Origin: Escherichia phage vB_EcoS_AKFV33
DNA length: 64,000 nucleotides
Sequence record: NC_017969.1
Strand: one strand, 5' to 3'
Part shown: in pieces, positions 1 to 64,000 of the stretch
How positions within the stretch are numbered: the stretch's first letter is position 1
How the letters are laid out: every line of letters begins with the position of its first letter
Position numbers and translations under genes: made by a program
Notes under the pieces: model-generated
Databases searched by the model: none
What the model saw: the letters and a program-made list of their open reading frames with translations, nothing else
Told to the model about the DNA's origin: nothing

Positions 1-6561: not shown

Positions 6562-6996
6562 TTAGAAAAATTCGCTAGCAATCAAAGCAGTTGTTTTACC
6601 TTCATAACGCCCTGGAAACTCTGCCTTAATGGTTTTCATTAAGAGAGCTTTGGTAATGCCGGGGTTTAGCTTAACCAGTTCTGCAAAGTATTTACGAATT
6701 TCAGTTTCAGTCAGTTGACTTGGCTGATACTCTTGCAGCATGGAATAAAGCAGTTGCTCATAGTCTACATCAGTAGGAACTTTCGTACCAACTTTAATAG
6801 CGCGCTGCTTTGCATTTTCTAGAGCCTTAATCTGAGCTTTCAGATAGGCTACGAACTCGGTTCGAGTAACAATATCTTTATCAATACGTTGCAGGTCGCC
6901 AATCATGGTCTGAAGATTAAGCGCCCGCTCTTTATCACCGTGAGTACGTGCTAGACTAAGCAGTCCACGAAGGGTCATTAGGATATTTTCACCCAT
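6562..6996 (-). CDS. GatB/YqeY-like domain protein
   Basis: C-terminal pattern EYQPSQLTETEI...KALLMKTIKAEFPGRYEGKTTALIASE resembles YqeY family. Confidence 0.5.
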   Translation of the reverse strand: MGENILMTLRGLLSLARTHGDKERALNLQTMIGDLQRIDKDIVTRTEFVAYLKAQIKALENAKQRAIKVGTKVPTDVDYEQLLYSMLQEYQPSQLTETEIRKYFAELVKLNPGITKALLMKTIKAEFPGRYEGKTTALIASEFF

Positions 6997-7166
6997 TATT
7001 TCATCCCCAGTGCTTGGTTAAAAGATTGCTCTGTCATAACTGCTGAGACTTTGGCGAAATCAAACTTTTTAGGGTTCGTAGTGATTTCAGCAACGTTAGA
7101 AGTTTTAACAGTTTTCGTAGTACGAATACCGCGAGTGTTAACACCAATAATTACAACTGATTTCAT
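6996..7166 (-). CDS. small hypothetical protein (~56 aa)
   Basis: manual translation MKSVVIIGVNTRGIRTTKTV...; stop overlaps ATG of downstream ORF (TAATG). Confidence 0.3.
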   Translation of the reverse strand: MKSVVIIGVNTRGIRTTKTVKTSNVAEITTNPKKFDFAKVSAVMTEQSFNQALGMK

Positions 7167-7197
7167 ATTTCGCTTCCTCTCATTAATTTATGAAAGT

Positions 7198-7226
7198 ATT
7201 ATACAGAAATTTAAGTAGTTAAGCAA
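7198..7226 (-). promoter_or_regulatory. early promoter (TTGCTT-17-TATAAT)
   Basis: motif plus downstream TTTCATAAATT box. Confidence 0.5.
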
Positions 7227-7234
7227 GTAACTTT

Positions 7235-7702
7235 TTAAGTTTTAGTGACAACAGGTTTATAGAATGTATGTCCCTTAATCTTAGTTGTTTTCTTAAATTT
7301 CTTTGTCCAGTAAGGTTTATCTTTACCACTATGGAAGTATAGTGCTCCATGTGTAGGATCTTGTGGTAAATCAACGTAGTATATCACTCTAGCTAAATTC
7401 TTAGCGGTTTGCCAAGCCTCATCAGTTTTATCAACTTTTGGTCTCTTAGATACCCAAGAGAACTGGTTAGACTGATATACTACTTTACAGTAGGAATCTG
7501 GGAATTTACCGGAGTTTACACGGTTTTTAGTAACATGTGCAATTGCCGTCATTCCCTTTATGCCCTCACCACGACTCTCGAAATAGATATTTTTAGCAAT
7601 GCAATCTATTTCTTTTGCATCGTGCGATGCCTGACTACTAAAGCTGAAGGTAAGGGCAGCTACTAAAAGCAAAGCTGCCTTCATTCTTTTTACTCCTGCC
7701 AA
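7235..7702 (-). CDS. secreted cell-wall hydrolase, SleB-like
   Basis: signal peptide MKAALLLVAALTFSFSSQA; IAKNIYFESRGEG...AIAHVTKNRV...YCKVVYQSNQFSW motifs. Confidence 0.6.
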   Translation of the reverse strand: MAGVKRMKAALLLVAALTFSFSSQASHDAKEIDCIAKNIYFESRGEGIKGMTAIAHVTKNRVNSGKFPDSYCKVVYQSNQFSWVSKRPKVDKTDEAWQTAKNLARVIYYVDLPQDPTHGALYFHSGKDKPYWTKKFKKTTKIKGHTFYKPVVTKT

Positions 7703-8007
7703 TCATATTCAACACGATTGGGATTTTCTTTATACCCTAAGTCAAGCAAATCATTACGCATATTTTGCTTAGCTACTGGGTTCGAGGTTACTAGTACCAC
7801 TTTCTTTGGTCTCTGCCCAAATTCTAAGAGTAAACGAAGAATTTGATAACCTTCCATACCATCTACAGCCAAGTCATTATCCATATAAACGAAATGGCCG
7901 GTGGTATCAGTTTTATTCAGAAACTCTACAGCGGCTTCTGGGGTTCGAATGATAATGTCCATTCCGTGAAGATTACGCACATCATCAATCAAAATATGAA
8001 AAGTCAT
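7690..8007 (-). CDS. stand-alone receiver-domain-like protein (CheY-like fold?)
   Basis: ILIDDV (acidic pair), YMDNDL, VVLVTSNP, AKQ in REC-like order. Confidence 0.4.
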   Translation of the reverse strand: MTFHILIDDVRNLHGMDIIIRTPEAAVEFLNKTDTTGHFVYMDNDLAVDGMEGYQILRLLLEFGQRPKKVVLVTSNPVAKQNMRNDLLDLGYKENPNRVEYDWQE

Positions 8008-8037
8008 AATAGCCTCGTTTCATCAATTTAAAAATAT

Positions 8038-8066
8038 ATTATACATATAATTTAGTAGATTAGCAA
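8038..8066 (-). promoter_or_regulatory. early promoter (TTGCTA-17-TATAAT)
   Basis: motif read on minus strand. Confidence 0.5.
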
Positions 8067-8449
8067 ATACATTTTTAAATTGTGAAACTAGTAAACCGAT
8101 AAACAGCCTAGAGGCGCCACAGGCCATATCTTATGAGCCATGTACCTTTGATCTAGGGTTTGAATCATCAACGAATACTTTGCATCTTTTAGCTTTAGAA
8201 GTTTAGAAGTTTGAGTTCTTTAAACTTTTCAGCTTTCATACTTAAATGTTGATCTTTGAAGTTGTGTCGGTAATATCAACGACGCTTTGTTCTTACGTGT
8301 CAGCTTAAAAGGCTGGTGTAATAAACATAATCTCCAATAGATTATACTTTATAGTATGGTCAGCGGTCTTATTTAACCTCGTATTTCAACCGCTGCTGCG
8401 AGGTAAGATGCTTGGGCTTTCGTCTACCGATTTACTAGCTTTTAAATTA

Positions 8450-9088
8450 TTACTCTACTTCAATGAAGGTAGAAGCGTTAGACTCGGACAGAACAAAGTC
8501 AACATTTGTTGCAAAGTCCTGATATTCCTCGTCATGCTGCTTAATCAGCTTTTCCAGTTCCAGCGGATCAATCAAGAATGGAGTATTCTTGAGTTCCAGC
8601 AGGTTGAGCTGCATTTTAACTTCATCTTCGGAAGTTTTCTTATCGCGGGTAGCCATGCTATCCTGCAAACGCTCATATTTAGCATCAAACTGTGCTTTCT
8701 GCGTATTAAACTTAACCGTAGCGGCATGGAACTGCTTACGCATGTTAGCCAGTAGTTGGGCTTTAAGTTCCATAGAACGCTTAGCTTCAATTGCTTCCGC
8801 AACAGTCATCTTACGAGAGCCAATCTCAACGATTGTTTCCGCATTGCTTTTAATCAGAGCAGCTTTGATACGATCACGCTGGGACATCATATCCAGCAGA
8901 GACTGGAAATCAGTCTTAATACGAGTAGACAGATCAGCTACTTCGATTGCAGCGCCAACTACAACTTGGTTTTTATCCTTACCTTCACCAACAGCGATCA
9001 GAAGCTGCTGTTCAGTAGCTTTACGGATTTTAGCTTCCAGAGATTTGATAGTTGCCAGAGCGCGAGTTTTAGAAATACGAGTAGTCAT
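8450..9088 (-). CDS. hypothetical protein (212 aa), coiled-coil rich
   Basis: ORF track. Confidence 0.5.
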   Translation of the reverse strand: MTTRISKTRALATIKSLEAKIRKATEQQLLIAVGEGKDKNQVVVGAAIEVADLSTRIKTDFQSLLDMMSQRDRIKAALIKSNAETIVEIGSRKMTVAEAIEAKRSMELKAQLLANMRKQFHAATVKFNTQKAQFDAKYERLQDSMATRDKKTSEDEVKMQLNLLELKNTPFLIDPLELEKLIKQHDEEYQDFATNVDFVLSESNASTFIEVE

Positions 9089-9141
9089 TATTTGCTTCCT
9101 TATATGAAGTTTGAGATTTGAATTTGTTTAAAGTTGGTCTA

Positions 9142-9324
9142 TTACAGACCAATTGCCAGCAGAGTGCGTAGAACAGTATCATTACTGTTATCAATTTTAG
9201 GATTAGCACGATTTAGCAGATCAAAGATTTTCTGGATACCTGATTGACGTTCAGCCATACGACGGATACCCAGATTACGAGTAGCTTTCTTACCATTTTT
9301 ACGAACATTTTTAGATACTGGCAT
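9142..9324 (-). CDS. hypothetical basic protein (60 aa)
   Basis: ORF track. Confidence 0.4.
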   Translation of the reverse strand: MPVSKNVRKNGKKATRNLGIRRMAERQSGIQKIFDLLNRANPKIDNSNDTVLRTLLAIGL

Positions 9325-9364
9325 ATATGTTTTCCTTTTATTGTTTTCTCAAATTTATGAATAT

Positions 9365-9393
9365 ATTATACAGAATTTTGGGGCCGGAAGCAA
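9365..9393 (-). promoter_or_regulatory. early promoter (TTGCTT-17-TATAAT)
   Basis: motif plus ATTCATAAATT box. Confidence 0.5.
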
Positions 9394-9394
9394 A

Positions 9395-10096
9395 TCAAAT
9401 TTTCATTTTTTCGATCATAGCTGCAACACAATAGCTTTCAACTAAGGCATCAAATGCAGGATCATGCTTAACCGGATAGATCCCATAACGAATAGTGTCC
9501 ATCTTCTCCATTTTAGCTATTGCCCAGCTAATACCTTCGGTCTCTAGAGCCTTATAACTGTATCCAGCTTGCATCCAGAGATTACGAAGAGATCGAACAT
9601 TGCCCAAATTCCAGAATTTCCACGGAACTACCTCTTCATTGGTTCCAGCATGGAACGTGTTTGCAGAGTAGATAGTCATATCAAACTCTGGGCCATTGCC
9701 ATAATACAAAGCATTTTCACCTAGAGCCAACTCCATAATATTTTGAGCCATAGAGAAGGCAGCATAGTTTGAGCCTAATTTATTAGTGCAATGATGTTTA
9801 CCATTTTGGAAGGCAATCAGTTTTGGATTACGTTCCTTCATGGCTTCCATAATGTGGATAGCAGACGGGCTATTTTTAGCTTGATCCATCCAGAATGCTA
9901 GAGTAGATGCTGTAACTTTGGCACCAGAATTAAGCTGATCCTGCACATCCAAAGTAGCAAATACTAAGTCAGGGTCTTTATCAATCCCATGCATAGCCAC
10001 AAAAGCGAAAGAAGGCATTGCGATATGAGTAGTACCACAATCTCCTGGAGTTCCTAGAGATTCAATATCTAGCATACCAAATGGTTTTACTTTCAT
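9395..10096 (-). CDS. DEDD-family 3'-5' exonuclease
   Basis: Exo I motif MLDIESLG near N-terminus, Exo III-like HDPAFDA near C-terminus. Confidence 0.6.
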   Translation of the reverse strand: MKVKPFGMLDIESLGTPGDCGTTHIAMPSFAFVAMHGIDKDPDLVFATLDVQDQLNSGAKVTASTLAFWMDQAKNSPSAIHIMEAMKERNPKLIAFQNGKHHCTNKLGSNYAAFSMAQNIMELALGENALYYGNGPEFDMTIYSANTFHAGTNEEVVPWKFWNLGNVRSLRNLWMQAGYSYKALETEGISWAIAKMEKMDTIRYGIYPVKHDPAFDALVESYCVAAMIEKMKI

Positions 10097-10124
10097 AACT
10101 TATCCTTTATTGTGTAGAAAACTA

Positions 10125-10361
10125 TTAAAGAGCTGTCTCTTTAATAGACTCCCACTTCTTGGGGTCTTTAAAACCAGGAAGCATATCCTCACTGACATCC
10201 CAGTTCTCTTCCATAGAGAAGTCGGGCCAGTCATTCCAGCTACCTTCCAGCTCTTCATAACAGGTATCCATTACTTCATGACTAGAAAGTCGTATATAAT
10301 CCCTAGCTGACTTATGGGTGCTAGCACGGTTAAAATCATTCTTTGCTACAAAATTACGCAT
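10125..10361 (-). CDS. hypothetical acidic protein (78 aa)
   Basis: ORF track. Confidence 0.45.
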   Translation of the reverse strand: MRNFVAKNDFNRASTHKSARDYIRLSSHEVMDTCYEELEGSWNDWPDFSMEENWDVSEDMLPGFKDPKKWESIKETAL

Positions 10362-10369
10362 AGTTTCTC

Positions 10370-10394
10370 CAAATAAGAGGGGCTTTCGCCCCCT
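10370..10394 (-). terminator. rho-independent terminator
   Basis: GC-rich hairpin GGGGGC-GAAA-GCCCCTC followed by T-rich run on minus strand. Confidence 0.55.
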
Positions 10395-10402
10395 GATTTA
10401 AA

Positions 10403-10618
10403 TCACTTGCCCAGCAGTTTAAGGATATTTTCCATAATAGTTTGGGCAGATTTTTCGCTCTTGTTGGTTTCAGCCAACTTTAAAGCGAGTTCTTCCTGCT
10501 GTTTCTGAATATCCGCAGCAATTTTTTGATCAGCCTCAATACGAGCTTGAAGCTCATCAGTGATAGTGGTAAAGGAAGCAACGATTTCAGTAACGGAACG
10601 TGGTTTCTTAGAGAACAT
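10403..10618 (-). CDS. hypothetical protein (71 aa)
   Basis: ORF track; followed by hairpin terminator. Confidence 0.45.
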   Translation of the reverse strand: MFSKKPRSVTEIVASFTTITDELQARIEADQKIAADIQKQQEELALKLAETNKSEKSAQTIMENILKLLGK

Positions 10619-10681
10619 AAAAATATCCTTGATTAGTTAGAGAATTAGTAGATTGTAGGGGCTTCTGCCCCTATTTATCTA

Positions 10682-11197
10682 TTACTTCGCTTTACGCTTG
10701 CGAGCTGGTTTAGCAGATTTACGAGCAGAATCACCCGTGAACTTAATGCCTACACCGTAACACAGAGCACGAACATTATCTTTACTATACTCTACGCCAA
10801 AGATATTTGGCTTAACAGAACCAAACTGTCCACGAGTATCACGCAATACATCTGCTGTTGGTTTACGCTTCTGGTTAACTGCCTTCTCATAGTCTTTCAT
10901 AGACATACCATTACGAGAGAACAATTCAGCCCCAGCGTTGAAGCTCAGGGAAACTGGGACAGATTTGTGGCCGTAATTTTCTACATACATAACCATTTTG
11001 TAGGATTTACGGGTGGCATTTTTAGCTTTAGGCTTCTTACGAATCGGAGCCGGATTATTCAGTGCTTGCGCAGCCTGAGCATCGGTAGGATGCTTACGCA
11101 GGTGGCGTTCCAGACGAGCTTTGCGATTAGCCTCGGTCTGCGGGAAAGTTTTAACTGCCGGAGCTGCTTGAGTTTTTGCGTTTTTCTGCTTAGCCAT
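10682..11197 (-). CDS. hypothetical basic protein (171 aa), possible nucleic-acid binding
   Basis: Lys/Arg-rich termini. Confidence 0.5.
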   Translation of the reverse strand: MAKQKNAKTQAAPAVKTFPQTEANRKARLERHLRKHPTDAQAAQALNNPAPIRKKPKAKNATRKSYKMVMYVENYGHKSVPVSLSFNAGAELFSRNGMSMKDYEKAVNQKRKPTADVLRDTRGQFGSVKPNIFGVEYSKDNVRALCYGVGIKFTGDSARKSAKPARKRKAK

Positions 11198-11235
11198 TAT
11201 TTGTTTTCCTTTTTGTTTATCAATTTATGAAGTAT

Positions 11236-11264
11236 ATTATACGAGAATTTGAAGCGTTTAGCAA
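11236..11264 (-). promoter_or_regulatory. early promoter (TTGCTA-17-TATAAT)
   Basis: motif plus CTTCATAAATT box. Confidence 0.5.
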
Positions 11265-11280
11265 ATGAATTTTTTAAAAA

Positions 11281-11559
11281 TTATCTACCAACCATCTTAG
11301 CTTGTTCGGCATCTGAGACATATTGATACGCTCCTTTATTATACGCTGGAGCAGTACACATTTTCTTACGCTCAATCTCTTCTTGAGCTTTTCTTTCGCG
11401 TTCAGCTAATTCTTCATCCAGGTAAACTAAACGTTGCTCTGGAGGAGGTGGGAGACGTGTTTCTGGCTCACCAATATTAGCCTTTCTTATTTGACGAGGT
11501 GATTGTGCACGTTTTCTCAATGGCTTAAATCCTAATGAATTTGAGTTATAAATCCGCAT
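11281..11559 (-). CDS. hypothetical protein (92 aa)
   Basis: ORF track. Confidence 0.45.
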   Translation of the reverse strand: MRIYNSNSLGFKPLRKRAQSPRQIRKANIGEPETRLPPPPEQRLVYLDEELAERERKAQEEIERKKMCTAPAYNKGAYQYVSDAEQAKMVGR

Positions 11560-11586
11560 AAAGCCCTCCTCACTTTCAATACGAAT

Positions 11587-11615
11587 ATTATACTAAATTA
11601 GAGGGCTTTAAGCAA
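11587..11615 (-). promoter_or_regulatory. early promoter (TTGCTT-17-TATAAT)
   Basis: motif upstream of rnhA. Confidence 0.5.
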
Positions 11616-11635
11616 GAAAATTTTTAATTTATTTA

Positions 11636-12112
11636 TTACATCTCGGCAAGTTCTTGCTCGGTAATAACTGTGTTACACAATGCATCTACAGCTTCATTAC
11701 CACTAATACCAGAATGACCTTTAACCTTAATAAAGGTAGGGTTAGTATTATGAAAGTTGATATACTGCTGTGTTAATTTAAATGCTTCCTGCCAAAGTTC
11801 TAGATTAAGAGGGACTTCACCATCTGCTTTCTTCCAGCCTTTCCTTTGCCAAGAAAACATCCAACTTTCCATACCATTTTTGCAATAAGCAGAGTCAGTA
11901 TAGATAGCAATTGGTCTATTATCTTTTTTAACAGACCAACGTAGAGCTTCTACAATAGCTGTGAGTTCCATCTCATTATTTGTAGTTTTAGGATTATAAC
12001 CAGATTTAGAACCCAAACGATCGTCGTTATCATCATAGACAATAAAACCCCAAGCACCTGGACCTGGGTTAGACTTACAAGCACCATCTGTGTAAATGTG
12101 GAAAACCGACAT
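11636..12112 (-). CDS. rnhA: ribonuclease H
   Basis: YTDGAC...NPGPGAWG...NNEMELTAI...YTDS...VKGHSGISGNEAVDALC pattern. Confidence 0.8.
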   Translation of the reverse strand: MSVFHIYTDGACKSNPGPGAWGFIVYDDNDDRLGSKSGYNPKTTNNEMELTAIVEALRWSVKKDNRPIAIYTDSAYCKNGMESWMFSWQRKGWKKADGEVPLNLELWQEAFKLTQQYINFHNTNPTFIKVKGHSGISGNEAVDALCNTVITEQELAEM

Positions 12113-12375
12113 TATTTTTCACCTTCTGTTACAACTCTAGTTTTTGGCGGAATTGGAGGCATTGGTGGAACTCTTGGGTACTCTCTTTGTGGACCATTTG
12201 ATGCTAAAGACGGCTCAGGAGGCTTAGGTTTTATAGCCTCTAATTCCCTATCCAAGAATTCCTCTATTGCTCTATCTACAAAGTAGTCATAAGGTAAATG
12301 ATAGTATTCTGATAGAGTAAGAAGTTTGTGTTCTTGCCTTTCTGTTAAATAAATTTTCTTTCTAAAGAGTCCCAT
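12112..12375 (-). CDS. hypothetical protein (87 aa), Pro-rich C-terminus
   Basis: ORF track. Confidence 0.45.
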   Translation of the reverse strand: MGLFRKKIYLTERQEHKLLTLSEYYHLPYDYFVDRAIEEFLDRELEAIKPKPPEPSLASNGPQREYPRVPPMPPIPPKTRVVTEGEK

Positions 12376-12401
12376 ATGTATACCTCCAATTTATAAAATA
12401 T

Positions 12402-12430
12402 ATTATATTTAAATTTCACTAAATAAGCAA
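12402..12430 (-). promoter_or_regulatory. early promoter (TTGCTT-17-TATAAT)
   Basis: motif upstream of 87-aa ORF. Confidence 0.5.
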
Positions 12431-12469
12431 ATGAAATTTAAATATAATAGCCCCGAAGGGCTATTTGAG

Positions 12470-12823
12470 TTAAATTATAATCAAGATTATGAGAGCATAG
12501 GTTAAGTAATGGAGTAACTGATCAAATCCTAAAGCTATCCAAAACTTGGAATCACTTATATCGTATTTACAGCGTTGTGCTTTCCAGTAATCTATGATAA
12601 AGTGTAGGATTAATTCCATTATAGCTAAAGTTATAGCCATTCCTAGTGATGTGAACATAGTAAGAATTATAAAGGTTAGTCCAGCATGTACTAGAGAATG
12701 GGTTAGTAATGGAAGTTTCCATCCTATTTTGTGAGTCTTCCTTAACATGTATGGAGTTTGGAGGGGATAATCAGCCATAAAATGTTTCAGGAAGAATATA
12801 ACAAATAATAATATTGTAAACAT
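12470..12823 (-). CDS. small integral membrane protein
   Basis: three to four hydrophobic helices. Confidence 0.5.
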   Translation of the reverse strand: MFTILLFVIFFLKHFMADYPLQTPYMLRKTHKIGWKLPLLTHSLVHAGLTFIILTMFTSLGMAITLAIMELILHFIIDYWKAQRCKYDISDSKFWIALGFDQLLHYLTYALIILIII

Positions 12824-12826
12824 ATA

Positions 12827-13681
12827 TTATACCGTAAAGGGGTATGCAATAGCAGGATGGTGTTTGTAACCACGAACAGTAAAATCATCCTTACTTACCC
12901 AGGTCAATACATCCTCCAGAGTTCGGATATTTGGATTGATTTCTAGAGTAGGATGTGCAAAAGGTTCACGATCGAATTGCTTATGCTCCATCAAAACATT
13001 ATACTGATCCTCATAGATATGAAGATTGATAATCTTCTGGCGTGCAATTCCTGGTTTAAGGCCTGTAATCTGTGCCATTAATGCTAGAAGCGTATAGCAC
13101 TGAACCATGTTAAATACTTGGCCTAACAGGAAGTCATTAGATCTCTGAAAAGAGTTCAGGTATAATGTATCTCCCAAAATAGAGAACTGATGAGTGTGCA
13201 TACATGGACGTAAGCAACCTTTCGAGAACTCTCCAGGATTCCAGAAGGTTAGAATTTCCCCACGATCATCAATGCCCTTCTTCAGGTTATGATAAATCTT
13301 GGCTAGTTGGTCAAACATAAGACCATCGGAATTAGTCCACTGACGTCCTTGAACACCATAGACTCGTCCCATATCATCCTCACCTTTGCGATATGGATTG
13401 TCTAGCCAAGCTAAGTTTTCATTTGCATTAGCATTCCATGTGTTAACACCAATAGCGCGGAATTGTGCTGCTGAATCATACCCACGCAGATACCCAATCA
13501 TTTCCATTATTGCTTGTTTTGCAAACGCCTTACGAGTAGTAATAAGGGGGAATTCCCCTGCACCTACGTTAAAAGTAAAGTCTGCGTCAATAATGGTGAG
13601 GCAACGAACCCCCGTTCTAGGATTCGTTACCCACTGACCCTCTGATAGAATATGTTTTCCAACTTCGATATACTGATCCAT
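12827..13681 (-). CDS. thyA: thymidylate synthase
   Basis: ThyA-like length and motifs ([21 protein letters not shown]). Confidence 0.85.
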
Positions 13682-14214
13682 TAATAGGTAACCAATTCCT
13701 GTACAAATCGCAGGCTGTTATCACTGTTTGCGCCAGTTGCGTAAACTAAACGAGTAGATTCATAGTTGTAATCTAGAATCGTATTATCCAGATGTACATC
13801 TGCCTCTAGTTTTTGATCACTAAAGATTGTGGATACGAAAGCACTTTCAATATGACCATGAATATACATTTCGTACAGTAATGTTGCGCCACCTAAAACC
13901 ACTGTCTGTTGATCTTTTAAGAATGTAGGCAATGTATCCCCAATCTTAGAAATTGGAATGTAAATATCATGCGTAATATCGTCTGGCAGTGGACGATCAG
14001 CACGAATAAATAGATCAGAAGCCCCAATCATACGTTCCCTAACGGCGTATGGAAGAGCTAAATAAGTACCAGCACCAATGATGATGTTATCTGGATTCAA
14101 CACGTCCAGTTGAGAATAGAAAGCATCTAGTTCTTCTTTGAAGGAACCCCATGGAAGTTTACCGTGGAGGCCGAACTCCCCATTCGGCCCAACTGCATAC
14201 ATTGCTGTAATCAT
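13681..14214 (-). CDS. folA: dihydrofolate reductase
   Basis: N-terminal [15 protein letters not shown]...LPW motif; 1-nt overlap with thyA start. Confidence 0.8.
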
Positions 14215-15356
14215 AAGAAATCTCCAAATTCATTACCCAGATCTTTCAGAGTATCAGTAGAGGTTTCGGTGACTTGACCTACACGATATGCTGCACCAAT
14301 CTGGATTTCTTGTGGAGCAGGCTGTAAAGAAGTGGTATCCAACCAGTTCATGATCCACGGAATAGGGTTTTTGGTGATTACTGGTAAATGACTAGGCCAT
14401 TCTACACCGATGTGCATAAATGCATTACGTCCCACAAAATACAGATATTCTTCTAGAAGTTCTGCATTTAAACCAATCAGACTACGACCTTTGAAAATGA
14501 AATGACCCCATTCAATTTCAGTTTTCAGAGTTTTCAGAAGCTGTGCGGGTGCTTTAGCCAATGCTTCATCCACCAGATCTTTGTCAAACTGCTGGAACAT
14601 AATCTGGATGATTGCTTTAGACATCTGAGTGTGTAGAGCTTCATCTTTAGCGATTAGTTGTAGGTTTTTAGCAATACCTTGCAGAATATCGTTCTCTGCT
14701 AATGCAAAGGTACATGCAAAGGATGCGTAAAACTGCATTGCTTCCAGACCGTAGATTGCAAAGTAAGCGTCTAATAGCTTAGCCTGAGTTTCACGTTTAA
14801 CTTCAGGGAACTCAGTTTCTGGATACGTATTGTCGCCACGATGATCGCGTACTGCGATGAAATACTGACCTAACTGATATAGCTCATCAAATAGCTCAAC
14901 AGAATCAGCGATGCGTGCGAATGCTTCCTGGTTTTTGGTTACAGAATCAATAAATTCTGCTGGATCAGTCAGCACATTACGAATAATATTGCTATAAGCA
15001 CGACTATGCAGATCTTCAAAATAGCTCCACTGCTTGAGCATACCTTCCAATTCTGGGCGACTTACAAGTGGCATAATAGCTGCTTCAGGGGCACGACTGA
15101 TAAAGGAGTCAGTTTGAGTTTGCCATGCTAAGTTCAGGAGTGTAATTTCCTGAATTTCACGCGGGAGATTACCCCACTGCTTTTTATCAGCTTCAAGACT
15201 AATTTCAGTTTCAGTCCAGAACTGGGAACGCTGCAACAGAGCTAATCGCTCTAGTTCGGGGTGTGCCACACGCACATAATCTGCGATACCCAAAGAATCA
15301 CCTAGGAAAAGATCAGCGTTAGTATGGTCCCATTCTAAGTTAAGTAAAGTAGTCAT
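14211..15356 (-). CDS. nrdB: ribonucleotide reductase class Ia beta subunit
   Basis: NrdB-like length and di-iron ligand pattern. Confidence 0.85.
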   Translation of the reverse strand: MTTLLNLEWDHTNADLFLGDSLGIADYVRVAHPELERLALLQRSQFWTETEISLEADKKQWGNLPREIQEITLLNLAWQTQTDSFISRAPEAAIMPLVSRPELEGMLKQWSYFEDLHSRAYSNIIRNVLTDPAEFIDSVTKNQEAFARIADSVELFDELYQLGQYFIAVRDHRGDNTYPETEFPEVKRETQAKLLDAYFAIYGLEAMQFYASFACTFALAENDILQGIAKNLQLIAKDEALHTQMSKAIIQIMFQQFDKDLVDEALAKAPAQLLKTLKTEIEWGHFIFKGRSLIGLNAELLEEYLYFVGRNAFMHIGVEWPSHLPVITKNPIPWIMNWLDTTSLQPAPQEIQIGAAYRVGQVTETSTDTLKDLGNEFGDFL

Positions 15357-15850
15357 TTAGCTTCTCCGTTGTTTGCAAAGTCCCCATGAAGTTCTAGTAG
15401 TTTGATGTCTCTCCATTCTATAGCTTCTTCTAGGGTTTTAAAAGTTTTTGTGTAAGATTTGCCGTCTTTGCCTATCCTAACCTGAAATGAAGTGCCTTTT
15501 ACACGAATATTTTTCATTCCAAGCTGGTTATCCGCTCTTGCACACGAGTTCATAGAATTTTGAGAACTCGTGGCTTCACGGAGATTATCCCAGGCACAGT
15601 TGGACGGATTAGTATCTTTATGGTCGATTTTTCCTTCTGGTATTTCTCCAGTCATATACAAGAAGGCTAGGCGATGAGCTAAATATTGAACTCCTTCAAC
15701 TTTTATACGAAGATACCCTAATTTATCGTAGGTTCCTGCTTTAGCGTTCCATAAATGCTTTGCTAAAGTTTTTCTTGGGAGCCAGGTAAATTCGCCAGTT
15801 TCAGGGTCATAGGAGATTAGCTCTTTTAATCTACTCTGTGTTAATTTCAT
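15353..15850 (-). CDS. HNH homing endonuclease with AP2-type DNA-binding domain
   Basis: IDHKDTNPSNCAWDNLREATSSQN (HNH) plus KNIRVKGTSFQVRIGKDGKSYTKTF (AP2-like); inserted between nrdA and nrdB with own promoter. Confidence 0.75.
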   Translation of the reverse strand: MKLTQSRLKELISYDPETGEFTWLPRKTLAKHLWNAKAGTYDKLGYLRIKVEGVQYLAHRLAFLYMTGEIPEGKIDHKDTNPSNCAWDNLREATSSQNSMNSCARADNQLGMKNIRVKGTSFQVRIGKDGKSYTKTFKTLEEAIEWRDIKLLELHGDFANNGEAK

Positions 15851-15856
15851 ATAGAT

Positions 15857-15885
15857 ATTATAGCAAATCTGGTAGCGATTAGCAA
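15857..15885 (-). promoter_or_regulatory. promoter (TTGCTA-17-TATAAT) dedicated to the HNH endonuclease gene
   Basis: motif between nrdA terminator and HNH start. Confidence 0.5.
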
Positions 15886-15895
15886 GTAAAATTTC

Positions 15896-15930
15896 AAAGA
15901 AAAAGGAGACCCGAAGATCTCCTTGTTTTT
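15896..15930 (-). terminator. hairpin terminator after nrdA (possibly bidirectional)
   Basis: AAGGAGA-loop-TCTCCTT stem flanked by A-run and T-run. Confidence 0.55.
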
Positions 15931-15931
15931 A

Positions 15932-18262
15932 TTAAATAGTACAACCACCGGATGCACAACCGGCTGCTTCTTCTCCAGCACCTCCACCATTTGCGGTATT
16001 GAAGTTAGCGTAATACCAAGTTTTCCACCCATACTTAACAGCAGTCATGAAATCACGAACTACTACTGGGCCAGGAATGATTTCATTCTCAAACTTGGTG
16101 TAGTCATAGTACATATTCGTACTGATAGACTGACTGAAGAATTTCTGCATAGTTGCTACCCATTTGATCCACTCGATACGATCTACATCATAAGCCAGTT
16201 TATAGCTCATTAACGTTTCCCAATCGGTTGCACCTGGAGCAATTGCAATTACTTTATTTACTGCACTACCTTTAATAGATACAATCTTACGAGGCGGTTC
16301 GATAGAGTTAGTAACTCCTAGCAGAACAGAAGAACTTTCTCCTGGCATCTGAGCAGTCAGAACAGAGTTACGCATACCATATTTCAGAATATCTGCACGC
16401 AGAGACTCCCAATCCATTTCTAGACCTACGGATACCAGTTCATCAACAGTTTTCTTGTACGTGTCGATTACCAGAATTCCTTTAGATGGTTTAGTGCGAT
16501 CAAACCACTCGCATGCACCCTGTTCTTTAGCTAGGCGTACAGAGGCTTTATGCAGGAAGTAAGACAGTTTTTCAGCCTCACGGTGAATCCAGTTACGGGC
16601 TTCAATACCTTCATAAGCCAGACCTTCTGCTGCCATTGCACCTGCTGCGTTCATTAGTCCAATACCAACATTACGACGTTTCTTAGCCGTATATTCCATA
16701 GTTGGGAACGGATAATCCTGAATTTCAATAATTGTATCAACGAATTTCAGAAGGATGTAGCAAGTTTTTTCCCACTCAGCCAGAGATTCCATGCGCCCAA
16801 GTACAACACCACCTAAGTTACACAGAGATACTTCACCAATATCCTCCGGCTTCATTTGATCAAGCTGCTCTTTTGTCTTATACAGCTCTGTGATATGATG
16901 GAACGGGCGTGTAGGCTGAGTAATTTCAACACAAAGGTTTGTCATACGGATCGGATCAAGGAAGTTACCGTGACGATTAGATTCCCCGATGTGATGAGCA
17001 TACATACGTCCTGTTTCCATTCGGATACGTAGCCAAGTATCTAGGATTTCTTTTGCAGAGACTTTAGGAGCTGCAGGAACTGTTTTTCCTTCGTGGTCGA
17101 TCTTTGTAAGAGATGCCACACGTTTCTCCGCTGCCACGTAGATTTCTTCAAATTTAGCCTCGTCATCACTATAAAACGCTTCATGAACTTCTGGAGCATA
17201 GAAGTATGACATTAGCGTAATATCTTCGTTTTTAAGATAACGTTTTAACAAAAGATTGTTAAAGCTCAGAGAATAATCCATCTTATCGATTTTATTCTCA
17301 TCTGTAGCACGTTGTTGCTTAACCTGCATCAATTGAATGATTTCAGGGTCGAAGTATGGATAAGACACTGTAGCAGAACCACCACGAGTTTGCTGAGTAT
17401 TGGCCTTTACTGAGCGGTCAATGTGTCGATAATATGGTAGTTTTCCGGAATGCGGGAATGCCCCATTTCGCACCGGATCAGCAATTGATCGGCTTTCAAG
17501 ATGATACCCGATTCCCGCTCTGGCTGCGACCATTTTGAAGACGATGTGCTCGGCGGTGTCGATTGAATCCAACGTGTCAGTGGAATCCACGAGGCAGCAA
17601 CTAGCAAATCCACGGTCACTAGAGCGCAGACCAACCAGTGGCGGCGTAGGAACGTTGATTTTGTGGAGTGACATTGCGTTGTAGAGGTCGATTGCATCTA
17701 GAATTGTCCAGTTAGGTTGAGATAACATCGCCATTGCCATACCCATGTAGGCAAACTGCGGAGTTTCATAAATTTCACCAGTGGCTATGTTACGACGGGA
17801 ATACTTATCAAAGAACTGCTTCAGTCCACCACTAGTAAAAAGACGGTCACGATCATGGTCGATAACCTGATTCAGAGCTTCAAATTGCTCATCGGTAATC
17901 CATGCACTCATGTCTTCCCATGCACCTACGCTAACCATGTGGTCATGGAAGAAGCGCAGAGAAGGCGGTTCGAAGGAATCATAAAGGCGTTTACGCATTT
18001 GCGCAAGACGTAATTCCTTTGCTGGCACATCATATGCTGGATTATCTTTAATAAGACTTTCAGCAGCTTTAATTAATGCATCCATCAGAGTGTCGGAATC
18101 TACAACCCCTTTAGGCAGAGTTTTTTGAGCAGCCATAGTAATGGCTGACCAACTTACATCAACTGTTTTGCAACCATACTCTGCCCAACCATTTAGTTTT
18201 TCAGGAGCAAAGTCTTCTACAGTACCGTCACGTTTAATTACTTTTTCAATGCGATGGCTCAT
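15932..18262 (-). CDS. nrdA: ribonucleotide reductase class Ia alpha subunit
   Basis: ATP-cone start MSHRIEKVIKRDGTVEDF, C-terminal Cys pair CASGGC; start moved to ATG with AAGGAAAG RBS. Confidence 0.9.
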   Translation of the reverse strand: MSHRIEKVIKRDGTVEDFAPEKLNGWAEYGCKTVDVSWSAITMAAQKTLPKGVVDSDTLMDALIKAAESLIKDNPAYDVPAKELRLAQMRKRLYDSFEPPSLRFFHDHMVSVGAWEDMSAWITDEQFEALNQVIDHDRDRLFTSGGLKQFFDKYSRRNIATGEIYETPQFAYMGMAMAMLSQPNWTILDAIDLYNAMSLHKINVPTPPLVGLRSSDRGFASCCLVDSTDTLDSIDTAEHIVFKMVAARAGIGYHLESRSIADPVRNGAFPHSGKLPYYRHIDRSVKANTQQTRGGSATVSYPYFDPEIIQLMQVKQQRATDENKIDKMDYSLSFNNLLLKRYLKNEDITLMSYFYAPEVHEAFYSDDEAKFEEIYVAAEKRVASLTKIDHEGKTVPAAPKVSAKEILDTWLRIRMETGRMYAHHIGESNRHGNFLDPIRMTNLCVEITQPTRPFHHITELYKTKEQLDQMKPEDIGEVSLCNLGGVVLGRMESLAEWEKTCYILLKFVDTIIEIQDYPFPTMEYTAKKRRNVGIGLMNAAGAMAAEGLAYEGIEARNWIHREAEKLSYFLHKASVRLAKEQGACEWFDRTKPSKGILVIDTYKKTVDELVSVGLEMDWESLRADILKYGMRNSVLTAQMPGESSSVLLGVTNSIEPPRKIVSIKGSAVNKVIAIAPGATDWETLMSYKLAYDVDRIEWIKWVATMQKFFSQSISTNMYYDYTKFENEIIPGPVVVRDFMTAVKYGWKTWYYANFNTANGGGAGEEAAGCASGGCTI

Positions 18263-18300
18263 TTGGCTTTCCTTTTTATAGTTATCAGGATTTAAGGAAT

Positions 18301-18329
18301 ATTCTACTTTATTATCGGTCATTAGGCAA
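18301..18329 (-). promoter_or_regulatory. promoter (TTGCCT-17-TAGAAT) upstream of nrdA
   Basis: motif follows hairpin terminator. Confidence 0.45.
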
Positions 18330-18342
18330 ATAAAATTTTCTG

Positions 18343-18376
18343 ATAGAAAAGGCCCGAGTATTTTCATACCCAGGCC
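18343..18376 (-). terminator. rho-independent terminator ending the phoH unit
   Basis: GGCCTGGGTAT-GAAA-ATACTCGGGCC hairpin then TTTTCT on minus strand. Confidence 0.5.
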
Positions 18377-18404
18377 CTGTATATTACCAGTCTAGCTTTT
18401 TAGC

Positions 18405-18626
18405 TTATTCAATTACTTTAGCTCTAGCTACTTCTTTTAATAGAATATCTATGGAGGTGCTCAGCTCGTTATAATTGAATGGTTTATTTGGATTTGAGGT
18501 TACAATTTTCCACGCTAGGGTTGTCTTAGGACTTTCTTCCCCTTCCTTACGTGTAATCATATTAGCAGCACTCAGTGAAGTACGATGTATTTTAGTTTTA
18601 CGGCTCAGATGAACGACGTTTCCCAT
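18405..18626 (-). CDS. hypothetical protein (~73 aa)
   Basis: MGNVVHL...; ATG 2 nt after phoH stop. Confidence 0.4.
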   Translation of the reverse strand: MGNVVHLSRKTKIHRTSLSAANMITRKEGEESPKTTLAWKIVTSNPNKPFNYNELSTSIDILLKEVARAKVIE

Positions 18627-18627
18627 A

Positions 18628-19389
18628 TTACACCTTCCCCATGTCTTTAAAGATGTCATAGAATGCTTTAGACTCAACAGAACGAACGTTATCAATCAAT
18701 TCGATCATTGAGAATGGGGCATTTTCGTATTTCTCATAGACTTCCATAAGGAGTGCTAGACCTGAGTCACCTTTAATGTCTTTCTGAGCTATATCTCCGC
18801 AGATAATTAAACGGCAGTCTTGTCCTACACGAGTTAGAAGACAAATCATTGCCTCAACGGAAATATTCTGAGCTTCATCGACAATTACATAGGAGTTGTT
18901 GAAAGTTCTGCCACGAGCATGTTCGACAGCCAAAAATTTAATTTTCTGACGTTCGACATATCCCTTATAGGCATGATCGCCGATGGCCCATTTCATACCA
19001 TCAGCTATTGGCTCCAACCAAGGCTCTAGCTTTTCTGCTAGATCACCAGGAAGCATACCAAGAGACTTACCTAGAGGTTCATTAGGACGTACGAGGATAA
19101 CTTGCTCAATATCTGAGTGAATGTCTACGAGTTCCTGAGCTGCAAGAACGGACGGAATAAAGGTTTTACCAGTACCTGGCTCACCGATACCCACAGTCAC
19201 TGTGTTGTTCTTGATCATATTGATATATGATTTTTGCTCGCGGTTTTTACCTACTAGGGATTTAGCAACTGGGTTAGCGTAATCATTAGAAAAATCAGCC
19301 TGAATTACGTTATTCTCATACTTGTTGCCACGCTTTCTTGAACCATTGCGGTTCTCTCTTTTTTGACGTGCTTTTCCCATAAATAACAC
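18628..19389 (-). CDS. phoH: PhoH-like ATPase
   Basis: Walker A GIGEPGTGKTF and PhoH-like core. Confidence 0.85.
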   Translation of the reverse strand: MLFMGKARQKRENRNGSRKRGNKYENNVIQADFSNDYANPVAKSLVGKNREQKSYINMIKNNTVTVGIGEPGTGKTFIPSVLAAQELVDIHSDIEQVILVRPNEPLGKSLGMLPGDLAEKLEPWLEPIADGMKWAIGDHAYKGYVERQKIKFLAVEHARGRTFNNSYVIVDEAQNISVEAMICLLTRVGQDCRLIICGDIAQKDIKGDSGLALLMEVYEKYENAPFSMIELIDNVRSVESKAFYDIFKDMGKV

Positions 19390-19453
19390 TCCTATAGTGT
19401 ACTTCGCTAACAGAGGATCAACAAAAAGATCTTGTTTATCAACTTACAAATAT

Positions 19454-19482
19454 ATTATACCAATATATACAGTAAAAAGCAA
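19454..19482 (-). promoter_or_regulatory. early promoter (TTGCTT-17-TATAAT) for the phoH-nrd leftward unit
   Basis: motif in divergent intergenic region. Confidence 0.5.
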
Positions 19483-19682
19483 CTACAATTTTAAATAAGC
19501 CTATGATATTGCATTTAAATAAAAAATTTGCTTGCTTTTAACGTGAGATGTGTGATACTAGATAATCATTTTATATCGCGTACACGAGTGCGTGATTATA
19601 CAATCTTTAATAGAAATTGGCAAATAAAATTTTTTCAAAAATTGATTAAAGTCAAGTTATTTAAGAATGCTAAAAAATTTTA

Positions 19683-19711
19683 TTGACATAGTGGTATTTT
19701 TATATTATACT
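19683..19711 (+). promoter_or_regulatory. strong sigma70 promoter (TTGACA-17-TATACT)
   Basis: consensus -35, 17-bp spacer, near-consensus -10, AGGAG RBS before ATG at 19735. Confidence 0.6.
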
Positions 19712-19734
19712 ATGTACTAAATAGGAGAAATAAA

Positions 19735-20403
19735 ATGCCAAAGAAATTGAGTACGGAAGAAGTCAATAATAGACTTTTAGATAGAGGAATTGTCTTAGTT
19801 GGGGAGTATATAAATGCTAATACTAAGGCTAGTTTTAGATGTTCAGTGGGGCATGTATGGGAAACAAAACCATCAGTGTTACTTAACATGGGATTTGGAT
19901 GTCCATATTGCAGTGGGAAAGCTAAACTAACTCCTGAAGTAATAAACCAGGAATTAAGTAATAAAGGAATACAAATAGTAGGCAAATATGTAAATAATAG
20001 AACTCCGACCCTTTTTAGGTGTGAAAATGGCCATGAGTGGAATACTACTATTAATGCAGTGAAAAATTTAGACAGTAATTGCCCGATATGTAAAAAAGAA
20101 GGCAGGTCTAAAACAAAACTATATGTTATGTATAGTGAATCTTTAGGTACTAAGATTGGTATCTCTAATAAACCGGGAACTAGATTAGGAAAAATTAGCA
20201 GAAATGCTAATATACCAGATCTTAAATTATTTAAAGTATTTGATATCTTAGATTATACTAAGTGCCGTAAAATTGAGAAAGCAGCACATGAGCATTTTAA
20301 AGAATGGAACTGCTATTATAAGGATTTTGATGGTGCTACAGAGTTTTTTGATATTGAACCAGATACAGCAGTAAAATTTATTGAGGAAAATATTAATGAC
20401 TGA
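19735..20403 (+). CDS. GIY-YIG-like (T5orf172-type) protein with duplicated zinc-ribbon modules
   Basis: two repeats of F(R)C..GH.W...CP.C; C-terminal KLYVMYSE...GTKIGISN...R; strong promoter and RBS upstream. Confidence 0.55.
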   Translation: MPKKLSTEEVNNRLLDRGIVLVGEYINANTKASFRCSVGHVWETKPSVLLNMGFGCPYCSGKAKLTPEVINQELSNKGIQIVGKYVNNRTPTLFRCENGHEWNTTINAVKNLDSNCPICKKEGRSKTKLYVMYSESLGTKIGISNKPGTRLGKISRNANIPDLKLFKVFDILDYTKCRKIEKAAHEHFKEWNCYYKDFDGATEFFDIEPDTAVKFIEENIND

Positions 20404-22243
20404 AGCTGAATTATTCGATAATATCTATGGTATTACAGATGGCTTTGCAGACTCTACCCTAAAGCATAATAATGCTAATAAACCCTCTGAGCGTTTTCCT
20501 ACTCAGCGGGATATGATTGCAGGTGAACTAAGTAAATTTTTAACCTTGCAAGAAATGCCCGTACAGATCAGGACAGCACACTCAATCGGAGATATTCATT
20601 TCCATGACTTGGATTATTCCCTTTTGGGCATGACTAACTGTTGTCTAGTAGCTCTGGAAGATATGCTAAAAAATGGTATGAAGGTTGGTAATGCTGAAAT
20701 TAGCACTCCAAACTCTATCACTACTGCGGCGGCTATTACTGCTCAGATTATCACTCAGGTTAGCTCCCATCAGTATGGTGGTACTTCTGTAGATCGCCTT
20801 GATGAAGTATTAGCCCCTTATGTTCGTAAATCCTATGACAAAAATCATGCGTTTGCAAAACGTTGGACTAAGGATGAAGCCAAAGCATCAGTAATGGCTA
20901 CGGAGATGACTGAAAAAGAAGTCTATGACGCTTGTCAGGGTTTAGAATATGAAATCAATACCATGTTCAACTCTAATGGTCAGAGTCCATTTATTACCTT
21001 TGGTTTTGGTCTAGGAACTTCCTGGGAAGCACGTCTAGTACAGAAAGCAGTACTGAAAGTACGCATGGATGGTTTAGGTATCAATAAACGTACAGCTATC
21101 TTCCCGAAACTGGTATTTGTACTTCGCGATGGCGTAAATATGAAACCAGGAGATGTTAATTATGACATCAAGAAGTTAGCTATGAAATGTACTGCTGAAC
21201 GTATGTATCCAGATTATATCAGCTATGACAAGGTTGTAGAAGTTACTGGAGACTATAAAGTTTCTATGGGCTGCCGTTCATTCCTAGCTGCTGCAGAAGA
21301 TGGTGAAACTGCTGGCCGTAATAACTTAGGTGTTGTTTCTGTAAACTTGCCTAGAATTGCTATCGAAGCTGAAGGAAATATTGATCTATTCTTTGATTTG
21401 CTTGAGCTACGTGTGGATACAGCGTTAAAAGCATTGGAGTGGAGAGTTGATCGCTTAAAATACATCCAAGCTAAAGCTGCACCCATCCTCTATATGTCAG
21501 GAGCCTTTGGGTTACGCTTGGAGCCTGATGAATATGTATTCGATCATTTCTATAACCGTGCTTCTGTATCTCTAGGGTATATTGGTTGCCATGAAATGCT
21601 ACAGTTCATGTTCGGCAAAGATGTAGACACAATGTCAGAGACCTGCATCAAGTTTGTTCAGCGTGTATTGCAGTACATGCGAGATAGAGTCGATCAGAAG
21701 AAGGAAGAGACTAAGTTAGGTTATAGCCTGTATGCTACACCGTCAGAGTCCCTATGTGATAGGTTTTGCCGTTTAGACCGTGAATATTTCCCAGAGCATG
21801 AAGATATTCTGTCTAAAGGATACTACACTAACTCGCACCACCTTGATGTAGAGCGTAAAGTTGCTCCTAACGTGAAATTTGATTATGAATCTAACTTTAC
21901 GCCTATTGCTTCTGGTGGGTGCATTTCCTATGTAGAACTACCGGATATGAAACGATTCCCAGATGCACTGGAATGGGTTATTAATTATGCTGCTAGTAAG
22001 GTTCATTACTTCGGTATTAATACCCCAGTGGATTCTTGTGGTAAATGTGGATTCTTAGGTGAAACAATAGCATCCGAAGATGGATTCAAGTGCCCTATCT
22101 GTGGTAATCATGACCCCGAAACTCTTGAAGTAACTCGTCGAGTTTGTGGGTATCTTGGAAATCCAGGTGCTCGTCCGTTTAACCCAGGAAAACAACATGA
22201 GGTTATGGGCAGGGTGAAACATCAGGATATTCGAGCTAAGTAA
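20396..22243 (+). CDS. nrdD: anaerobic ribonucleoside-triphosphate reductase (class III)
   Basis: glycyl radical motif RVCGYLG and C-terminal zinc ribbon; ATG with GAGGAAAA RBS. Confidence 0.9.
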   Translation: MTEAELFDNIYGITDGFADSTLKHNNANKPSERFPTQRDMIAGELSKFLTLQEMPVQIRTAHSIGDIHFHDLDYSLLGMTNCCLVALEDMLKNGMKVGNAEISTPNSITTAAAITAQIITQVSSHQYGGTSVDRLDEVLAPYVRKSYDKNHAFAKRWTKDEAKASVMATEMTEKEVYDACQGLEYEINTMFNSNGQSPFITFGFGLGTSWEARLVQKAVLKVRMDGLGINKRTAIFPKLVFVLRDGVNMKPGDVNYDIKKLAMKCTAERMYPDYISYDKVVEVTGDYKVSMGCRSFLAAAEDGETAGRNNLGVVSVNLPRIAIEAEGNIDLFFDLLELRVDTALKALEWRVDRLKYIQAKAAPILYMSGAFGLRLEPDEYVFDHFYNRASVSLGYIGCHEMLQFMFGKDVDTMSETCIKFVQRVLQYMRDRVDQKKEETKLGYSLYATPSESLCDRFCRLDREYFPEHEDILSKGYYTNSHHLDVERKVAPNVKFDYESNFTPIASGGCISYVELPDMKRFPDALEWVINYAASKVHYFGINTPVDSCGKCGFLGETIASEDGFKCPICGNHDPETLEVTRRVCGYLGNPGARPFNPGKQHEVMGRVKHQDIRAK

Positions 22244-22250
22244 GCTAATC

Positions 22251-22287
22251 AGCCGGGTTGCTAGTCGACCTGGCTTTTATTTTATTT
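22251..22287 (+). terminator. rho-independent terminator after nrdD
   Basis: AGCCGGGT...ACCTGGCT hairpin then TTTATTTTATTT. Confidence 0.55.
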
Positions 22288-22314
22288 GCTTTCAGCCAAA
22301 AATTTATATATAAT
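22286..22314 (+). promoter_or_regulatory. early promoter (TTGCTT-17-TATAAT)
   Basis: motif plus GATTTATAAATTTGAGGAGG leader. Confidence 0.55.
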
Positions 22315-22343
22315 AGATTTATAAATTTGAGGAGGTAGGAATT

Positions 22344-22724
22344 ATGACTTTAAAACCGTATATAGTGGAGTCTACGTGTGGCAGTTTCCACCTGGGTGTG
22401 GATGATATTGCTGAGGCTGTCTTTGCTGCCACAGGTGATTACTCTCATATAGGGGGTGCTGGGTACCCCACCGTTATTGGCGATTGGGTGGAAACAAATC
22501 TAGATGTGTCGCCTTATAACCCGTATTGCTTGTTTGATGAAGACAGAGATGAGGTAAAGTGTAATCTTGAATTTGTGTATAATAGAGTATTAAAAGTATA
22601 CCAACGTAGTCCCGAGGGGTACGAAGATATTACTTGTAGTATTAAACAGTATCTTAAAGATGTATACTCTAGTTTTTCTGACGAAGGCCTAGAAACAGTT
22701 GCAGTGGAGTTTAATAATGACTAA
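22344..22724 (+). CDS. hypothetical protein (126 aa)
   Basis: ORF track; GAGGAGG RBS. Confidence 0.5.
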   Translation: MTLKPYIVESTCGSFHLGVDDIAEAVFAATGDYSHIGGAGYPTVIGDWVETNLDVSPYNPYCLFDEDRDEVKCNLEFVYNRVLKVYQRSPEGYEDITCSIKQYLKDVYSSFSDEGLETVAVEFNND

Positions 22725-22923
22725 GAATGTGAAACACCTTAAATATCGCTTAATCTATAACGGACGTATGGAAACAGAAGATCTGGCCCAATTAGCTATT
22801 AATTCTAATGAGGTTATGGTGCGTGCGCTAGCAATTGAAAAGTTGCGTGCTTCTTATGAAAATCATGTTATGGAACTAGAGGAGAAACTGTATGGACTTC
22901 TTGAATCAGAGTCTAAAAAGTAA
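22699..22923 (+). CDS. hypothetical protein (74 aa)
   Basis: ORF track. Confidence 0.35.
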   Translation: MQWSLIMTKNVKHLKYRLIYNGRMETEDLAQLAINSNEVMVRALAIEKLRASYENHVMELEEKLYGLLESESKK

Positions 22924-23086
22924 TCCAGAAAACATGCTTATTGAGCAATGGAACTTTGGTTATAATGCCGGTATAGCTACTTGTATTGCTAGATTGGATA
23001 TGCTTATTAAGCAAGAAAAGGTACGCCCGGAGGAAGCAATTTTACTCCGAAATATTATCGAAGGATTTAAGCAAGGAATCGTATAG
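22892..23086 (+). CDS. hypothetical protein (64 aa)
   Basis: ORF track. Confidence 0.35.
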   Translation: MDFLNQSLKSNPENMLIEQWNFGYNAGIATCIARLDMLIKQEKVRPEEAILLRNIIEGFKQGIV

Positions 23087-23904
23087 TGCGTAGATTAATT
23101 ATTATTAGCGGTGCAGGTTTGAGTGTTGAAAGTGGTGTACGAGCTTTTCGTACTGATACTGCTAGTGGTAAAGCACTGTGGGATGATTATGATCTAGAAG
23201 AAGTATGTAATATTCATGCCTTTCGTGGTAATTTTTATCATAAAACCCATATGTTTTACAACAAGCGTCGTGAAGAGCTAAAAACTGTTGAACCCAATCT
23301 TGCACACTTGCGTATTGGTGAATGGTATAAACAATATCCAGGTCAAGTAGTAAACTTGACTACCAACGTTGATGACCTTATTGAGCGTGCTGGCGTTCCA
23401 CATAGTGACATTCTGCACATTCACGGATATTTAAAAGAGGTTGTTGTAGCTGATAGCTACAATAGTAGCAATAAACGGATTATTGATGTAGGGTATAATT
23501 CTATTGATCCAGATGATTATAAATGGGTTAAACCTAATGTTATCTTCTTTGGTGAGGTTGCTCCTGCCTATAAAACAATGTATGAGGTTTTTGATGGTAT
23601 CACCAGTCATGATATGATCATCATTGTTGGGTGCTCTAACCAAGTAATTAACTTCTACTGGGAGCTATTTCCTATTCTGAATCTTACTGCTGCAAAACTT
23701 ATGGTAGTTAACTATTACGATAGTGCAGTAGCTATGGAACCAGGCTATCAGGGCATGACTCGTAGTGAAATGTATCAGTTAGAAGAACGTGGTATTCCTT
23801 ACTGGAGTAAAGGTGCTGTGGATGCCTTTAGTGATCCCGATTTTATTGCTCGTGTGGAAGCTCATCTAGAAGGTAAACCCTATGTCCAACAAAAGCATGT
23901 GTGA
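23086..23904 (+). CDS. Sir2-like (sirtuin-fold) protein lacking the zinc-ribbon cysteines
   Basis: N-terminal ISGAGLSVESG, catalytic-position His in IHGYL, VIFFGE motif; no CxxC pairs. Confidence 0.55.
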   Translation: MRRLIIISGAGLSVESGVRAFRTDTASGKALWDDYDLEEVCNIHAFRGNFYHKTHMFYNKRREELKTVEPNLAHLRIGEWYKQYPGQVVNLTTNVDDLIERAGVPHSDILHIHGYLKEVVVADSYNSSNKRIIDVGYNSIDPDDYKWVKPNVIFFGEVAPAYKTMYEVFDGITSHDMIIIVGCSNQVINFYWELFPILNLTAAKLMVVNYYDSAVAMEPGYQGMTRSEMYQLEERGIPYWSKGAVDAFSDPDFIARVEAHLEGKPYVQQKHV

Positions 23905-24064
23905 TCTTTTAGTGTGGCCGGACGGTAGTTGGTGCTACCGTTTCGAATTTGCTACCGATGATTTCTCATGGAAGAGTGATGATTTCTGTGTTATCTATGA
24001 AGATACAGCAGAATGGAAAGAGTTCCTTATTAAGGAGGGAGAATATGGTGAAGAAGATTTTTAA
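23882..24064 (+). CDS. hypothetical protein (60 aa)
   Basis: ORF track. Confidence 0.3.
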   Translation: MSNKSMCDLLVWPDGSWCYRFEFATDDFSWKSDDFCVIYEDTAEWKEFLIKEGEYGEEDF

Positions 24065-24230
24065 GGGTATCTGGAAAGGTCTAGTATGGTTTGTCAACCT
24101 AATCGGTATGATTACCATTTATTCTCTGTTCCTATCTGTTATGTGGGGTAAAGGTGAATTGAAGGTTCCAGTTCCTTTTACTGATGAAGTTAAAGTCTGG
24201 ACGTGGGATGCTACTGGTGGAAATAAGTAA
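24044..24230 (+). CDS. small membrane protein (~62 aa)
   Basis: AAGGAGGG RBS then ATG; one hydrophobic helix. Confidence 0.4.
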
Positions 24231-24723
24231 TACTCCTGTGATTTTCCTGGATATTGATGGGGTGCTCAATTCGAGCATCTCCCACCATCATGCACCTGAT
24301 GATGAAAAGATTTTCTTTGGGAGTGACTGGGTTTTCAAACCGCTTCTCAAGGCTTTTCAAGATTTTATTCGTCCTTCCTCGATAATGATTGTTGGGGTAT
24401 CCTCATGGTTCTCTGTCAGGAATGAGATGGAGAACGTTCAGATTATGACCGGATTAGGTCTTATCGATCGTTTTCTTGGTACAACGGATTTTACTGGTGG
24501 TGGATTATCTAGGGGTAATTCTGTTCTTCGCTTCGTTGAAAAGCATAAGCTCAAACATTGGTGTGTACTGGATGACGCTGGTGCTATGATGTATCAGTAT
24601 CCAACGGTTATAGTCAATGGTAGAACTGGAATAAATCTTCAAGATTTAAAAGCTGTTAGCTATATGCTAGAATTTAGCCCAGATCTTGAAATGTGTAAAT
24701 CCTTACAACAATTTAAGGTGTAA
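24184..24723 (+). CDS. HAD-superfamily phosphatase (possible 5'-deoxyribonucleotidase)
   Basis: motif I VIFLDIDGVLN near N-terminus. Confidence 0.6.
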   Translation: MKLKSGRGMLLVEISNTPVIFLDIDGVLNSSISHHHAPDDEKIFFGSDWVFKPLLKAFQDFIRPSSIMIVGVSSWFSVRNEMENVQIMTGLGLIDRFLGTTDFTGGGLSRGNSVLRFVEKHKLKHWCVLDDAGAMMYQYPTVIVNGRTGINLQDLKAVSYMLEFSPDLEMCKSLQQFKV

Positions 24724-24725
24724 AT

Positions 24726-25154
24726 ATGTTCAATAATGTATTCTCTAAAGAAGCTAACCCAATTTTGGTTAACTTTTGGCGTACTCTCCCAGCTAGCCTG
24801 TATAATGAGGCTATTAACTCTTTGAAAATATGGTGTGAGAATAACGAAATCTCCTTTGCTTTTAAAGATGATATTGATGAGGCTCCCTGTATTGGTTTAA
24901 TTGTGCAGGTAGAGGAGGGTCTTGAAGAGATTGTGGGCTGGAAAGAGTTAGACGAAATGGGCTTAGTTTTTGCGTTAAATTATAAACTGTTTATGCCTGC
25001 TAAGCATCGCCTTGTTGTTAACTATAAAACTAGTGAATCTCCTGGTTTTCAGGTTAATGAACGTTATGGTTGGTCTTACTCACCGGAAGAAGTAAATGAG
25101 GGGATTCAGAAACTTCGACGTTTCGGGTATATGATCCCGGGTTTAACTGCTTAA
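24726..25154 (+). CDS. hypothetical protein (142 aa), paralog of next ORF
   Basis: shares PCIG...W.EL..M.L..ALN..LF.P...PGL with 25164-25556. Confidence 0.5.
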   Translation: MFNNVFSKEANPILVNFWRTLPASLYNEAINSLKIWCENNEISFAFKDDIDEAPCIGLIVQVEEGLEEIVGWKELDEMGLVFALNYKLFMPAKHRLVVNYKTSESPGFQVNERYGWSYSPEEVNEGIQKLRRFGYMIPGLTA

Positions 25155-25163
25155 GGAGGCAGG

Positions 25164-25556
25164 ATGGAACAAGTATATTGGCGTCAGATTGACCCTAGTT
25201 TGGTGAAACGTGCGGAGAAGCTGCTACAACGTTGGTTGGGGGTAAGGCAAGCCTCCTTCTCTTTTCCGGAGCAGCAAACGGATGATCCATGCATTGGCGT
25301 TTTCCTGTCTGGATATGCCGGGGAATGGGAGATGGATTGGAATGAATTGTCCGCTATGAGTTTAATTGTTGCCCTAAATTTCTCTTTGTTCCATCCACGT
25401 GGTTTGGCCATATGTCGTGTGCCTGATGACGGTTGTTCGCCCCATCTTTTACAGGTGGAAGATGATATTTGGGAGTACACTCCAGATATTCTCAAAGAAG
25501 CTAAAGAACAATTAAACCGTGTTGGGATTTATGTTCCAGGCCTAAATGATGAATGA
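25164..25556 (+). CDS. hypothetical protein (130 aa), paralog of previous ORF
   Basis: as above. Confidence 0.5.
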   Translation: MEQVYWRQIDPSLVKRAEKLLQRWLGVRQASFSFPEQQTDDPCIGVFLSGYAGEWEMDWNELSAMSLIVALNFSLFHPRGLAICRVPDDGCSPHLLQVEDDIWEYTPDILKEAKEQLNRVGIYVPGLNDE

Positions 25557-25647
25557 TTTTTATTAGCTGAAATTTGTAATCCGGGCTATTAGTGCTCGGA
25601 TTATTACATAATCTTTCCAGTCGATTGACAGTCAAAATAAATTGTCG

Positions 25648-25678
25648 TTGACAATTTGGATGGATTATGTAATAATAT
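25648..25678 (+). promoter_or_regulatory. promoter with duplicated TTGACA boxes upstream of second HNH gene
   Basis: TTGACA at 25625 and 25648, TAATAA/TAATAT -10 candidates. Confidence 0.4.
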
Positions 25679-25695
25679 ATGTATTGGAGGTGAGG

Positions 25696-26148
25696 ATGTC
25701 ATTCACACAGCAAGAACTTTTAGATAACTTCCGATATGAAGATGGTAAGTTATTTAGAACTACAGGAAGAAATGCAGGGAAAGAATGTTGTGTTTCTACG
25801 GGTAACGGATATTATCGTATATCTCTAGGGAATAGGACTATGCTTCGGCATAGAGCAATATTTTTAATGCATCATGGATACTTACCTGATTTAGTAGATC
25901 ATGTGAATACTATAAAAGGTGATGATCGTATTGAAAATCTTAGAGAGCAGACAGTGTCCGGTAATCTAAGAAATATCAAATATAAGAAAGGAATGCATGT
26001 TTACCCTTCTGGTAGTAAGAACTGGCAAGTAGTATTTACTATTAACCGTAAACGTATAGTTAAAGGAACATATGACAACTATGAGGTTGCATGTTCTATG
26101 GCCAAGATGTTTAGAGGTCAATTATACGGTAGGGAATCAATCCAGTAA
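25696..26148 (+). CDS. HNH homing endonuclease with AP2-type domain (second copy)
   Basis: HRAIFLMHHGYLPDLVDHVNTIKGDDRIENLREQT plus AP2-like C-terminus; start moved to ATG after GGAGGTGAGG RBS. Confidence 0.7.
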   Translation: MSFTQQELLDNFRYEDGKLFRTTGRNAGKECCVSTGNGYYRISLGNRTMLRHRAIFLMHHGYLPDLVDHVNTIKGDDRIENLREQTVSGNLRNIKYKKGMHVYPSGSKNWQVVFTINRKRIVKGTYDNYEVACSMAKMFRGQLYGRESIQ

Positions 26149-26156
26149 AATTTCAT

Positions 26157-26186
26157 TTGCAAGGGAGTATTATTTTATAGTATAAT
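26157..26186 (+). promoter_or_regulatory. early-type promoter (TTGCAA-18-TATAAT) reading into a 500-nt ORF-free region
   Basis: motif plus ATTCCCATAAATGAGAG leader. Confidence 0.45.
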
Positions 26187-26681
26187 ATTCCCATAAATGA
26201 GAGACATTAGTAAAAATTGATTTTGCTAATTTTTCTTGTTTACAATCCGCGATACGGAACAGTTAGGCTGCCCCATTAAGGGTTGTTTTAACTATTACTA
26301 GTGTTTATATTGCATTAGTTAATCTTCAATTAAGTGATCTGTGTACCCTGAATTCGGAAAGGTAAATCCAAACCGTGCATATTTAGCTCGTTATATAGGC
26401 AGAGCTTTATATGGGGGTGCGAACGAAAAGAGCAGCGAATGGCGGCACGTACAGTAGTCACCTACCAATAGGATAGTGAGGACAAATAGAATCGGCTTAG
26501 CGGCCAATGACCTAGGTTCTATTCTGTATATGAGCGAAGAGAGCACAGCACTGAGATATGATAACTTATTCATATTGTTTGATGATAATTGATGTTTACG
26601 TAAATAGTAGTAATAGTTGTTCTATTCTTTCTGAATAGTCCTAAAGAAAAGATTTCTATTAATCAACACAGGAGTATTGTT

Positions 26682-29471
26682 GTGTTTTCTATCCTCCAAG
26701 GTCACGCCGGGTTTTCTCGTGATTTAGCAACAGGTATTTGGCGAGAAATCAAAGCGGAAGATTATACCTTTGCCAAACGATTCTCGAAAGAGCATCCAGA
26801 AGGTAAACCAGCTTCTATGCCCTTCAAATTTGATGTAATAGAAGAGCACGACCCACAAAGCCTTGCCGAAATGTTACCACTTATGAGACGTTTAACGTCT
26901 GACCCTCATATCGTTGCGGTACGAGGTCGATGTCTTGCACCTAAAAATAATGTGCGACGTAAGAAAGGTAACTTTAATGTATCCAACCCTAGCAATATTA
27001 TTGCTATGGACGTGGATGGTATCCTAGATACCGGTGGGTATGACAAGTTTAATCTTGTAGGTATGGCTCGACATATTATTAGGATGTTAAATAGTATTAG
27101 TGAGGATATGTTTCCTCTTGATGCAGGGTTTATCGCTCATGCATCGTCTTCGGCTGGGCTAAAACCAGGTATCCGAATGCACTTAATACTAGAATCTAAT
27201 GTTAAGGTAACTCAGGGTCAAATCAAATTCTTATTTACATCTATCAACGAAAGTAGTAGACAAAAGTATGGCTTTGATATTGCCGACTTAGCTTATTACT
27301 CTTCCGTACAGCTCCATTATTTTGCAGATCCGTTATTTACCGATGGTATAGTAGATCCGTTTAAAGCGGAGAGTAAGCCACGTCTGGTATATGTTAAAGG
27401 TTCGAAGGTAAATTTGCCCAATAATCTGGTTGACTATGAAACAACTAGAGGGGAATTTAAGGAAGAGTTTTATTCTTTACTTGATCAAATTAAAGGCAAA
27501 AAGATTGCTTCTGATAAAGTAGAAGAAACCATCAGCGAATTGGAAGAAGCCGAGGATGGGGTGTACTTGCGTATTATCCCCAAACTCTACCATAGAGCAT
27601 TAGAGGATGGTGTTGATTTCGCATGGCTAGAACGTGAGATTAAACCCGCTTTATCTGAATATATTGCAACTAAAGATAACAGTCGTAATATTCAAGATTA
27701 CTTTAATAACGGTCGTAAGCAGGCTCTCAAAGCGTTTGTTAATAATTCTAAACGTGAGATCCCATTAAATCTGAAGGGTGTTCCACTCAAGAAATTAGAA
27801 GTGGATTCTCCACCAGAAGTTCCGTACCTGAAGATTAACATTGTGCCTCCAAAAGGCCATATAACATTTGTTAAGGCAAGTCTTGGTACTGGTAAGACTA
27901 CGGCAGTAACTAAATGGCTGGACGCAGGTGTTCTTCCTGGCAACTTTTTAGCAGTTACAAATACTAGAGCACTGGTATCTTCAAACGCTAAGAAATTTAG
28001 CGCAGGACAATATGATAAGTCTGTAGATATGCTCAACTTTAAACGTGGAGCTATTGATCGTATGTCTACAACTATCCACTCTTTGCATAAGTTCAAAAGT
28101 TTTATTGGTCAAATAGATACCATTTTTATTGATGAATGTGATGCTGTAATGAATGATCTATTATTCGCACCTGTTGTTAAGCAACGTCGCGAATGTATTC
28201 AAGTTCTACGTGACATCCTCATGACAGCTAAAACTGTAATTCTATCTGATGGGGATATTAGTGCAGAAACAATTGAAGCATATGGTTCTCTAATTGATTT
28301 TGATAAACCAGTAGCATTTTATAATCATCACCGTAAGATGCTGTCAAAAGCTCATGCTTATGAGTTCCCGGATGAATCCAGTATTTGGGTTGCACTTCAG
28401 ACCTCTCTAGAGATGGGTGAGAAATCTATCCTAGTATCTGATTGTGGGCCGGATGAACTGAATGAGAAGGGCATGGCGTTGCGTCGTAATACGGGTGCGT
28501 TAGTTAAGGAAATCCACTCAAACTCTACGTCTGATGTAGATATTCGACGTATTCTGGATTACACAACTAATGAGCTAATTGACCAACAAATTGATTGCTT
28601 ATTATGTAGTCCATCCGTAACTAGTGGTGTTGACTTCAACTATTTTGATAACGTATTCGTTATTACTAGAACCAGCAACCAAGCGCCAAACATGCGTTTC
28701 CAAGCAATCAGGCGCGACCGTGGTGCTCAGAACATTTATTATTTTATTGATAAATCTACGAGTGGATTCTCCGCAGGTTCTGAACAATATAATATTGATG
28801 AGGGTTGGCTGGAGTTAGCACAGCAATTATACGCACGTCGTAGGGAGCTGGAATCTAGGAATTATACTAGTACCTTACGTTATTACTTGCTTGATCAGGG
28901 TGCAACTATTGATATTTTCAGTGAAAGCTGGGGAACTATCGAAGGTGCAGGCAAAGAGTATACAGAAGAGCGAATCAAAGCCATTTTGTATTCAACTCCT
29001 GATTATTGCGCTCCACGTCATGCGGATGCGTATGAAGCTAAACTACTTCTTGTTCGCTACTATCATCTTGAGTCTATTAAAGATGTAACAGTTGAGCATG
29101 TTGAACAATATATCAAGGATAAACCTAATGATCGGGCTGCATTCTTCCATAAAATGCACGAGATGTTCTGGGAAGATATTAAGAAGTGTTCAAATGTCAC
29201 TATCAAACCATTCATAGAAGCTCTGAAAGGTAAGAAGAAAGATTTCTTCCTTAAAACAGGTCAGAGTGCTAACCCAAAATATGCCAGAATGTATCTTGGT
29301 ATGATGGGTATTGGTAAAGATATGAACACGGAGAATATTGTAGACTGGTACAGAACTTATTGTAAAATCGAGTGTATGCCAATCCCATATAAGTTTATGA
29401 CTGATGAGGAGAAACATATGCATGATGAAGCAATGGCAGAGCTAGGTGCTAGAAATGACAGTGAAGAATAA
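26682..29471 (+). CDS. large P-loop NTPase, putative helicase / replication-initiation protein
   Basis: Walker A ASLGTGKTT, DExD-like IFIDECD, TSGVDF; GTG start 7 nt after GGAG. Confidence 0.65.
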   Translation: MFSILQGHAGFSRDLATGIWREIKAEDYTFAKRFSKEHPEGKPASMPFKFDVIEEHDPQSLAEMLPLMRRLTSDPHIVAVRGRCLAPKNNVRRKKGNFNVSNPSNIIAMDVDGILDTGGYDKFNLVGMARHIIRMLNSISEDMFPLDAGFIAHASSSAGLKPGIRMHLILESNVKVTQGQIKFLFTSINESSRQKYGFDIADLAYYSSVQLHYFADPLFTDGIVDPFKAESKPRLVYVKGSKVNLPNNLVDYETTRGEFKEEFYSLLDQIKGKKIASDKVEETISELEEAEDGVYLRIIPKLYHRALEDGVDFAWLEREIKPALSEYIATKDNSRNIQDYFNNGRKQALKAFVNNSKREIPLNLKGVPLKKLEVDSPPEVPYLKINIVPPKGHITFVKASLGTGKTTAVTKWLDAGVLPGNFLAVTNTRALVSSNAKKFSAGQYDKSVDMLNFKRGAIDRMSTTIHSLHKFKSFIGQIDTIFIDECDAVMNDLLFAPVVKQRRECIQVLRDILMTAKTVILSDGDISAETIEAYGSLIDFDKPVAFYNHHRKMLSKAHAYEFPDESSIWVALQTSLEMGEKSILVSDCGPDELNEKGMALRRNTGALVKEIHSNSTSDVDIRRILDYTTNELIDQQIDCLLCSPSVTSGVDFNYFDNVFVITRTSNQAPNMRFQAIRRDRGAQNIYYFIDKSTSGFSAGSEQYNIDEGWLELAQQLYARRRELESRNYTSTLRYYLLDQGATIDIFSESWGTIEGAGKEYTEERIKAILYSTPDYCAPRHADAYEAKLLLVRYYHLESIKDVTVEHVEQYIKDKPNDRAAFFHKMHEMFWEDIKKCSNVTIKPFIEALKGKKKDFFLKTGQSANPKYARMYLGMMGIGKDMNTENIVDWYRTYCKIECMPIPYKFMTDEEKHMHDEAMAELGARNDSEE

Positions 29472-29688
29472 AAAATGGGAAACAAGGAAGTTCCCAGTAA
29501 AAGAACGTAAAGTTCCTGTTTACGACACTTCGGAAAAGCTATGTAGGGTGGTACCGCCCAGATTAGCTGGCATCCCTAACATATCCGAATGGTTACTTAA
29601 ACAACGGAAAACCAACGTGTCTCTTCGCATCGGCTTTGAGTTAGATAAAGTCTATGCTGAACTTGCTTCTTTGCTCAAGGAATCGTAA
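29446..29688 (+). CDS. hypothetical protein (80 aa)
   Basis: ORF track. Confidence 0.35.
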   Translation: MLEMTVKNKKWETRKFPVKERKVPVYDTSEKLCRVVPPRLAGIPNISEWLLKQRKTNVSLRIGFELDKVYAELASLLKES

Positions 29689-29696
29689 AAATTTAT

Positions 29697-29725
29697 TTGC
29701 TTTCAGGAAAATTTTTCTGTATAAT
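29697..29725 (+). promoter_or_regulatory. T5 PN25-type early promoter (TTGCTT-17-TATAAT)
   Basis: TTTATTTGCTTTCAGGAAAATTTTTCTGTATAATAGATTCATAAATTTGAGAGAGGAG matches the classic PN25 sequence from memory. Confidence 0.7.
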
Positions 29726-29756
29726 AGATTCATAAATTTGAGAGAGGAGTTTAAAT

Positions 29757-30461
29757 ATGGCCGGTTCTCGCAGAAAGAAACATATCCATGAAATCCCGGA
29801 TGAAGTCTTCAAAAAAGTTATAGAGCATCTAGAGAACGGTGGTACTAAGAAAGCAGCATGTGAAATGCTTGGCGTATCATCCAATCCAACTATGGAAAGG
29901 ATGATTGAAGAATGGCAAGACCGCCAGATTCAAGTTGCCGAAATGAAGAAAAAGAAACGTGGCACACTCATTGAAGGCATTGAGTTAGCTAACGTTATTG
30001 AGCAGTATTTATCTGGTGATTCTTTTGAAGAGATTGCCGATCGTAATTATCGATCTGTAGCAATGGTTAAATCTGTTCTGGAACGCTATGGTGCTTTGCT
30101 TCGTTTGAACGATATTGTAGACCCATTGAATCCTCCAATTATTCCTGATGATGCTGTAGCAGAAGAATTTGCAGTTGGTGAGCTTGTTTGGGTTCCTGGA
30201 TACCAGTGTATCGGTGAAATCAAAAAAGCAATGGATAATCCTGTTGGTTGTTACCGTGTATGGCTTCTATCAGAAGGCAAACAACAGAACGTTCATTATA
30301 TGAATTACGAGCTGGCTTCTGTTAAACATCTGGAAAAGCTAGGGGTTGATGTAAAATCTCTGGGATACAAGTGGACTCGTGAAGAAGTAATTTCGTTGAT
30401 TAACGAAGCTGTTAAGGCTGCCCTGAAACTTGATAAAGAAAAAGGAAAACGCCGTGAGTAA
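29757..30461 (+). CDS. DNA-binding protein with two HTH-like motifs
   Basis: GTKKAACEMLGVSSNPTMERM and SFEEIADRNYRSVAMVKSV segments; follows PN25-type promoter. Confidence 0.55.
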   Translation: MAGSRRKKHIHEIPDEVFKKVIEHLENGGTKKAACEMLGVSSNPTMERMIEEWQDRQIQVAEMKKKKRGTLIEGIELANVIEQYLSGDSFEEIADRNYRSVAMVKSVLERYGALLRLNDIVDPLNPPIIPDDAVAEEFAVGELVWVPGYQCIGEIKKAMDNPVGCYRVWLLSEGKQQNVHYMNYELASVKHLEKLGVDVKSLGYKWTREEVISLINEAVKAALKLDKEKGKRRE

Positions 30462-30705
30462 ACTAACAGATTTGCTTAAAGATGGGGAAGTAAAAACTCT
30501 GTATCGTAGAAGCTGGGATAATGACAATAATGGCTTAGTGTTACTAACTTTAGACGCTGACTCAGATGTAGTTACCCAACATACCTGGGTAGCTGGTAGT
30601 TATCCCTATAGTGAGGTTGTTACGTTAACAGTATGCGAAGCTATTGCTGACGATTGGGAGATTGCCAGCATTGATGATATGCTTGCTGTTGGCCTGGTGG
30701 AGTAA
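30455..30705 (+). CDS. hypothetical acidic protein (~83 aa)
   Basis: GTG start overlapping upstream stop. Confidence 0.4.
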
Positions 30706-30808
30706 CTACAGAAAAATTTCAGTTGCTTAATCCTATAATTCTTGATATAATATTCTCATAGTTTGAAAGAACTATTCTGTTTAATTCTTAATTAAGGAAA
30801 TATAAAAT

Positions 30809-31219
30809 ATGACTACTCCAACTCAGTGGACTGATGAACTGTTCGAAAAAATGTCTTCCGAATACGTTGCTCGTATGGAGCAATTCCCAGAGGATGAACG
30901 TCCGGGTGTTAGCATGGAAATTGTTAGCGAAATTGCCCAGGAAAATGGTGTAACTCCGAACGGTTTTCGTATGAAGCTGACTAAAGCAGGTTTGTATATC
31001 AAGAAAGCTGCTGGCTCTGCTTCTAAATCTAGCGCATCTACTGGAGAAAAAGCTTCCGGTGGTTCTCGTACCTCCAAAGCCCAAGCTCACGCCGATCTTC
31101 GCTCAGCATTCTCTGATGCTGGCCTAGCACCAGATTTTCTGGATGATGCAATTATCGACAAACTGACCGGTAAAGCGGCTGCTCATCTGGCAGAAGCAAT
31201 CCGAGCTATCACTAAGTAA
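30809..31219 (+). CDS. hypothetical protein (136 aa), host-like codon usage
   Basis: strong preference for GCT/CTG/CGT/GAA/AAA codons. Confidence 0.55.
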   Translation: MTTPTQWTDELFEKMSSEYVARMEQFPEDERPGVSMEIVSEIAQENGVTPNGFRMKLTKAGLYIKKAAGSASKSSASTGEKASGGSRTSKAQAHADLRSAFSDAGLAPDFLDDAIIDKLTGKAAAHLAEAIRAITK

Positions 31220-31255
31220 TTTTTAGATAAATCCACCAACAAAAGGAACACAGTT

Positions 31256-31552
31256 ATGACCAAAGCTGAAATTATCGCACAATGTGAAAAATTTGGTGAG
31301 TTTTATCTTCATTACGAGAAACTTCGTCAGAAAGGAACCACGTACCTTCAGGGTACGATGGAATTTGATCCAGCCCAAGATAAATATCTAGCTGAGCGTA
31401 TTAAACGTGAACGTATTCGTAAAGCGAAAGATGATGAGATCCTTGTCTTCTCTCGTACTAATGATAGCTTCCGTTTTATTCCTGTCGAGAAAGTCCGTCG
31501 TGTGACCAGCCTCCAATCAGAGTTAGATCGTGCTTCTCCAGTAGGCCGATAA
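31256..31552 (+). CDS. hypothetical protein (98 aa)
   Basis: ORF track; followed by terminator. Confidence 0.5.
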   Translation: MTKAEIIAQCEKFGEFYLHYEKLRQKGTTYLQGTMEFDPAQDKYLAERIKRERIRKAKDDEILVFSRTNDSFRFIPVEKVRRVTSLQSELDRASPVGR

Positions 31553-31562
31553 GAAACCAATT

Positions 31563-31591
31563 AGCCCCTATATGGGGCTTTTTGTGTATTT
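31563..31591 (+). terminator. rho-independent terminator
   Basis: AGCCCC-TATAT-GGGGCT then TTTTGTGTATTT. Confidence 0.6.
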
Positions 31592-31602
31592 GGGATATGT
31601 AA

Positions 31603-31911
31603 ATGAGCGAACAGGTAAATCAAAACTATGAAGGACACGTTGATGACCAGTCCATCATACTTTGGGAGAAGGAGGGGGAACAAGTAAGATTAACAGTATC
31701 TGAATTTCGTGGGAATCTATACATGGGTATTCGTTACTGGCTTCTTGATATTAATGATGAATGGTTTCCAACGAAATCTGGCTTCTCTTTTCCTTACACC
31801 CTAGAAACAACATCACAGCTTTTCTATGCGTTTACACAGATTCTTAGCGAATCTGAGGTTTTACATGAAGTACAGAAACGAGCTGAAGAACTCAAAGCCA
31901 AGAATGCCTAG
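31603..31911 (+). CDS. hypothetical protein (102 aa), possible PC4-like ssDNA-binding fold
   Basis: weak pattern only. Confidence 0.45.
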   Translation: MSEQVNQNYEGHVDDQSIILWEKEGEQVRLTVSEFRGNLYMGIRYWLLDINDEWFPTKSGFSFPYTLETTSQLFYAFTQILSESEVLHEVQKRAEELKAKNA

Positions 31912-31938
31912 TTCTTGGCTTTTTCTTTATAAATGTAC

Positions 31939-31967
31939 TTGCTTTCAACTCAGTTTTGTTATATAAT
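31939..31967 (+). promoter_or_regulatory. early promoter (TTGCTT-17-TATAAT) upstream of ligase N-terminal gene
   Basis: motif plus TTTATATAAATTAACGAGAG leader. Confidence 0.55.
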
Positions 31968-31998
31968 ATTTATATAAATTAACGAGAGATATAAATAA

Positions 31999-32970
31999 AT
32001 GACTAATGTAAAAGAATTTATTAAACGCTGTCAAGAAGCATATTATCAAGGTATGTCTTTAATCTCTGATGAGGAGTATGATTGCCTGGTAAAACGCTTC
32101 CCATTAGAAGAAGAGATCGGACCTAAGGGTGATATTCCACATCTATATCGTATGTATTCTTTACAGAAAGTTTATTATAATCGTGGAGATAAACCCCCAT
32201 TTAACCCATTAGGTCAGGTAGAAACTGATAAGTTAGATGGTTGTGCGATTTCTCTGTTATATATTAATGGCGAATTTGTTCAAGCACTAACTCGTGGTAA
32301 TGGTATTCTAGGGAATGATGTCACAAGCAACGTAAGATTGCTGAACATCCCTCAAAAGATTTCCCAAAAAGTACCTACTCAAATCACTGGTGAAGTTCTA
32401 ATTACAAAAGAAGTAGAAAATAAACGTAACTTTGCCTCTGGTGCTATTAACCTCAAAGATAGCGATGATTTCGTACAACGTATCGGGGAAGGTGGTTTAA
32501 TCTTCGTTGCATACGGTATCCAGTGTTCTGCTGAATCTGTAGGTATTACAGAAACGTATTTAAAAGATATGCTTTGGCTAGAGAATGAGAACTTCTTAAC
32601 AGTTGTTAATGTGCGTTCCTTCTTTAAATGGATTCCGACGGACGGTAAAGTTGTTCGTATTAATGATAACAACAAATTCTTCCGTGAAGGCTGGACTAAT
32701 AAATTCCCTCGTGGAGCATTCGCTATTAAAGAGGATGAAGAAGGCGAGATTACAACTCTTACTAAAGTTGAATGGCAGGTAGGAGCTTCTGGTAAAGTAA
32801 CTCCAGTTGGTTATTTCGAACCGGTAATTATTGATGATGCTACAATTGTTAAAGCGACTCTTAATAACGTTGATTATATTAACTCTCTTGATCTAGAGAT
32901 CGGTTGCCAGATTCGAGTGATTCGTGCTGGTGGTGTAATCCCGTGCATAGTAGAGCGAGTATATGATTAA
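31999..32970 (+). CDS. ligA: NAD-dependent DNA ligase, N-terminal (adenylation/OB) half
   Basis: KxDG motif ETDKLDGCAIS and LTRGNGILGNDVT; ORF ends before zinc finger/HhH/BRCT. Confidence 0.8.
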   Translation: MTNVKEFIKRCQEAYYQGMSLISDEEYDCLVKRFPLEEEIGPKGDIPHLYRMYSLQKVYYNRGDKPPFNPLGQVETDKLDGCAISLLYINGEFVQALTRGNGILGNDVTSNVRLLNIPQKISQKVPTQITGEVLITKEVENKRNFASGAINLKDSDDFVQRIGEGGLIFVAYGIQCSAESVGITETYLKDMLWLENENFLTVVNVRSFFKWIPTDGKVVRINDNNKFFREGWTNKFPRGAFAIKEDEEGEITTLTKVEWQVGASGKVTPVGYFEPVIIDDATIVKATLNNVDYINSLDLEIGCQIRVIRAGGVIPCIVERVYD

Positions 32971-33020
32971 TACATAACCCTTTGCTACCCATCTACCATA
33001 TAGGAATTATAAAGTGGTTA

Positions 33021-33049
33021 TTGACATTTTCGCCGCTTAGGTATATACT
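33021..33049 (+). promoter_or_regulatory. sigma70 promoter (TTGACA-17-TATACT) between the ligase halves
   Basis: consensus -35 and spacing. Confidence 0.5.
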
Positions 33050-33113
33050 ATTATCATTCAGTTGAGGGATAGAAAGTTATGGCGAGGGTAAGCAAAGTTA
33101 GTTAAAATTGTAG

Positions 33114-33142
33114 TTGCTAAATGCTTAAATACTTGCTATAAT
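33114..33142 (+). promoter_or_regulatory. early promoter (TTGCTA-17-TATAAT) upstream of ligase C-terminal gene
   Basis: motif plus TTTATATAAATTGATAAGG leader. Confidence 0.55.
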
Positions 33143-33172
33143 ATTTATATAAATTGATAAGGAAGAAATTTG

Positions 33173-33943
33173 ATGAAAATCGAAATTCCAACACAATGTC
33201 CCTCTTGTGGTTCTAAGCTAGATCTTGTCAACGGACAATTATTCTGTCGGAATAAGTCCAACTGTCCAGCGCAATCAAGTAAGTTAATTGAGAACTTCTG
33301 TACAAAAATGAAGTTAAAGGGCTTTGGTCCAAAAACTATTGAGAAGCTGGAGCTGACGAAGATTTCAGAACTATTTTACCTAACCGAAGAAGATTTGGTT
33401 AGAGCCGTGGGTAGCAAGGTTGCCGCTAAGTTAATTAGCGAATTAAATACTAAAGTTCGCGGAGACATTGACTTTGGTTCAGTTCTCGGTTCTTTAGGAA
33501 TCCCTCTAATTGGAGAGGTTGCAGCAAAGAAATTATCCCAAAATTGCACTAGCTTCCACGATGTGAAGGCTGACGGCAAGGCTGGAGAAAATTATAAAGC
33601 CTGGCTAAATTCCCCACAGGGCAAGGATGTTATCGAATTACCGTGGAAATTCTCAACTGGTGCTAAAACTAAAACCGTCGTTACTGATGATTTAGTTGCC
33701 CAGCCAAATGGAATCGCGGTATGTATTACCGGATCTTTGCAAGATTTTGCAAATCGAACGGATGCAACAAACTATTTAGAAGGTCTAGGATACACGGTTA
33801 AGAAATCCGTTACCAAAGACGTAAAATACCTGATCTGTGAGGATGAATCAAAACGTTCTTCCTCATCTTATAAGAAAGCCGAAACGAATGGGATAGAAAT
33901 CCTGTCGATTAAAGAACTATTGGAGAAAAATAATAATGTCTAA
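33173..33943 (+). CDS. ligA: NAD-dependent DNA ligase, C-terminal (zinc finger-HhH-BRCT) half
   Basis: CPSCGS...C...C zinc finger, HhH-like GIPLIGEVAAKKL, BRCT-like tail. Confidence 0.8.
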   Translation: MKIEIPTQCPSCGSKLDLVNGQLFCRNKSNCPAQSSKLIENFCTKMKLKGFGPKTIEKLELTKISELFYLTEEDLVRAVGSKVAAKLISELNTKVRGDIDFGSVLGSLGIPLIGEVAAKKLSQNCTSFHDVKADGKAGENYKAWLNSPQGKDVIELPWKFSTGAKTKTVVTDDLVAQPNGIAVCITGSLQDFANRTDATNYLEGLGYTVKKSVTKDVKYLICEDESKRSSSSYKKAETNGIEILSIKELLEKNNNV

Positions 33944-34703
33944 ACTGAACTGGAACGTAGAAGGTGTAACCGAGTCTCTGAAAGCAAAAGCCACTGCTCT
34001 GGGTGTTTCTGTAATCTCTCAAGAACAAGTAGCCGCTATCGCTGCTGAACTGGCTGCTGAAACTGGCAAAGATGTTACCGCTCGCTCTGTTGGCTCTAAA
34101 CTGCGTAAAGAAGGTTTTGAAGTACAGAAAGCTAACGAAGTACAGAAATCCCCGTGGACTCCTGAGCAGGAAGCTGAACTGGTTGATTTCCTGAACGCTC
34201 ATGCTGGTCAGTATACCTATGCTGAAATCGCTGCTGCTGTAGCTGGTGGTCAGTTCGGTGCTAAGCAGGTACAGGGTAAGATTCTGAGCCTGGAAATGAC
34301 CGCTTCTGTTAAGCCAACCGAAAAAGCTGCTGCTGTTCGTTCCTTCACTCCGGATGAAGAAACTGATTTTGTTAATCAGGTTGTTGCTGGCGCTACTATT
34401 GAAGCTATCGCTGCTCACTTCGGTCGTAATATCAAGCAGATCCGTGGTAAAGCTCTGAGTTTGCTTCGTGAAGGTCGTATCGCTGCTATGCCGGTACAGG
34501 AAACTTCAAGTGCTAAAACTCGTGAAGATCTGTTAGAAGGTCTGGATCTGGTTAACATGACTGTTGCTGAGATCGCTGAGAAAACTGGTAAGTCTGAGCG
34601 CGGTGTTAAATCTATGCTGTCTCGTCGTGGTCTGGTTGCTAAGGACTATGATGGTGCCGCTAAGCGTGCTAAACTGGATGCAAAAGCTGCGGCTGCTGAA
34701 TAA
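33936..34703 (+). CDS. protein with four tandem HTH-like repeats, host-like codon usage
   Basis: four ~50-aa repeats; Ala-rich; GCT/CTG/CGT codon bias. Confidence 0.55.
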   Translation: MSKLNWNVEGVTESLKAKATALGVSVISQEQVAAIAAELAAETGKDVTARSVGSKLRKEGFEVQKANEVQKSPWTPEQEAELVDFLNAHAGQYTYAEIAAAVAGGQFGAKQVQGKILSLEMTASVKPTEKAAAVRSFTPDEETDFVNQVVAGATIEAIAAHFGRNIKQIRGKALSLLREGRIAAMPVQETSSAKTREDLLEGLDLVNMTVAEIAEKTGKSERGVKSMLSRRGLVAKDYDGAAKRAKLDAKAAAAE

Positions 34704-34720
34704 TCTGGTAAATTAAACCT

Positions 34721-34757
34721 AAGGGGAGGGGGCTATGCTCCTTCCCCTTTTTGCATT
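34721..34757 (+). terminator. rho-independent terminator
   Basis: AAGGGGAGG-loop-CCTTCCCCTT then TTTTGCATTT. Confidence 0.55.
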
Positions 34758-34785
34758 TAGAAGGCACGAAAGCGTGCAAAGGAGA

Positions 34786-36258
34786 ATGACCTTGTTTAAC
34801 GTGCAAGCTGTAGTGTTGAAGATGCTTCTAGCTTCCGAACAGAAGCAAATAGCATTGGAAACATTCTCAAAACTGCATAAAGATCATTTTAATGACGCTT
34901 TCTCCTCAATTTACCAAGCCGTCCAGAATTATTATAAAAAATATAACACAATGCCGTCCATTGACGCACTTATGCTTGAAGCTAATAGGAACGCCCGCCT
35001 TTCTCAAGCTCTAGTCGTCTTAGCTAACACTCAAATTCCAGAAGTGAGCATGGAACAGGCACTTGAAGTCCTAGAGGCTGAATATACACAGGATTTATTC
35101 CTGAAGCTTCTAGAAACAGACGTGCTTCAAGATTTAACAATGCTGGATCAGGGAGAAATTCTCAACCGAGTTGCCTCCCTTCACTTAAAATTAGAAGAGA
35201 AAGTAACGAATACTGGAAAAGTATTCAACGCAGATAACATGCGTATTTTCCAGAGAGAAGAAGATACCAAACTGAACTTAATCGCTCTTGGTATTTGTAA
35301 TGAGTTCGACGCTCAAATTGGTTTAGCTCGCACAGAAACGTTACTGCTTGGTGGTTGGCGTGGTACTGGTAAATCCATTATCTGTTCAAACATACAGGTT
35401 CAGCAATATTTGAATGGAGATATTGCTCCATACTTCTCAATTGAGATGAAAGAACATGAAGTATTTAGACGTAATCTAGCCATGTTAGCCGGGGTATCAG
35501 CACTAGCAATGCGTAATAATACTCTAGAAGGTGCAGCTCTATTGAGATTAGCCAGAACTAGAGCTAGAATGTTTAATGGGGGTGAAGAGCTTTTTGATAA
35601 CTTCGTTAAACAGTACACAATGGCTAAGATGAGTGATTTCTACGATATGGAGAGTAAGCTAATAGAGGGATATGAACTACATACTCCTATGATTATCGTT
35701 TATGACCCTGAACTGTCCATTACAACAGTTGACGTAGAATTAAATAAATTAGTTGCTAGATATGGTGATAAAGTTACAGTAGCTTTACTGGACTATATTA
35801 ACCAAACCCGACTTCCAGATTCTAAAACCATTGATATGTATGACTGGAAAGAACAGATGGTTGTTAGCTCGTCTTTCAAATCTATCTGCCAGAAACATAA
35901 CGTGGCTGGTGTAGCTCCTTACCAGATCGATCAAGATGGTAGAACACGTATGTCAAAGGGTATTCTTGATTCCGCAGACATGGCTGCTAATCTTAATGCT
36001 GCAAAAGCTGATAATGGTCAAGGTGCTATTATGTTTGACTTCGTTAAGACTCGTTCTTCTGATAGCGTGAAGTTTATGCCTAAAATGAACTGGGAAACCT
36101 TGCGGATGGATAACACTACCAACCTAGCGATGGAAGATATATCTCAAATGGAAGCTGAGTTCGTTATCCCTATTGAGAAGGATAAGCCGGCTCAACCTAA
36201 ACGTGCTAAGAAAGACAAAACCGAAAATTCAACAGGTGAACAGGCCAGCGATATATGA
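34786..36258 (+). CDS. replicative helicase, DnaB/RecA-like ATPase domain
   Basis: Walker A GGWRGTGKS; start moved to ATG after AAGGAG because upstream codons are the terminator hairpin. Confidence 0.7.
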   Translation: MTLFNVQAVVLKMLLASEQKQIALETFSKLHKDHFNDAFSSIYQAVQNYYKKYNTMPSIDALMLEANRNARLSQALVVLANTQIPEVSMEQALEVLEAEYTQDLFLKLLETDVLQDLTMLDQGEILNRVASLHLKLEEKVTNTGKVFNADNMRIFQREEDTKLNLIALGICNEFDAQIGLARTETLLLGGWRGTGKSIICSNIQVQQYLNGDIAPYFSIEMKEHEVFRRNLAMLAGVSALAMRNNTLEGAALLRLARTRARMFNGGEELFDNFVKQYTMAKMSDFYDMESKLIEGYELHTPMIIVYDPELSITTVDVELNKLVARYGDKVTVALLDYINQTRLPDSKTIDMYDWKEQMVVSSSFKSICQKHNVAGVAPYQIDQDGRTRMSKGILDSADMAANLNAAKADNGQGAIMFDFVKTRSSDSVKFMPKMNWETLRMDNTTNLAMEDISQMEAEFVIPIEKDKPAQPKRAKKDKTENSTGEQASDI

Positions 36259-37145
36259 GTAGAATAACAGAACTACTTGATCTGAAAGGCATTGAATATA
36301 AAGACACAGGTGGGGACATCCTCATCTGTTGTCTCAATCCAGATCATGACGATAAACACCCAAGTTTGCGTATTGATCCTGAAACAGGTATTATGCACTG
36401 CTTGAGTTGTGGCTTCGGTAAAGGTATACCGAGCATTTACCATTATTTTAATGAGACTCAGTACCGACAGTCTCCAAGACTATCGCAGGTACGTAAAAAG
36501 ATTTCAGAGATTAGGAATGGATCTACAAATCTTGCAATTCCTGAATCTGCTTACCTTTTCGAAGGTGATTTCCGAGGTATAAGTTCTAAGACCTTGAAGA
36601 AATATTTTGCTTTCCAACACCAAGCAGACTGGGAAGGCAGAATTGTATTCCCAATCACAGATGCTGTTGGACGCAATATCCTATTTTTGGGTCGTTCTAT
36701 AAACAGTTCTGCCCCTCCTAAATACTTAGTAAAACCAAAACAAGTTTCACCACCGATTTTCCCTGTACGATATAATACTCCAGTTCTTATTCTAGTTGAA
36801 GGTATCTTTGATATGCTGAACCTAGAGGATAATGGTATAGACTATGCTTCTTGCTGCTTTGGTACACATCAGTTTACTTCAGATAACATTGCAGATAAGT
36901 TTAGCCCTTATATTATTGCTGGTGTTAAAGTTGTTGTTATCTTACTAGATAATGATGCTTCTGGTAATAAAGCTGCACAAGCACTGGCTAAGCTAATTCG
37001 TACAAAAACGCGTTTAACACCTGTAGTTGCTAACTTTCTTCTACCTGAAGGTAAAGACCCAGGTGACTTAAATAAAGAAGAAATTGATATGTTAGCAAAA
37101 CGTATTGAAATTTTAGTTGCTGAATCGCTTAAAGATTTGGTATAA
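36255..37145 (+). CDS. DNA primase, DnaG-like
   Basis: zinc finger CCLNPDHDDKHPS...HCLSCGFG and Toprim VVILLDNDASGNKAA. Confidence 0.8.
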   Translation: MSRITELLDLKGIEYKDTGGDILICCLNPDHDDKHPSLRIDPETGIMHCLSCGFGKGIPSIYHYFNETQYRQSPRLSQVRKKISEIRNGSTNLAIPESAYLFEGDFRGISSKTLKKYFAFQHQADWEGRIVFPITDAVGRNILFLGRSINSSAPPKYLVKPKQVSPPIFPVRYNTPVLILVEGIFDMLNLEDNGIDYASCCFGTHQFTSDNIADKFSPYIIAGVKVVVILLDNDASGNKAAQALAKLIRTKTRLTPVVANFLLPEGKDPGDLNKEEIDMLAKRIEILVAESLKDLV

Positions 37146-37207
37146 TATATTGGTAAGTTAGAGAAGAAACACTGAAGTTATACTTACTTACCAAGAGGAG
37201 ATTAAAT

Positions 37208-39775
37208 TTGAAAATCGCAGTAGTTGATAAAGCCCTAAACAACACTCGTTACGATAAACATTTCCAGCTATACGGCGAGGAAGTTGATGTATTTCATATG
37301 TGTAACGAGAAGTTATCTGGTCGTTTGCTTAAAAAGCACATTACTATTGGAACACCAGAAAACCCATTTGATCCGAATGATTATGATTTTGTTATACTAG
37401 TAGGTGCCGAACCTTTCCTGTATTTCGCAGGTAAGAAAGGCATTGGTGACTATACTGGTAAACGTGTAGAATATAATGGATACGCTAACTGGATTGCGAG
37501 TATTAGCCCAGCCCAGTTACACTTTAAACCTGAAATGAAACCAGTTTTCGATGCAACAGTAGAGAATATCCACGATATTATCAATGGTCGTGAGAAGATT
37601 GCAAAAGCTGGTGATTACCGTCCTATTACTGACCCTGATGAGGCAGAAGAATATATCAAGATGGTGTATAATATGGTTATCGGACCTGTCGCATTCGACT
37701 CCGAAACCTCAGCACTATACTGTCGAGATGGTTATCTGCTTGGTGTTTCTATGTCTCACCAAGAGTATCAGGGTGTATATATCGATTCTGATTGTCTCAC
37801 AGAGGTTGCAGTATATTATCTCCAGAAAATTCTGGATAGTGAAAACCATACTATTGTTTTTCACAACTTGAAGTTTGATATGCACTTTTATAAGTACCAT
37901 CTGGGACTTACTTTTGATAAAGCGCATAAAGAACGCAGGCTTCATGATACCATGTTGCAACACTATGTTCTAGATGAACGTCGTGGTACTCATGGCTTGA
38001 AATCTCTAGCAATGAAGTATACCGATATGGGTGACTATGACTTTGAACTAGATAAGTTCAAGGAGGATTACTGCAAAGCACATAAAATCAAGAAAGAAGA
38101 TTTCACCTATGATTTAATTCCGTTTGATATTATGTGGCCTTACGCTGCGAAAGATACTGATGCCACCCTACGTTTGCACAACTTCTTCTTACCAAAAATT
38201 GAGAAGAATGAAAAACTTTGTAGTCTGTATTATGATGTCCTAATGCCTGGTTGTGTATTTCTCCAGCGTGTTGAGGATCGTGGTGTACCTATTTCTATTG
38301 ATCGTTTAAAAGAAGCTCAGTACCAGTTAACCCATAATCTGAATAAAGCTCGTGAAAAACTGTATACTTATCCAGAAGTCGTTCAGCTAGAGAAAGATCA
38401 GAACGAAGCGTTTAACCCAAACTCTGTTAAACAACTCCGTGTTCTTCTGTTTGATTATGTTGGCTTAACTCCAACAGGTAAATTGACGGATACTGGAGCA
38501 GATTCTACGGATGCAGAAGCTCTGAACGAACTGGCTACGCAGCATCCAATTGCTAAGACTCTACTAGAGATTCGTAAGCTGACTAAGCTGATCTCTACTT
38601 ATGTTGAGAAGATTCTTCTGAGTATTGATGCAGATGGTTGCATTCGTACTGGTTTCCACGAACATATGACTACTTCTGGTCGTCTGAGTTCTTCTGGTAA
38701 ACTGAACTTGCAACAGCTACCTCGTGATGAATCTATTATCAAGGGTTGTGTAGTAGCTCCTCCTGGGTATCGTGTAATCGCATGGGACTTAACAACTGCG
38801 GAAGTTTATTATGCTGCTGTTCTATCTGGTGATAGAAATATGCAACAGGTATTTATCAACATGAGAAATGAACCTGATAAATACCCGGACTTCCACTCTA
38901 ACATCGCACACATGGTATTTAAGCTCCAATGCGAACCCCGTGATGTTAAAAAGCTGTTCCCAGCTTTGCGTCAAGCAGCTAAAGCAATCACCTTTGGTAT
39001 TCTGTATGGTTCTGGCCCAGCTAAAGTAGCTCATTCTGTTAACGAAGCTCTTCTGGAACAGGCTGCTAAGACAGGAGAACCGTTTGTTGAATGTACTGTT
39101 GCGGATGCGAAGGACTATATTGAAACTTACTTCGGTCAGTTCCCGCAGCTTAAGCGTTGGATTGATAAGTGCCACGATCAGATCAAGAATCATGGATTTA
39201 TCTATAGTCACTTTGGTCGTAAACGTCGTCTGCATAATATCCATTCCGAAGACCGTGGTGTTCAGGGTGAAGAAATTCGTTCTGGATTTAACGCAATCAT
39301 TCAGTCTGCTTCTTCTGATAGTCTCCTTTTAGGTGCTGTAGATGCAGATAATGAGATCATTTCTCTTGGCCTAGAACAAGAGATGAAGATTGTTATGCTG
39401 GTTCATGACTCCGTAGTTGCTATTGTTCGTGAGGATTTGATCGACCAATACAATGAAATCCTGATTCGTAATATTCAGAAAGACCGTGGTATCAGTATTC
39501 CTGGCTGTCCGATTGGTATTGATTCAGATTCTGAAGCTGGAGGTTCTCGTGACTATTCTTGTGGTAAGATGAAGAAACAGCATCCATCAATCGCTTGTAT
39601 TGATGATGATGAATATACTCGTTATGTCAAGAGTGTATTACTTGATGCAGAGTTCGAGTATAAGAAACTAGCTGCAATGGATAAAGAGCATCCAGATCAT
39701 AGCAAATACAAGGATGATAAGTTTATTGCTGTATGTAAAGATTTGGATAACGTGAGAAGGATTCTCGGTGCTTGA
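37208..39775 (+). CDS. family A DNA polymerase with 3'-5' exonuclease domain
   Basis: exo motifs FDSETSALY and YAAKDTDATL; motif B QAAKAITFGILYGSG; motif C VHDSVV; TTG start after AGGAG. Confidence 0.9.
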   Translation: MKIAVVDKALNNTRYDKHFQLYGEEVDVFHMCNEKLSGRLLKKHITIGTPENPFDPNDYDFVILVGAEPFLYFAGKKGIGDYTGKRVEYNGYANWIASISPAQLHFKPEMKPVFDATVENIHDIINGREKIAKAGDYRPITDPDEAEEYIKMVYNMVIGPVAFDSETSALYCRDGYLLGVSMSHQEYQGVYIDSDCLTEVAVYYLQKILDSENHTIVFHNLKFDMHFYKYHLGLTFDKAHKERRLHDTMLQHYVLDERRGTHGLKSLAMKYTDMGDYDFELDKFKEDYCKAHKIKKEDFTYDLIPFDIMWPYAAKDTDATLRLHNFFLPKIEKNEKLCSLYYDVLMPGCVFLQRVEDRGVPISIDRLKEAQYQLTHNLNKAREKLYTYPEVVQLEKDQNEAFNPNSVKQLRVLLFDYVGLTPTGKLTDTGADSTDAEALNELATQHPIAKTLLEIRKLTKLISTYVEKILLSIDADGCIRTGFHEHMTTSGRLSSSGKLNLQQLPRDESIIKGCVVAPPGYRVIAWDLTTAEVYYAAVLSGDRNMQQVFINMRNEPDKYPDFHSNIAHMVFKLQCEPRDVKKLFPALRQAAKAITFGILYGSGPAKVAHSVNEALLEQAAKTGEPFVECTVADAKDYIETYFGQFPQLKRWIDKCHDQIKNHGFIYSHFGRKRRLHNIHSEDRGVQGEEIRSGFNAIIQSASSDSLLLGAVDADNEIISLGLEQEMKIVMLVHDSVVAIVREDLIDQYNEILIRNIQKDRGISIPGCPIGIDSDSEAGGSRDYSCGKMKKQHPSIACIDDDEYTRYVKSVLLDAEFEYKKLAAMDKEHPDHSKYKDDKFIAVCKDLDNVRRILGA

Positions 39776-40265
39776 TTTCAAATTGCCCGTATATGCTTTA
39801 CGGGCTTTTGTATCAATTGAGCAAGAAGGTGATTATTCCGTAATTACAACAAGATATAATAAATATGTGCTAGATAACAGGAAGTTGCCTGGCACTTTTT
39901 CTCAACGTAGGCTTATTCTATTTGAGAAACGGAAAGAATTACCATATAAGCTCTATCCTATTAGGGGTAGAATATCAATGTTGTCTCAATTAGTTGGGTC
40001 AAAGCGTAGCCAATTTATAGATTCTGATGGAAATCTTATTAACTGGAAGAAAACTACATTTTATGATGTTGTCACCTCTAAAGTTTTGCATTCAGCTAGA
40101 ATTTATAACGGAAAATACCAATGCTATGTAGCTAAAGTTCCATATCCATTTGTATTATCCTATGTTCCAGCTTATATAAGCTATATTCTGGTAAATAATA
40201 GCCCTGTTATTTACCAAGTCCATCAAGAGGAGCCTGAAATTCCTAGACTTAGAATAAAATTATGA
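39768..40265 (+). CDS. hypothetical protein (165 aa), AT-rich ORFan
   Basis: GTG start overlapping polymerase stop. Confidence 0.4.
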   Translation: MLDFKLPVYALRAFVSIEQEGDYSVITTRYNKYVLDNRKLPGTFSQRRLILFEKRKELPYKLYPIRGRISMLSQLVGSKRSQFIDSDGNLINWKKTTFYDVVTSKVLHSARIYNGKYQCYVAKVPYPFVLSYVPAYISYILVNNSPVIYQVHQEEPEIPRLRIKL

Positions 40266-41614
40266 AGGTTGTTATATCTAATAAAGCCTATTTCAAGCCC
40301 GATGATGAACTTTGGGATTATTGTAGTAAGCAAACCACTTATCACATTGAGACAATGACTAGTAAATACCCTATTATGTATAAGAATAGTGGTGTTGTTG
40401 CTAAAGAGATTAAGTGGATTCCTATCACGCGTCTGGATTTACTAGATGCTAAAGGAGTAAAATACGAATTAGTCGATAAACGCACATTAGCTCCGGTAGA
40501 TATACCAAAACCTAAGTTCAAGCTGCGCGAAGAAGATCAGCTTCCAATATACGAAGAATGCGATGATACCTGTATTATTAATGGTAAGCCTGGATTTGGT
40601 AAAACTATCCTAGCCCTTGCACTTGCGTATAAATTTGGCCAGAAAACTTTGGTAATTTGTACCAACACATCTATTCGTGAAATGTGGGCGGCAGAAGTTC
40701 GTAAATGGTTTGGGTTTGAACCAGGTATCATAGGTTCTGGGAAATACAATATTGATCCACCAATTGTGGTCAGTAATATTCAAACAGTGAATAAACATGC
40801 GAATAATCTTTCTAAAGTATTCGGTACTGTTATAGTTGATGAAGTTCACCATTGTGTGGCTACAACTTTCACTAACTTCCTAGAAATATCATGTGCTCGC
40901 TATAAGATCGGACTATCTGGAACATTAAAACGGAAAGATGGTCTACAAGTCATGTTCAAAGATTTCTTTGGATATAAGATCTTTAGCCCACCGGTTAATA
41001 ATACTATTGCTCCTACAATCCATAGGTACTCCGTGCCTGTTGAGCTATCAGGAAACCAAAACGTACCGTGGGCATTACGTGCTAATGATGTGTATAATCA
41101 TCCTGAATATAGGGAGACTATTATAAATCTAGCACATTTATATGTGAATATGGGGCATAAAGTACTCATTGTAAGTGACAGAACAGAGTTAATCCAAACA
41201 GTACTAGAAGCTCTTGCACAGCGTGGTGTTACAACATATGAAATTATAGGGGCAACTCACTTAGATGACCGATTAAAAATTCAGGAAGATATAGCAAAAG
41301 GTGGACCTTGTGTACTTGCAGCCGCTCAAAGTATCTTCTCTGAGGGTATTTCCCTTAATGAATTATCTTGCTTAATAATGGGCAGTCTCATTAATAATGA
41401 GTCTCTCATTGAACAGCTCGCAGGCCGTGTTCAACGTATTGTCGATGGTAAACTAGACCCTATTGTTGTGGATCTAATTATGAAAGGCGGCACTGGACTA
41501 AGACAGGCTTCTGGACGTATGGCAGTATATCGTAACAACGGGTGGAAAACTATTACCATGACTCCTGAGAAAGCAGTTCAATTAGCTAAAATTGCATTTG
41601 GCAACAGCTCATAA
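40262..41614 (+). CDS. SF2 ATP-dependent DNA helicase
   Basis: Walker A GKPGFGKT, DEVHH box. Confidence 0.8.
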   Translation: MKVVISNKAYFKPDDELWDYCSKQTTYHIETMTSKYPIMYKNSGVVAKEIKWIPITRLDLLDAKGVKYELVDKRTLAPVDIPKPKFKLREEDQLPIYEECDDTCIINGKPGFGKTILALALAYKFGQKTLVICTNTSIREMWAAEVRKWFGFEPGIIGSGKYNIDPPIVVSNIQTVNKHANNLSKVFGTVIVDEVHHCVATTFTNFLEISCARYKIGLSGTLKRKDGLQVMFKDFFGYKIFSPPVNNTIAPTIHRYSVPVELSGNQNVPWALRANDVYNHPEYRETIINLAHLYVNMGHKVLIVSDRTELIQTVLEALAQRGVTTYEIIGATHLDDRLKIQEDIAKGGPCVLAAAQSIFSEGISLNELSCLIMGSLINNESLIEQLAGRVQRIVDGKLDPIVVDLIMKGGTGLRQASGRMAVYRNNGWKTITMTPEKAVQLAKIAFGNSS

Positions 41615-41626
41615 ATGATGTATAAT
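41598..41626 (+). promoter_or_regulatory. early promoter (TTGGCA-17-TATAAT) overlapping helicase 3' end
   Basis: motif plus ATACATAAATTTGAGAGAG leader. Confidence 0.45.
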
Positions 41627-41697
41627 ATATACATAAATTTGAGAGAGAAAGTTTCGGATTGATAAGAAAGTCCGAAGCAGAAAAATAAAAATTTTAG

Positions 41698-41727
41698 TTG
41701 CTAAATTCTCTCGAAATCTAGTATAAT
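41698..41727 (+). promoter_or_regulatory. early promoter (TTGCTA-18-TATAAT), tandem to previous
   Basis: motif plus ATACATAAATTCGAGGAG leader. Confidence 0.5.
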
Positions 41728-41834
41728 ATATACATAAATTCGAGGAGAAAATAAAAATTAAATTCTTCGATTATGAAAAGCTATACTTACTAGCTAGAGG
41801 AAATTCCGACCTAATTATTAAGCTATTCAAAAGA

Positions 41835-42119
41835 ATGCTTACAGAGCCTGATGCTCACCAATTATTGGTCGGTTCCTCATTCATTTTGAATGAATCAACA
41901 ATAGTTGATAATCCAAATAAATTGTCTAACAGACAACTGGCAGAATATCTAGGAATTTTAAGTCTACGAAATTATGCCGAATACAAGTTTACAAACGATC
42001 CTAGTTTGGACATACAATATGTTCCAGTATGGATACCACGTTTAGTAATCGACACTAACCCACTAATCGCAATTAACAAATCAAAATTAATCTTTAAAGA
42101 GGAAATAAAATATGGCTAA
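41835..42119 (+). CDS. hypothetical protein (94 aa)
   Basis: ORF track; overlaps RBS of next gene. Confidence 0.3.
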   Translation: MLTEPDAHQLLVGSSFILNESTIVDNPNKLSNRQLAEYLGILSLRNYAEYKFTNDPSLDIQYVPVWIPRLVIDTNPLIAINKSKLIFKEEIKYG

Positions 42120-42885
42120 GTCTTGGGGCGAAACTACTGGCGGTTCTAACGATAAAATCGAATTCCTGAAGTTCAACAACGGTATCACTCGTGTTCGTAT
42201 CGTTTCTGGTGTTCTTCCACGTTATGTCTATTGGCTGACTAATAAAGAGGGTAACGTAGCTCCTTTCGAATGTCTCCGTTTTAACCGTGACAAAGAGAGC
42301 TTTGTTCGTGGTAAAGCTGACCCGGTTCATGAGATGGGCTTCTTTGAGAAAGAGCTGGATAAAGATGGTAATCGTGTTCCCCTGAAACCGAAGAAAAACT
42401 ATATCGCTTTTGTTATCGACCGTTCTGATAACAAACTGAAAGTAATGGAAGTCAAGGCTACTATTCTGAAGGGCATCCAGTCTATCATGAAGCAGCTGAG
42501 CCTGGCAACTCCGTTTGATATTGATATTTCTATCGAGAAAAAAGGTAAAGGTTTCGATACTGAGTATGATGTACAGCAGATTGCTGCTATGCAGTTCCAG
42601 ATTAAGCTGCAAGATCCTAACAGTGCAGAATCTAAGCAATATGCTGCGGATGTCGATCTGATCGGTGAAGCTATGTGTGATAAAGATGGCGACATCATTA
42701 AGTTCGAAAAAGTTCCTTCTCTGGAACAAACCTATCCGGTTCCTACCTATGAAGAGCAGAAAGAAGCAATTCTAGCCTTCATGGAGGGTCGCGAGAATAA
42801 AGATGATGATGCCAAATCTGGTAATAGCAATGCAGGTTCCCAGAAAGGTATTGACTCAGAAGCTGCAAGCGATCTGGACGACTAA
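42112..42885 (+). CDS. putative ssDNA-binding protein with acidic C-terminal tail
   Basis: tail ...SEAASDLDD as in phage SSBs; host-like codon usage; AAAGAGGAA RBS. Confidence 0.45.
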   Translation: MAKSWGETTGGSNDKIEFLKFNNGITRVRIVSGVLPRYVYWLTNKEGNVAPFECLRFNRDKESFVRGKADPVHEMGFFEKELDKDGNRVPLKPKKNYIAFVIDRSDNKLKVMEVKATILKGIQSIMKQLSLATPFDIDISIEKKGKGFDTEYDVQQIAAMQFQIKLQDPNSAESKQYAADVDLIGEAMCDKDGDIIKFEKVPSLEQTYPVPTYEEQKEAILAFMEGRENKDDDAKSGNSNAGSQKGIDSEAASDLDD

Positions 42886-42892
42886 TAAATAG

Positions 42893-42918
42893 AGGGGCTT
42901 CGGCCCCTTTCTTTTTAA
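42893..42918 (+). terminator. rho-independent terminator
   Basis: AGGGGC-TTCG-GCCCCT then TTCTTTTT. Confidence 0.6.
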
Positions 42919-42921
42919 CCA

Positions 42922-43899
42922 ATGAGAATATTATTTAGTGCTGATCATCATATCAAACTAGGACAAGATAAAATTCCAAAGGAATGGCAGAAGCGTCGCT
43001 TCCTGATGCTAGGAGAACGGTTAAATGATATATTCCATAATCATAACTGTGATCTTCATATTGCTGGTGGTGATATACTTGATGTTGCCGACCCGTCGTC
43101 AGAAGAAATAGAACTGCTTGAACAGTTCATGTCAAGACTTGACCATCCAGGCAAAATCTTTACTGGAAATCATGAAATGTTAACGAAAACCATTTCATGC
43201 CTATATCATTATGCAGGAGTTATTAATAAAGTAACGAGTGGGAAGTGGGAGGTAGTTACCAAACCATATCGTTCCCCTGAATTTGATATTGTTCCGTATG
43301 ATGAAATCCATAAGTCTAAGTGGAAACCATCTGAATCAAAACTATGTTTCACGCATGTTCGTGGTGAAATCCCTCCACATGTAAAACCAGAAATTGATCT
43401 AACTAAGTACAACTGTTATGATACTGTAATTGCTGGCGATTTACACTCTTATACTAATAGCCAGACTATCGGATCTACCAGACTCCTCTACCCAGGGTCT
43501 CCATTAACTACATCGTTCCATAGAGAACGCACAAAAGGTACAAATGGTTGCTTTATCGTTGATACCGACACATTAAAAGTAGAATGGATTGAACTAGGTG
43601 ATTTACCACAACTGATTCGTAAAACAATCGGAGTTGGTGAAGAGATGGAACCTAGTGATTATGATCGTGTAGTCTATGAAGTTACTGGTGACGTTGTTCA
43701 ATTAAAGTCTATCAAAGACTCTGATTTATTAGATAAGAAGATTAACCATCGAGTTACTAAAGACGCTAAGTTAAATCTTGTTGATCTTGATATGTTAGGT
43801 GAACTTGAACTTTACTTCCGTGAAGTTGAGAAGCTATCTCAAGGCGACATTGATAGAATCTTGGCTAGAGCTGCGAAATATGTCAAAGATTACAATTAA
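42922..43899 (+). CDS. SbcD/Mre11-like nuclease
   Basis: DHH, GGDILD and GNHE phosphoesterase motifs. Confidence 0.8.
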   Translation: MRILFSADHHIKLGQDKIPKEWQKRRFLMLGERLNDIFHNHNCDLHIAGGDILDVADPSSEEIELLEQFMSRLDHPGKIFTGNHEMLTKTISCLYHYAGVINKVTSGKWEVVTKPYRSPEFDIVPYDEIHKSKWKPSESKLCFTHVRGEIPPHVKPEIDLTKYNCYDTVIAGDLHSYTNSQTIGSTRLLYPGSPLTTSFHRERTKGTNGCFIVDTDTLKVEWIELGDLPQLIRKTIGVGEEMEPSDYDRVVYEVTGDVVQLKSIKDSDLLDKKINHRVTKDAKLNLVDLDMLGELELYFREVEKLSQGDIDRILARAAKYVKDYN

Positions 43900-45718
43900 G
43901 ACACTAAAATTTAGTAACGTTATGTCTTACGGTAAGGACATCGTAATCCATTTCGATAAGAATCCAGTTACTCAACTAATTGGGGGCAATGGGCTAGGGA
44001 AATCCACCATTGCTACTGTTATTGAAGAACTCTTTTATAATAAGAACTCACGCGGTATTAAGAAAGATGCTCTGTTCTCTTGGTCTTCCCCGAAAAAAGA
44101 GTATGATATGCACGCTTACTTCTCGAAAGATGAAGATGAGTACGAACTGCATAAAGTAGTTAAATCAACTGCTAAAGTAACTCTTATTAAGAATGGAGAA
44201 GATATTAGTGGACACACGGCAACTCAAACATACAAGATGATTGAAGAGATTATGGGTGGTGACTTCCAAACATTCACCAAACTGATTTATCAATCAGTGG
44301 GTTCCAATCTAGACTTTCTAAAAGCAACAGATGCAACACGTAAGGCTTTTCTTGTTAACTTGTTCAATCAAGAACAGTATAAAGAAATGTCAGAAACTAT
44401 TAAGGCTGACCGTAAAGAAATAGCAAATACCTTAAATAATTTGCAGGGCCAAATGGCTGTAATTACGAAAATCCTTAATGGAAAGAATAATCTGGGAACT
44501 TTGCAGGAACCTGTAGAAGTACCAGAGTTTGATGAAGAGCCATTAGCACAAGAACTTACTGAATCGAAAATTAAGGCGGCATTAGCCAAGTCTCAAGAGG
44601 CTAATATTACTAAATTGCGTAATTTGGACAAAGCTGTACAAGTTGCCGAACAATCTTTCGAGCCTTTCAAAAATTTACCCGCGCCCACTGACCAAAATGA
44701 AGAGATCTCGAGTGTTACGCGTGACCTAACGATTGTGACCTCACGTGCGAGCGAAGTTAAGAAACGTTATCAGAAGTTCAAGCAAGAGGCTTCAAATACT
44801 GAATGTCCTACCTGTGGTACTCATCTGGATACAACTGCTGCGCAAAAAGCAATGGATATGGCTAGAACAGAATATGATCCTCTGTTCAAAGAGAAGCAAT
44901 CTCTTGAAGCTAAGCTAGAACAGTTGAAGAAAGAACAACTTGAGTACGTTGCATATACTAGAGCAAAGGATGCTTTGGATAAGGCAGTAGCAGCTAGAGA
45001 CGAGTTCAAAAATTCAATGAGTGATGCTTCTTTTGAAGAACTCAATGTGCAAATCCTACAGGTGCAAATCCGACAATTAGAACAGGAAATAGCTGATGGA
45101 CGTTCTAAGGTTGCAATTGCTAAAGAACATAATGCAAATGTTGAGTTAGCCAATGCAAAATATAAGGCGAAACTAGAACAGATTGAGAAAGCTGAGGCAG
45201 AAATGTCTGAGATTACTTCCAAACTGGATGGAGTATCAGAAGCTGTTGCTGATCTCGATATTCTGATTGCTGCATTAAAGAATCTAGTAGGATATAAGCT
45301 AGAGCATAGTGTGAAAGTATTTGAAGAACTAATTAATAAATACCTTTCCATTATGACTGGTGGTAAGTTCGCACTTGGATTTGAGCTTGATGAAACAAAA
45401 TTACAAGTAGTAATCTTCAATGATGGAAATCGTACCAGTATGGAGAACTGCTCTACTGGTCAACAGAGTAGAATTAACCTAGCAACCCTGTTAGCTATTC
45501 GGATGCTGTTAACATCTATTAGTAAAGTTAATATTAATCTTCTATTCCTTGATGAAGTAATTAGCTTTATTGATACAAAAGGACTTGATACTCTTGTTGA
45601 ATTATTAAATGAGGAAGAAAGTCTAAATTCTATCATTGTTTCTCATGGGCATACGCATCCACTAGCTCATAAGATTACTGTCAAAAAAGATGCAGAAGGA
45701 TTTTCCTACTTAGAATAA
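43880..45718 (+). CDS. SbcC/Rad50-like ATPase
   Basis: Walker A GGNGLGKST, central CPTCG zinc hook, coiled coils, C-terminal LLFLDEV. Confidence 0.8.
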   Translation: MSKITIKTLKFSNVMSYGKDIVIHFDKNPVTQLIGGNGLGKSTIATVIEELFYNKNSRGIKKDALFSWSSPKKEYDMHAYFSKDEDEYELHKVVKSTAKVTLIKNGEDISGHTATQTYKMIEEIMGGDFQTFTKLIYQSVGSNLDFLKATDATRKAFLVNLFNQEQYKEMSETIKADRKEIANTLNNLQGQMAVITKILNGKNNLGTLQEPVEVPEFDEEPLAQELTESKIKAALAKSQEANITKLRNLDKAVQVAEQSFEPFKNLPAPTDQNEEISSVTRDLTIVTSRASEVKKRYQKFKQEASNTECPTCGTHLDTTAAQKAMDMARTEYDPLFKEKQSLEAKLEQLKKEQLEYVAYTRAKDALDKAVAARDEFKNSMSDASFEELNVQILQVQIRQLEQEIADGRSKVAIAKEHNANVELANAKYKAKLEQIEKAEAEMSEITSKLDGVSEAVADLDILIAALKNLVGYKLEHSVKVFEELINKYLSIMTGGKFALGFELDETKLQVVIFNDGNRTSMENCSTGQQSRINLATLLAIRMLLTSISKVNINLLFLDEVISFIDTKGLDTLVELLNEEESLNSIIVSHGHTHPLAHKITVKKDAEGFSYLE

Positions 45719-45721
45719 AAC

Positions 45722-46204
45722 ATGGCTGTAGATAGTAGAGAGAAAGGTAAACGCGGTGAATATCAGGTAAGAGATATTCTACGTGAGCGTACAGGTCTTG
45801 AGTGGGAACGTGTTCCTGGCTCTGGTGCTTTTGGCCAGAGCCATGGACTGAAGGGTGACATCTACCTTCCACCACAAAGTGGACACATTAGTAAATACTG
45901 CTTCGAAGTTAAGTGGTATAAAGATGATAATATATCAAGTAATTTATTTAATGTTGGTGAATCCACTCTAGAGAAGTGGTGGCAGCAGTGCTCACGTGAA
46001 GGTGAGCAGATGAACTCAAAACCTGCATTAATATTCAAGAAAGACAGAGGACAGTGGTTAATAGCTTTGGATAGCTCAGACCCGATGGTTGACAACTTAA
46101 TGAGTCGTACCCATATGGTGTTAAATAAGAAAGACATGGAAATCGTAATTGGTTTATTTGAGCCGTGGCTACATCATGCATCTGTTGAGGACTTAATTAA
46201 ATAA
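45722..46204 (+). CDS. putative PD-(D/E)xK-type nuclease
   Basis: GDIYL...FEVKW arrangement; position between SbcC-like and flap endonuclease. Confidence 0.5.
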   Translation: MAVDSREKGKRGEYQVRDILRERTGLEWERVPGSGAFGQSHGLKGDIYLPPQSGHISKYCFEVKWYKDDNISSNLFNVGESTLEKWWQQCSREGEQMNSKPALIFKKDRGQWLIALDSSDPMVDNLMSRTHMVLNKKDMEIVIGLFEPWLHHASVEDLIK

Positions 46205-47079
46205 TGAGTAAATCCTGGGGAAAATTTATTGAAGAAGAGGAAGCTGAAATGGCTTCCCGTCGTAACCTAATGATTGTCGATGGAACTAACTTAGGCTTTC
46301 GCTTCAAACATAACAATAGTAAAAAACCATTTGCCTCAAGTTATGTTTCCACTATTCAGTCTCTAGCAAAATCTTATTCTGCTAGAACTACAATAGTTTT
46401 AGGGGATAAAGGGAAGTCTGCATTCCGCTTAGAGCATCTACCAGAGTATAAAGGGAATCGAGATGAGAAATACTCTCAGCGTACGGAAGAGGAGAAAGCG
46501 TTAGATGAGCAGTTCTTCGAGTATTTGAAAGATGCTTTCGAACTATGTGAAACTACATTCCCAACTTTCACTATTCGTGGTGTAGAAGCAGATGATATGG
46601 CAGCTTATATTGTTAAGCTGATCGGGCATCTATATGATCACGTTTGGCTGATTTCTACTGACGGTGACTGGGATACTTTATTAACTGATAAAGTATCTCG
46701 CTTCTCTTTCACAACACGTCGTGAATACCATCTTCGTGATATGTATGAGCATCATAATGTTGACGATGTAGAGCAGTTTATCTCTCTGAAAGCAATTATG
46801 GGTGATTTAGGAGATAATATCCGTGGTGTTGAAGGTATTGGGGCAAAACGCGGATATAATATTATTCGTGAATTTGGTAACGTTCTGGATATTATTGATC
46901 AGCTTCCACTGCCTGGAAAACAGAAATATATACAGAATTTAAATGCTTCGGAAGAATTGCTTTATCGAAACCTAATTCTGGTTGATTTACCTACCTACTG
47001 TGTGGATGCTATTGCTGCTGTAGGTCAAGATGTATTAGATAAGTTTACAAAAGATATTTTGGAGATTGCAAAACAATGA
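46204..47079 (+). CDS. 5'-3' exonuclease / flap endonuclease (T5 D15-like)
   Basis: N-terminus MSKSWGKFIEEEE...NLMIVDGTNLGFR matches remembered T5 D15. Confidence 0.85.
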   Translation: MSKSWGKFIEEEEAEMASRRNLMIVDGTNLGFRFKHNNSKKPFASSYVSTIQSLAKSYSARTTIVLGDKGKSAFRLEHLPEYKGNRDEKYSQRTEEEKALDEQFFEYLKDAFELCETTFPTFTIRGVEADDMAAYIVKLIGHLYDHVWLISTDGDWDTLLTDKVSRFSFTTRREYHLRDMYEHHNVDDVEQFISLKAIMGDLGDNIRGVEGIGAKRGYNIIREFGNVLDIIDQLPLPGKQKYIQNLNASEELLYRNLILVDLPTYCVDAIAAVGQDVLDKFTKDILEIAKQ

Positions 47080-47522
47080 TTAAAATTAAACTAACTCATC
47101 CAGATTGTATGCCTAAGATTGGTTCCGAAGATGCCGCAGGTATGGATCTGCGAGCATTCTTTGGTACTAACCCTGCTGCAGATTTACGTGCTATTGCACC
47201 AGGCAAATCCTTAATGATTGACACCGGTGTCGCGGTAGAAATTCCGCGAGGTTGGTTCGGTTTGGTAGTTCCACGTAGTTCTTTAGGTAAACGCCATCTG
47301 ATGATTGCAAATACAGCAGGGGTGATCGACTCAGACTATCGTGGAACTATTAAGATGAACCTGTTCAACTACGGTTCTGAAATTCAAACTCTGGAGAATT
47401 TTGAAAGACTTTGTCAGCTAGTAGTAGTACCACACTACTCAACTCATAATTTTGAAATCGTTGACGAACTAGGAGAGACTAATCGTGGGGAAGGTGGATT
47501 TGGAAGTTCAGGAAGCAAATAA
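47076..47522 (+). CDS. dut: dUTPase
   Basis: dUTPase motifs AAGMDLRA, PRSSLG, GVIDSDYRG. Confidence 0.9.
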   Translation: MIKIKLTHPDCMPKIGSEDAAGMDLRAFFGTNPAADLRAIAPGKSLMIDTGVAVEIPRGWFGLVVPRSSLGKRHLMIANTAGVIDSDYRGTIKMNLFNYGSEIQTLENFERLCQLVVVPHYSTHNFEIVDELGETNRGEGGFGSSGSK

Positions 47523-47748
47523 TTTTACTGATCCTAATATGATAGGTATTGATACTAATATGTCAACTTATCAGATTAAAACTGCTGAACCAGAAACGGT
47601 TGTACTAAAAACAGATAAAGAAGGTAATGTTATTTTCTGGGATCCTGAAGGTTTTGTGAATCTTTGTACTAATACAGATAATGAGCATTTAAAAATACTA
47701 TTAGCTATTTATAATCTTGGTATTATAGAAGGTTGTAGAAGAGAATAA
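47485..47748 (+). CDS. hypothetical protein (87 aa or shorter)
   Basis: ORF track; followed by bidirectional terminator. Confidence 0.3.
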   Translation: MGKVDLEVQEANNFTDPNMIGIDTNMSTYQIKTAEPETVVLKTDKEGNVIFWDPEGFVNLCTNTDNEHLKILLAIYNLGIIEGCRRE

Positions 47749-47751
47749 TAG

Positions 47752-47788
47752 AAAAAACCCCAGCGGATTTTGTCCGCTGGGGTTTCTT
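47752..47788. terminator. bidirectional rho-independent terminator between convergent units
   Basis: AAAAAA-CCCCAGCGG-ATTTTGT-CCGCTGGGG-TTTCTT. Confidence 0.65.
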
Positions 47789-48123
47789 ATTATGATATTA
47801 GCTAATATTTTTAGTTTGCCCCTATTTGAGTGGGTTATTTAGATGTTTTTAGTGCCACTATCCCTGCCACCAAATCCTACGTTTGTCTACTTAGATACTA
47901 GACAAATCCTAGTAGACTACAAGGGTTGGGGCTACTCTAGGCCTATCTCTACCATGCCAGGATCATGAATGCCTTTTAAGCTCCGTTGTTATATTTGGTA
48001 TATTAAAATACTATACCCTCTCGTTGGCGATAACACCGAAGTTGGCCATACATATTACGGCCAACATCAGAATAGGATAGAAAATTCTACATCTACAGAA
48101 TTTTTATAGGAATCCAGGTAACG

Positions 48124-49797
48124 TTACTTCTGTACCATTAGGTTGACCAGCTCTCTGAGTTCAGCTAATTCAGCTTTCACCTCAGCCAACTCCCTATCCT
48201 GCTCCTGTACTACTGCCACGATATCTGCTAGTATCGCACGATCGTTCAGGTTGAGCATTCCAGACATGCTACCGGAAAACGCGTAAATCTCATCCGCTTC
48301 TTTAGCTTCCTGAGCAATAAATCCTCGATCTTTACGCCCATCTGATAGCCATTCAAACTCACGCGCAATAAGGTGGTTAATACGGTCGCGGGGGGTGTTA
48401 CCTTCCGTATTGGTGATGTCTGTGATCTTGTCTTTTAGGCGACGATCTGAACCGCCAGGTTGGATAAGGCCTAAATTAGTGTCGATACATGAATTTTCCC
48501 ATTTAAACGCCCAATATTTATTACCGCCTACGGCTCTAGTAATATTTAGTTGTACGGCTCTAAATTGTGTACTACCTTCACGTATGCCACCAAATTCCCA
48601 TCTATCATCATACCAATGACCACGAATAATATTTACGTAGGTATTACCTTCGCTACTAGGAGTAACATTGAAAAACTCGATGGCGTTGGGCTCTCCAGTA
48701 TTACCTACATAGAAACCACCTAGCCCTGGAACCGTTACCGCACCACCTGAGCTAACAGACATTACCTCCCTAGACGTACCTTCTTGTCCTTTCACTTCAA
48801 GCGCAGAATAAAAATCTGTCCCAAAACGGATCTTGGTACGCAATTGTGAGACGTATGCTTCCGCACCTGCAATATTGTACACAGATCGCACAGCGCCGCC
48901 ATATGCCGTTACGCCGCTTGCGGGTTCGGTTGCATCGCCATTAATGACACTCCATGATGTATTTGCTGCAATAAATCCACCGGACGCACGGATTACCCAC
49001 ACACCGACAAAGTTGCGCGTAAGGATTTCATCAGTGGATGCGCCATAAATCGGACTTGAAATTGAAGCATTGAAGTCACAGGTGTTATAACGTCCAGAAA
49101 GAGCTGTACTTCCTGGTGGGATTCCGTCACCTCTTCCGTCAGGGAAAGCATTATTGCTTGCATTAAAACAACCACCTGTTTGACCTAATACTTGGCCGTA
49201 GGTTTGAGAGGCATAAGTGGTGAAAAAACCTGTAATATTAGGCGCAGCGGATTCGAACAGTTGCCCATTTGCACCACTATTCCCACCATCTCCACGGCCA
49301 TAAAGAGCACGTATTGATCCCTCCTGCACCCCATTCTTATCTGGAACACGAAAGGTTGTTGTCCCATCCCCAGATGAGTACTTACCACGCTGAAATTTAT
49401 CCGCTAACCATACGGAATCCTCTATAACACCAACCATTTGAGCGTATGCCCAAAGCTCCGGCCAGTCAGCCCTGTTAAGAAGCTGCCCATCAGAAACTAC
49501 TTCATAAGGTTGAATATACGCACGGCTATCGCGAAGGTGGAAATCACCAACACCGTAATTCATAACACCATTCATAGTGGGACCGACTGTACCGGTGTTA
49601 ATCTTATTCTCTACCCAACGTTTAGTTGCGGCATCATAGTCCCCAACAGGATCTCCCGCAAGAGGGGTGGACCCAATAGGACGCACATTTAACCATGCTG
49701 CTGCACGGTCTGCAAGATCGGATAAATTGTTGTTTTTATCCATCTTTTCGTCTTTAAGTTTTGTAATATCCTGGGGGATATTAGTATAAGTAGTCAT
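48124..49797 (-). CDS. L-shaped tail fibre protein B-like, C-terminal intramolecular chaperone (S74-type)
   Basis: C-terminal ...RINHLIAREFEWLSDGRKDRGFIAQEAKE... then coiled-coil tail; GAGGTG RBS. Confidence 0.65.
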   Translation of the reverse strand: MTTYTNIPQDITKLKDEKMDKNNNLSDLADRAAAWLNVRPIGSTPLAGDPVGDYDAATKRWVENKINTGTVGPTMNGVMNYGVGDFHLRDSRAYIQPYEVVSDGQLLNRADWPELWAYAQMVGVIEDSVWLADKFQRGKYSSGDGTTTFRVPDKNGVQEGSIRALYGRGDGGNSGANGQLFESAAPNITGFFTTYASQTYGQVLGQTGGCFNASNNAFPDGRGDGIPPGSTALSGRYNTCDFNASISSPIYGASTDEILTRNFVGVWVIRASGGFIAANTSWSVINGDATEPASGVTAYGGAVRSVYNIAGAEAYVSQLRTKIRFGTDFYSALEVKGQEGTSREVMSVSSGGAVTVPGLGGFYVGNTGEPNAIEFFNVTPSSEGNTYVNIIRGHWYDDRWEFGGIREGSTQFRAVQLNITRAVGGNKYWAFKWENSCIDTNLGLIQPGGSDRRLKDKITDITNTEGNTPRDRINHLIAREFEWLSDGRKDRGFIAQEAKEADEIYAFSGSMSGMLNLNDRAILADIVAVVQEQDRELAEVKAELAELRELVNLMVQK

Positions 49798-49807
49798 TAA
49801 TCACCTC

Positions 49808-50074
49808 TTATGCCCATTTGCGTACACCGGGATTCTCAATAATGAATTGTTCGATGTCTGACAAGTCTATATTATCTCCTACTATCCTTATATTTATGTA
49901 ATAACCTTCTTTACCAATAATAGCAGGGGTTTTACTTTTAGGGTCGTCTACCATGGGGATAAAACCAATTTCATCTATAAACACGTTACCGTAGTTTGTC
50001 TTAAGCCACCCACTATCAACGACAACATCCCGATAATGTTTTTCATCCTTGAATTGTAAATTAATATCTTTCAC
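49808..50074 (-). CDS. 88-codon ORF contiguous and in frame with upstream fibre gene
   Basis: GTG start is the codon immediately after the TAA of 50075-52429. Confidence 0.4.
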   Translation of the reverse strand: MKDINLQFKDEKHYRDVVVDSGWLKTNYGNVFIDEIGFIPMVDDPKSKTPAIIGKEGYYINIRIVGDNIDLSDIEQFIIENPGVRKWA

Positions 50075-52429
50075 TTAAACTTTCTCCCGCATTTGACTAT
50101 CTGTTAATACTCTATTCCATATTCTAAGGTTACGAATATGACCATACAATTTAGTTGAATCTGAAGGTCTACCGCCTATTTCTACTAACGAGTCCGAGTC
50201 CGTTCCTTTCCAGGTAGAACCGTGTGAGGTACCACCCTTATTCCCATTAACAAACGAGGTGACATCTCCATTACCACTAAAAATAAAACCAAATACATGA
50301 GGAGAAAATTGTTTTTCAAATGCATAACCTCTGGATAATATAGTTGATCCACCCTCATTTACCACATACGCGTAAGGTGTAGCGGAGGTACTGTCAAATT
50401 CCGCAACAAATGCTTTTCCTTCTACGTAGTATGGCTTATTATCAATTATCATTGGGTATGTATTATTTAGTTGAAAGCTATCCCAGTTAATACTTACCTC
50501 AGCAAGTAATGAAATATTAGTTCCTGAGAAATTATTTCTTGCAGGTATAGTAATATAATCTACAGCCCTTGTTGCAGGTGTACTCCCCGTAATAATGAAG
50601 GAGGATGCACAAAACCCTTTTTCAAATTGCGGGGTACAAAATGATATTGTATCTCCAACCTGTACAGGTTGATCATTCTCCCTACAATAATTTACAGATC
50701 CAATAGAGTTACCACCACGTTCTACAAATTTACATGTAGCTTCAACTTTCAACCATCCGTTGTCTTCTCTATATATTCTATGTGTTATAGTACCTCTCCC
50801 TTCTACTACAGAAGAAACTTCACCGGTTTCGCAACTTATGAAAGATCTAGCGCCGAGAATAAGACCTCCGTCCTCACCTACTAAATAAAATTGCGGTGTG
50901 ATATAGATACCCAAGTTTGCTTTTACTCGTATAGATAAAGAAACGTATTCATTTTGCTGACAGTTGATTGCATTTACTGTTTCACAATAAAATAATGAAG
51001 GATACTCACCTTGTGCTTTTTCGTTTACTGTCGCCGTTGCATATGCAAAACCATACTTATCAATATTATAAGTAACATCACTACGGTATTTATCCGTATT
51101 TAATGAAGCGGGGTCATTACTATAAGTGATATAGTTTGTCCGCTGGCCTTCAATTAAGAGTCCTTGCTTTTCAAATCTAGGCTCATCGATATTGGCAATA
51201 CAAAACTCACCGTGTTTGTTTATATATGTTGCATTTGATGCGCGGGAGAAACTGACAACCTTATCCGAGGGCATTGTAATAACATCTTCACCAACTGTTA
51301 TTTTCTTGTATCCTGGCGAGTAACCTGCAAGCATATCAAGCGAGTCATTAAAGGGAATCCATACGTCAGGGAATGGTTGAAGATCCGGACCCCTGTTAGC
51401 TGCAACTTCCGCACGGTCTGCTTCTGCTTTTGCACGGTCTGCTTCTGCCTTAGAGCTGTTTGCACTACCAGCAGCATTGCTAGCTTGTTGCCCGGCCTCA
51501 ATAGCACTATTACCAGCTTGTGTAGCAGAAGCAGCAGCTTGGTTTTTTAAAGCTGTTGTATCAGATACCGCGCTATCCTTAATACCTTGTGTATCCGTTT
51601 TTAATTGCTCAACATCTGCTTTTAAAGTTGTTATCTCGGATACCGCGCTATTTTTAATGGCCTGGGTATCAGATTTTAACTGTTCTACATCCGCTTTTAA
51701 AGCTGTTGTCTCTGTTACAGCACTATTTTTAATGGCCTGGGTATCAGATTTTAACTGTTCGACATCTGATTTAAGTCCTTGAATAGCAGCTACAGATTGG
51801 CTGGCAGAAGTTGCAGATCCAGCAGCATTAGTTTCACTAGTCTTCGCATTAGTTTCGCTAGTCTTCGAGTTGGTTTCAGAGATTTTTGCCGCAGATGCCG
51901 ATGCAGCAGCTTGCCCAGAAAATATTTCCGCCTCATTCCTAAAACCGCTAGAATCAGCCGCTGATTGAGCTGCATTAGTCTCACTTGCCTTTGCATTAGT
52001 CTCACTAATTTTTGCAGCAGCAGCTGATGCGTCTTCACTAGTCTTCGCATTAGTTTCGCTAGTCTTCGAGTTGGTTTCAGAGGTTTTTGCAGCTGCAGCT
52101 GATTCTGCAGATTTAGTAGCAGAAGCGGCAGACTGAGTAGCAGAAGTAGCTGATTGAGTAGCAGAAGCTTCTGAAGCTCCAGCGGAAATAGCAGCATCAT
52201 TTTCAGATTCTTTAGCATTAAGTTCTGAGGTTTTAGCAGCTATTTCAGAATCTTTTGCAGCCGCAGCAGATTTAGCGGCGGCCTCTATAGAAGATACTAA
52301 CTCATTAGCAGTAATAGAGCTAATAGAATTTCCAAGAGTTACTGTGTATCTAGGAAATTTACTAGCAGTAGCTTTAGTATCATCAATATTTAATATTTGT
52401 TGTACAATAATCTTAGTAGTTATTGCCAT
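50075..52429 (-). CDS. L-shaped tail fibre protein A-like (Ala/Ser-rich repeats)
   Basis: N-terminal SETN/AKTS repeats and three 25-aa repeats; no C-terminal chaperone domain. Confidence 0.65.
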   Translation of the reverse strand: MAITTKIIVQQILNIDDTKATASKFPRYTVTLGNSISSITANELVSSIEAAAKSAAAAKDSEIAAKTSELNAKESENDAAISAGASEASATQSATSATQSAASATKSAESAAAAKTSETNSKTSETNAKTSEDASAAAAKISETNAKASETNAAQSAADSSGFRNEAEIFSGQAAASASAAKISETNSKTSETNAKTSETNAAGSATSASQSVAAIQGLKSDVEQLKSDTQAIKNSAVTETTALKADVEQLKSDTQAIKNSAVSEITTLKADVEQLKTDTQGIKDSAVSDTTALKNQAAASATQAGNSAIEAGQQASNAAGSANSSKAEADRAKAEADRAEVAANRGPDLQPFPDVWIPFNDSLDMLAGYSPGYKKITVGEDVITMPSDKVVSFSRASNATYINKHGEFCIANIDEPRFEKQGLLIEGQRTNYITYSNDPASLNTDKYRSDVTYNIDKYGFAYATATVNEKAQGEYPSLFYCETVNAINCQQNEYVSLSIRVKANLGIYITPQFYLVGEDGGLILGARSFISCETGEVSSVVEGRGTITHRIYREDNGWLKVEATCKFVERGGNSIGSVNYCRENDQPVQVGDTISFCTPQFEKGFCASSFIITGSTPATRAVDYITIPARNNFSGTNISLLAEVSINWDSFQLNNTYPMIIDNKPYYVEGKAFVAEFDSTSATPYAYVVNEGGSTILSRGYAFEKQFSPHVFGFIFSGNGDVTSFVNGNKGGTSHGSTWKGTDSDSLVEIGGRPSDSTKLYGHIRNLRIWNRVLTDSQMREKV
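51545..51775 (-). repeat. intragenic tandem repeat, three copies of ~75 nt
   Basis: near-identical 75-nt units encoding 25-aa repeats within fibre gene. Confidence 0.7.
51835..52083 (-). repeat. intragenic dispersed direct repeat (~48 nt, two copies ~200 nt apart)
   Basis: CACTAGTCTTCGCATTAGTTTCGCTAGTCTTCGAGTTGGTTTCAGAG at 51835 and 52036. Confidence 0.65.
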
Positions 52430-52851
52430 TATCTAGTTACCCCATCACTGATAAATACTTTACCCTCCATTATACGAAAAGAGCTAATAGCTGATCCTAT
52501 GACATCTCGTGTCATAATTATATCATAGTATCCTGCAAAACGTTGGCGAGGGTTATACTTATCTCTCTCTTTGGTAGCTTTTTCACCGATATTATCTATA
52601 GCCTCTACAGGTAAACTTATAGCTATAGCACCTTGAGCAGCATCAATAATTTTAGTAGTAAAAGATGCCAAAGTTTCCGCGTTCTCATCAAGCCCGGCCT
52701 TTATAGTACCCCTTAGGGAATACCCTGTTAAGTTAACAGGGGTATTTGTAGGTGGATAAGTACTATCATCAACATCTAAGAATTGCATCATTAGACCATA
52801 AGGTACTTTCTCATCTATCACTAAGTCTATAACTCTATTTTCAGTACTCAT
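52429..52851 (-). CDS. tail collar protein (T5 p132-like, 140 aa)
   Basis: size and position match T5 tail gene order. Confidence 0.5.
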
Positions 52852-52857
52852 TATTTA

Positions 52858-54930
52858 TTACCTTATATGGATATACCCACTATTTAGGTCTATCTTCATC
52901 TTGTAGTATGCCTCAGGATTTCCTGATAACGCAGCGTTCCTATCATAAATGATGTTAACACCGATCTGAGATAAGAAAGCATTTCCTGCTACAATTTTAT
53001 CTGCCGTCACCGTCCCGTTAACAATCATGTTTCCGTGGAGAACCATTGCAGGGTTAACCCAACCAGACCCGTTCCATTGCCTTGTAAATGCTGATTGTGG
53101 GGCATTACTGTTAAATTCAGTTAATACATCATATTTAACTGGGGGAGAACCGAAGTTACTTTGAAAGAAGGAATTAGCTTGTCCATCATCCCAACCACCT
53201 AAACCTGCTATACCTACAGAGTACATCCCAGGACCACGTTGTCCATCATGCCCTATAGTACCTTCAGTACCACTCCACTGAACCACATCTGACCAGCTAG
53301 TACCCTCTAATAACCTATTAGTAACTGGATCAAGCGTACCTGTAGTGGTATAGATATTTTGTGTCATATCTGTACGGTTAGGTGGAGTTTTTGACCAACT
53401 AGGAGGCGGATAATCTTGTTCTAGTGGTTTAGCGGGTAGAGATGTTGCTAACTTATAAACAAATACTGTTTGCTTACCTTGCATACCAGTACCCAGATCT
53501 ACATCGCCATTAGGAGTTCCAATAACTACTCCACTAGAAATACGTAGCACATCACCATCATAACGTATCCATTGTGTGGCGTTACCAATGTCTAGTTTAG
53601 CTTTGGCAGAAGTATTATCCATACCCATCCAAATACCGGAGTTATTATCACCCCAAGATTTACCTTGAGTGTAAATTGCTGGATTATCCTTACCAGATAA
53701 GTTAGTCATGATAAAGTTCGCAGCATTAATATCTCTAGTAATTACTTTACCATCAACGTTAACAACACGGTTTATAGGATCAAAAGAAATAGGTGCTTTT
53801 CCTTCTTCATCTAGCAGACCAATGTTAATAGCACCAGTAGCTGCGTCGATTAAGAATGTCTGTCTCCAGATTTCTCCATCTTTCATGCTGCCCTTAATAA
53901 AGGCATAATTAACATCAATACCCGTCTCATTGACAAAGCTGTTGTCTAGAGGAGTATCTTCATTCAATATAAATGTTACAGGAGCTGATTCTGTTATATC
54001 TTGCTTATTTGGTCCCCAGGCAATTGATGATACCTTAAAAGTATGCTCAACTTTCCATGGGAATGATATAATTGTTGCAGCTCTAGCAGCCCCAACGTTT
54101 ATCTTTTGAGCTTTAGCCCAACCAGTCTTAGCGTATTCTTCAGAGTTTATATAAGTAACCAGAAATTCACGGACATTAGCACCAGCACCACGTTCCCAGT
54201 CCCATTCTATTCTAACATCATATCGTTCCTTACCGTCTGCGATTCGTGCAGCTTTAAAGGCAATGTTAGTAGGTGCAGTAGGTGGTACGAAATTATAAGC
54301 TACAGTGAAAACGCTAGGATATTCATAATAACCAGATGAGTCAACTGTAACACCATCTGGCATCGTAACTTGACCAGATATTCTGATCTTATAGTCACCA
54401 ACAGGAACACCACCAAATTTGATAGTAGGTCCCAGTGCGCCTATATAATATTTAACCCATTCACTATCTTCTGACGCAGTACTTTTTAATTCAATAGTGC
54501 AGTAACTAGCTTCACCAGCAGTCTCTACAACAACTATTGGAGCACCAACACCAACGTCAACGGGTTCTGATTCAGATCTTGCTGCAGTAATTATTGGCTT
54601 TTCCTTTGTTCTAAAGTTAGTTTCATTAGAGAGGTTGATACCAATCTTAGCTTCCAGTAACTCTGAGTCAATAATTGAGTCATAGAAAGCCCCCTGAATC
54701 TCATAGGAAGTAGAGGGGGTTAGATTATTAATCATTACGAAGAAAGTATCTATACCGGTGTAATCACGTCTATCTATACTTTCTCCTCTTTTTAACCAAA
54801 AAGATCTACCAATAACATCATAATCAGTATAAATGGAGTGCTGGACATAAGCCAAAGTATATCCAGTCATTATACTATTTAAGACCATTTTGGCTGGTGC
54901 ATTATTTGAAATCATTAAATGGATGCCCAC
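52858..54930 (-). CDS. central straight fibre protein (T5 pb4-like)
   Basis: size (690 aa) and position downstream of baseplate hub. Confidence 0.55.
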   Translation of the reverse strand: MGIHLMISNNAPAKMVLNSIMTGYTLAYVQHSIYTDYDVIGRSFWLKRGESIDRRDYTGIDTFFVMINNLTPSTSYEIQGAFYDSIIDSELLEAKIGINLSNETNFRTKEKPIITAARSESEPVDVGVGAPIVVVETAGEASYCTIELKSTASEDSEWVKYYIGALGPTIKFGGVPVGDYKIRISGQVTMPDGVTVDSSGYYEYPSVFTVAYNFVPPTAPTNIAFKAARIADGKERYDVRIEWDWERGAGANVREFLVTYINSEEYAKTGWAKAQKINVGAARAATIISFPWKVEHTFKVSSIAWGPNKQDITESAPVTFILNEDTPLDNSFVNETGIDVNYAFIKGSMKDGEIWRQTFLIDAATGAINIGLLDEEGKAPISFDPINRVVNVDGKVITRDINAANFIMTNLSGKDNPAIYTQGKSWGDNNSGIWMGMDNTSAKAKLDIGNATQWIRYDGDVLRISSGVVIGTPNGDVDLGTGMQGKQTVFVYKLATSLPAKPLEQDYPPPSWSKTPPNRTDMTQNIYTTTGTLDPVTNRLLEGTSWSDVVQWSGTEGTIGHDGQRGPGMYSVGIAGLGGWDDGQANSFFQSNFGSPPVKYDVLTEFNSNAPQSAFTRQWNGSGWVNPAMVLHGNMIVNGTVTADKIVAGNAFLSQIGVNIIYDRNAALSGNPEAYYKMKIDLNSGYIHIR

Positions 54931-57764
54931 TCCACAGACTGTTCTCCATCATCCCCTTCAGCTCTAATACGAAAATACAATTTTCTATTTATACCTAGAG
55001 CACCACTGTTCTGGAGAGCAAAATCTGCCTTATTATATGTTAATAAATAGTCATAAGTATACTGATTTTCAATACGTACACTTCTTAACATCCTATTTTG
55101 CGAATCGTGTATTTCAAGGGTATAAAATATACTCTCTATTATATCTTCTTCAGGTATTCTATCCCAGGCTAGTTTCACATCTGGGCCAACAAACTCAGTT
55201 ACATCTCCAGAAGCAGTATTAATTACCCTAAAATTAGATACTACACTAAGGTTTTTAGCAGAGTTAAGTTCTATAGACAGAGTCACCGGGGAACTTCTTC
55301 TACCATTAATATCTACTGCCCTTATCTCAAATATAGCCAGACCTGCTGGTTCTCCAATTATTTCTTGGATCATACGTTCGTTAGGGTTGGTCTCTAACTG
55401 TTGTACTATGTAAGGTTCGGCATGGCCTGAGTGCACAATAGAGTAATAGACTACATTATTGGTTAGACTCGGAAGCCAGGATAACTCACCATTTTTACCT
55501 ATAGAACCTACTAAACCGCCAGGAGTAGGGGTATACTTAAAGTCTCTAGGAGGAAGCACATTGTTACTAATATCTGGTATATCATTACCACTATTATCTA
55601 CTTGATCAGAGTTGATAAATACATCCTCTCCATACTCTTGTAGGGTAACATTTATCTTTCCTTCCCTAGAGTTTTCCACTTCGTCTACTAGGAAGTACTT
55701 CTTATCCCATCCGTAACGGTCGTATGTAAATGCAATAGCATCATTAGGCTCAATACCGATGAATTGATATGGCAATGAGAAAGAAAGTGTTCTTGAGTAT
55801 CTAGATTTCTTAAGTTCCCTATCAGCAAAACTTCTTGCAGTATAATAATTAGTAATATTAGCAAAAGATAGTTGTAGTTTTTTATCCAGGTTCTTGTCTT
55901 GTTCCTTATACTTGGAGTTATAGAATGTAATGGAATTAGTTTTCCAGCTAAGGGCTGGGTCTACGATAGATGCTTGAACTGAGTTGAATTTATTTCTACC
56001 AGTAGTATCTGATAGCTCCAAATCACCATAAGTATCTAGAAAATTAATCTCTAATGGAGTATTAGAGTATTTTTCTACAGTAACCCTGTACTGGCCAGAT
56101 AAGTTGTTAATAGCCCCACCGTAGGACTCTAATAAACCTTGCACATTTTTAAATACTGATTCAGATGTATCCAGAATAGTATTCATTTGTACTATTTGTC
56201 TATTTTCTGCTAGTGGATCAGTCCACCCAACGTATCTCCAATATGGCTGCCAAGATACCTGATAGGATTCATCTATAATATCTAAAATAGCTGCTTCCTG
56301 TATTAATTGCTGAAGGGGGAACTGATCAATGGTAATATTAGCACCGTATCTATCAGAGGTTAAGTAATCAAGTGTTTGCCAAATACCATTTAAACTAGTA
56401 CTATTAGCAGTTACTCTACCATCAGAATGATAGACTTTTACTTTTTTACCTTGAATTTCAGCACTAACTTCAGGAATCTCAGTCCTATTTTCATTAATAG
56501 TGAAGCGCACCACTGCGTATGCAGTATCTAATAGTTTATACCTAGCATCCCAGTACTCCGGTCCATTGCCATTCATATTCTGAAGGTAGAACCCACGTTC
56601 TTTAGCTATATCTACTAGTACTTCAGAAGCCGTTTGATCAGATTTTCCATGATACGTCCAAATTCTTATGTCACCATTACCATCATTATACTTATACTCC
56701 TGCCCATGCACGGAAGGACTACTAGAAGGTGTTCCTGACGCTATTCTTTGCATGGTGTCCCCAGCCACTTTTTTAGTACCAAAGCAGGTTCTAGCGGAGC
56801 TATCATTAGCATCTACGCAGATCATAGGGTTATCACCAAAAGAGAAATCAAGAAAACCATCAATCTCCCCCTCAGCAAAGGCGTATACGACATAAACTAT
56901 GTTGGGATTGTGTAGTTCTGTATCAGCAAAAATTGGTATTCCTGGTATTTTCTGTACTCCATAAACTACTGGGATATATTTAGCAGCAAGGTTAAAATCT
57001 ATATCTACTTCCTTAGTGACAGTTTCATAGTATTTTTTAAGGCTGTAGCTTCTAGATAAGCCAAATAGTTTTTTCTTTGATTTTAGCTTATACCTTTCTT
57101 CCTGTACTTGGTACTTTGCTAGTATAGATATACTCTTATTAGAATGAAAGAACCCATAGTCTTCTTGGTACTCAGGTCTTTTAGCACCATTAGATGGTAC
57201 TAACTGTCCAGCTACAACTTCAAGTCCCCTATGGGAGGCGTCATCAGTATATCTACCATTAACTCTATCAAAATCATAGAATTGGTTAGAACAATTCCAG
57301 GTAATTGTAGAGGTTCCTACTCCAGAGGTACTAATGTTATCTTTAATGCCCCCTCCAGTAATCCTCCCCCTAAAGTATAGTAGAGGACCATTTGTATCTG
57401 GGTCTACTGGTAGAATAGAACCATCTTCGGTAATAATTGCTTGATGAATTGATACGGTTCTATCTAAGAAGGATACACCATTTTGCACTAGTTTTAGTAC
57501 TTCATCCTGTGCTGTACCAGTAATAGTAAAAGATAGACTACCAATAGATAAATCTCTATTTTGTTTGTGTGTGCTAATAGACTTAACTTTACCCGCCTGG
57601 TATAGGATGCCATTATATAGTACATCCCTAAAATAATCAGTTAAATAAATAAAAGCAGTACTAGTACCAGTAGAGCCAGGTAACTCTAGAGAAATTAGAC
57701 TAGCAGTTTTTATTCTGCTATTATTTTTTAAGTAGTTTCTAGCACTATCTAGTATTTTTTTCAT
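54915..57764 (-). CDS. baseplate hub protein (T5 pb3-like)
   Basis: 949 aa, position after Dit. Confidence 0.6.
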   Translation of the reverse strand: MKKILDSARNYLKNNSRIKTASLISLELPGSTGTSTAFIYLTDYFRDVLYNGILYQAGKVKSISTHKQNRDLSIGSLSFTITGTAQDEVLKLVQNGVSFLDRTVSIHQAIITEDGSILPVDPDTNGPLLYFRGRITGGGIKDNISTSGVGTSTITWNCSNQFYDFDRVNGRYTDDASHRGLEVVAGQLVPSNGAKRPEYQEDYGFFHSNKSISILAKYQVQEERYKLKSKKKLFGLSRSYSLKKYYETVTKEVDIDFNLAAKYIPVVYGVQKIPGIPIFADTELHNPNIVYVVYAFAEGEIDGFLDFSFGDNPMICVDANDSSARTCFGTKKVAGDTMQRIASGTPSSSPSVHGQEYKYNDGNGDIRIWTYHGKSDQTASEVLVDIAKERGFYLQNMNGNGPEYWDARYKLLDTAYAVVRFTINENRTEIPEVSAEIQGKKVKVYHSDGRVTANSTSLNGIWQTLDYLTSDRYGANITIDQFPLQQLIQEAAILDIIDESYQVSWQPYWRYVGWTDPLAENRQIVQMNTILDTSESVFKNVQGLLESYGGAINNLSGQYRVTVEKYSNTPLEINFLDTYGDLELSDTTGRNKFNSVQASIVDPALSWKTNSITFYNSKYKEQDKNLDKKLQLSFANITNYYTARSFADRELKKSRYSRTLSFSLPYQFIGIEPNDAIAFTYDRYGWDKKYFLVDEVENSREGKINVTLQEYGEDVFINSDQVDNSGNDIPDISNNVLPPRDFKYTPTPGGLVGSIGKNGELSWLPSLTNNVVYYSIVHSGHAEPYIVQQLETNPNERMIQEIIGEPAGLAIFEIRAVDINGRRSSPVTLSIELNSAKNLSVVSNFRVINTASGDVTEFVGPDVKLAWDRIPEEDIIESIFYTLEIHDSQNRMLRSVRIENQYTYDYLLTYNKADFALQNSGALGINRKLYFRIRAEGDDGEQSVEWASI

Positions 57765-58375
57765 AAACTTTCCCGTAAATTTAATGAGATGCCGGAATAT
57801 GTTCCGTTATTATTTAATGTAGATCCGAAAGCATCACCATTCATGAGTTTTGTTCTAAATAGTATCCCATTAAATACTGGTTTTTCAGCTCCAGTAGTAG
57901 TTACAAATAAATCAGGATATACGTTAATAGACCATGAATTACCAGATCTATTAAATGATGTTATTTTATAAACTTTTGGGTGATTGGATAACTTAAATAA
58001 ATCACCTGGTTTAGGAATACCGGTAAGAACACCTTTTGTATCCATAGTAATATTGGAACCTTTCTGTCCAGCAGGTATATTTACTAAGTTAGTATTACCC
58101 CTAACCCTAAAAGCCTCATACTGAGGTAGTATAACATCAATGTAGCCTCCTGTCCTCTTATACTCTAGAATAAAGGAATCTAGAACACTGAATTCATCAG
58201 GAAACAATTCTGGGTAAGAAATGTTTATACCCCAGTACTGAGCGGATACCTTAACTTCGTTAACTTTACCATTAGGTAACTCATCACGAATTACTGGGTC
58301 ATTATCAATCAGGTTAACATTTTCGAATCCTAAGCCTGAAAGTTCTGGATTCGTGTATGGGTCTGGTAATCTCAT
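57761..58375 (-). CDS. distal tail protein Dit (T5 pb9-like)
   Basis: 204 aa, immediately downstream of tape measure. Confidence 0.6.
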   Translation of the reverse strand: MRLPDPYTNPELSGLGFENVNLIDNDPVIRDELPNGKVNEVKVSAQYWGINISYPELFPDEFSVLDSFILEYKRTGGYIDVILPQYEAFRVRGNTNLVNIPAGQKGSNITMDTKGVLTGIPKPGDLFKLSNHPKVYKITSFNRSGNSWSINVYPDLFVTTTGAEKPVFNGILFRTKLMNGDAFGSTLNNNGTYSGISLNLRESL

Positions 58376-58402
58376 AGTTAATTTCTCCTCTTTAATAACA
58401 AT

Positions 58403-58431
58403 ATTATAATAGTATTAGAAAATTTTATCAA
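58403..58431 (-). promoter_or_regulatory. sigma70-like promoter (TTGATA-17-TATAAT) inside the tail gene block
   Basis: motif immediately after the tape-measure terminator. Confidence 0.4.
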
Positions 58432-58450
58432 GAAATTTTTATTTTTCCAT

Positions 58451-58478
58451 AAAGAAAAGGAGGACTCAAAGTCCTCCT
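58451..58478 (-). terminator. rho-independent terminator after tape measure gene
   Basis: GGAGGAC-TTTGA-GTCCTCC then TTTTCTTT on minus strand. Confidence 0.6.
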
Positions 58479-58484
58479 CCAGTT

Positions 58485-61400
58485 TTAAGAATTTCCTAAT
58501 GTTTTCAGACTAGCACCGTTCTCATTCAGAGCTAATTCTACTGCGTCTCTCAGAGCACCACTATTACTAGAGGCAAACTCTCTAAAACTTGCAGCATCCA
58601 TAGCACTAATATTCAGGATGATAGGTCTTCCTGAAGTTGAGTTAGACGAGGTTTTTAGCTCATCATTAGGTGTAGCTTTCATAGGAACCATAGGGGTAAC
58701 TACTTCTGTACCATGCTCACCCATTTGATAGCTAACCCCTGGATACATATTACCCCCCTCAGCACGAGGAACGAAAGAGTTGGCACTACCTATACCTTGA
58801 TCGCCACGAATATAAGATAGTTCACCTGCATTAGCAGACATGGACACATCTATATTCTTCTGACGCTCTCCTAAGGTTAAGTAACTAGTTGTATCCGCCC
58901 CAGAATCCGCAATACTTGACATACTAGATGCAGAGGATGCCTGAGCAAGAGCTAATGCACCTGCCAAACCTGCCGCTACCATCAGAGGGATAGAGAACGG
59001 GTATGGTACAGCTGTTGCTGCCTGCATAACTGCTACTGCAGTTTGGATGATAATCTGCTTCTTAGCTGCATCTTGTTGAATCTTCAGCTTTTCAGCTTCC
59101 AACTTCTTCAACTTAGCTTTAGATGCTTCTGATTTACCATCTCGTTTCTGCTCTGCTGCAATAGCCTGATCAATCGCACTAACCTGTTGACTAGTACTAT
59201 ATTGAATCATAGAGGCTACAGTCTGCATACCTGCTGCGATCGTGGAAGTAGTGTCTAAAGACCCCATAGAGAACTGAATCATAGCATTGGTTAAATTACC
59301 CATGCTTTGAGCTACAGCAGTTGCTTCGGAATTTAACTCAGATAGTTTAGAAATTGCCTGATCATAAGAAGCCATTCTATTTCCCATATCAGCAAAATCT
59401 TTATCTTCTCCAGATAGTCCAGTTGTAGGAGTATACACAGCACCTAAAGAAGATCCAACAGAAGCTTGCATCTCCGCATTTCTCTGTGCCCTTAAACCTG
59501 CTAGTTGTGCCCTAGTTTCAGCTATCTTTTTATTATACTCCGCTTGTGCCGCAGCATTACCTAATGTTTTCTGCTTTAAGTCTTCATATAATTTTAGCTG
59601 TTCCTGTAAGCGCTCCGCATTTCCCATTAGTGGTTTAGCAGTAAATTGTCTTTGCTGTTCTTCCTCTCTACCAGCAGCCATTGAAGCAATCTGATCTTGG
59701 CGGAATTTCCAGATTTCACGTTCAATTTGGGCTTGAGCACGTCTAGACTGTTCAGCCTCTTTCTGTTTATCAGCTTGTTTTGTATACCATTCGTACTTCT
59801 CCTTTTCAATGGTCAATTCAAGATTTAACTGTGCTAGACGATACTGAGTATCTGTCATAGTACGGTTATTTAAGAGAGCTATCTCACGATCTACACCCAG
59901 GATTTTATCTGTATAATCCTTAACCTTCTTCTGAGCCTCCATACCCTGATTAGTAAGTTTAAGTTTCTCCAGCTGAATTTTTTCAATTTCTTTCTCAACA
60001 GCTTTATTTCCCTGATTAGTTTGAAGTACACGGCGTAAAGCAGCTTCTTGCTCTTCTAACTGTTGGAGTTCTAAACGCCTACCAGCTTCCTGTGCTTTTT
60101 CTTTATCTTTAGTTTGGTTGTATACATCAGCTATCTTCTGTTGAACTGCTAACTGGTTCTTAGTCTCATTACCAGTTAGTTTAACGTACTCAGATAAGGC
60201 CTGAGACGCAGTTTTCATTTCAGACAGAGTATTATAGCCTAGGTTAAGATTTTTAACGTATTCATCAGCACTCTTACCAGTACCTAGAGATAGAGATTCT
60301 ATGTTTTTTATAGCATCTGCTAAAGTAGCACTAGTTTTAGCAGCAGTATCTGTATTCTGAGCAACGTTCTGTATATCATTAGCTAAGTCACTAGCAGTTT
60401 TCTTAGTCTGATTGTATGCTTTCTGCTGCTCAGTTAGTCCTTTTAATACAGTAGAGTTAAAATCATATACAGCACCAGGATCAGTAGTATCTCTCTGTAG
60501 ATTAATTTGCTTCTGAAACTCTGGACTAGCCTTTGCAGCAGCAGCCCCGGCAGCTTGATACGCTGATTTCCAAGCATTGAGGTTCTCTGTAGAATCCTCT
60601 ACTTCTTTACCAAGTCTAGTTACTTGTAAACCCATAGCTGCAGTTTCTGCTACAAATTGCTTATTGGCCTCCGAAGCACCTGCTGCTGCAAGACCAACAG
60701 GAATACCTTCACCAACTTGACGTATAGCTAGTTTTGTATAGAAATCTGCTTGTTCCATTCGTTTATCGAACTCAGATTTTAGCTTATTACGCTTATCAAG
60801 AGATTCCTTATACATATCTAGAGCTTTATTATAGCCTTCTTCAGAAGCAGCTAAACTTAAAGCAACAGCACCAACGTTGGTAGGGTCTATCTGTCTATTA
60901 GTTTTTTCTTGGGCCCTAGCTGCCTCAGCAGATATAGAAGCCTGAGATGTATAAAATACTGTGTTGATAGCATCAATTACTGGCCCTAAATACTTAGCAG
61001 CAGCTTGTTGTATTTTTCTTAGTGCAGCATCTGCATTAGCAGCAAATTGCTCCCATGGAGTTGCACGTAGTACTTCATCTAGGTAGCCAAACCGCTTAGT
61101 AGATTCAGCAATTACCGCGTTAGCGTATGCTTGTTGTTTCTGGAAAGTGGTAAGACTATTAACATTATATGTTATACCTGTGTTTGCAGCATTTAACTGT
61201 TTAACATAATCAGCGTATGCGTCATTAAGACGGATGGTGACACCAAGTTCATCCAGAAGTTCGATTTCTTGTTTAGATACGCCCTTAATTACACGGTTAA
61301 GTGCATCAGTCATATCAACGCCAAGAACAGCAGCCGCACGACGAGCTACTAAACCAAATTTATTAAGTTGTTCAGCATCAAATCCATAAGCAGATGCTGA

Positions 61401-62165
61401 AGATGCCTGTCTCATTGCTTCCTCAAAAGAAATAGCATATCCAGCAGCTTCTTGTAGTGATCTAGCAAGGGTCTGAACAGGAGTACCTGTCTGAGTACCT
61501 ACTATAACACCAAATTTTTCTAGACGATTCAGCTGATCACCTAGTTTAAGTTGTTCGAATGCAGATTGCAAAACGAAGATGTTGGAAGCAAGAGCTGCGT
61601 ACATAATAGGTAAACTACCACCGATCTTAGCCATTGCCGCAAAATCACGAGTTGCACCACGTGCTGAACCAGAAGTATTACCAATAGCTCTAGAAGCTCT
61701 ACCAGCGGCACCAGCAGTGTCATTAAAACCTCTAGCTGTACCACCTAATGCTCTATTAGTATCATATAGTCTATCCTGTACTTTTTCTGTTGCAGCTGCA
61801 ACATCATTACCCATTGTTTTAACAGATCTAGAAACTCCATCGAATCCAATTTCTAGTTTATCTGTTACTTCAATAAGCTGGATAGCCAGGTAGTCTAGCT
61901 TATCACCAATACCATCAATGGATTTAGTGATACCAGCCATACCCCTACTAGCTTGCATTTTAGTAAGACTTTTCGCTGCTCTGTCTGCTGCCCTCTCAAT
62001 GGAATAAAGAGTTCTGGGCATTTTACCTAACTGCTCATTTGTCAGTTCGGAAGCAGCAGCAGCATTTTCCAACGCATCAGATACGTTTTCAATAGACTTT
62101 GCAGTACGAGTTGCCCCCTTCTGTTTAACGTCTATTAGTAATTCTCGTATTAGCTTATCAGTCAT
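58485..62165 (-). CDS. tail tape measure protein (T5 pb2-like)
   Basis: 1226 aa, Ala/Gln-rich coiled-coil core, hydrophobic segment AVAVMQAATAVPYPFSIPLMVAAGLAGALALA. Confidence 0.85.
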   Translation of the reverse strand: MTDKLIRELLIDVKQKGATRTAKSIENVSDALENAAAASELTNEQLGKMPRTLYSIERAADRAAKSLTKMQASRGMAGITKSIDGIGDKLDYLAIQLIEVTDKLEIGFDGVSRSVKTMGNDVAAATEKVQDRLYDTNRALGGTARGFNDTAGAAGRASRAIGNTSGSARGATRDFAAMAKIGGSLPIMYAALASNIFVLQSAFEQLKLGDQLNRLEKFGVIVGTQTGTPVQTLARSLQEAAGYAISFEEAMRQASSASAYGFDAEQLNKFGLVARRAAAVLGVDMTDALNRVIKGVSKQEIELLDELGVTIRLNDAYADYVKQLNAANTGITYNVNSLTTFQKQQAYANAVIAESTKRFGYLDEVLRATPWEQFAANADAALRKIQQAAAKYLGPVIDAINTVFYTSQASISAEAARAQEKTNRQIDPTNVGAVALSLAASEEGYNKALDMYKESLDKRNKLKSEFDKRMEQADFYTKLAIRQVGEGIPVGLAAAGASEANKQFVAETAAMGLQVTRLGKEVEDSTENLNAWKSAYQAAGAAAAKASPEFQKQINLQRDTTDPGAVYDFNSTVLKGLTEQQKAYNQTKKTASDLANDIQNVAQNTDTAAKTSATLADAIKNIESLSLGTGKSADEYVKNLNLGYNTLSEMKTASQALSEYVKLTGNETKNQLAVQQKIADVYNQTKDKEKAQEAGRRLELQQLEEQEAALRRVLQTNQGNKAVEKEIEKIQLEKLKLTNQGMEAQKKVKDYTDKILGVDREIALLNNRTMTDTQYRLAQLNLELTIEKEKYEWYTKQADKQKEAEQSRRAQAQIEREIWKFRQDQIASMAAGREEEQQRQFTAKPLMGNAERLQEQLKLYEDLKQKTLGNAAAQAEYNKKIAETRAQLAGLRAQRNAEMQASVGSSLGAVYTPTTGLSGEDKDFADMGNRMASYDQAISKLSELNSEATAVAQSMGNLTNAMIQFSMGSLDTTSTIAAGMQTVASMIQYSTSQQVSAIDQAIAAEQKRDGKSEASKAKLKKLEAEKLKIQQDAAKKQIIIQTAVAVMQAATAVPYPFSIPLMVAAGLAGALALAQASSASSMSSIADSGADTTSYLTLGERQKNIDVSMSANAGELSYIRGDQGIGSANSFVPRAEGGNMYPGVSYQMGEHGTEVVTPMVPMKATPNDELKTSSNSTSGRPIILNISAMDAASFREFASSNSGALRDAVELALNENGASLKTLGNS

Positions 62166-62182
62166 GTTTTATTTTTCCCAAT

Positions 62183-62213
62183 AAAAAAGGCTCTGGGCAA
62201 ATCACCCAGAGCC
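62183..62213 (-). terminator. rho-independent terminator between chaperone ORF and tape measure gene
   Basis: GGCTCTGGG-TGATTTG-CCCAGAGCC then TTTTTT on minus strand. Confidence 0.6.
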
Positions 62214-62248
62214 AAGCCTCATCGTGGAACGCCCATTGGAGGAAACTT

Positions 62249-62617
62249 TTATCGTGCACGAGATCTAGCATGTGGCTTAACGTTAGGAATTCTTCCGTTT
62301 TGCGGTTTATGCTTCTCAGCACGTTTACGTGCAGCATCTACAGCTTTAGCATCAAATATATTGATAATGTGTAGAACAAATTCTTTCTCTATAGGATCAG
62401 TAATCCCATAAATATCGAATAAAACACCTAGAGCAGCTTTGTCTTTGCCTATAAATATAGGAAAGTCACCCGGTATGAAACAGTCAACTAGACTGTTATA
62501 GATATTCATACTAATAGCTACAATAGGTGGAAAGTCTTCAAGTTCAACAGGCATAGCCTTAGGGTCGGGTTCTATACCCATTGACTCACAAAGTATTAAA
62601 TATTGTTGTTTAGTCAT
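62249..62617 (-). CDS. tail assembly chaperone-like protein (possible frameshift product)
   Basis: directly upstream of tape measure; frame open 30 codons upstream into previous ORF; no obvious RBS. Confidence 0.4.
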   Translation of the reverse strand: MTKQQYLILCESMGIEPDPKAMPVELEDFPPIVAISMNIYNSLVDCFIPGDFPIFIGKDKAALGVLFDIYGITDPIEKEFVLHIINIFDAKAVDAARKRAEKHKPQNGRIPNVKPHARSRAR

Positions 62618-62678
62618 TTTAGATGCTGAGCTTTTAATACACTTATCTGCAAAATCAGCAACAGCATCTAGTAGTTCT

Positions 62679-63083
62679 TTACGCTTTTGGGCTACGAAAA
62701 GTATCTAAGTGGAACACTGTCTGGTTGATCCAAGAATCAAACGCAGCAGAGTTCTGCATAAGCATTACAGCATTATCACGACTAAAGGGAACTTCAGTAG
62801 CGGGATCAGCGTCTGTTTCAATCAGCATCAGTTTTTCAACATCACCAACAGTTAAGCCAGTCCAGCCTTTAATAGCTGCGTCAATAAATGCTTCAATGAA
62901 CTTATCATCATCCTGTACCTGAACCAAAGTACCATTAACCCATTCATCGCGTTTAGCAGAAGAAATAACACGTTTAGAGGTAGCACGAGACATATAGTTA
63001 AGTTCTAGTTTAAAATTCGGCATACCTGGGTAGGAAAGAGTAATAGTACGAGTATCAAGAGTAATATCTTTTAAATTAATCAT
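62679..63083 (-). CDS. tail assembly chaperone-like protein
   Basis: position upstream of tape measure. Confidence 0.5.
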   Translation of the reverse strand: MINLKDITLDTRTITLSYPGMPNFKLELNYMSRATSKRVISSAKRDEWVNGTLVQVQDDDKFIEAFIDAAIKGWTGLTVGDVEKLMLIETDADPATEVPFSRDNAVMLMQNSAAFDSWINQTVFHLDTFRSPKA

Positions 63084-63979
63084 TTTTTAATTTCTCCAAA
63101 GAAATCTATTCTCACTGGGTCTGAAGAAGCAGTAGGTATAATATCCCACTCAACTCTATACACATCTGAGAACTCTAGGCGTTTTGTAATACGTGCTGAA
63201 GGAAAATCTATAGAAATATTATTATTTCTTATATTTAAAGGTACATCTGTCTCCGGTTCGATATTGTAAACCATATCTCCTGCAAAACGTTTTAGGTAAT
63301 ATAGAGAAATGGTTGCCGAAGCATTCATTTCATTTACATAAGCTCTTTTATTATTATAAATTTTATTTATATCAAAAACACTCTTATCCTCTCTCCAGGA
63401 GCACTGCTGTTGGAAAGACAAAGAGGCAGAAATAAGACCGGGTAAGATGCTGCCATTAGTAGAAGCTATTACTGGGCTGTAAGACATTACTTCACCCTGT
63501 ATAATAGAAGAAGCTTCTCTATAGGTAGATACTTCTGAGAATTTCCCAGACTCAATACCAACATTAAGAATTGGTATATTCTTATCTAAAGAAAAATCTA
63601 CTGTAGATACATAGCAGTTTTCAAAATATACACAGTTATTATCTTTGTTTACTATATAGATATTGAACATAATAGGTTCAATATTACTACTATATAGTGG
63701 GAGTAAGAAAGTATTACCTTTTCTATCAAAACCTAACCATTCAAAGAAGTTAGCTTCAGTAAGAGTATTACTAAAATTTACTGCTAGAGAGATAGAAGAG
63801 GGGGTTTGAGCATTTATAATAGAGTCTGCATAGTTAGTTCTACGATGAACAGTCCTACGAAGAGTCTTGAATTCCTCGTAGGAAGTCTGTATATCATAGT
63901 TTGATAGGGCATCAAAATGAAATGCCCTACCATCATACTCAACTATAACTTTTGACTCTCTCATTAGAGAGTAGTACAT
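63080..63979 (-). CDS. tail collar/minor tail protein (T5 p140-like, 299 aa)
   Basis: size and position. Confidence 0.45.
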   Translation of the reverse strand: MYYSLMRESKVIVEYDGRAFHFDALSNYDIQTSYEEFKTLRRTVHRRTNYADSIINAQTPSSISLAVNFSNTLTEANFFEWLGFDRKGNTFLLPLYSSNIEPIMFNIYIVNKDNNCVYFENCYVSTVDFSLDKNIPILNVGIESGKFSEVSTYREASSIIQGEVMSYSPVIASTNGSILPGLISASLSFQQQCSWREDKSVFDINKIYNNKRAYVNEMNASATISLYYLKRFAGDMVYNIEPETDVPLNIRNNNISIDFPSARITKRLEFSDVYRVEWDIIPTASSDPVRIDFFGEIKK

Positions 63980-64000
63980 TTAATTAGCCACCTGCTGTTA

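Follow-up and report, generated by a model that had tools for sequence, protein, structure and literature searches.

The lateral tail-fibre locus of AKFV33

In Escherichia phage vB_EcoS_AKFV33 (sequence record NC_017969.1; the window analysed spans 64,000 nucleotides), the tail-fibre locus consists of three genes, all located on the minus strand, which encode proteins of 784, 88 and 557 amino acids. The 784-aa and 557-aa reading frames, at 50075-52429 and 48124-49797, are real and lie where a preliminary description of this DNA had placed them; their products are identical to AET24749 (AKFV33 ORF137, 'ltpA') and AET24747 (ORF135, 'ltpB'), respectively, and the former matches the tail protein family PHROG 1419 (E 2e-222). 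That description had proposed a two-component fibre, which is correct in that the locus encodes a multi-component lateral tail fibre, but it overlooked the third gene, ORF136, which lies between the two fibre genes at 49808-50074. The GTG start codon of this 88-aa gene abuts the TAA stop codon of the 784-aa gene, with GGGAGAAAG upstream. The GC content of the 557-aa gene is 0.459, as against 0.35-0.40 in its neighbours. Upstream of the fibre genes are those for LtfC and pb4. The LtfC-type collar protein (140 aa; 52429-52851, minus strand) was recognised with Pfam PF23926 (E 3.9e-14), and in the cryo-EM structure of DT57C LtfC is the ring that grips the N-termini of the proximal fibre (PMC10713586). 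The fibre operon is closed by a bidirectional terminator hairpin at 47752-47788, with a 16-bp stem that includes 8 GC pairs and a T run on either strand; the bidirectional terminator annotated in T5 occupies the same place.

Niu et al. (2012, PLoS One 7:e34585; PMC3326045) described AKFV33 as a T5-like phage specific for O157:H7 that lacks the T5 Ltf and builds its fibres from two proteins. In an analysis of CsCl-purified virions that covered four gel bands only, they detected ORF137 by peptides spanning residues 7-27 to 774-781, and since the peptides extend that far (Table S2), the C-terminus of ORF137 is unprocessed. Their report gives no S74, LamG or lectin domains, no discussion of ORF136 and no assembly model. 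The locus is an already published lateral tail fibre and an ordinary example of a known fibre type rather than a new system.

Domains and variable regions of the fibre proteins

The 784-aa proximal protein begins with a virion anchor (aa 1-40; 52310-52429) which inserts into the LtfC collar, as judged from its homology to residues 1-40 of DT57C LtfA, which are visible within the collar in structure 8hqz (PMC10713586). The anchor is 95-100% identical in T5-like relatives versus 17-25% in Queuovirinae, whose counterparts use a different virion anchor. It is followed by a shaft (aa 41-345; 51395-52309) that carries repeats and is recognisable by composition (26% Ala, 16% Ser and 10% Thr over residues 41-350) and by homology to LtfA (53% identity between residues 1-209 and LtfA 1-205). 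Together with 51% identity between residues 1-216 and T5 pb1 1-218, this composition bears out the earlier reading of the N-terminus as an Ala/Ser-rich shaft of the T5 type. The shaft is probably a trimeric alpha-helical coiled coil; the helix of LtfA begins at T40 (PMC10713586). Repeats in the DNA had been noted inside this gene, and they comprise three tandem 75-nt (25-aa) units at 51545-51772 (TRF score 302, 83% matches) and several arrays of 21-nt repeats, found by repeat search at 51825-52168, which encode heptads of the SETNAKT type. The suggestion that such repeats underlie length variation agrees with the distribution of length differences among orthologues, as every large indel falls within the shaft. 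Relatives of class B (one of two allele classes described below) lack exactly one 25-aa (75-nt) unit (aa 244-268), relatives show a 7-aa (one-heptad) indel and a 31-aa indel in the area of the heptad arrays, and the SelmaRatti orthologue has a 247-aa deletion in the repeat-rich shaft.

Between the shaft and the C-terminal domains is a junction (aa 346-440; 51110-51394), a putative docking region for the distal fibre, which hardly varies within class A (entropy about 0.08) and keeps 65-100% identity over both allele classes and all lineages. The junction is unstructured in an AF2 monomer model (pLDDT 30-45), as would be expected of a segment that is oligomeric or forms an interface. The remainder of the chain consists of two jelly-roll domains, one resembling the GTA head-spike fibre (aa 441-622; 50564-51109; NCBIfam GTA_spike_fiber match at aa 425-622, E 6e-14) and the other a Laminin_G_3, or ConA-like lectin, domain (aa 624-779; 50093-50560; E 8e-9), in which aa 661-720 (50270-50449) form a variable hot spot. 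This lectin-like C-terminus is absent from the preliminary description. Confidence in the AF2 model of this C-terminal module is only moderate (mean pLDDT 65), and the fold and the variable hot spot suggest that the two ConA-like domains probably bind glycan. Searches of the 784-aa protein with Pfam revealed no Peptidase_S74 domain even at E<=10, and the Ser/Lys motif of S74 domains (SDARLK in T5 pb1) was not found in it.

The 557-aa distal protein, which is collinear with Gp24 of Bas32, does contain Peptidase_S74 (aa 450-501, E 4.9e-8, 33.6 bits against a Pfam cut-off of 22), in agreement with the initial assignment of the chaperone to this protein only. The intramolecular chaperone (PF13884; aa 450-557; 48127-48450) starts with the motif S450-D-R-R-L-K455, which aligns with S1264-D-A-R-L-K1269 of T5 pb1. 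From domain and motif, the chaperone is predicted to cleave itself off before Ser450, which would reduce the protein from 60.5 kDa to a mature distal fibre of 48.2 kDa. At the other end of the protein, a short segment (aa 1-28; 49714-49797) is specific to fibres of the three-gene type and is a candidate attachment peptide; in other phages homology to the 557-aa protein starts at aa 15-49, inside longer single-chain fibres. Within the conserved collar-like core, variable loops at aa 161-240 (49078-49317) have 10-95% identity among relatives and are located between blocks of 85-100% identity. Humolli et al. (PMC11990801) name the corresponding region 'Gp12-like RBD1', although the link of the core to gp12 was not recovered from sequence (Pfam Collar at E 0.6; a PDB profile search matched 8hqz only). 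The tip ('T5-like RBD2' in the same naming; aa 281-449; 48451-48957) is 0-50% identical to most relatives, and its DNA was found in just three distinct phages among 50,697 records, namely WP85 (97%), ESCO40 (93%) and NBEco002 (84%).

Conservation across the two fibre proteins is mosaic. All relatives conserve proximal aa 281-440 and distal aa 41-120, the proximal lectin module (aa 441-760) occurs as two allele classes, between which distal aa 1-20 also differ, and the distal tip is hypervariable. Distal aa 161-240 and aa 281-449 and aa 661-720 of the LamG domain are likely host-range determinants because they are hypervariable, and there are up to three candidate sites for glycan binding on the fibre. 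Variability is greatest in the distal tip, which is also the likeliest candidate for the determinant of O157:H7 specificity.

The 88-aa protein belongs to PHROG 1361, a family of unknown function. In a survey that covered T5-like phages, Queuovirinae and lambdoid prophages, the gene for this family comes right after a fibre gene that encodes the lectin module at about 80 of 83 loci, with or without a distal fibre at the locus. This consistent coupling across three groups of phages and prophages is a modest new point. The protein is modelled by AF2 with a pLDDT of 92, yet a fold search gave no informative match. The 88-aa protein and the lectin module (aa 441-760) divide into the same two allele classes, a co-variation that is confounded by physical linkage since the genes are adjacent. 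Synteny suggests that the 88-aa protein most likely aids folding of the lectin module or stays bound to it.

A model for fibre assembly and its alternatives

It is probable that the locus encodes a three-gene lateral fibre, L-shaped in type, of the IrisVonRoten/Bas32 architecture, which would be assembled as follows. The 784-aa protein would trimerise and plug its first ~40 residues into the LtfC collar, from which the Ala/Ser-rich coiled-coil shaft of about 300 residues would extend outward. Homology to a solved structure and virion mass spectrometry show this anchor and shaft part of the model. Beyond the junction each chain would terminate in its two ConA-like jelly-roll domains, and the 88-aa protein, made right after the 784-aa protein and allele-matched to the lectin module, would stand in for the missing intramolecular chaperone. 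The 557-aa protein would trimerise with the aid of its S74 chaperone, lose the chaperone, dock through its short N-terminus on the proximal junction and expose its two variable regions (aa 161-240 and aa 281-449) to the O-antigen of the host. That the 557-aa protein attaches to the 784-aa protein is inferred from sequence conservation together with an AlphaFold-Multimer model published for the Bas32 homologues.

The two larger genes could instead be fragments of one LtfA-like gene split by a frameshift or insertion, given that residues 1-209 of the 784-aa protein and residues 2-548 of the 557-aa protein align in order with LtfA 1-205 and 508-1073. Such a split is rejected, as collinearity with LtfA is confined to the ends. 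LtfA has nothing that corresponds to about 570 residues of the 784-aa protein, among them the 430-aa junction-plus-lectin part, an intact and conserved 88-aa gene separates the two ORFs, and every gene has a start and a ribosome-binding site of its own. Moreover, all three genes are found intact in 91 phage records and in many metagenomic contigs, and the full-length 784-aa product is present in virions (PMC3326045); the two ORFs were rightly treated as separate genes in the preliminary description. The resemblance to DT57C LtfA/LtfB proposed there stands for the anchor, the distal core and the S74 domain, which are homologous, but not for the way in which the proteins are joined. If the 784-aa and 557-aa proteins were equivalents of LtfA and LtfB, the 557-aa protein would dock laterally through an interface of the phiEco32 gp14/gp15 type; in DT57C, LtfB docks by a gp15-like N-terminus on a gp14-like LtfA segment, aa 223-471. 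The matching N-termini, the 58% identity between aa 30-357 of the 557-aa protein and LtfB 206-531, and the location of both loci between ltfC and the dUTPase-side genes favour this arrangement. It is nevertheless very unlikely, and the lack of the docking modules goes far to refute it: neither LtfA aa 223-471 nor LtfB aa 1-205, which includes the 45 gp15-like residues, has a counterpart in AKFV33. In addition, both DT57C proteins carry S74 (PMC4728585), the 557-aa protein aligns over 547 residues, chaperone included, with the C-terminal half of LtfA, and DT57C lacks both the lectin module and the 88-aa gene.

It is also conceivable, if unlikely, that the 784-aa and 88-aa proteins form a complete lectin-tipped side fibre and that the 557-aa protein is located elsewhere on the tail or is unattached to the 784-aa protein. 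Lambdoid prophages possess a lectin-module fibre and an 88-aa homologue without a distal fibre, the next gene encoding a 97-aa membrane protein or the prophage ending there, and no more than ~28 residues of the 557-aa protein are peculiar to the three-gene fibre type. The N-terminus of the 557-aa protein, however, has no similarity to the LtfC-binding N-terminus, and the distal gene follows the pair of lectin-fibre and 88-aa genes in both T5-like phages and Queuovirinae even though their virion anchors are unrelated (17-25% identity over aa 1-40; PF08400 N-termini). With the same distal gene downstream of unrelated anchors, a common docking site has to be part of the shared module rather than of the virion, and the published multimer model places the distal homologue on the proximal fibre (PMC11990801). 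A more tentative matter is the role of the 88-aa protein, which might be a structural adaptor, or 'knee', linking the proximal and distal fibres, instead of serving the lectin module as chaperone or partner. The gene is placed precisely between those for the proximal and distal fibres, distal aa 1-20 differ between the two allele classes into which the 88-aa protein also falls, and the small gene is annotated 'tail fiber protein' in SelmaRatti and Bas32. An adaptor role is nonetheless doubtful: lambdoid prophages lacking a distal fibre still keep the family, JenP1/JenP2-type phages combine it with distal proteins lacking a 557-type N-terminus, and linkage alone could explain the class-specific differences in distal aa 1-20.

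Relationship to known fibres

T5 pb1 (Ltf) is a single L-shaped fibre chain of 1396 aa, in contrast to the separate proteins of AKFV33. The two phages share locus position, downstream terminator and the S74 Ser/Lys motif, and outside the N-terminus and this cleavage motif pb1 has no sequence similarity to the AKFV33 fibre proteins. The branched LtfA-LtfB fibre of DT57C and DT571/2 (Golomidova et al. 2016, PMC4728585; 8HQZ, Ayala et al. 2023, PMC10713586) likewise has an LtfC-bound N-terminal anchor and a coiled coil, but it is encoded by two genes rather than three. The C-terminal part of LtfA and LtfB are both homologous to the AKFV33 distal core and S74 chaperone, with the 557-aa protein being 45% identical to LtfA 508-1073. 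Side tail fibres of lambdoid prophages, annotated 'prophage tail fiber N-terminal domain-containing protein' (PF08400 plus LamG), share the AKFV33 junction and lectin module at about 40% identity, and the 88-aa homologue is always next downstream. Unlike AKFV33, they have a Stf-type N-terminal anchor and, in place of a distal S74 fibre, the membrane protein.

The architecture that matches AKFV33 is that of IrisVonRoten (Bas32), described in 2025, rather than the DT57C design. For Bas32, Humolli et al. (2025, PMC11990801) modelled a proximal Gp22 with a galectin-like end and a 'T-shaped' distal Gp24 with an IMC. Gene order is the same in the two phages (the middle gene encodes 92 aa in Bas32), S74 is present in the distal protein only, and the proximal proteins are collinear with 52% identity, compared with 46% for the distal proteins. 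The two phages have almost the same N-terminal anchor and share about 90% identity over distal aa 1-160, whereas the lectin-module alleles differ (10-27% identity over aa 441-760), the small proteins share 35% identity and the distal-tip alleles are different; Bas32 recognises O16 and AKFV33 is O157:H7-specific. SelmaRatti, APCEc03 and the Nonagvirus BRET have the three-gene layout and collinear proteins as in AKFV33.

Gene content of the fibre locus

The lateral tail fibre genes of AKFV33 lie on the minus strand within a T5-type tail operon. In the direction of transcription, genes for a pb3-like hub (54915-57764), pb4 (52858-54930, with four PB4 Pfam domains) and the collar protein LtfC (52429-52851; PF23926), all on the same strand, precede those for the proximal 784-aa fibre protein (50075-52429) and the distal 557-aa fibre protein (48124-49797). 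A preliminary description based on the sequence had treated the fibre locus as consisting of two components. Both of its ORFs exist, but the locus has three genes, as an ORF for an 88-aa protein (49808-50074, minus strand) that was missing from that account sits between the two fibre genes. A strong bidirectional terminator hairpin with a 16-bp stem (47752-47788) closes the fibre operon, and T5 has an annotated bidirectional terminator at the same place. The approximately 335 nt between the hairpin and the stop codon of the 557-aa gene contain no ORF of at least 60 aa (interval 47752-48123) and only two small plus-strand ORFs of 41 and 46 aa; in T5 the corresponding position is annotated with a small ORF and a promoter. 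The GC content of the distal fibre gene is 45.9%, versus 35-40% in ltfC, pb4 and the genes for the 88-aa and 784-aa proteins, which fits a separate origin of the distal gene and suggests that it was recently acquired from a higher-GC source. The best DNA match to the fibre locus in the phage collection has about 90% identity, and the AKFV33 record itself is not among the matches.

The 784-aa and 557-aa proteins are exact matches to AKFV33 AET24749 and AET24747. Niu and coworkers (2012, PMC3326045) reported that AKFV33, which is specific for O157:H7, lacks the L-shaped fibre protein of T5 and that its fibres consist of two proteins, ORF137 (ltpA) and ORF135 (ltpB). ORF136, which is the 88-aa protein, is not discussed in that paper (PMC3326045).

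Domains and assembly of the fibre proteins

A domain search of both fibre proteins agrees with the earlier proposal that only the distal gene carries an intramolecular chaperone. [quoted passage not shown] In the 784-aa protein Peptidase_S74 was not found by Pfam search even at E ≤ 10, nor was an S-D-x-x-x-K cleavage motif. The Ser-Lys dyad motif of the 557-aa protein, S450-DRRL-K455, aligns with S1264-DARL-K1269 of T5 pb1, in which S1264 and K1269 are reportedly catalytic according to work by Garcia-Doval et al. in 2015. A C-terminal S74 domain and the dyad motif are thereby features that the 557-aa protein shares with auto-cleaving fibres and spikes such as the K1F endosialidase and T5 pb1. 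Judging from the domain and the motif, the 557-aa protein would trimerise through the chaperone, and self-cleavage before Ser450 would release a mature chain of about 48 kDa (predicted mass, 48.2 kDa). Searches for a link between the remainder of the distal fibre and T4 gp12 or T5 pb1 gave only noise with phmmer against the PDB (distal-core and tip sub-segments, E ≤ 10), a profile of 8 homologues matched only 8hqz in the PDB, and the Pfam Collar match on the distal core was sub-threshold (E 0.6). Since these links were not recovered by sequence searches, the names of the distal domains (Gp12-like and T5-like) are taken from the literature.

The 784-aa protein has the Ala/Ser-rich shaft of T5 type that had been noted from the sequence, as borne out by composition (26% Ala and 16% Ser in residues 41-350) and by 51% identity of residues 1-216 to residues 1-218 of T5 pb1, a region comprising the LtfC-binding anchor and coiled coil. 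Identity of the first 216 residues to LtfA of phage DT57C is 53%. The suggestion that DNA repeats inside this gene could drive length variation is also supported. A 75-nt unit is repeated three times at 51545-51772 and arrays of 21-nt heptad repeats occupy 51825-52168. Orthologues differ in length from the 784-aa protein by exactly one 25-aa unit, one 7-aa heptad or 31 aa, or by a 247-aa deletion in SelmaRatti, and every such difference falls within the shaft. The SelmaRatti (Bas34) orthologue (positions 3856-5469 of comparison locus L001) is a natural short-fibre variant of only 537 aa which, with approximately 247 shaft residues absent, keeps the anchor, the junction (residues 346-440 of the 784-aa protein) and the C-terminal module.

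The preliminary description was correct that the 784-aa protein does not end in a chaperone, but it overlooked the lectin-like domains that follow the shaft. These are a GTA-head-spike-fibre-type domain (NCBIfam NF048003, residues 425-622, E 6e-14) and a Laminin_G_3 domain (residues 624-779, E 8e-9), and the module that they form has a lectin-like fold resembling botulinum toxin receptor-binding domains, pentraxins and LamG domains. This lectin module has more than 2,400 homologues, and in most of these it is fused to PF08400, the Stf-type anchor found in lambdoid prophages. ORF137 was identified in CsCl-purified AKFV33 virions (PMC3326045), and its 33 peptides span residues 7-27 to 774-781 (PMC3326045 Table S2), indicating that the lectin-like C-terminus is present and unprocessed in the particle. 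The full-length protein in virions provides direct experimental support for the absence of a chaperone on the first gene. The observed mass of ORF137 was 95.8 kDa versus a calculated 83.1 kDa (PMC3326045 Table 3), and this anomalous migration could reflect a modification or the acidic, Ala/Ser-rich nature of the shaft.

Comparison with relatives reveals a mosaic. In the 784-aa protein, residues 1-40 are a lineage-specific anchor, residues 41-297 the length-variable shaft, and residues 281-440 are conserved across all relatives, with almost no variation inside the allele class to which AKFV33 belongs. Residues 441-760 fall into two allele classes, A and B, with a mutual identity of only 10-27%, and the 88-aa protein follows the same division, the AKFV33 copy having 72-100% identity to those of class-A relatives versus 13-45% to those of class-B relatives. 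Among 27 otherwise close class-A homologues there is a variability hot spot in the LamG domain at residues 661-720 (50270-50449), which varies independently of the 88-aa protein and so points to a ligand-binding surface. In the 557-aa protein, residues 41-120 have 92-100% identity in nearly all relatives of either allele class, residues 161-240 are variable and residues 281-557 are hypervariable; the DNA for residues 281-557 was found in only three distinct phages, WP85, ESCO40 and NBEco002, in a search of 50,697 records.

Homology to a solved structure together with the proteomic data shows that the LtfC collar holds the trimer of the 784-aa protein, which occurs at full length in virions. 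Conservation and a published multimer model of homologous proteins point to the junction at residues 346-440 as the site on which the distal fibre would dock through its short N-terminus; this junction is disordered in a monomer model, as expected for an interface segment. Fold and variability suggest that surface glycans may be bound by the lectin module and by both variable regions of the distal fibre, with the distal tip probably the main specificity determinant. The fibre locus is likely the basis of the narrow O157:H7 specificity of AKFV33, a proposed biocontrol phage. The resulting module map comprises an anchor, a length-variable shaft, a conserved junction, a lectin module to which the 88-aa protein is matched, and a distal fibre that bears two variable regions and a chaperone predicted to cleave itself off. 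Host-range swaps that do not break assembly would be possible at the conserved blocks (residues 281-440 of the 784-aa protein and 41-120 of the 557-aa protein), with the 88-aa gene to be moved along with the lectin module.

The 88-aa protein family

The family of the 88-aa protein (PHROG 1361) is annotated as 'hypothetical' throughout and has no Pfam model. It forms approximately 130 clusters at 90% identity, an exhaustive profile search yielded 96 representatives (50% identity), and the family occurs in 91 phage records from T5-like phages, Queuovirinae and lambdoid phages. The profile also gave 4-13 weak matched stretches in giant PKD-repeat proteins of 1,300-6,100 aa (representatives P0253, P0256, P0257, P0261, P0287 and P0298); these are probably compositional artefacts, since Pfam scans of the same proteins show many zero-stretch spurious matches to unrelated families.

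When 80 IMG/VR loci and reference phages were inspected, the gene was found directly 3' of a fibre gene ending in the junction-plus-lectin module in about 80 of 83 loci. In T5-like phages and Queuovirinae the next gene encodes a distal fibre with S74; in lambdoid prophages it encodes a 97-aa membrane protein, or the prophage ends. This synteny with a variable next gene indicates that the lectin-tipped fibre and the small protein together make up the conserved unit, to which a distal fibre may or may not be added. The conserved 97-aa lambdoid protein has hydrophobic, membrane-spanning-like segments (L031 5289-5582, and many of the loci L029-L088).

The start codon of the 88-aa ORF abuts the stop codon of the 784-aa ORF. 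A place directly 3' of the fibre gene that it would serve is one expected of a dedicated tail-fibre assembly chaperone (Tfa of lambda and Mu, gp38 of T4 and gp57A were considered), but no resemblance of the 88-aa protein to any known chaperone family was found in sequence or fold. Its synteny suggests that the 88-aa protein may assist or accompany the lectin module. One tentative reading, which we regard as possible though somewhat short of probable, is that it represents a hitherto unrecognised class of small accessory protein for ConA/LamG-tipped side fibres of enterobacterial siphoviruses (T5-like phages, Queuovirinae and lambdoid prophages), acting either as a chaperone in place of the intramolecular one that the proximal fibre lacks or as a subunit of the lectin module bound at the tip. 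The position of the gene between both fibre genes in AKFV33 would also suit a structural adaptor joining the proximal and distal fibres, a role we consider less likely for a family whose lambdoid members are followed by a membrane protein or the prophage end. Were the protein indeed an accessory of the lectin tip, the AKFV33 fibre would have three separate glycan-binding sites on two trimers.

Comparison with known lateral tail fibres

In T5 pb1, the anchor, shaft, receptor-binding tip and intramolecular chaperone reside in one polypeptide, whereas AKFV33 has three separate genes with the chaperone and anchor on different proteins, so the claim that the locus differs from that of T5 itself stands. 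The accompanying claim, that it resembles branched-fibre T5 relatives, fails for those of the DT57C type, leaving the preliminary interpretation only partly right, even though the underlying observation was confirmed. Sequence searches for solved structures found only LtfA of DT57C (8hqz chain d), in which residues 1-208 match the 784-aa protein and residues 528-1006 the 557-aa protein. The core of the 557-aa protein (residues 30-357) has 58% identity to residues 206-531 of DT57C LtfB. Pairwise BLASTP and the distribution of S74 domains were used to look for three defining features of the branched LtfA/LtfB fibre, and none was present. The 784-aa protein aligns with LtfA over residues 1-209 only and lacks the phiEco32 gp14-like docking segment (LtfA 223-471). 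The 557-aa protein aligns to LtfB from residue 206 onward, with no counterpart of LtfB 1-205 and its phiEco32 gp15-like attachment peptide. Finally, LtfA and LtfB each have their own receptor-binding region ending in S74 (PMC4728585), whereas in AKFV33 S74 occurs on the 557-aa protein only.

The two ORFs could alternatively be read as a single fibre gene interrupted by a frameshift. Their collinearity with LtfA is confined to the ends, however, and this reading is also ruled out by the 430-aa junction-plus-lectin segment and the intact gene that lie between the ORF ends, by the separate start of each gene and by the intact arrangement in many phages. DT57C LtfA (L005) has at residues 342-400 a second, weaker copy of a collar-like motif (…DG..L.R.DYP..W…GDG.TTFR.PD) that aligns with residues 97-155 of the 557-aa protein and falls within the proposed docking region for LtfB. 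An engineering paper on the 'long tail fibre' of PH204/SP76 deals with pb3/pb4, another locus (PMC11938639).

The subject is already in the literature, which described the two-protein fibre of AKFV33 in 2012 and, in 2025, how the fibre of its closest structural relative is built. Beyond that work, the present analysis contributes a domain-level map, rejects both a DT57C-type fibre and a frameshifted gene, and shows that the uncharacterised 88-aa family is strictly coupled to lectin-tipped side fibres in three siphovirus lineages; the finding is otherwise ordinary. The closest relative, IrisVonRoten (Bas32), has the same layout with proteins of 796, 92 and 574 aa. Its fibre proteins are collinear with those of AKFV33 (52% identity for the proximal fibre and 46% for the distal fibre versus Gp24 over the full length), and the two phages share the gene order ltfC, proximal fibre, ~90-aa gene and distal fibre, with collinear homologues. 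The three-gene set is also found in SelmaRatti, APCEc03, FFH1, NBEco002 and the Nonagvirus BRET. In an AlphaFold-Multimer model of the Bas32 fibre, a galectin-like domain protrudes at the C-terminus of the proximal fibre (Humolli et al. 2025, PMC11990801), and the distal fibre joined to the proximal one is described as 'T-shaped' and comprises a Gp12-like RBD1 and a T5-like RBD2 along with an intramolecular chaperone; no role was assigned to the small middle protein (PMC11990801). The AKFV33 proximal fibre has the Bas32-type trait of ending in a galectin/ConA-like jelly-roll domain with no intramolecular chaperone, and IrisVonRoten/Bas32 is the right comparator for the AKFV33 fibre.

Follow-up and report, generated by a model that had tools for sequence, protein, structure and literature searches.

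The lateral-tail-fibre locus

The window analysed here, a 64-kb stretch of the genome of Escherichia phage vB_EcoS_AKFV33 (NC_017969.1), contains the lateral-tail-fibre locus of a T5-like phage, in the order ltfC, ltfA, a small gene of 88 codons and ltfB (Table 1). The ltfC gene overlaps the start of ltfA by 1 nt. LtfA begins with a T5/DT57C-type attachment region, homologous to residues 1-208 of DT57C LtfA (8hqz_d; E 1.1e-34), and continues through a coiled-coil shaft to a GTA head-spike-fibre domain (residues 425-622) and a C-terminal Laminin_G_3/LamG jelly-roll (residues 624-779). The match to Pfam Laminin_G_3 is nearly complete at its end, with residue 779 of 784 aligned to model position 149 of 151, and the Pfam search of LtfA revealed no Peptidase_S74 chaperone domain. 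LtfB has a conserved N-terminal region with the motif IPxDITxLK and is homologous to residues 528-1006 of DT57C LtfA (8hqz_d).

Table 1. Features of the fibre locus, with positions in the window
Feature	Position	Strand	Basis or remark
ltfC, collar protein for lateral-fibre attachment, 140 aa	52429..52851	-	Pfam LtfC, E 3.9e-14; so annotated in relatives
ltfA, proximal lateral tail fibre protein, 784 aa	50075..52429	-	Domain and profile matches
Shine-Dalgarno (SD)-like GGGAG of the small gene	50084..50088	-	Within the final ltfA codons; equivalent motif in all homologous loci
ltfA stop codon TAA, tetranucleotide context UAAG	50075..50077	-	Sequence
Small-gene initiation codon GTG	50072..50074	-	Aligns with ATG in SelmaRatti, SP15, BRET, IrisVonRoten and others
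Small gene, 88 aa, pI 4.8, ~10 kDa, PHROG 1361 member	49808..50074	-	Profile match and conservation
SD of ltfB, GAGGTG	49802..49807	-	Inside the 10-nt spacer between the small-gene stop and the ltfB ATG
ltfB, second fibre protein, 557 aa	48124..49797	-	C-terminal Peptidase_S74 intramolecular chaperone
Bidirectional intrinsic-terminator-like hairpin, strong	47752..47788	.	Closes the fibre operon, after ltfB

The 3' end of ltfA reads ...GAG AAA GTT TAA on the minus strand, and the stop codon is followed directly by the GTG of the small gene in the same frame with a spacer of 0 nt, as originally described. The small gene ends at a TAA (49810-49808, minus strand) and lies in a different frame from ltfB. 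The junction sequence is genuine. Its 45 nt recur unchanged or almost unchanged in five phages that were sequenced independently (APCEc03, NBEco002, ESCO40, I14 and FFH_1), which excludes a sequencing artefact. In-frame abutment is statistically unremarkable, as one third of same-strand junctions are expected to be in frame by chance and the same window holds three further in-frame ORF pairs separated by 0-3 nt (8756-9121 and 45722-46204 on the plus strand, 12470-12823 on the minus strand).

Conservation of the small gene and its junction

The small protein matches PHROG 1361 over its full length (residues 1-88 against profile positions 1-92 of 92; E 3e-29), and its homologues form 116 clusters, all of about 88-99 aa. 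Conserved residues span M1/D3 to W87/A88 and include an N-terminal M-K/R-D, a GYYVNIR motif and a C-terminal R-x-W-A. AlphaFold models the protein with confidence (pLDDT 89.7), with a strand from residue 2, and predicts an alpha+beta, ferredoxin-like fold; both the conserved sequence and the predicted fold start at residue 1-2. A direct phmmer search with the 88-aa query against 1.84 billion representatives returned eight hits. We rejected the phmmer matches P0014 and P0017 as spurious alignments to repetitive proteins, and the sequence-profile matches in the PDB to 'Pizza' designer proteins as artefactual, with no significant domain. A Pfam search with 15 members of the family gave no match at E values up to 10, nor did an NCBIfam search with the small protein. 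In the literature, we found no study of the gene and no virion proteomics covering it.

We surveyed the junction in 28 loci, the window included, from T5-like, 9g-like, T1-like, rV5-like and lambdoid phages and from myovirus-type prophages. In every one, the gene directly ahead of the small gene encodes a fibre or baseplate protein; the LamG-type C-termini of these proteins are homologous, and their stops fall at the homologous residue (...GHIRNLRIW..L.D.Q...V*). The small ORF starts with GTG or ATG at the homologous codon in all 28 loci, and GenBank records it as a separate CDS in all relatives, with an annotated ribosome-binding site in Lindwurm. The spacing to the upstream stop varies. An in-frame GTG at 0 nt occurs only in a near-identical clade made up of the window, APCEc03, NBEco002, ESCO40, I14 and FFH_1, while the gap is +1 nt in SelmaRatti, SP15, WP85, PH204, SA126VB, phiG7 and Lindwurm, +2 nt in BRET, -1 nt in PhiR55_1, AZ21, ityhuna, APCEc02 and L025, and -4 nt in IrisVonRoten, VogelGryff, SIA3lw, YJin-2024a, L026, L027, L028 and L032. 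With gaps this variable, the in-frame relation is not conserved in 22 of the 28 loci. The original prediction had named orthologues with a ribosome-binding site and spacer of their own as evidence that would overturn it; such an orthologue exists in the E. coli prophage locus L030, where the gap is +10 nt and a strong SD, AAGGTGGTG, precedes the start. The orthologues of SelmaRatti, SP15 and BRET likewise have out-of-frame spacers, with ATG starts.

The small gene and the LamG-type distal end of the upstream fibre are inherited together as a single module. The per-locus table of identities shows that the small protein follows the C-terminus of LtfA and not the N-terminus of LtfB; IrisVonRoten, for example, is 36% identical to the window in the small protein and 27% in the last 160 aa of LtfA, against 89% in the first 70 aa of LtfB. 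Only this per-locus table is informative here, as Spearman correlations of segment identities over all pairs do not discriminate between the partners. Five loci (L023, L025, L026, L028 and L030) have the LamG protein and the small gene without a downstream LtfB-like gene.

Translation of the small gene and competing explanations

The small gene had been thought to lack a ribosome-binding site, which is incorrect: GGGAG lies 9 nt 5' of the GTG, and an SD-like purine-rich motif is found 4-10 nt 5' of the start in 28 of 28 loci. The terminator scan found no terminator-like site between ltfA and the small gene, and the promoter scan near their junction gave only weak promoter-like matches (9 of 12), the arrangement expected of co-transcribed genes. 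The hairpin after ltfB occupies a position equivalent to that of an annotated bidirectional terminator in T5. The abutting TAA-GTG with an SD inside the upstream ORF has the layout of translational coupling, and the gap lies between -4 and +2 nt in 27 of the 28 loci.

We therefore favour, with a probability of about 0.88, the reading that this is an independent gene of the fibre operon, translationally coupled to ltfA in a frame that varies among relatives, whose product is probably a partner of the LamG tip, and that no recoding takes place. The small gene is separate and conserved, with a start codon and a ribosome-binding site that belong to it, so that sharing a frame with ltfA is a chance feature of a single phage subgroup. 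Ribosomes translating ltfA would terminate at the UAA, and the adjacent GUG would initiate the small gene, aided by the embedded GGGAG; initiation may involve either new binding of a 30S subunit or reinitiation by the terminating ribosome. Termination-reinitiation, one of the options first put forward, amounts to ordinary translational coupling; it is compatible with the 0-nt gap and the SD inside ltfA and is likely, although the mechanism is read from the layout of the junction. The 0-nt in-frame state was derived recently in the near-identical clade, to judge from the junctions of relatives, which read TTTAA-A-ATG, TTTAA-A-GTG (Lindwurm) and TTTAA-AA-ATG: a change of ATG to GTG together with the loss of one A would give TTTAA-GTG.

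The original prediction raised programmed readthrough, in which some ribosomes would decode the TAA and an LtfA-p88 fusion of 873 aa would be built into the fibre. Only the geometry speaks for it: the window and five near-identical phages combine a 0-nt spacer with a shared frame. Among the stop codons of E. coli, UAA is the least leaky, and UAA followed by G belongs to the tightest class of terminators. The stop here is exactly of this kind, no RNA structure flanks it (folding z = +0.67), the frame is not kept in most homologous loci, and the small ORF conserves its own SD and start codon, which a mere extension would lack. There is also no fused LtfA-small homologue among the 116 clusters; 'long' homologues of 194 aa proved to be fusions with a downstream membrane-protein ORF and not with a fibre. 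We consider readthrough very unlikely. Confined to the in-frame sub-clade, low-level readthrough of the UAA that incorporates a minor fusion and changes fibre function is similarly improbable; if true, it would be a newly arisen arrangement, like that of Q-beta A1, in the fibre of a dsDNA phage. A nonsense mutation or split of a T5-like gene, by which LtfA, the small ORF and LtfB would be fragments of one ancestor of ~1400 aa, might be suggested by the resemblance of the LtfA N-terminus and of LtfB to separate parts of a single DT57C LtfA chain, and by their combined length. The predicted total of ~1430 aa is arithmetically correct (784+88+557 = 1429) and close to T5 Ltf (1396 aa), but the likeness to that protein is coincidental, as the alignment of T5 Ltf is confined to LtfA (residues 1-216 against T5 Ltf 1-218, 51% identity) and includes nothing of the small ORF or LtfB. 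Moreover, in each lineage a complete LamG domain precedes the upstream stop and ends at the homologous point, which rules out a recent nonsense mutation, and conservation of the small protein begins at its first residues. Between the small ORF and ltfB there is a 10-nt spacer and a change of frame, the three-gene layout recurs in many independent isolates and in several phage families, and none of the relatives seen has the TAA replaced by a sense codon within a single, uninterrupted collinear ORF. A split gene is thus exceedingly improbable.

Nothing beyond the small size and the GTG start would instead suggest 88 codons that are open by accident and unexpressed. Conservation effectively refutes this reading: full-length homologues at 25-40% identity are found in at least six phage and prophage lineages, with conserved termini and motifs, and the predicted fold is confident. 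A rival that concerns function only sees in the small protein not a chaperone or accessory of LtfA alone but a structural adaptor, linking LtfB to the LamG end of LtfA in a branched fibre. The small gene lies between a LamG fibre and an IPxDITxLK/S74 protein in Tequintavirus, Seuratvirus/Nonagvirus, Warwickvirus and one lambdoid phage, genetics of DT57C show LtfB to attach through LtfA (PMC4728585, PMC10713586), and gp45 of E217, a distantly similar LamG-type baseplate protein, docks a fibre N-terminus (PMC10329688). DT57C, however, attaches LtfB without such a gene, the pair of LamG protein and small gene also exists where there is no LtfB-like gene, and divergence of the small protein goes with that of the LtfA C-terminus, whereas identity in the LtfB N-terminus remains 87-89%. 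An adaptor role is therefore possible but rather doubtful. We infer that the small acidic protein, with its predicted alpha+beta fold, most likely acts on the LamG fibre end, either as an accessory subunit bound to it or as a factor dedicated to its assembly or folding.

Comparison with known systems

The junction is routine. Coupled gene pairs of phage late operons (ATGA or TAATG type) likewise have a stop and start within 0-4 nt, an embedded SD and one transcription unit, and the same pair of ltfA and small gene shows ATGA, TAATG, +1 and +2 junctions in relatives. The window differs from such pairs in that the codons abut exactly and the start is GTG; the exact abutment is why the frames coincide. 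The coat/A1 readthrough of Q-beta also has two in-frame ORFs with one stop codon between them, but its stop is a leaky UGA and the extension has no start or SD of its own, whereas here we find UAA-G, separate initiation signals and a frame that is not conserved. The locus shows that a chance in-frame abutment of stop and start in a compact phage operon can mimic recoding.

Two-gene branched lateral tail fibres, encoded by ltfA and ltfB, are known from DT57C and DT571/2 (Golomidova 2016, PMC4728585; Ayala 2023, PMC10713586). As in DT57C, the window encodes an LtfC collar, an LtfA with a homologous N-terminus and a downstream second fibre protein with a C-terminal Peptidase_S74. In DT57C, the genes ltfA and ltfB have no small gene between them, and LtfA has an S74 of its own. 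The window LtfA, unlike that of DT57C, ends in the head-spike-fibre and LamG domains and is followed by the 88-aa gene, so that S74 is present on LtfB only, and LtfB resembles the distal half of DT57C LtfA. T5 Ltf and both DT57C fibre proteins have an intramolecular S74 chaperone that the window LtfA lacks. In E217, no small gene follows gp45, which is only a distant LamG-fold relative.

The by-product of interest is the PHROG 1361 family, which is tied to the LamG/head-spike-fibre distal module and diverges together with it. If the small protein is an assembly factor or tip subunit, it would represent a fibre helper whose fold is not related to that of Tfa, gp38 or the S74 chaperones, and swaps of these receptor-binding modules that re-target phages should take the small gene with them. 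Its place in the gene order is that of Tfa-type chaperones behind other fibre genes. Like Tfa of lambda, Mu and P2 (Pfam PF02413, Caudo_TAP; compare T4 gp38 and gp57A), it lies directly behind a fibre gene in 28 of 28 loci, is tightly coupled to it, co-varies with the distal, receptor-binding fibre end and accompanies a fibre without an intramolecular chaperone. The myovirus-type prophage locus L032 has the small gene as well as classical Caudo_TAP genes, which serve a different fibre. Unlike Tfa, the small protein is half the size, does not match the Caudo_TAP profile and has neither sequence nor fold similarity to that family.

The junction between ltfA and the small gene

The ORF list and the translation agree that ltfA and the 88-codon ORF are contiguous and in frame, parted by one TAA, as the original prediction described; this single stop interrupts an otherwise continuous frame across 49808-52429 (minus strand: ...ATG CGG GAG AAA GTT TAA GTG AAA GAT ATT AAT...). 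The further claim that the small ORF has no ribosome-binding site is contradicted by a GGGAG motif. A Shine-Dalgarno (SD) sequence inside the end of the upstream gene is the usual placement for abutting genes. We identified three more in-frame ORF pairs with 0-3 nt between stop and start in the same window, indicating that junctions of this kind are common here and that the ltfA/small-gene geometry is ordinary for the genome.

Features of the lateral-tail-fibre locus and other in-frame ORFs in the window
Feature	Coordinates	Strand	Description
ltfC	52429-52851	-	Pfam LtfC
ltfA	50075-52429	-	784 aa, ATG start
GGGAG, SD-like	50088-50084	-	9 nt upstream of GTG, within last ltfA codons
Small ORF	49808-50074	-	88 aa, GTG start
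ltfB	48124-49797	-	557 aa; C-terminal Peptidase_S74
Terminator-like hairpin	47752-47788		strong, bidirectional; terminator annotated at equivalent place in T5
ORF in frame with preceding long ORF	8756-9121	+	
ORF in frame with preceding long ORF	45722-46204	+	
ORF in frame with preceding long ORF	12470-12823	-	

By megablast, the region belongs to the lateral-tail-fibre locus of T5-like phages (Tequintavirus), with phiAPCEc03, NBEco002 and ESCO40 as best matches at ~91% identity. LtfA residues 1-212 match residues 1-208 of the solved DT57C LtfA chain (8hqz_d; E 1e-34). LtfB residues 16-498 correspond to residues 528-1006, the distal half of the chain (E 1e-128), and not to a separate LtfB-type chain; this exemplifies how fibre modules are reshuffled, mosaic fashion, between first and second fibre genes. 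T5-like lateral-fibre sequence, nearly identical to or homologous with that of the window, also occurs in vB_EcoS_I14 (PP892525.1; 97 kb, classed as Felixounavirus) and in short records titled ‘Listeria phage LM 4-11-1’ and ‘LM 4-14-1’; misclassification or mixed assembly is likely for all of these.

Conservation of the small gene and its start

Along its entire length the small protein matches PHROG 1361, a family of unknown function (E 3e-29). We found the ORF in 68 phage records by tblastn, and a profile search recovered 116 protein clusters of homologues, nearly all 88-99 aa and all named ‘hypothetical’. It is a separate CDS in the GenBank annotation of every relative inspected, with a ribosome-binding site annotated in Lindwurm. 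Conserved features are an N-terminal M1-K/R2-D3, a GYYVNIR motif and a C-terminal R-x-W-A. The AlphaFold model is compact, alpha+beta and confident (pLDDT 89.7), and the domain begins at the proposed start codon, as the first predicted strand spans residues 2-8. The small ORF is thus a genuine gene under conservation across relatives. Profile and structure comparisons gave no sequence or fold link to any characterised family, and no published study of it was found in the literature searched.

Across the 28 loci surveyed, the gap between the two genes is 0 nt with GTG and in frame (window, APCEc03, NBEco002, ESCO40, I14, FFH_1), +1 nt as TTTAA-A-ATG (SelmaRatti, SP15, WP85, PH204, SA126VB, phiG7) or TTTAA-A-GTG (Lindwurm), +2 nt (BRET), +10 nt with a canonical AAGGTGGTG (L030, an E. 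coli prophage locus), -1 nt (TAATG; PhiR55_1, AZ21, ityhuna, APCEc02, L025) or -4 nt (ATGA; IrisVonRoten, VogelGryff, SIA3lw, YJin-2024a, L026, L027, L028, L032). The two genes thus do not keep a constant frame relation; the start codon does keep its homologous position, and an SD-like motif upstream is conserved too. This is the outcome that the original prediction itself had set as grounds for refuting it. The 0-nt group is one clade, with small proteins at least 93% identical and junction sequences identical or nearly so. Its TAA-GTG state is explained by an ATG to GTG change, as in Lindwurm, followed by loss of one A.

Programmed readthrough, a recent nonsense mutation and termination-reinitiation had been offered as possible readings of the continuous frame. 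Against readthrough, the stop is UAA with G as the next base, the frame varies among relatives, the 120-nt junction RNA shows no excess of structure over shuffled controls (z +0.67), with SD and start unpaired in its MFE structure, and no fibre-small fusion occurs among the homologues. Against a nonsense mutation, the upstream protein stops at the homologous residue in every lineage (...GHIRNLRIW..L.D.Q...V*), where the LamG profile is complete (model position 149/151). We therefore reject both recoding and pseudogenisation; the small gene is likely expressed via translational coupling. The proposed total of ~1430 aa had been likened to T5 Ltf (1396 aa), which aligns with LtfA 1-216 only; the agreement in length is a meaningless coincidence, and the small ORF and ltfB lie in different frames anyway. 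Overall, the observation is real but ordinary, and published genomes with the same junction already annotate the gene pair likewise.

Homologues of 194 aa are fused to a downstream membrane-protein ORF. In E. coli prophages (L026 559-1143; GCA_018430405.1) the small gene is in frame with the ORF behind it, which encodes a 97-aa predicted membrane protein; the spacing is a TGA and four SD-containing codons (TGA AAG GAG GAA ATA ATG), and three metagenome-derived variants (P0052, P0053, P0062) have W, C or R instead of that TGA, which yields the 194-aa fusions.

The LamG-type fibre tip and a putative role for the small protein

Within the C-terminal 360 residues of LtfA, NCBIfam assigns aa 425-622 to a GTA head-spike-fibre domain and Pfam assigns aa 624-779 to Laminin_G_3. 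The AlphaFold model is all-beta (pLDDT 82.5); the nearest solved structures are LamG, pentraxin and toxin-Hc jelly-rolls and the RcGTA head spike fibre Rcc01080, with the E217/Pa193 baseplate proteins gp45/gp46 as distant relatives. An upstream protein with this C-terminus is the constant neighbour of the small gene: the pair occurs in Tequintavirus, Seuratvirus, Nonagvirus, Warwickvirus ityhuna, Vequintavirus APCEc02, lambdoid phages and prophages, and myovirus-type prophages, where the LamG protein is just 25-27% identical to LtfA. The family is of modest interest as uncharacterised small proteins tightly linked to LamG-type receptor-binding modules.

For the small protein we favour a role at the LamG fibre tip, either as a dedicated assembly factor or as a bound accessory (combined probability about 0.6), given the constant LamG partner, the small protein's divergence in parallel with the LtfA C-terminus, the lack of S74 in LtfA and the Tfa-like position of the small gene. 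The main rival, a structural adaptor for LtfB, seems rather unlikely: an LtfB-like gene comes next in several lineages and is absent after the small gene in five loci (L023, L025, L026, L028, L030), and IrisVonRoten shows 36% identity in the small protein, 27% across the final 160 aa of LtfA and 89% at the LtfB N-terminus. In the ityhuna record (L022 4114-4787), the annotation splits the LtfB-like gene behind the small gene into two overlapping ORFs, one N-terminal with IPGDITKLK and the other S74-like, which suggests a frameshift or sequencing error.

A myovirus-type prophage contig (L032 2501-5993) carries the LamG protein and small gene at the baseplate-wedge position. Behind this pair come a Gp53-like fibre and two genes for classical Caudo_TAP chaperones, so a single element can encode both the small protein and Tfa-type chaperones. 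T5 Ltf and DT57C LtfA and LtfB possess an intramolecular S74 chaperone (PMC4728585), whereas a domain profile search found no S74 domain in the window's LtfA. The putative assembly factor is encoded behind a fibre gene, the same position that Tfa-type chaperones hold.

Follow-up and report, generated by a model that had tools for sequence, protein, structure and literature searches.

A programmed frameshift in the tail assembly chaperone genes is conserved among long-tailed phages, as in the gpG/gpGT pair of phage lambda (Levin et al. 1993; Xu, Hendrix & Duda 2004; reviewed in PMC5009743). In lambda, as in the T5-like pair described here, the tape-measure gene is directly preceded by two open reading frames, the second of which lacks a translation start, and a short product shares its N-terminus with a rarer, C-terminally extended fusion, which for the T5-like pair is a prediction. 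The two differ in direction and in signal: lambda shifts by −1 on an X_XXY_YYZ heptamer (G_GGA_AAG), whereas the T5-like pair would shift by +1 on UUU_CGN. A −1 shift on such a heptamer does not account for the locus in the window, by which we mean the whole 64,000-nucleotide stretch of DNA that was analysed, and whose source is a T5-like phage (Tequintavirus). T5 is a model siphophage, and its chaperone genes have been described in a genome note as having no predicted frameshift signal (PMC6256483). Our search of the literature on T5 and the Demerecviridae found no description of a chaperone frameshift.

Frameshifts other than −1 have been described in other tailed phages. The chaperone pair gp41/42 of phage Mu uses a −2 shift, and further cases are Listeria phage tsh/cps and SPP1 gp17.1*, both +1, and the haloarchaeal phage HSTV-2, given as 'very likely +1' (all as cited in PMC3498833 and PMC5009743). 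Each of them, like the T5-like pair, belongs to the structural or assembly genes of a tailed phage and reaches the +1/−2 frame, and in the form in which they are cited they establish that −1 is not the only direction of chaperone recoding. They differ from the T5-like pair in having other shift sites, with no UUU_CGN in the descriptions given there, and those descriptions do not demonstrate conservation throughout a family-level clade such as that seen for UUU_CGN. Re-pairing of the tRNA two bases upstream, as in the Mu type of shift, is not seen at the T5-like locus, where the codon that would be reached by −2 varies.

The closest likeness in sequence comes from eukaryotic RNA viruses. In influenza A virus PA-X, UUU_CGU (within UCC_UUU_CGU) is an experimentally mapped +1 site (PMC3498833), and UUU_CGN is the proposed +1 motif of plant amalgaviruses (PMC5052127). 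The T5-like site shares the motif exactly, as well as the proposed mechanism in which tRNA-Phe in the P site slips from UUU to UUC, and it resembles the viral sites in having no evident stimulatory RNA structure and in the low efficiency that is expected of it; it differs in belonging to a bacterial ribosome and host, and the products are unrelated. A further difference lies in the A-site codon, since CGU is rare in birds and mammals and is thought to be the stimulus in PA-X, whereas in the T5-like phage it is the main Arg codon.

The release factor 2 gene of E. coli, prfB, undergoes a +1 shift at CUU_UGA, where the P-site tRNA re-pairs from CUU to UUU. The slip proposed at the T5-like site is likewise a bacterial +1 P-site slip with re-pairing one base forward, but the T5-like site has a sense codon, CGU, in the A site and GATACT before UUU, and is not a prfB-type signal. 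Well-supported programmed +1 frameshifts in bacteria are few, with prfB chief among them, and a general +1 motif has not been recognised (PMC10274946).

The locus lies on the minus strand of the window, with the gene order p140 homologue, A, B and pb2 homologue. The p140 homologue (63080–63979, 299 aa), a minor tail or tail-tube-like protein, has a stop codon that overlaps the start of ORF A in an ATGA. ORF A (62679–63083) encodes a 134 aa gpG-like tail assembly chaperone, the 0-frame product and a homologue of T5p139/T5.143, and terminates with a TAA at 62681–62679. ORF B as annotated (62249–62617) starts with an ATG at 62617 and encodes a 122 aa homologue of T5p138/T5.142, which we interpret as the putative T-like C-terminal domain of a fusion. 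A terminator-like hairpin of 11 pairs followed by a T-run (62189–62213) separates B from the gene for the pb2 homologue, the tape-measure or pore-forming tail tip protein (58485–62165, 1226 aa).

The distance between the stop codon of A and the start of B is 64 nt (62681 − 62617), which, as 64 mod 3 = 1, places ORF B in the +1 frame relative to ORF A (a −2 shift would reach it equally). The B frame is open from 62704 to 62618 through 29 sense codons (ILFVAQKRKELLDAVADFADKCIKSSASK), with no ATG, GTG or TTG among them, and is bounded upstream by a +1-frame TAG at 62705–62707 (frame translation and junction table), the upstream limit for any shift reaching B. The 0 frame of A and the +1 frame of B are thus both open for 26 nt (62679–62704), a zone that comprises the last eight sense codons of ORF A plus its stop. 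An earlier note on this DNA, made from the letters alone, had drawn attention to this overlap and to the +1 or −2 relation of the frames, and both hold; the opening upstream of the B ATG is stop-free as it had claimed, but runs for 29 codons after the TAG at 62707–62705 and not for 30. The note was also right that B lacks a Shine-Dalgarno sequence, as the GGAGG-type cores GGAG, GAGG and AGGA are all absent from the 25 nt before the ATG (GTGTATTAAAAGCTCAGCATCTAAAATG), and its comparison with a G/GT pair upstream of a tape-measure gene agrees with the position of the genes between those for the p140 and pb2 homologues and with the chaperone fold of A.

None of these features stands out against the rest of the window. 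Of the 69 ORFs in it that are at least 100 aa long, five are preceded by 29 or more codons free of both stops and starts, and the probability of 29 stop-free codons is approximately 0.13, such that the open run upstream of ORF B is not unusual when taken alone. The ribosome-binding sites of the tape-measure gene and other late genes in the window are also weak, and the weak Shine-Dalgarno of ORF B is therefore unremarkable. No promoter-like site was found between A and B. The A/B layout gains its significance only through relatives of the two genes.

Relatives with the +1 layout were assembled from annotated Demerecviridae and from IMG/VR contigs, giving 105 loci with 94 distinct junctions and extending to metagenomic phages at approximately 30% identity. 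Viral contigs were scanned with a B alignment of four sequences, and loci were collected by peptide patterns at a distance from the junction, and were thus not selected by the motif. The 12 annotated Demerecviridae examined (T5, Sw2, DT571/2, smaug, Klebsiella PWKp9S, Serratia Kamaji, four Vibrio groups and Proteus phage 2) all have B in the +1 frame relative to A, with the B frame running open into the end of A. Ten distant loci were checked for what follows B, and in nine of them it is a long open frame that runs to the end of the available sequence.

Every one of the 105 loci contains an in-frame TTT_CGN within the overlap, with CGT as the Arg codon in 93, CGA in seven, CGC in five and CGG in none, and TTTCG is the sole invariant run in a nucleotide alignment of 13 lineages. 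In the window this proposed +1 shift site is UUU_CGU at 62694–62699, formed by the Phe codon at 62699–62697 and the Arg codon at 62696–62694. The number of sense codons in the 0-frame tail after TTT ranges from 1 to 19 across lineages, and in phage D411 and locus L038 the overlap is reduced to just TTT CGT TAA plus two to three codons, leaving only four to five codons in which a shift could occur. With Phe-Arg taken as fixed in the protein, the chance that 12 lineages would all have TTT followed by CGN is approximately 3.5e-9 from local codon usage, a figure that, like the 4e-4 given below for the spacer, is optimistic because the loci are phylogenetically related. In a sister clade of 24 loci B is instead in the −1 frame, and the canonical heptamers G_GGA_AAC or A_AAU_UUU are present in 18 of them and the non-canonical AGT AAT TTT in the other six; these slip motifs lie at or adjoining the same Phe column as UUU_CGN. 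The −1 tail of one of these loci (L048, the one checked) is homologous to B.

A shift at UUU_CGU would bring into the product a linker of 26 codons (62618–62695; VAQKRKELLDAVADFADKCIKSSASK) that is decoded only after the shift and most of which (62618–62678) is annotated as an intergenic spacer. Among 29 distinct T5-like sequences the variable sites in this 61-nt spacer are distributed 5/1/15 by codon position in the +1 frame (binomial P = 4e-4), and those in ORF B proper 18/12/74. The replacements in the spacer are nearly all synonymous, such as Leu CTA/TTA/CTT/CTC and Ser AGC/TCC/TCT, and the linker is colinear as protein in an alignment of 14 lineages. Judging by these patterns, the spacer evolves as a coding sequence in the B frame. 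The start codon behaves differently between groups: the ATG of B is invariant within the Tequintavirus/Epseptimavirus group, with none of the 29 distinct T5-like sequences lacking it, but where T5 has Met other lineages have I, V, L or F, and the position of the first ATG, GTG or TTG in the +1 frame ranges from −30 to +30 codons relative to the site, with no conservation over the 94 distinct loci. The earlier note had suggested a shift other than −1 and a search of the overlap for a slippery motif, and had counted a spacer with a ribosome-binding site in orthologues as evidence against a fusion. The B frame is +1 in 105/105 Demerecviridae-type loci, the spacer is under coding selection in that frame, UUU_CGN (62699–62694 in the window) is kept in every +1-arranged overlap, and the orthologues present the opposite of such a spacer, with coding constraint in it and a start codon that is not conserved. 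The frameshift-fusion reading is thus supported by sequence comparison.

We consider it likely that A and B are read as one 277-residue gpGT-like fusion through a +1 slip on UUU_CGU by a minority of ribosomes. The majority would translate the 134 aa of A and terminate at the UAA at 62681–62679. In the minority, the tRNA-Phe (anticodon GAA) occupying the P site on UUU 62699–62697, with CGU in the A site, would move one base forward and re-pair with UUC 62698–62696, exchanging a G-U wobble for a G-C pair, and decoding would resume at GUA 62695–62693 in the +1 frame and continue through the spacer and ORF B. The predicted frameshift product (62249–63083, minus strand; join(63083..62697, 62695..62249)) is 277 aa in length with the junction ...HLDTF-VAQKRK..., a junction peptide WINQTVFHLDTFVAQK and a trypsin junction peptide DNAVMLMQNSAAFDSWINQTVFHLDTFVAQK. 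On the lambda model, the role of A and of the A portion of the fusion would be to coat the tape-measure protein pb2 and that of the B domain to recruit the tail tube protein, and both A and the fusion would be absent from the finished virion.

The surroundings of the site offer little that might stimulate a slip. The upstream sequence is CACTTAGATACT, with GATACT directly before UUU, and no Shine-Dalgarno-like stimulator or GGAGG-like run was found upstream of UUU_CGU. RNAalifold predicts 0 consensus pairs around the site across 13 lineages, the z-scores from folding of single sequences range from −1.6 to +0.7, and Rfam has no match around the slip site. Local hairpins spanning the site, in pVp-1 (AACTTTCG...CGAAAGTT) and in Serratia, are not conserved. 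The A-site codon is not rare in the window: CGU is a major codon in E. coli and the commonest Arg codon in the window ORFs, at 2.09% of codons (GUA, 2.37%), and because it is the commonest in the phage a 'slow A-site codon' stimulus is not evident. The efficiency of the shift may be very low.

Protein comparisons point in the same direction. Family phrog_313 (258 positions) is matched by A at 12–139 and by B at 170–258, and because it spans A and then B in order, it supports a single fused protein; ORF B also matches PHROG phrog_3914. Protein A has the tail-assembly-chaperone fold (HK97 2ob9, YqbN 3klu). The structure modelled was that of the Sw2 fusion, which is 90% identical to the fusion predicted in the window, and the model has an unbroken helix at 113–150 that crosses the junction and extends the last helix of A. 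This model is matched from end to end by proteins that include the 230–270-aa chaperones of phages Loki, CcrColossus, Seurat, Scapp and K1H. A Pfam scan of the fusion gave no match, and PF27119 is precomputed for A homologues. A protein database search with the 277-aa fusion as query returned no match, and A and B as separate queries gave matches.

In the databases almost all entries contain B alone, as a protein of 108–133 aa. An exception is the 'Tape Measure Chaperone Frameshift Product' of Salmonella phage Sw2 (AXY85088.1 / YP_009812293.1), the join of which is identical to that predicted here; it is the sole fusion-length member of its 40-member cluster, and reflects an independent annotation of the same join by its curators, as annotation only. 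The 'tape measure chaperone' of Salmonella phage Shivani (UniProt A0A0A7TXI3) is also 277 aa in length and is 88% identical to the Sw2 fusion, and the Shivani paper does not mention a frameshift. The T5 genome note referred to above is later and presumably comes from the same centre.

A number of these observations could be accommodated if A and B were two independent genes, with B translated from the ATG at 62617, either weakly or coupled to A, and the upstream opening without function. All 29 distinct T5-like sequences have the ATG, open runs of 29 codons without a start are nothing rare in the window, weak ribosome-binding sites occur at other late genes too, and nearly all database entries are of B alone at 108–133 aa; B expressed alone from this ATG on a plasmid (T5.142) is moreover soluble, stable and active as a Schlafen trigger (PMC13056530). 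However, two separate genes would give no reason for spacer variation that is codon-position-specific and mostly synonymous in the B frame, for the replacement of the Met by I, V, L or F with the first possible start scattered, or for retention of the +1 relation together with TTT_CGN at 105/105 loci, and B has neither a Shine-Dalgarno sequence nor a promoter. The −1 relatives, with classic slippery heptamers at the same place, also speak against this arrangement, which we regard as quite improbable; independent initiation of B as an additional minor route beside the frameshift is doubtful but conceivable. Ribosomes terminating at the UAA of A might alternatively restart in the B frame without making a fusion, and A and B are indeed close and on one transcript, with A itself coupled to p140 by the ATGA overlap. 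But the ATG is 62 nt past the stop of A, the stop-to-start distance is very variable among lineages, and reinitiation would leave unexplained both the coding constraint between stop and ATG and the invariant TTT_CGN, and we hold it to be extremely improbable.

Two further explanations would retain a fusion and change its origin. A −2 shift of the Mu gp41/42 type would yield ...DTF-F-VAQ... and 278 aa, reaches the same frame as a +1 shift and is indistinguishable from it by ORF layout alone; the four Ts in T5-like phages (ACU_UUU_C) would permit partial re-pairing, and there is a precedent in chaperone genes (Xu et al. 2004, as cited in PMC3498833). The codon that would be reached, however, differs among lineages (CUU, ACU, AUU, CCU or CAU), whereas the C required for UUU-to-UUC re-pairing is invariant at 105/105 loci. 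The variation in the −2 re-pairing codons argues that the direction is +1, and we judge −2 to be very improbable. The frame change might otherwise lie in the RNA or DNA, through slippage of RNA polymerase at the run of Ts or through an error of sequencing or assembly that breaks what is in truth a single gene. The site does contain a short T run (TTTT in T5-like phages), but in most lineages it is just 3 nt (for example ACC TTT CG and AAC TTT CG), far under the length needed for transcriptional slippage, and more than 100 genomes, each assembled independently, share the identical frame break, leaving this explanation with next to no probability.

The +1 slip on UUU_CGN remains as the preferred reading, and the T5-like signal is very probably, on the comparative evidence, the forward-slipping counterpart of lambda G/GT that has been overlooked in most genome annotations, B being deposited as a stand-alone 108–133-aa protein in nearly all of approximately 900 related genomes. 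A conserved +1 site in T5-like phages removes the exception that T5 had presented and gives a precise junction. We suggest tentatively, and with somewhat less than even confidence, that UUU_CGN is intrinsically +1-prone on both bacterial and eukaryotic ribosomes and is the fixed signal of an old phage chaperone family. Such a signal may have no need of rare codons, stop codons, Shine-Dalgarno stimulators or RNA structure; the family may be the Demerecviridae, including T5, together with many uncultured aquatic phages; and one clade may have exchanged UUU_CGN for −1 heptamers at or adjoining the same Phe codon. If this is true, then the direction of a programmed frameshift would be exchangeable in evolution with the protein products kept, and the Schlafen trigger T5.142 would in infected cells exist chiefly within a rare 277-aa fusion, as its C-terminal domain. 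As T5.142 (PMC13056530) corresponds to the B domain, the interpretation of Schlafen sensing depends in part on the form that this domain really takes during infection and on how abundant it is there. The 94 distinct natural UUU_CGN sites, with the −1 sister clade as an internal control, provide a system for the study of +1 slippage on bacterial ribosomes, and the presence of these sites in phages allows one to ask whether the motif of influenza virus and the amalgaviruses is universal. UUU_CGN could also be added to gene callers and frameshift predictors.

Two other candidate sites in the overlap were rejected. The heptamer C_CCA_AAA (62685–62691, minus strand) is in register and is the sole in-frame heptamer of the window, but is a decoy: the −1 frame stops after six codons (PKSVKNY*), and CCA is TCA in T5, Sw2, DT571/2 and others. 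A +1 shift at AAA_G (62687–62684) would be possible in T5-like phages, and AAA_G was rejected as the conserved site because D411, L038 and the Vibrio phages either lack it or have it past the stop of the 0 frame.

In-frame TTT_CGN also occurs in six other ORFs of the window. Among window ORFs of at least 150 aa it would seem to be avoided, at 3 of 25 Phe-Arg pairs (P = 0.004), a value that depends on the length threshold, as among ORFs of at least 100 aa it is found at 7 of 29 such pairs, compared with 11 expected, and avoidance is not significant (P = 0.08).

ORFs A and B of AKFV33 are the tail assembly chaperone pair of a T5-like phage, and comparison with their relatives indicates that the pair is very probably expressed via a +1 frameshift at UUU_CGU (62699-62694, minus strand). 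The minus-strand gene order is the p140 homologue (63979..63080), ORF A (63083..62679; 134 aa, homologue of T5p139/T5.143), ORF B (from its ATG, 62617..62249; 122 aa, homologue of T5p138/T5.142), a terminator-like hairpin (62213-62189), and the 1226-aa pb2 tape-measure homologue (62165..58485). More than 400 genomes of T5-like phages match this region, with identities of 85-97%. The start codon of A and the TGA that ends the p140 homologue share an ATGA at 63080-63083, which suggests translational coupling of A to that gene. The hairpin is strong, with 11 pairs (seven of them G-C) followed by TTTTTT in a T-run reaching to ~62180, and could act in transcription attenuation or in stabilisation of the upstream mRNA.

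An earlier note had proposed that these ORFs form a G/GT-like pair fused by a +1 or -2 shift. B does lie in the +1 frame of A, its open frame overlaps the end of A by 26 nt, and there is no Shine-Dalgarno-like run before its ATG; the frame upstream of that ATG is likewise open and free of ATG, GTG and TTG, for 29 codons rather than the 30 noted, its upstream limit being a TAG at 62707-62705. Judged on this sequence by itself, the arrangement is unremarkable: 29 stop-free codons occur by chance with P ~0.13, and five of the 69 window ORFs have an open, start-free leader that is equally long. It is the comparison with related loci that makes the case. A heptamer of the canonical -1 type, C_CCA_AAA, is in register near the end of A (62685-62691), and was rejected as a -1 site since it would give an extension of just six codons (PKSVKNY*) and reads TCA_AAA in T5 and Sw2.

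We compared twelve annotated Demerecviridae (T5, DT571/2, Sw2, smaug, Klebsiella PWKp9S, Serratia Kamaji, Vibrio pVp-1, Cilsick, valsw3, D411, and Proteus phage 2) and 118 IMG/VR contigs picked by peptide patterns taken from A or B at a distance from the junction. An HMM of A found the gene in 129 loci with 108 distinct junction regions, and a B homologue is in the +1 frame of A in 105 of them (94 distinct). The earlier note had suggested searching the overlap for a slippery motif, and all 105 of these loci contain TTT_CGN there, in frame (CGT in 93, CGA in seven, CGC in five, and CGG in none). In D411 and one further locus (L038) the 0 frame terminates as soon as the motif ends (TTT CGT TAA), with just 2-3 codons of open +1 frame ahead of the motif, pinning the shift to those codons. 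TTTCG is the sole invariant run in a nucleotide alignment of 13 lineages with ~30% protein identity, and the probability that all 12 lineages use TTT plus CGN by chance is ~3.5e-9 given local codon usage and a fixed Phe-Arg, an optimistic figure because the lineages are related. These comparisons indicate that the predicted UUU_CGN signal is kept in the Demerecviridae as well as in many uncultured relatives. In window ORFs of at least 100 aa, TTT_CGN occurs in frame at six further sites (30965, 31705, and 46297 on the plus strand; 49353, 52479, and 54974 on the minus strand), at each of which the +1 frame runs for 1-54 codons to a stop; such ORFs show no significant avoidance of the motif (P = 0.08).

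The 61 nt from the stop of A to the ATG of B contain 21 variable sites among 29 distinct T5-like sequences, distributed 5/1/15 over the +1-frame codon positions (binomial P = 4e-4), with 18/12/74 in B proper. Nearly all of the changes are synonymous (for example, Leu CTA/TTA/CTT/CTC and Ser AGC/TCC/TCT), and the deduced fusions are colinear in an alignment of 14 lineages with linkers of similar length, a pattern indicating that the spacer is translated in the frame of B. Other lineages have Ile, Val, Leu, or Phe where T5 has the Met that starts B, and the earliest possible +1-frame start codon is scattered from 30 codons before the slip site to 30 after it. As the start is not conserved and no promoter-like site separating A and B was found, the ribosomes translating the spacer must have initiated on A.

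A and B match successive parts of the PHROG family phrog_313 ('tail assembly chaperone'; profile positions 12-139 and 170-258, respectively), the full-length members of which therefore hold both parts; homologues of A carry a precomputed Pfam assignment, PF27119. The predicted 277-aa fusion, join(63083..62697, 62695..62249), aligns full-length with 230-270-aa tape-measure or tail-assembly chaperones of Loki, CcrColossus, Seurat, Scapp, and K1H among predicted viral structures. In a predicted model of the Sw2 fusion, 90% identical to that of the window, the last helix of A runs unbroken across the junction (helix 113-150) into a folded B domain, the linker being covered by one sequence alone in its alignment. 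The +1 layout with TTT_CGN in 105 loci, the coding spacer, and the phrog_313 match support a G/GT-like pair joined by a +1 shift, and we consider it likely that the fusion is made.

The remaining 24 loci (14 distinct) belong to the same protein family and have B in the -1 frame. Their overlaps contain G_GGA_AAC in 11 loci, A_AAT_TTT in seven, and the non-canonical AGT AAT TTT in six, at or adjoining the same conserved Phe column (...[DEG]-[NTS]-F), and the one -1 tail translated (L048) has clear homology to B. These loci form a single cluster among the +1 lineages in a rough neighbour-joining tree without support values. The same junction thus apparently uses recognised -1 signals in one branch and UUU_CGN in the others, which argues that UUU_CGN is functionally equivalent to the -1 heptamers.

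The exact slip mechanism is probable, with somewhat less confidence than the fusion itself. In the simplest model, a P-site +1 slip, tRNA-Phe (GAA) on UUU by G-U wobble would re-pair one base downstream with UUC, and GUA would then be decoded in the +1 frame; 69 of the 94 distinct loci have GUA as their first +1 codon. A -2 slip is unlikely to make the fusion because the -2 codon differs between lineages, and, with a T run of just 3 nt in most of them, transcriptional slippage is improbable as well. We found no RNA structure that is conserved at the slip site, and no Rfam family or Shine-Dalgarno-like element there. In Vibrio phage pVp-1 (AACTTTCG...CGAAAGTT, 8/8 pairs) and in Serratia Kamaji (TCATTTCG...CGTAATGA, 7/8 pairs) the site makes up the 5' arm of a local hairpin; neither hairpin is conserved in other lineages. 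With CGU the commonest Arg codon in the phage, there is no sign of the classic 'hungry codon' stimulus, yet the G of CGN never varies; with only U, C, or A in the third position, this could reflect a property of tRNA-Arg(ICG) decoding or, alternatively, constraint from both reading frames. Low efficiency would suffice: the lambda G:GT ratio is ~30:1 (PMC5009743), and influenza PA-X frameshifting is likewise very low, with no evident stimulator. Eleven phage tRNA genes are clustered at 666-5873 (minus strand), including tRNA-Phe(GAA) (2209-2283), the species proposed to slip, tRNA-Glu(UUC), and tRNA-Arg(UCU); none of the 11 reads CGN.

The pair would share the known G/GT strategy, but the direction of its predicted shift is unusual and descriptions of the motif so far come from eukaryotic viruses alone. 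In influenza PA-X the +1 site has been mapped to UUU_CGU (PMC3498833), and UUU_CGN is the proposed +1 motif of amalgaviruses (PMC5052127); we found no literature report of it in bacteria or phages. The record for T5-like phages is inconsistent. The Sw2 GenBank entry has a joined 'Tape Measure Chaperone Frameshift Product' (AXY85088.1), identical at its join (...HLDTF/VAQKRK...) to our prediction by exact-sequence look-up, and phage Shivani has a 277-aa equivalent (88% identical), with no mention of a frameshift in its paper. The Klebsiella phage Sugarland genome note describes it as being, like T5, without a predicted frameshift signal (PMC6256483), a Schlafen study handled T5.142 as a stand-alone protein (PMC13056530), and almost all deposited B homologues are 108-133 aa. 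The frameshift is annotated in at most two database records, and we found no description or test of it in the literature. A protein search with the 277-aa fusion returned no matches, though AXY85088.1 is in the collection. T5-like A and B are also deposited as 'Listeria phage LM 4-14-1', 'Enterococcus faecalis', 'Citrobacter portucalensis', and 'Salmonella enterica' (OR848485.1, P0016, P0003, and P0004), probably through contamination or mislabelling.

T5 st0 (AY692264, 1870-2402 in our extracted locus L003) has an extra ORF, T5p137 ('similar to RB49p240'), between B and pb2 that is absent in the window, and a group represented by L054 has a 230-aa ORF (1965-2654) between B and the tape-measure gene; this intergenic spot thus seems to accept insertions. 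The best nucleotide match, Salmonella phage SP3 (MG387042.1, 93070-94405), aligns with the 1101-nt query in two pieces over 1336 nt, implying an insertion of ~235 nt somewhere in the region of A, B, and the start of the tape-measure gene.
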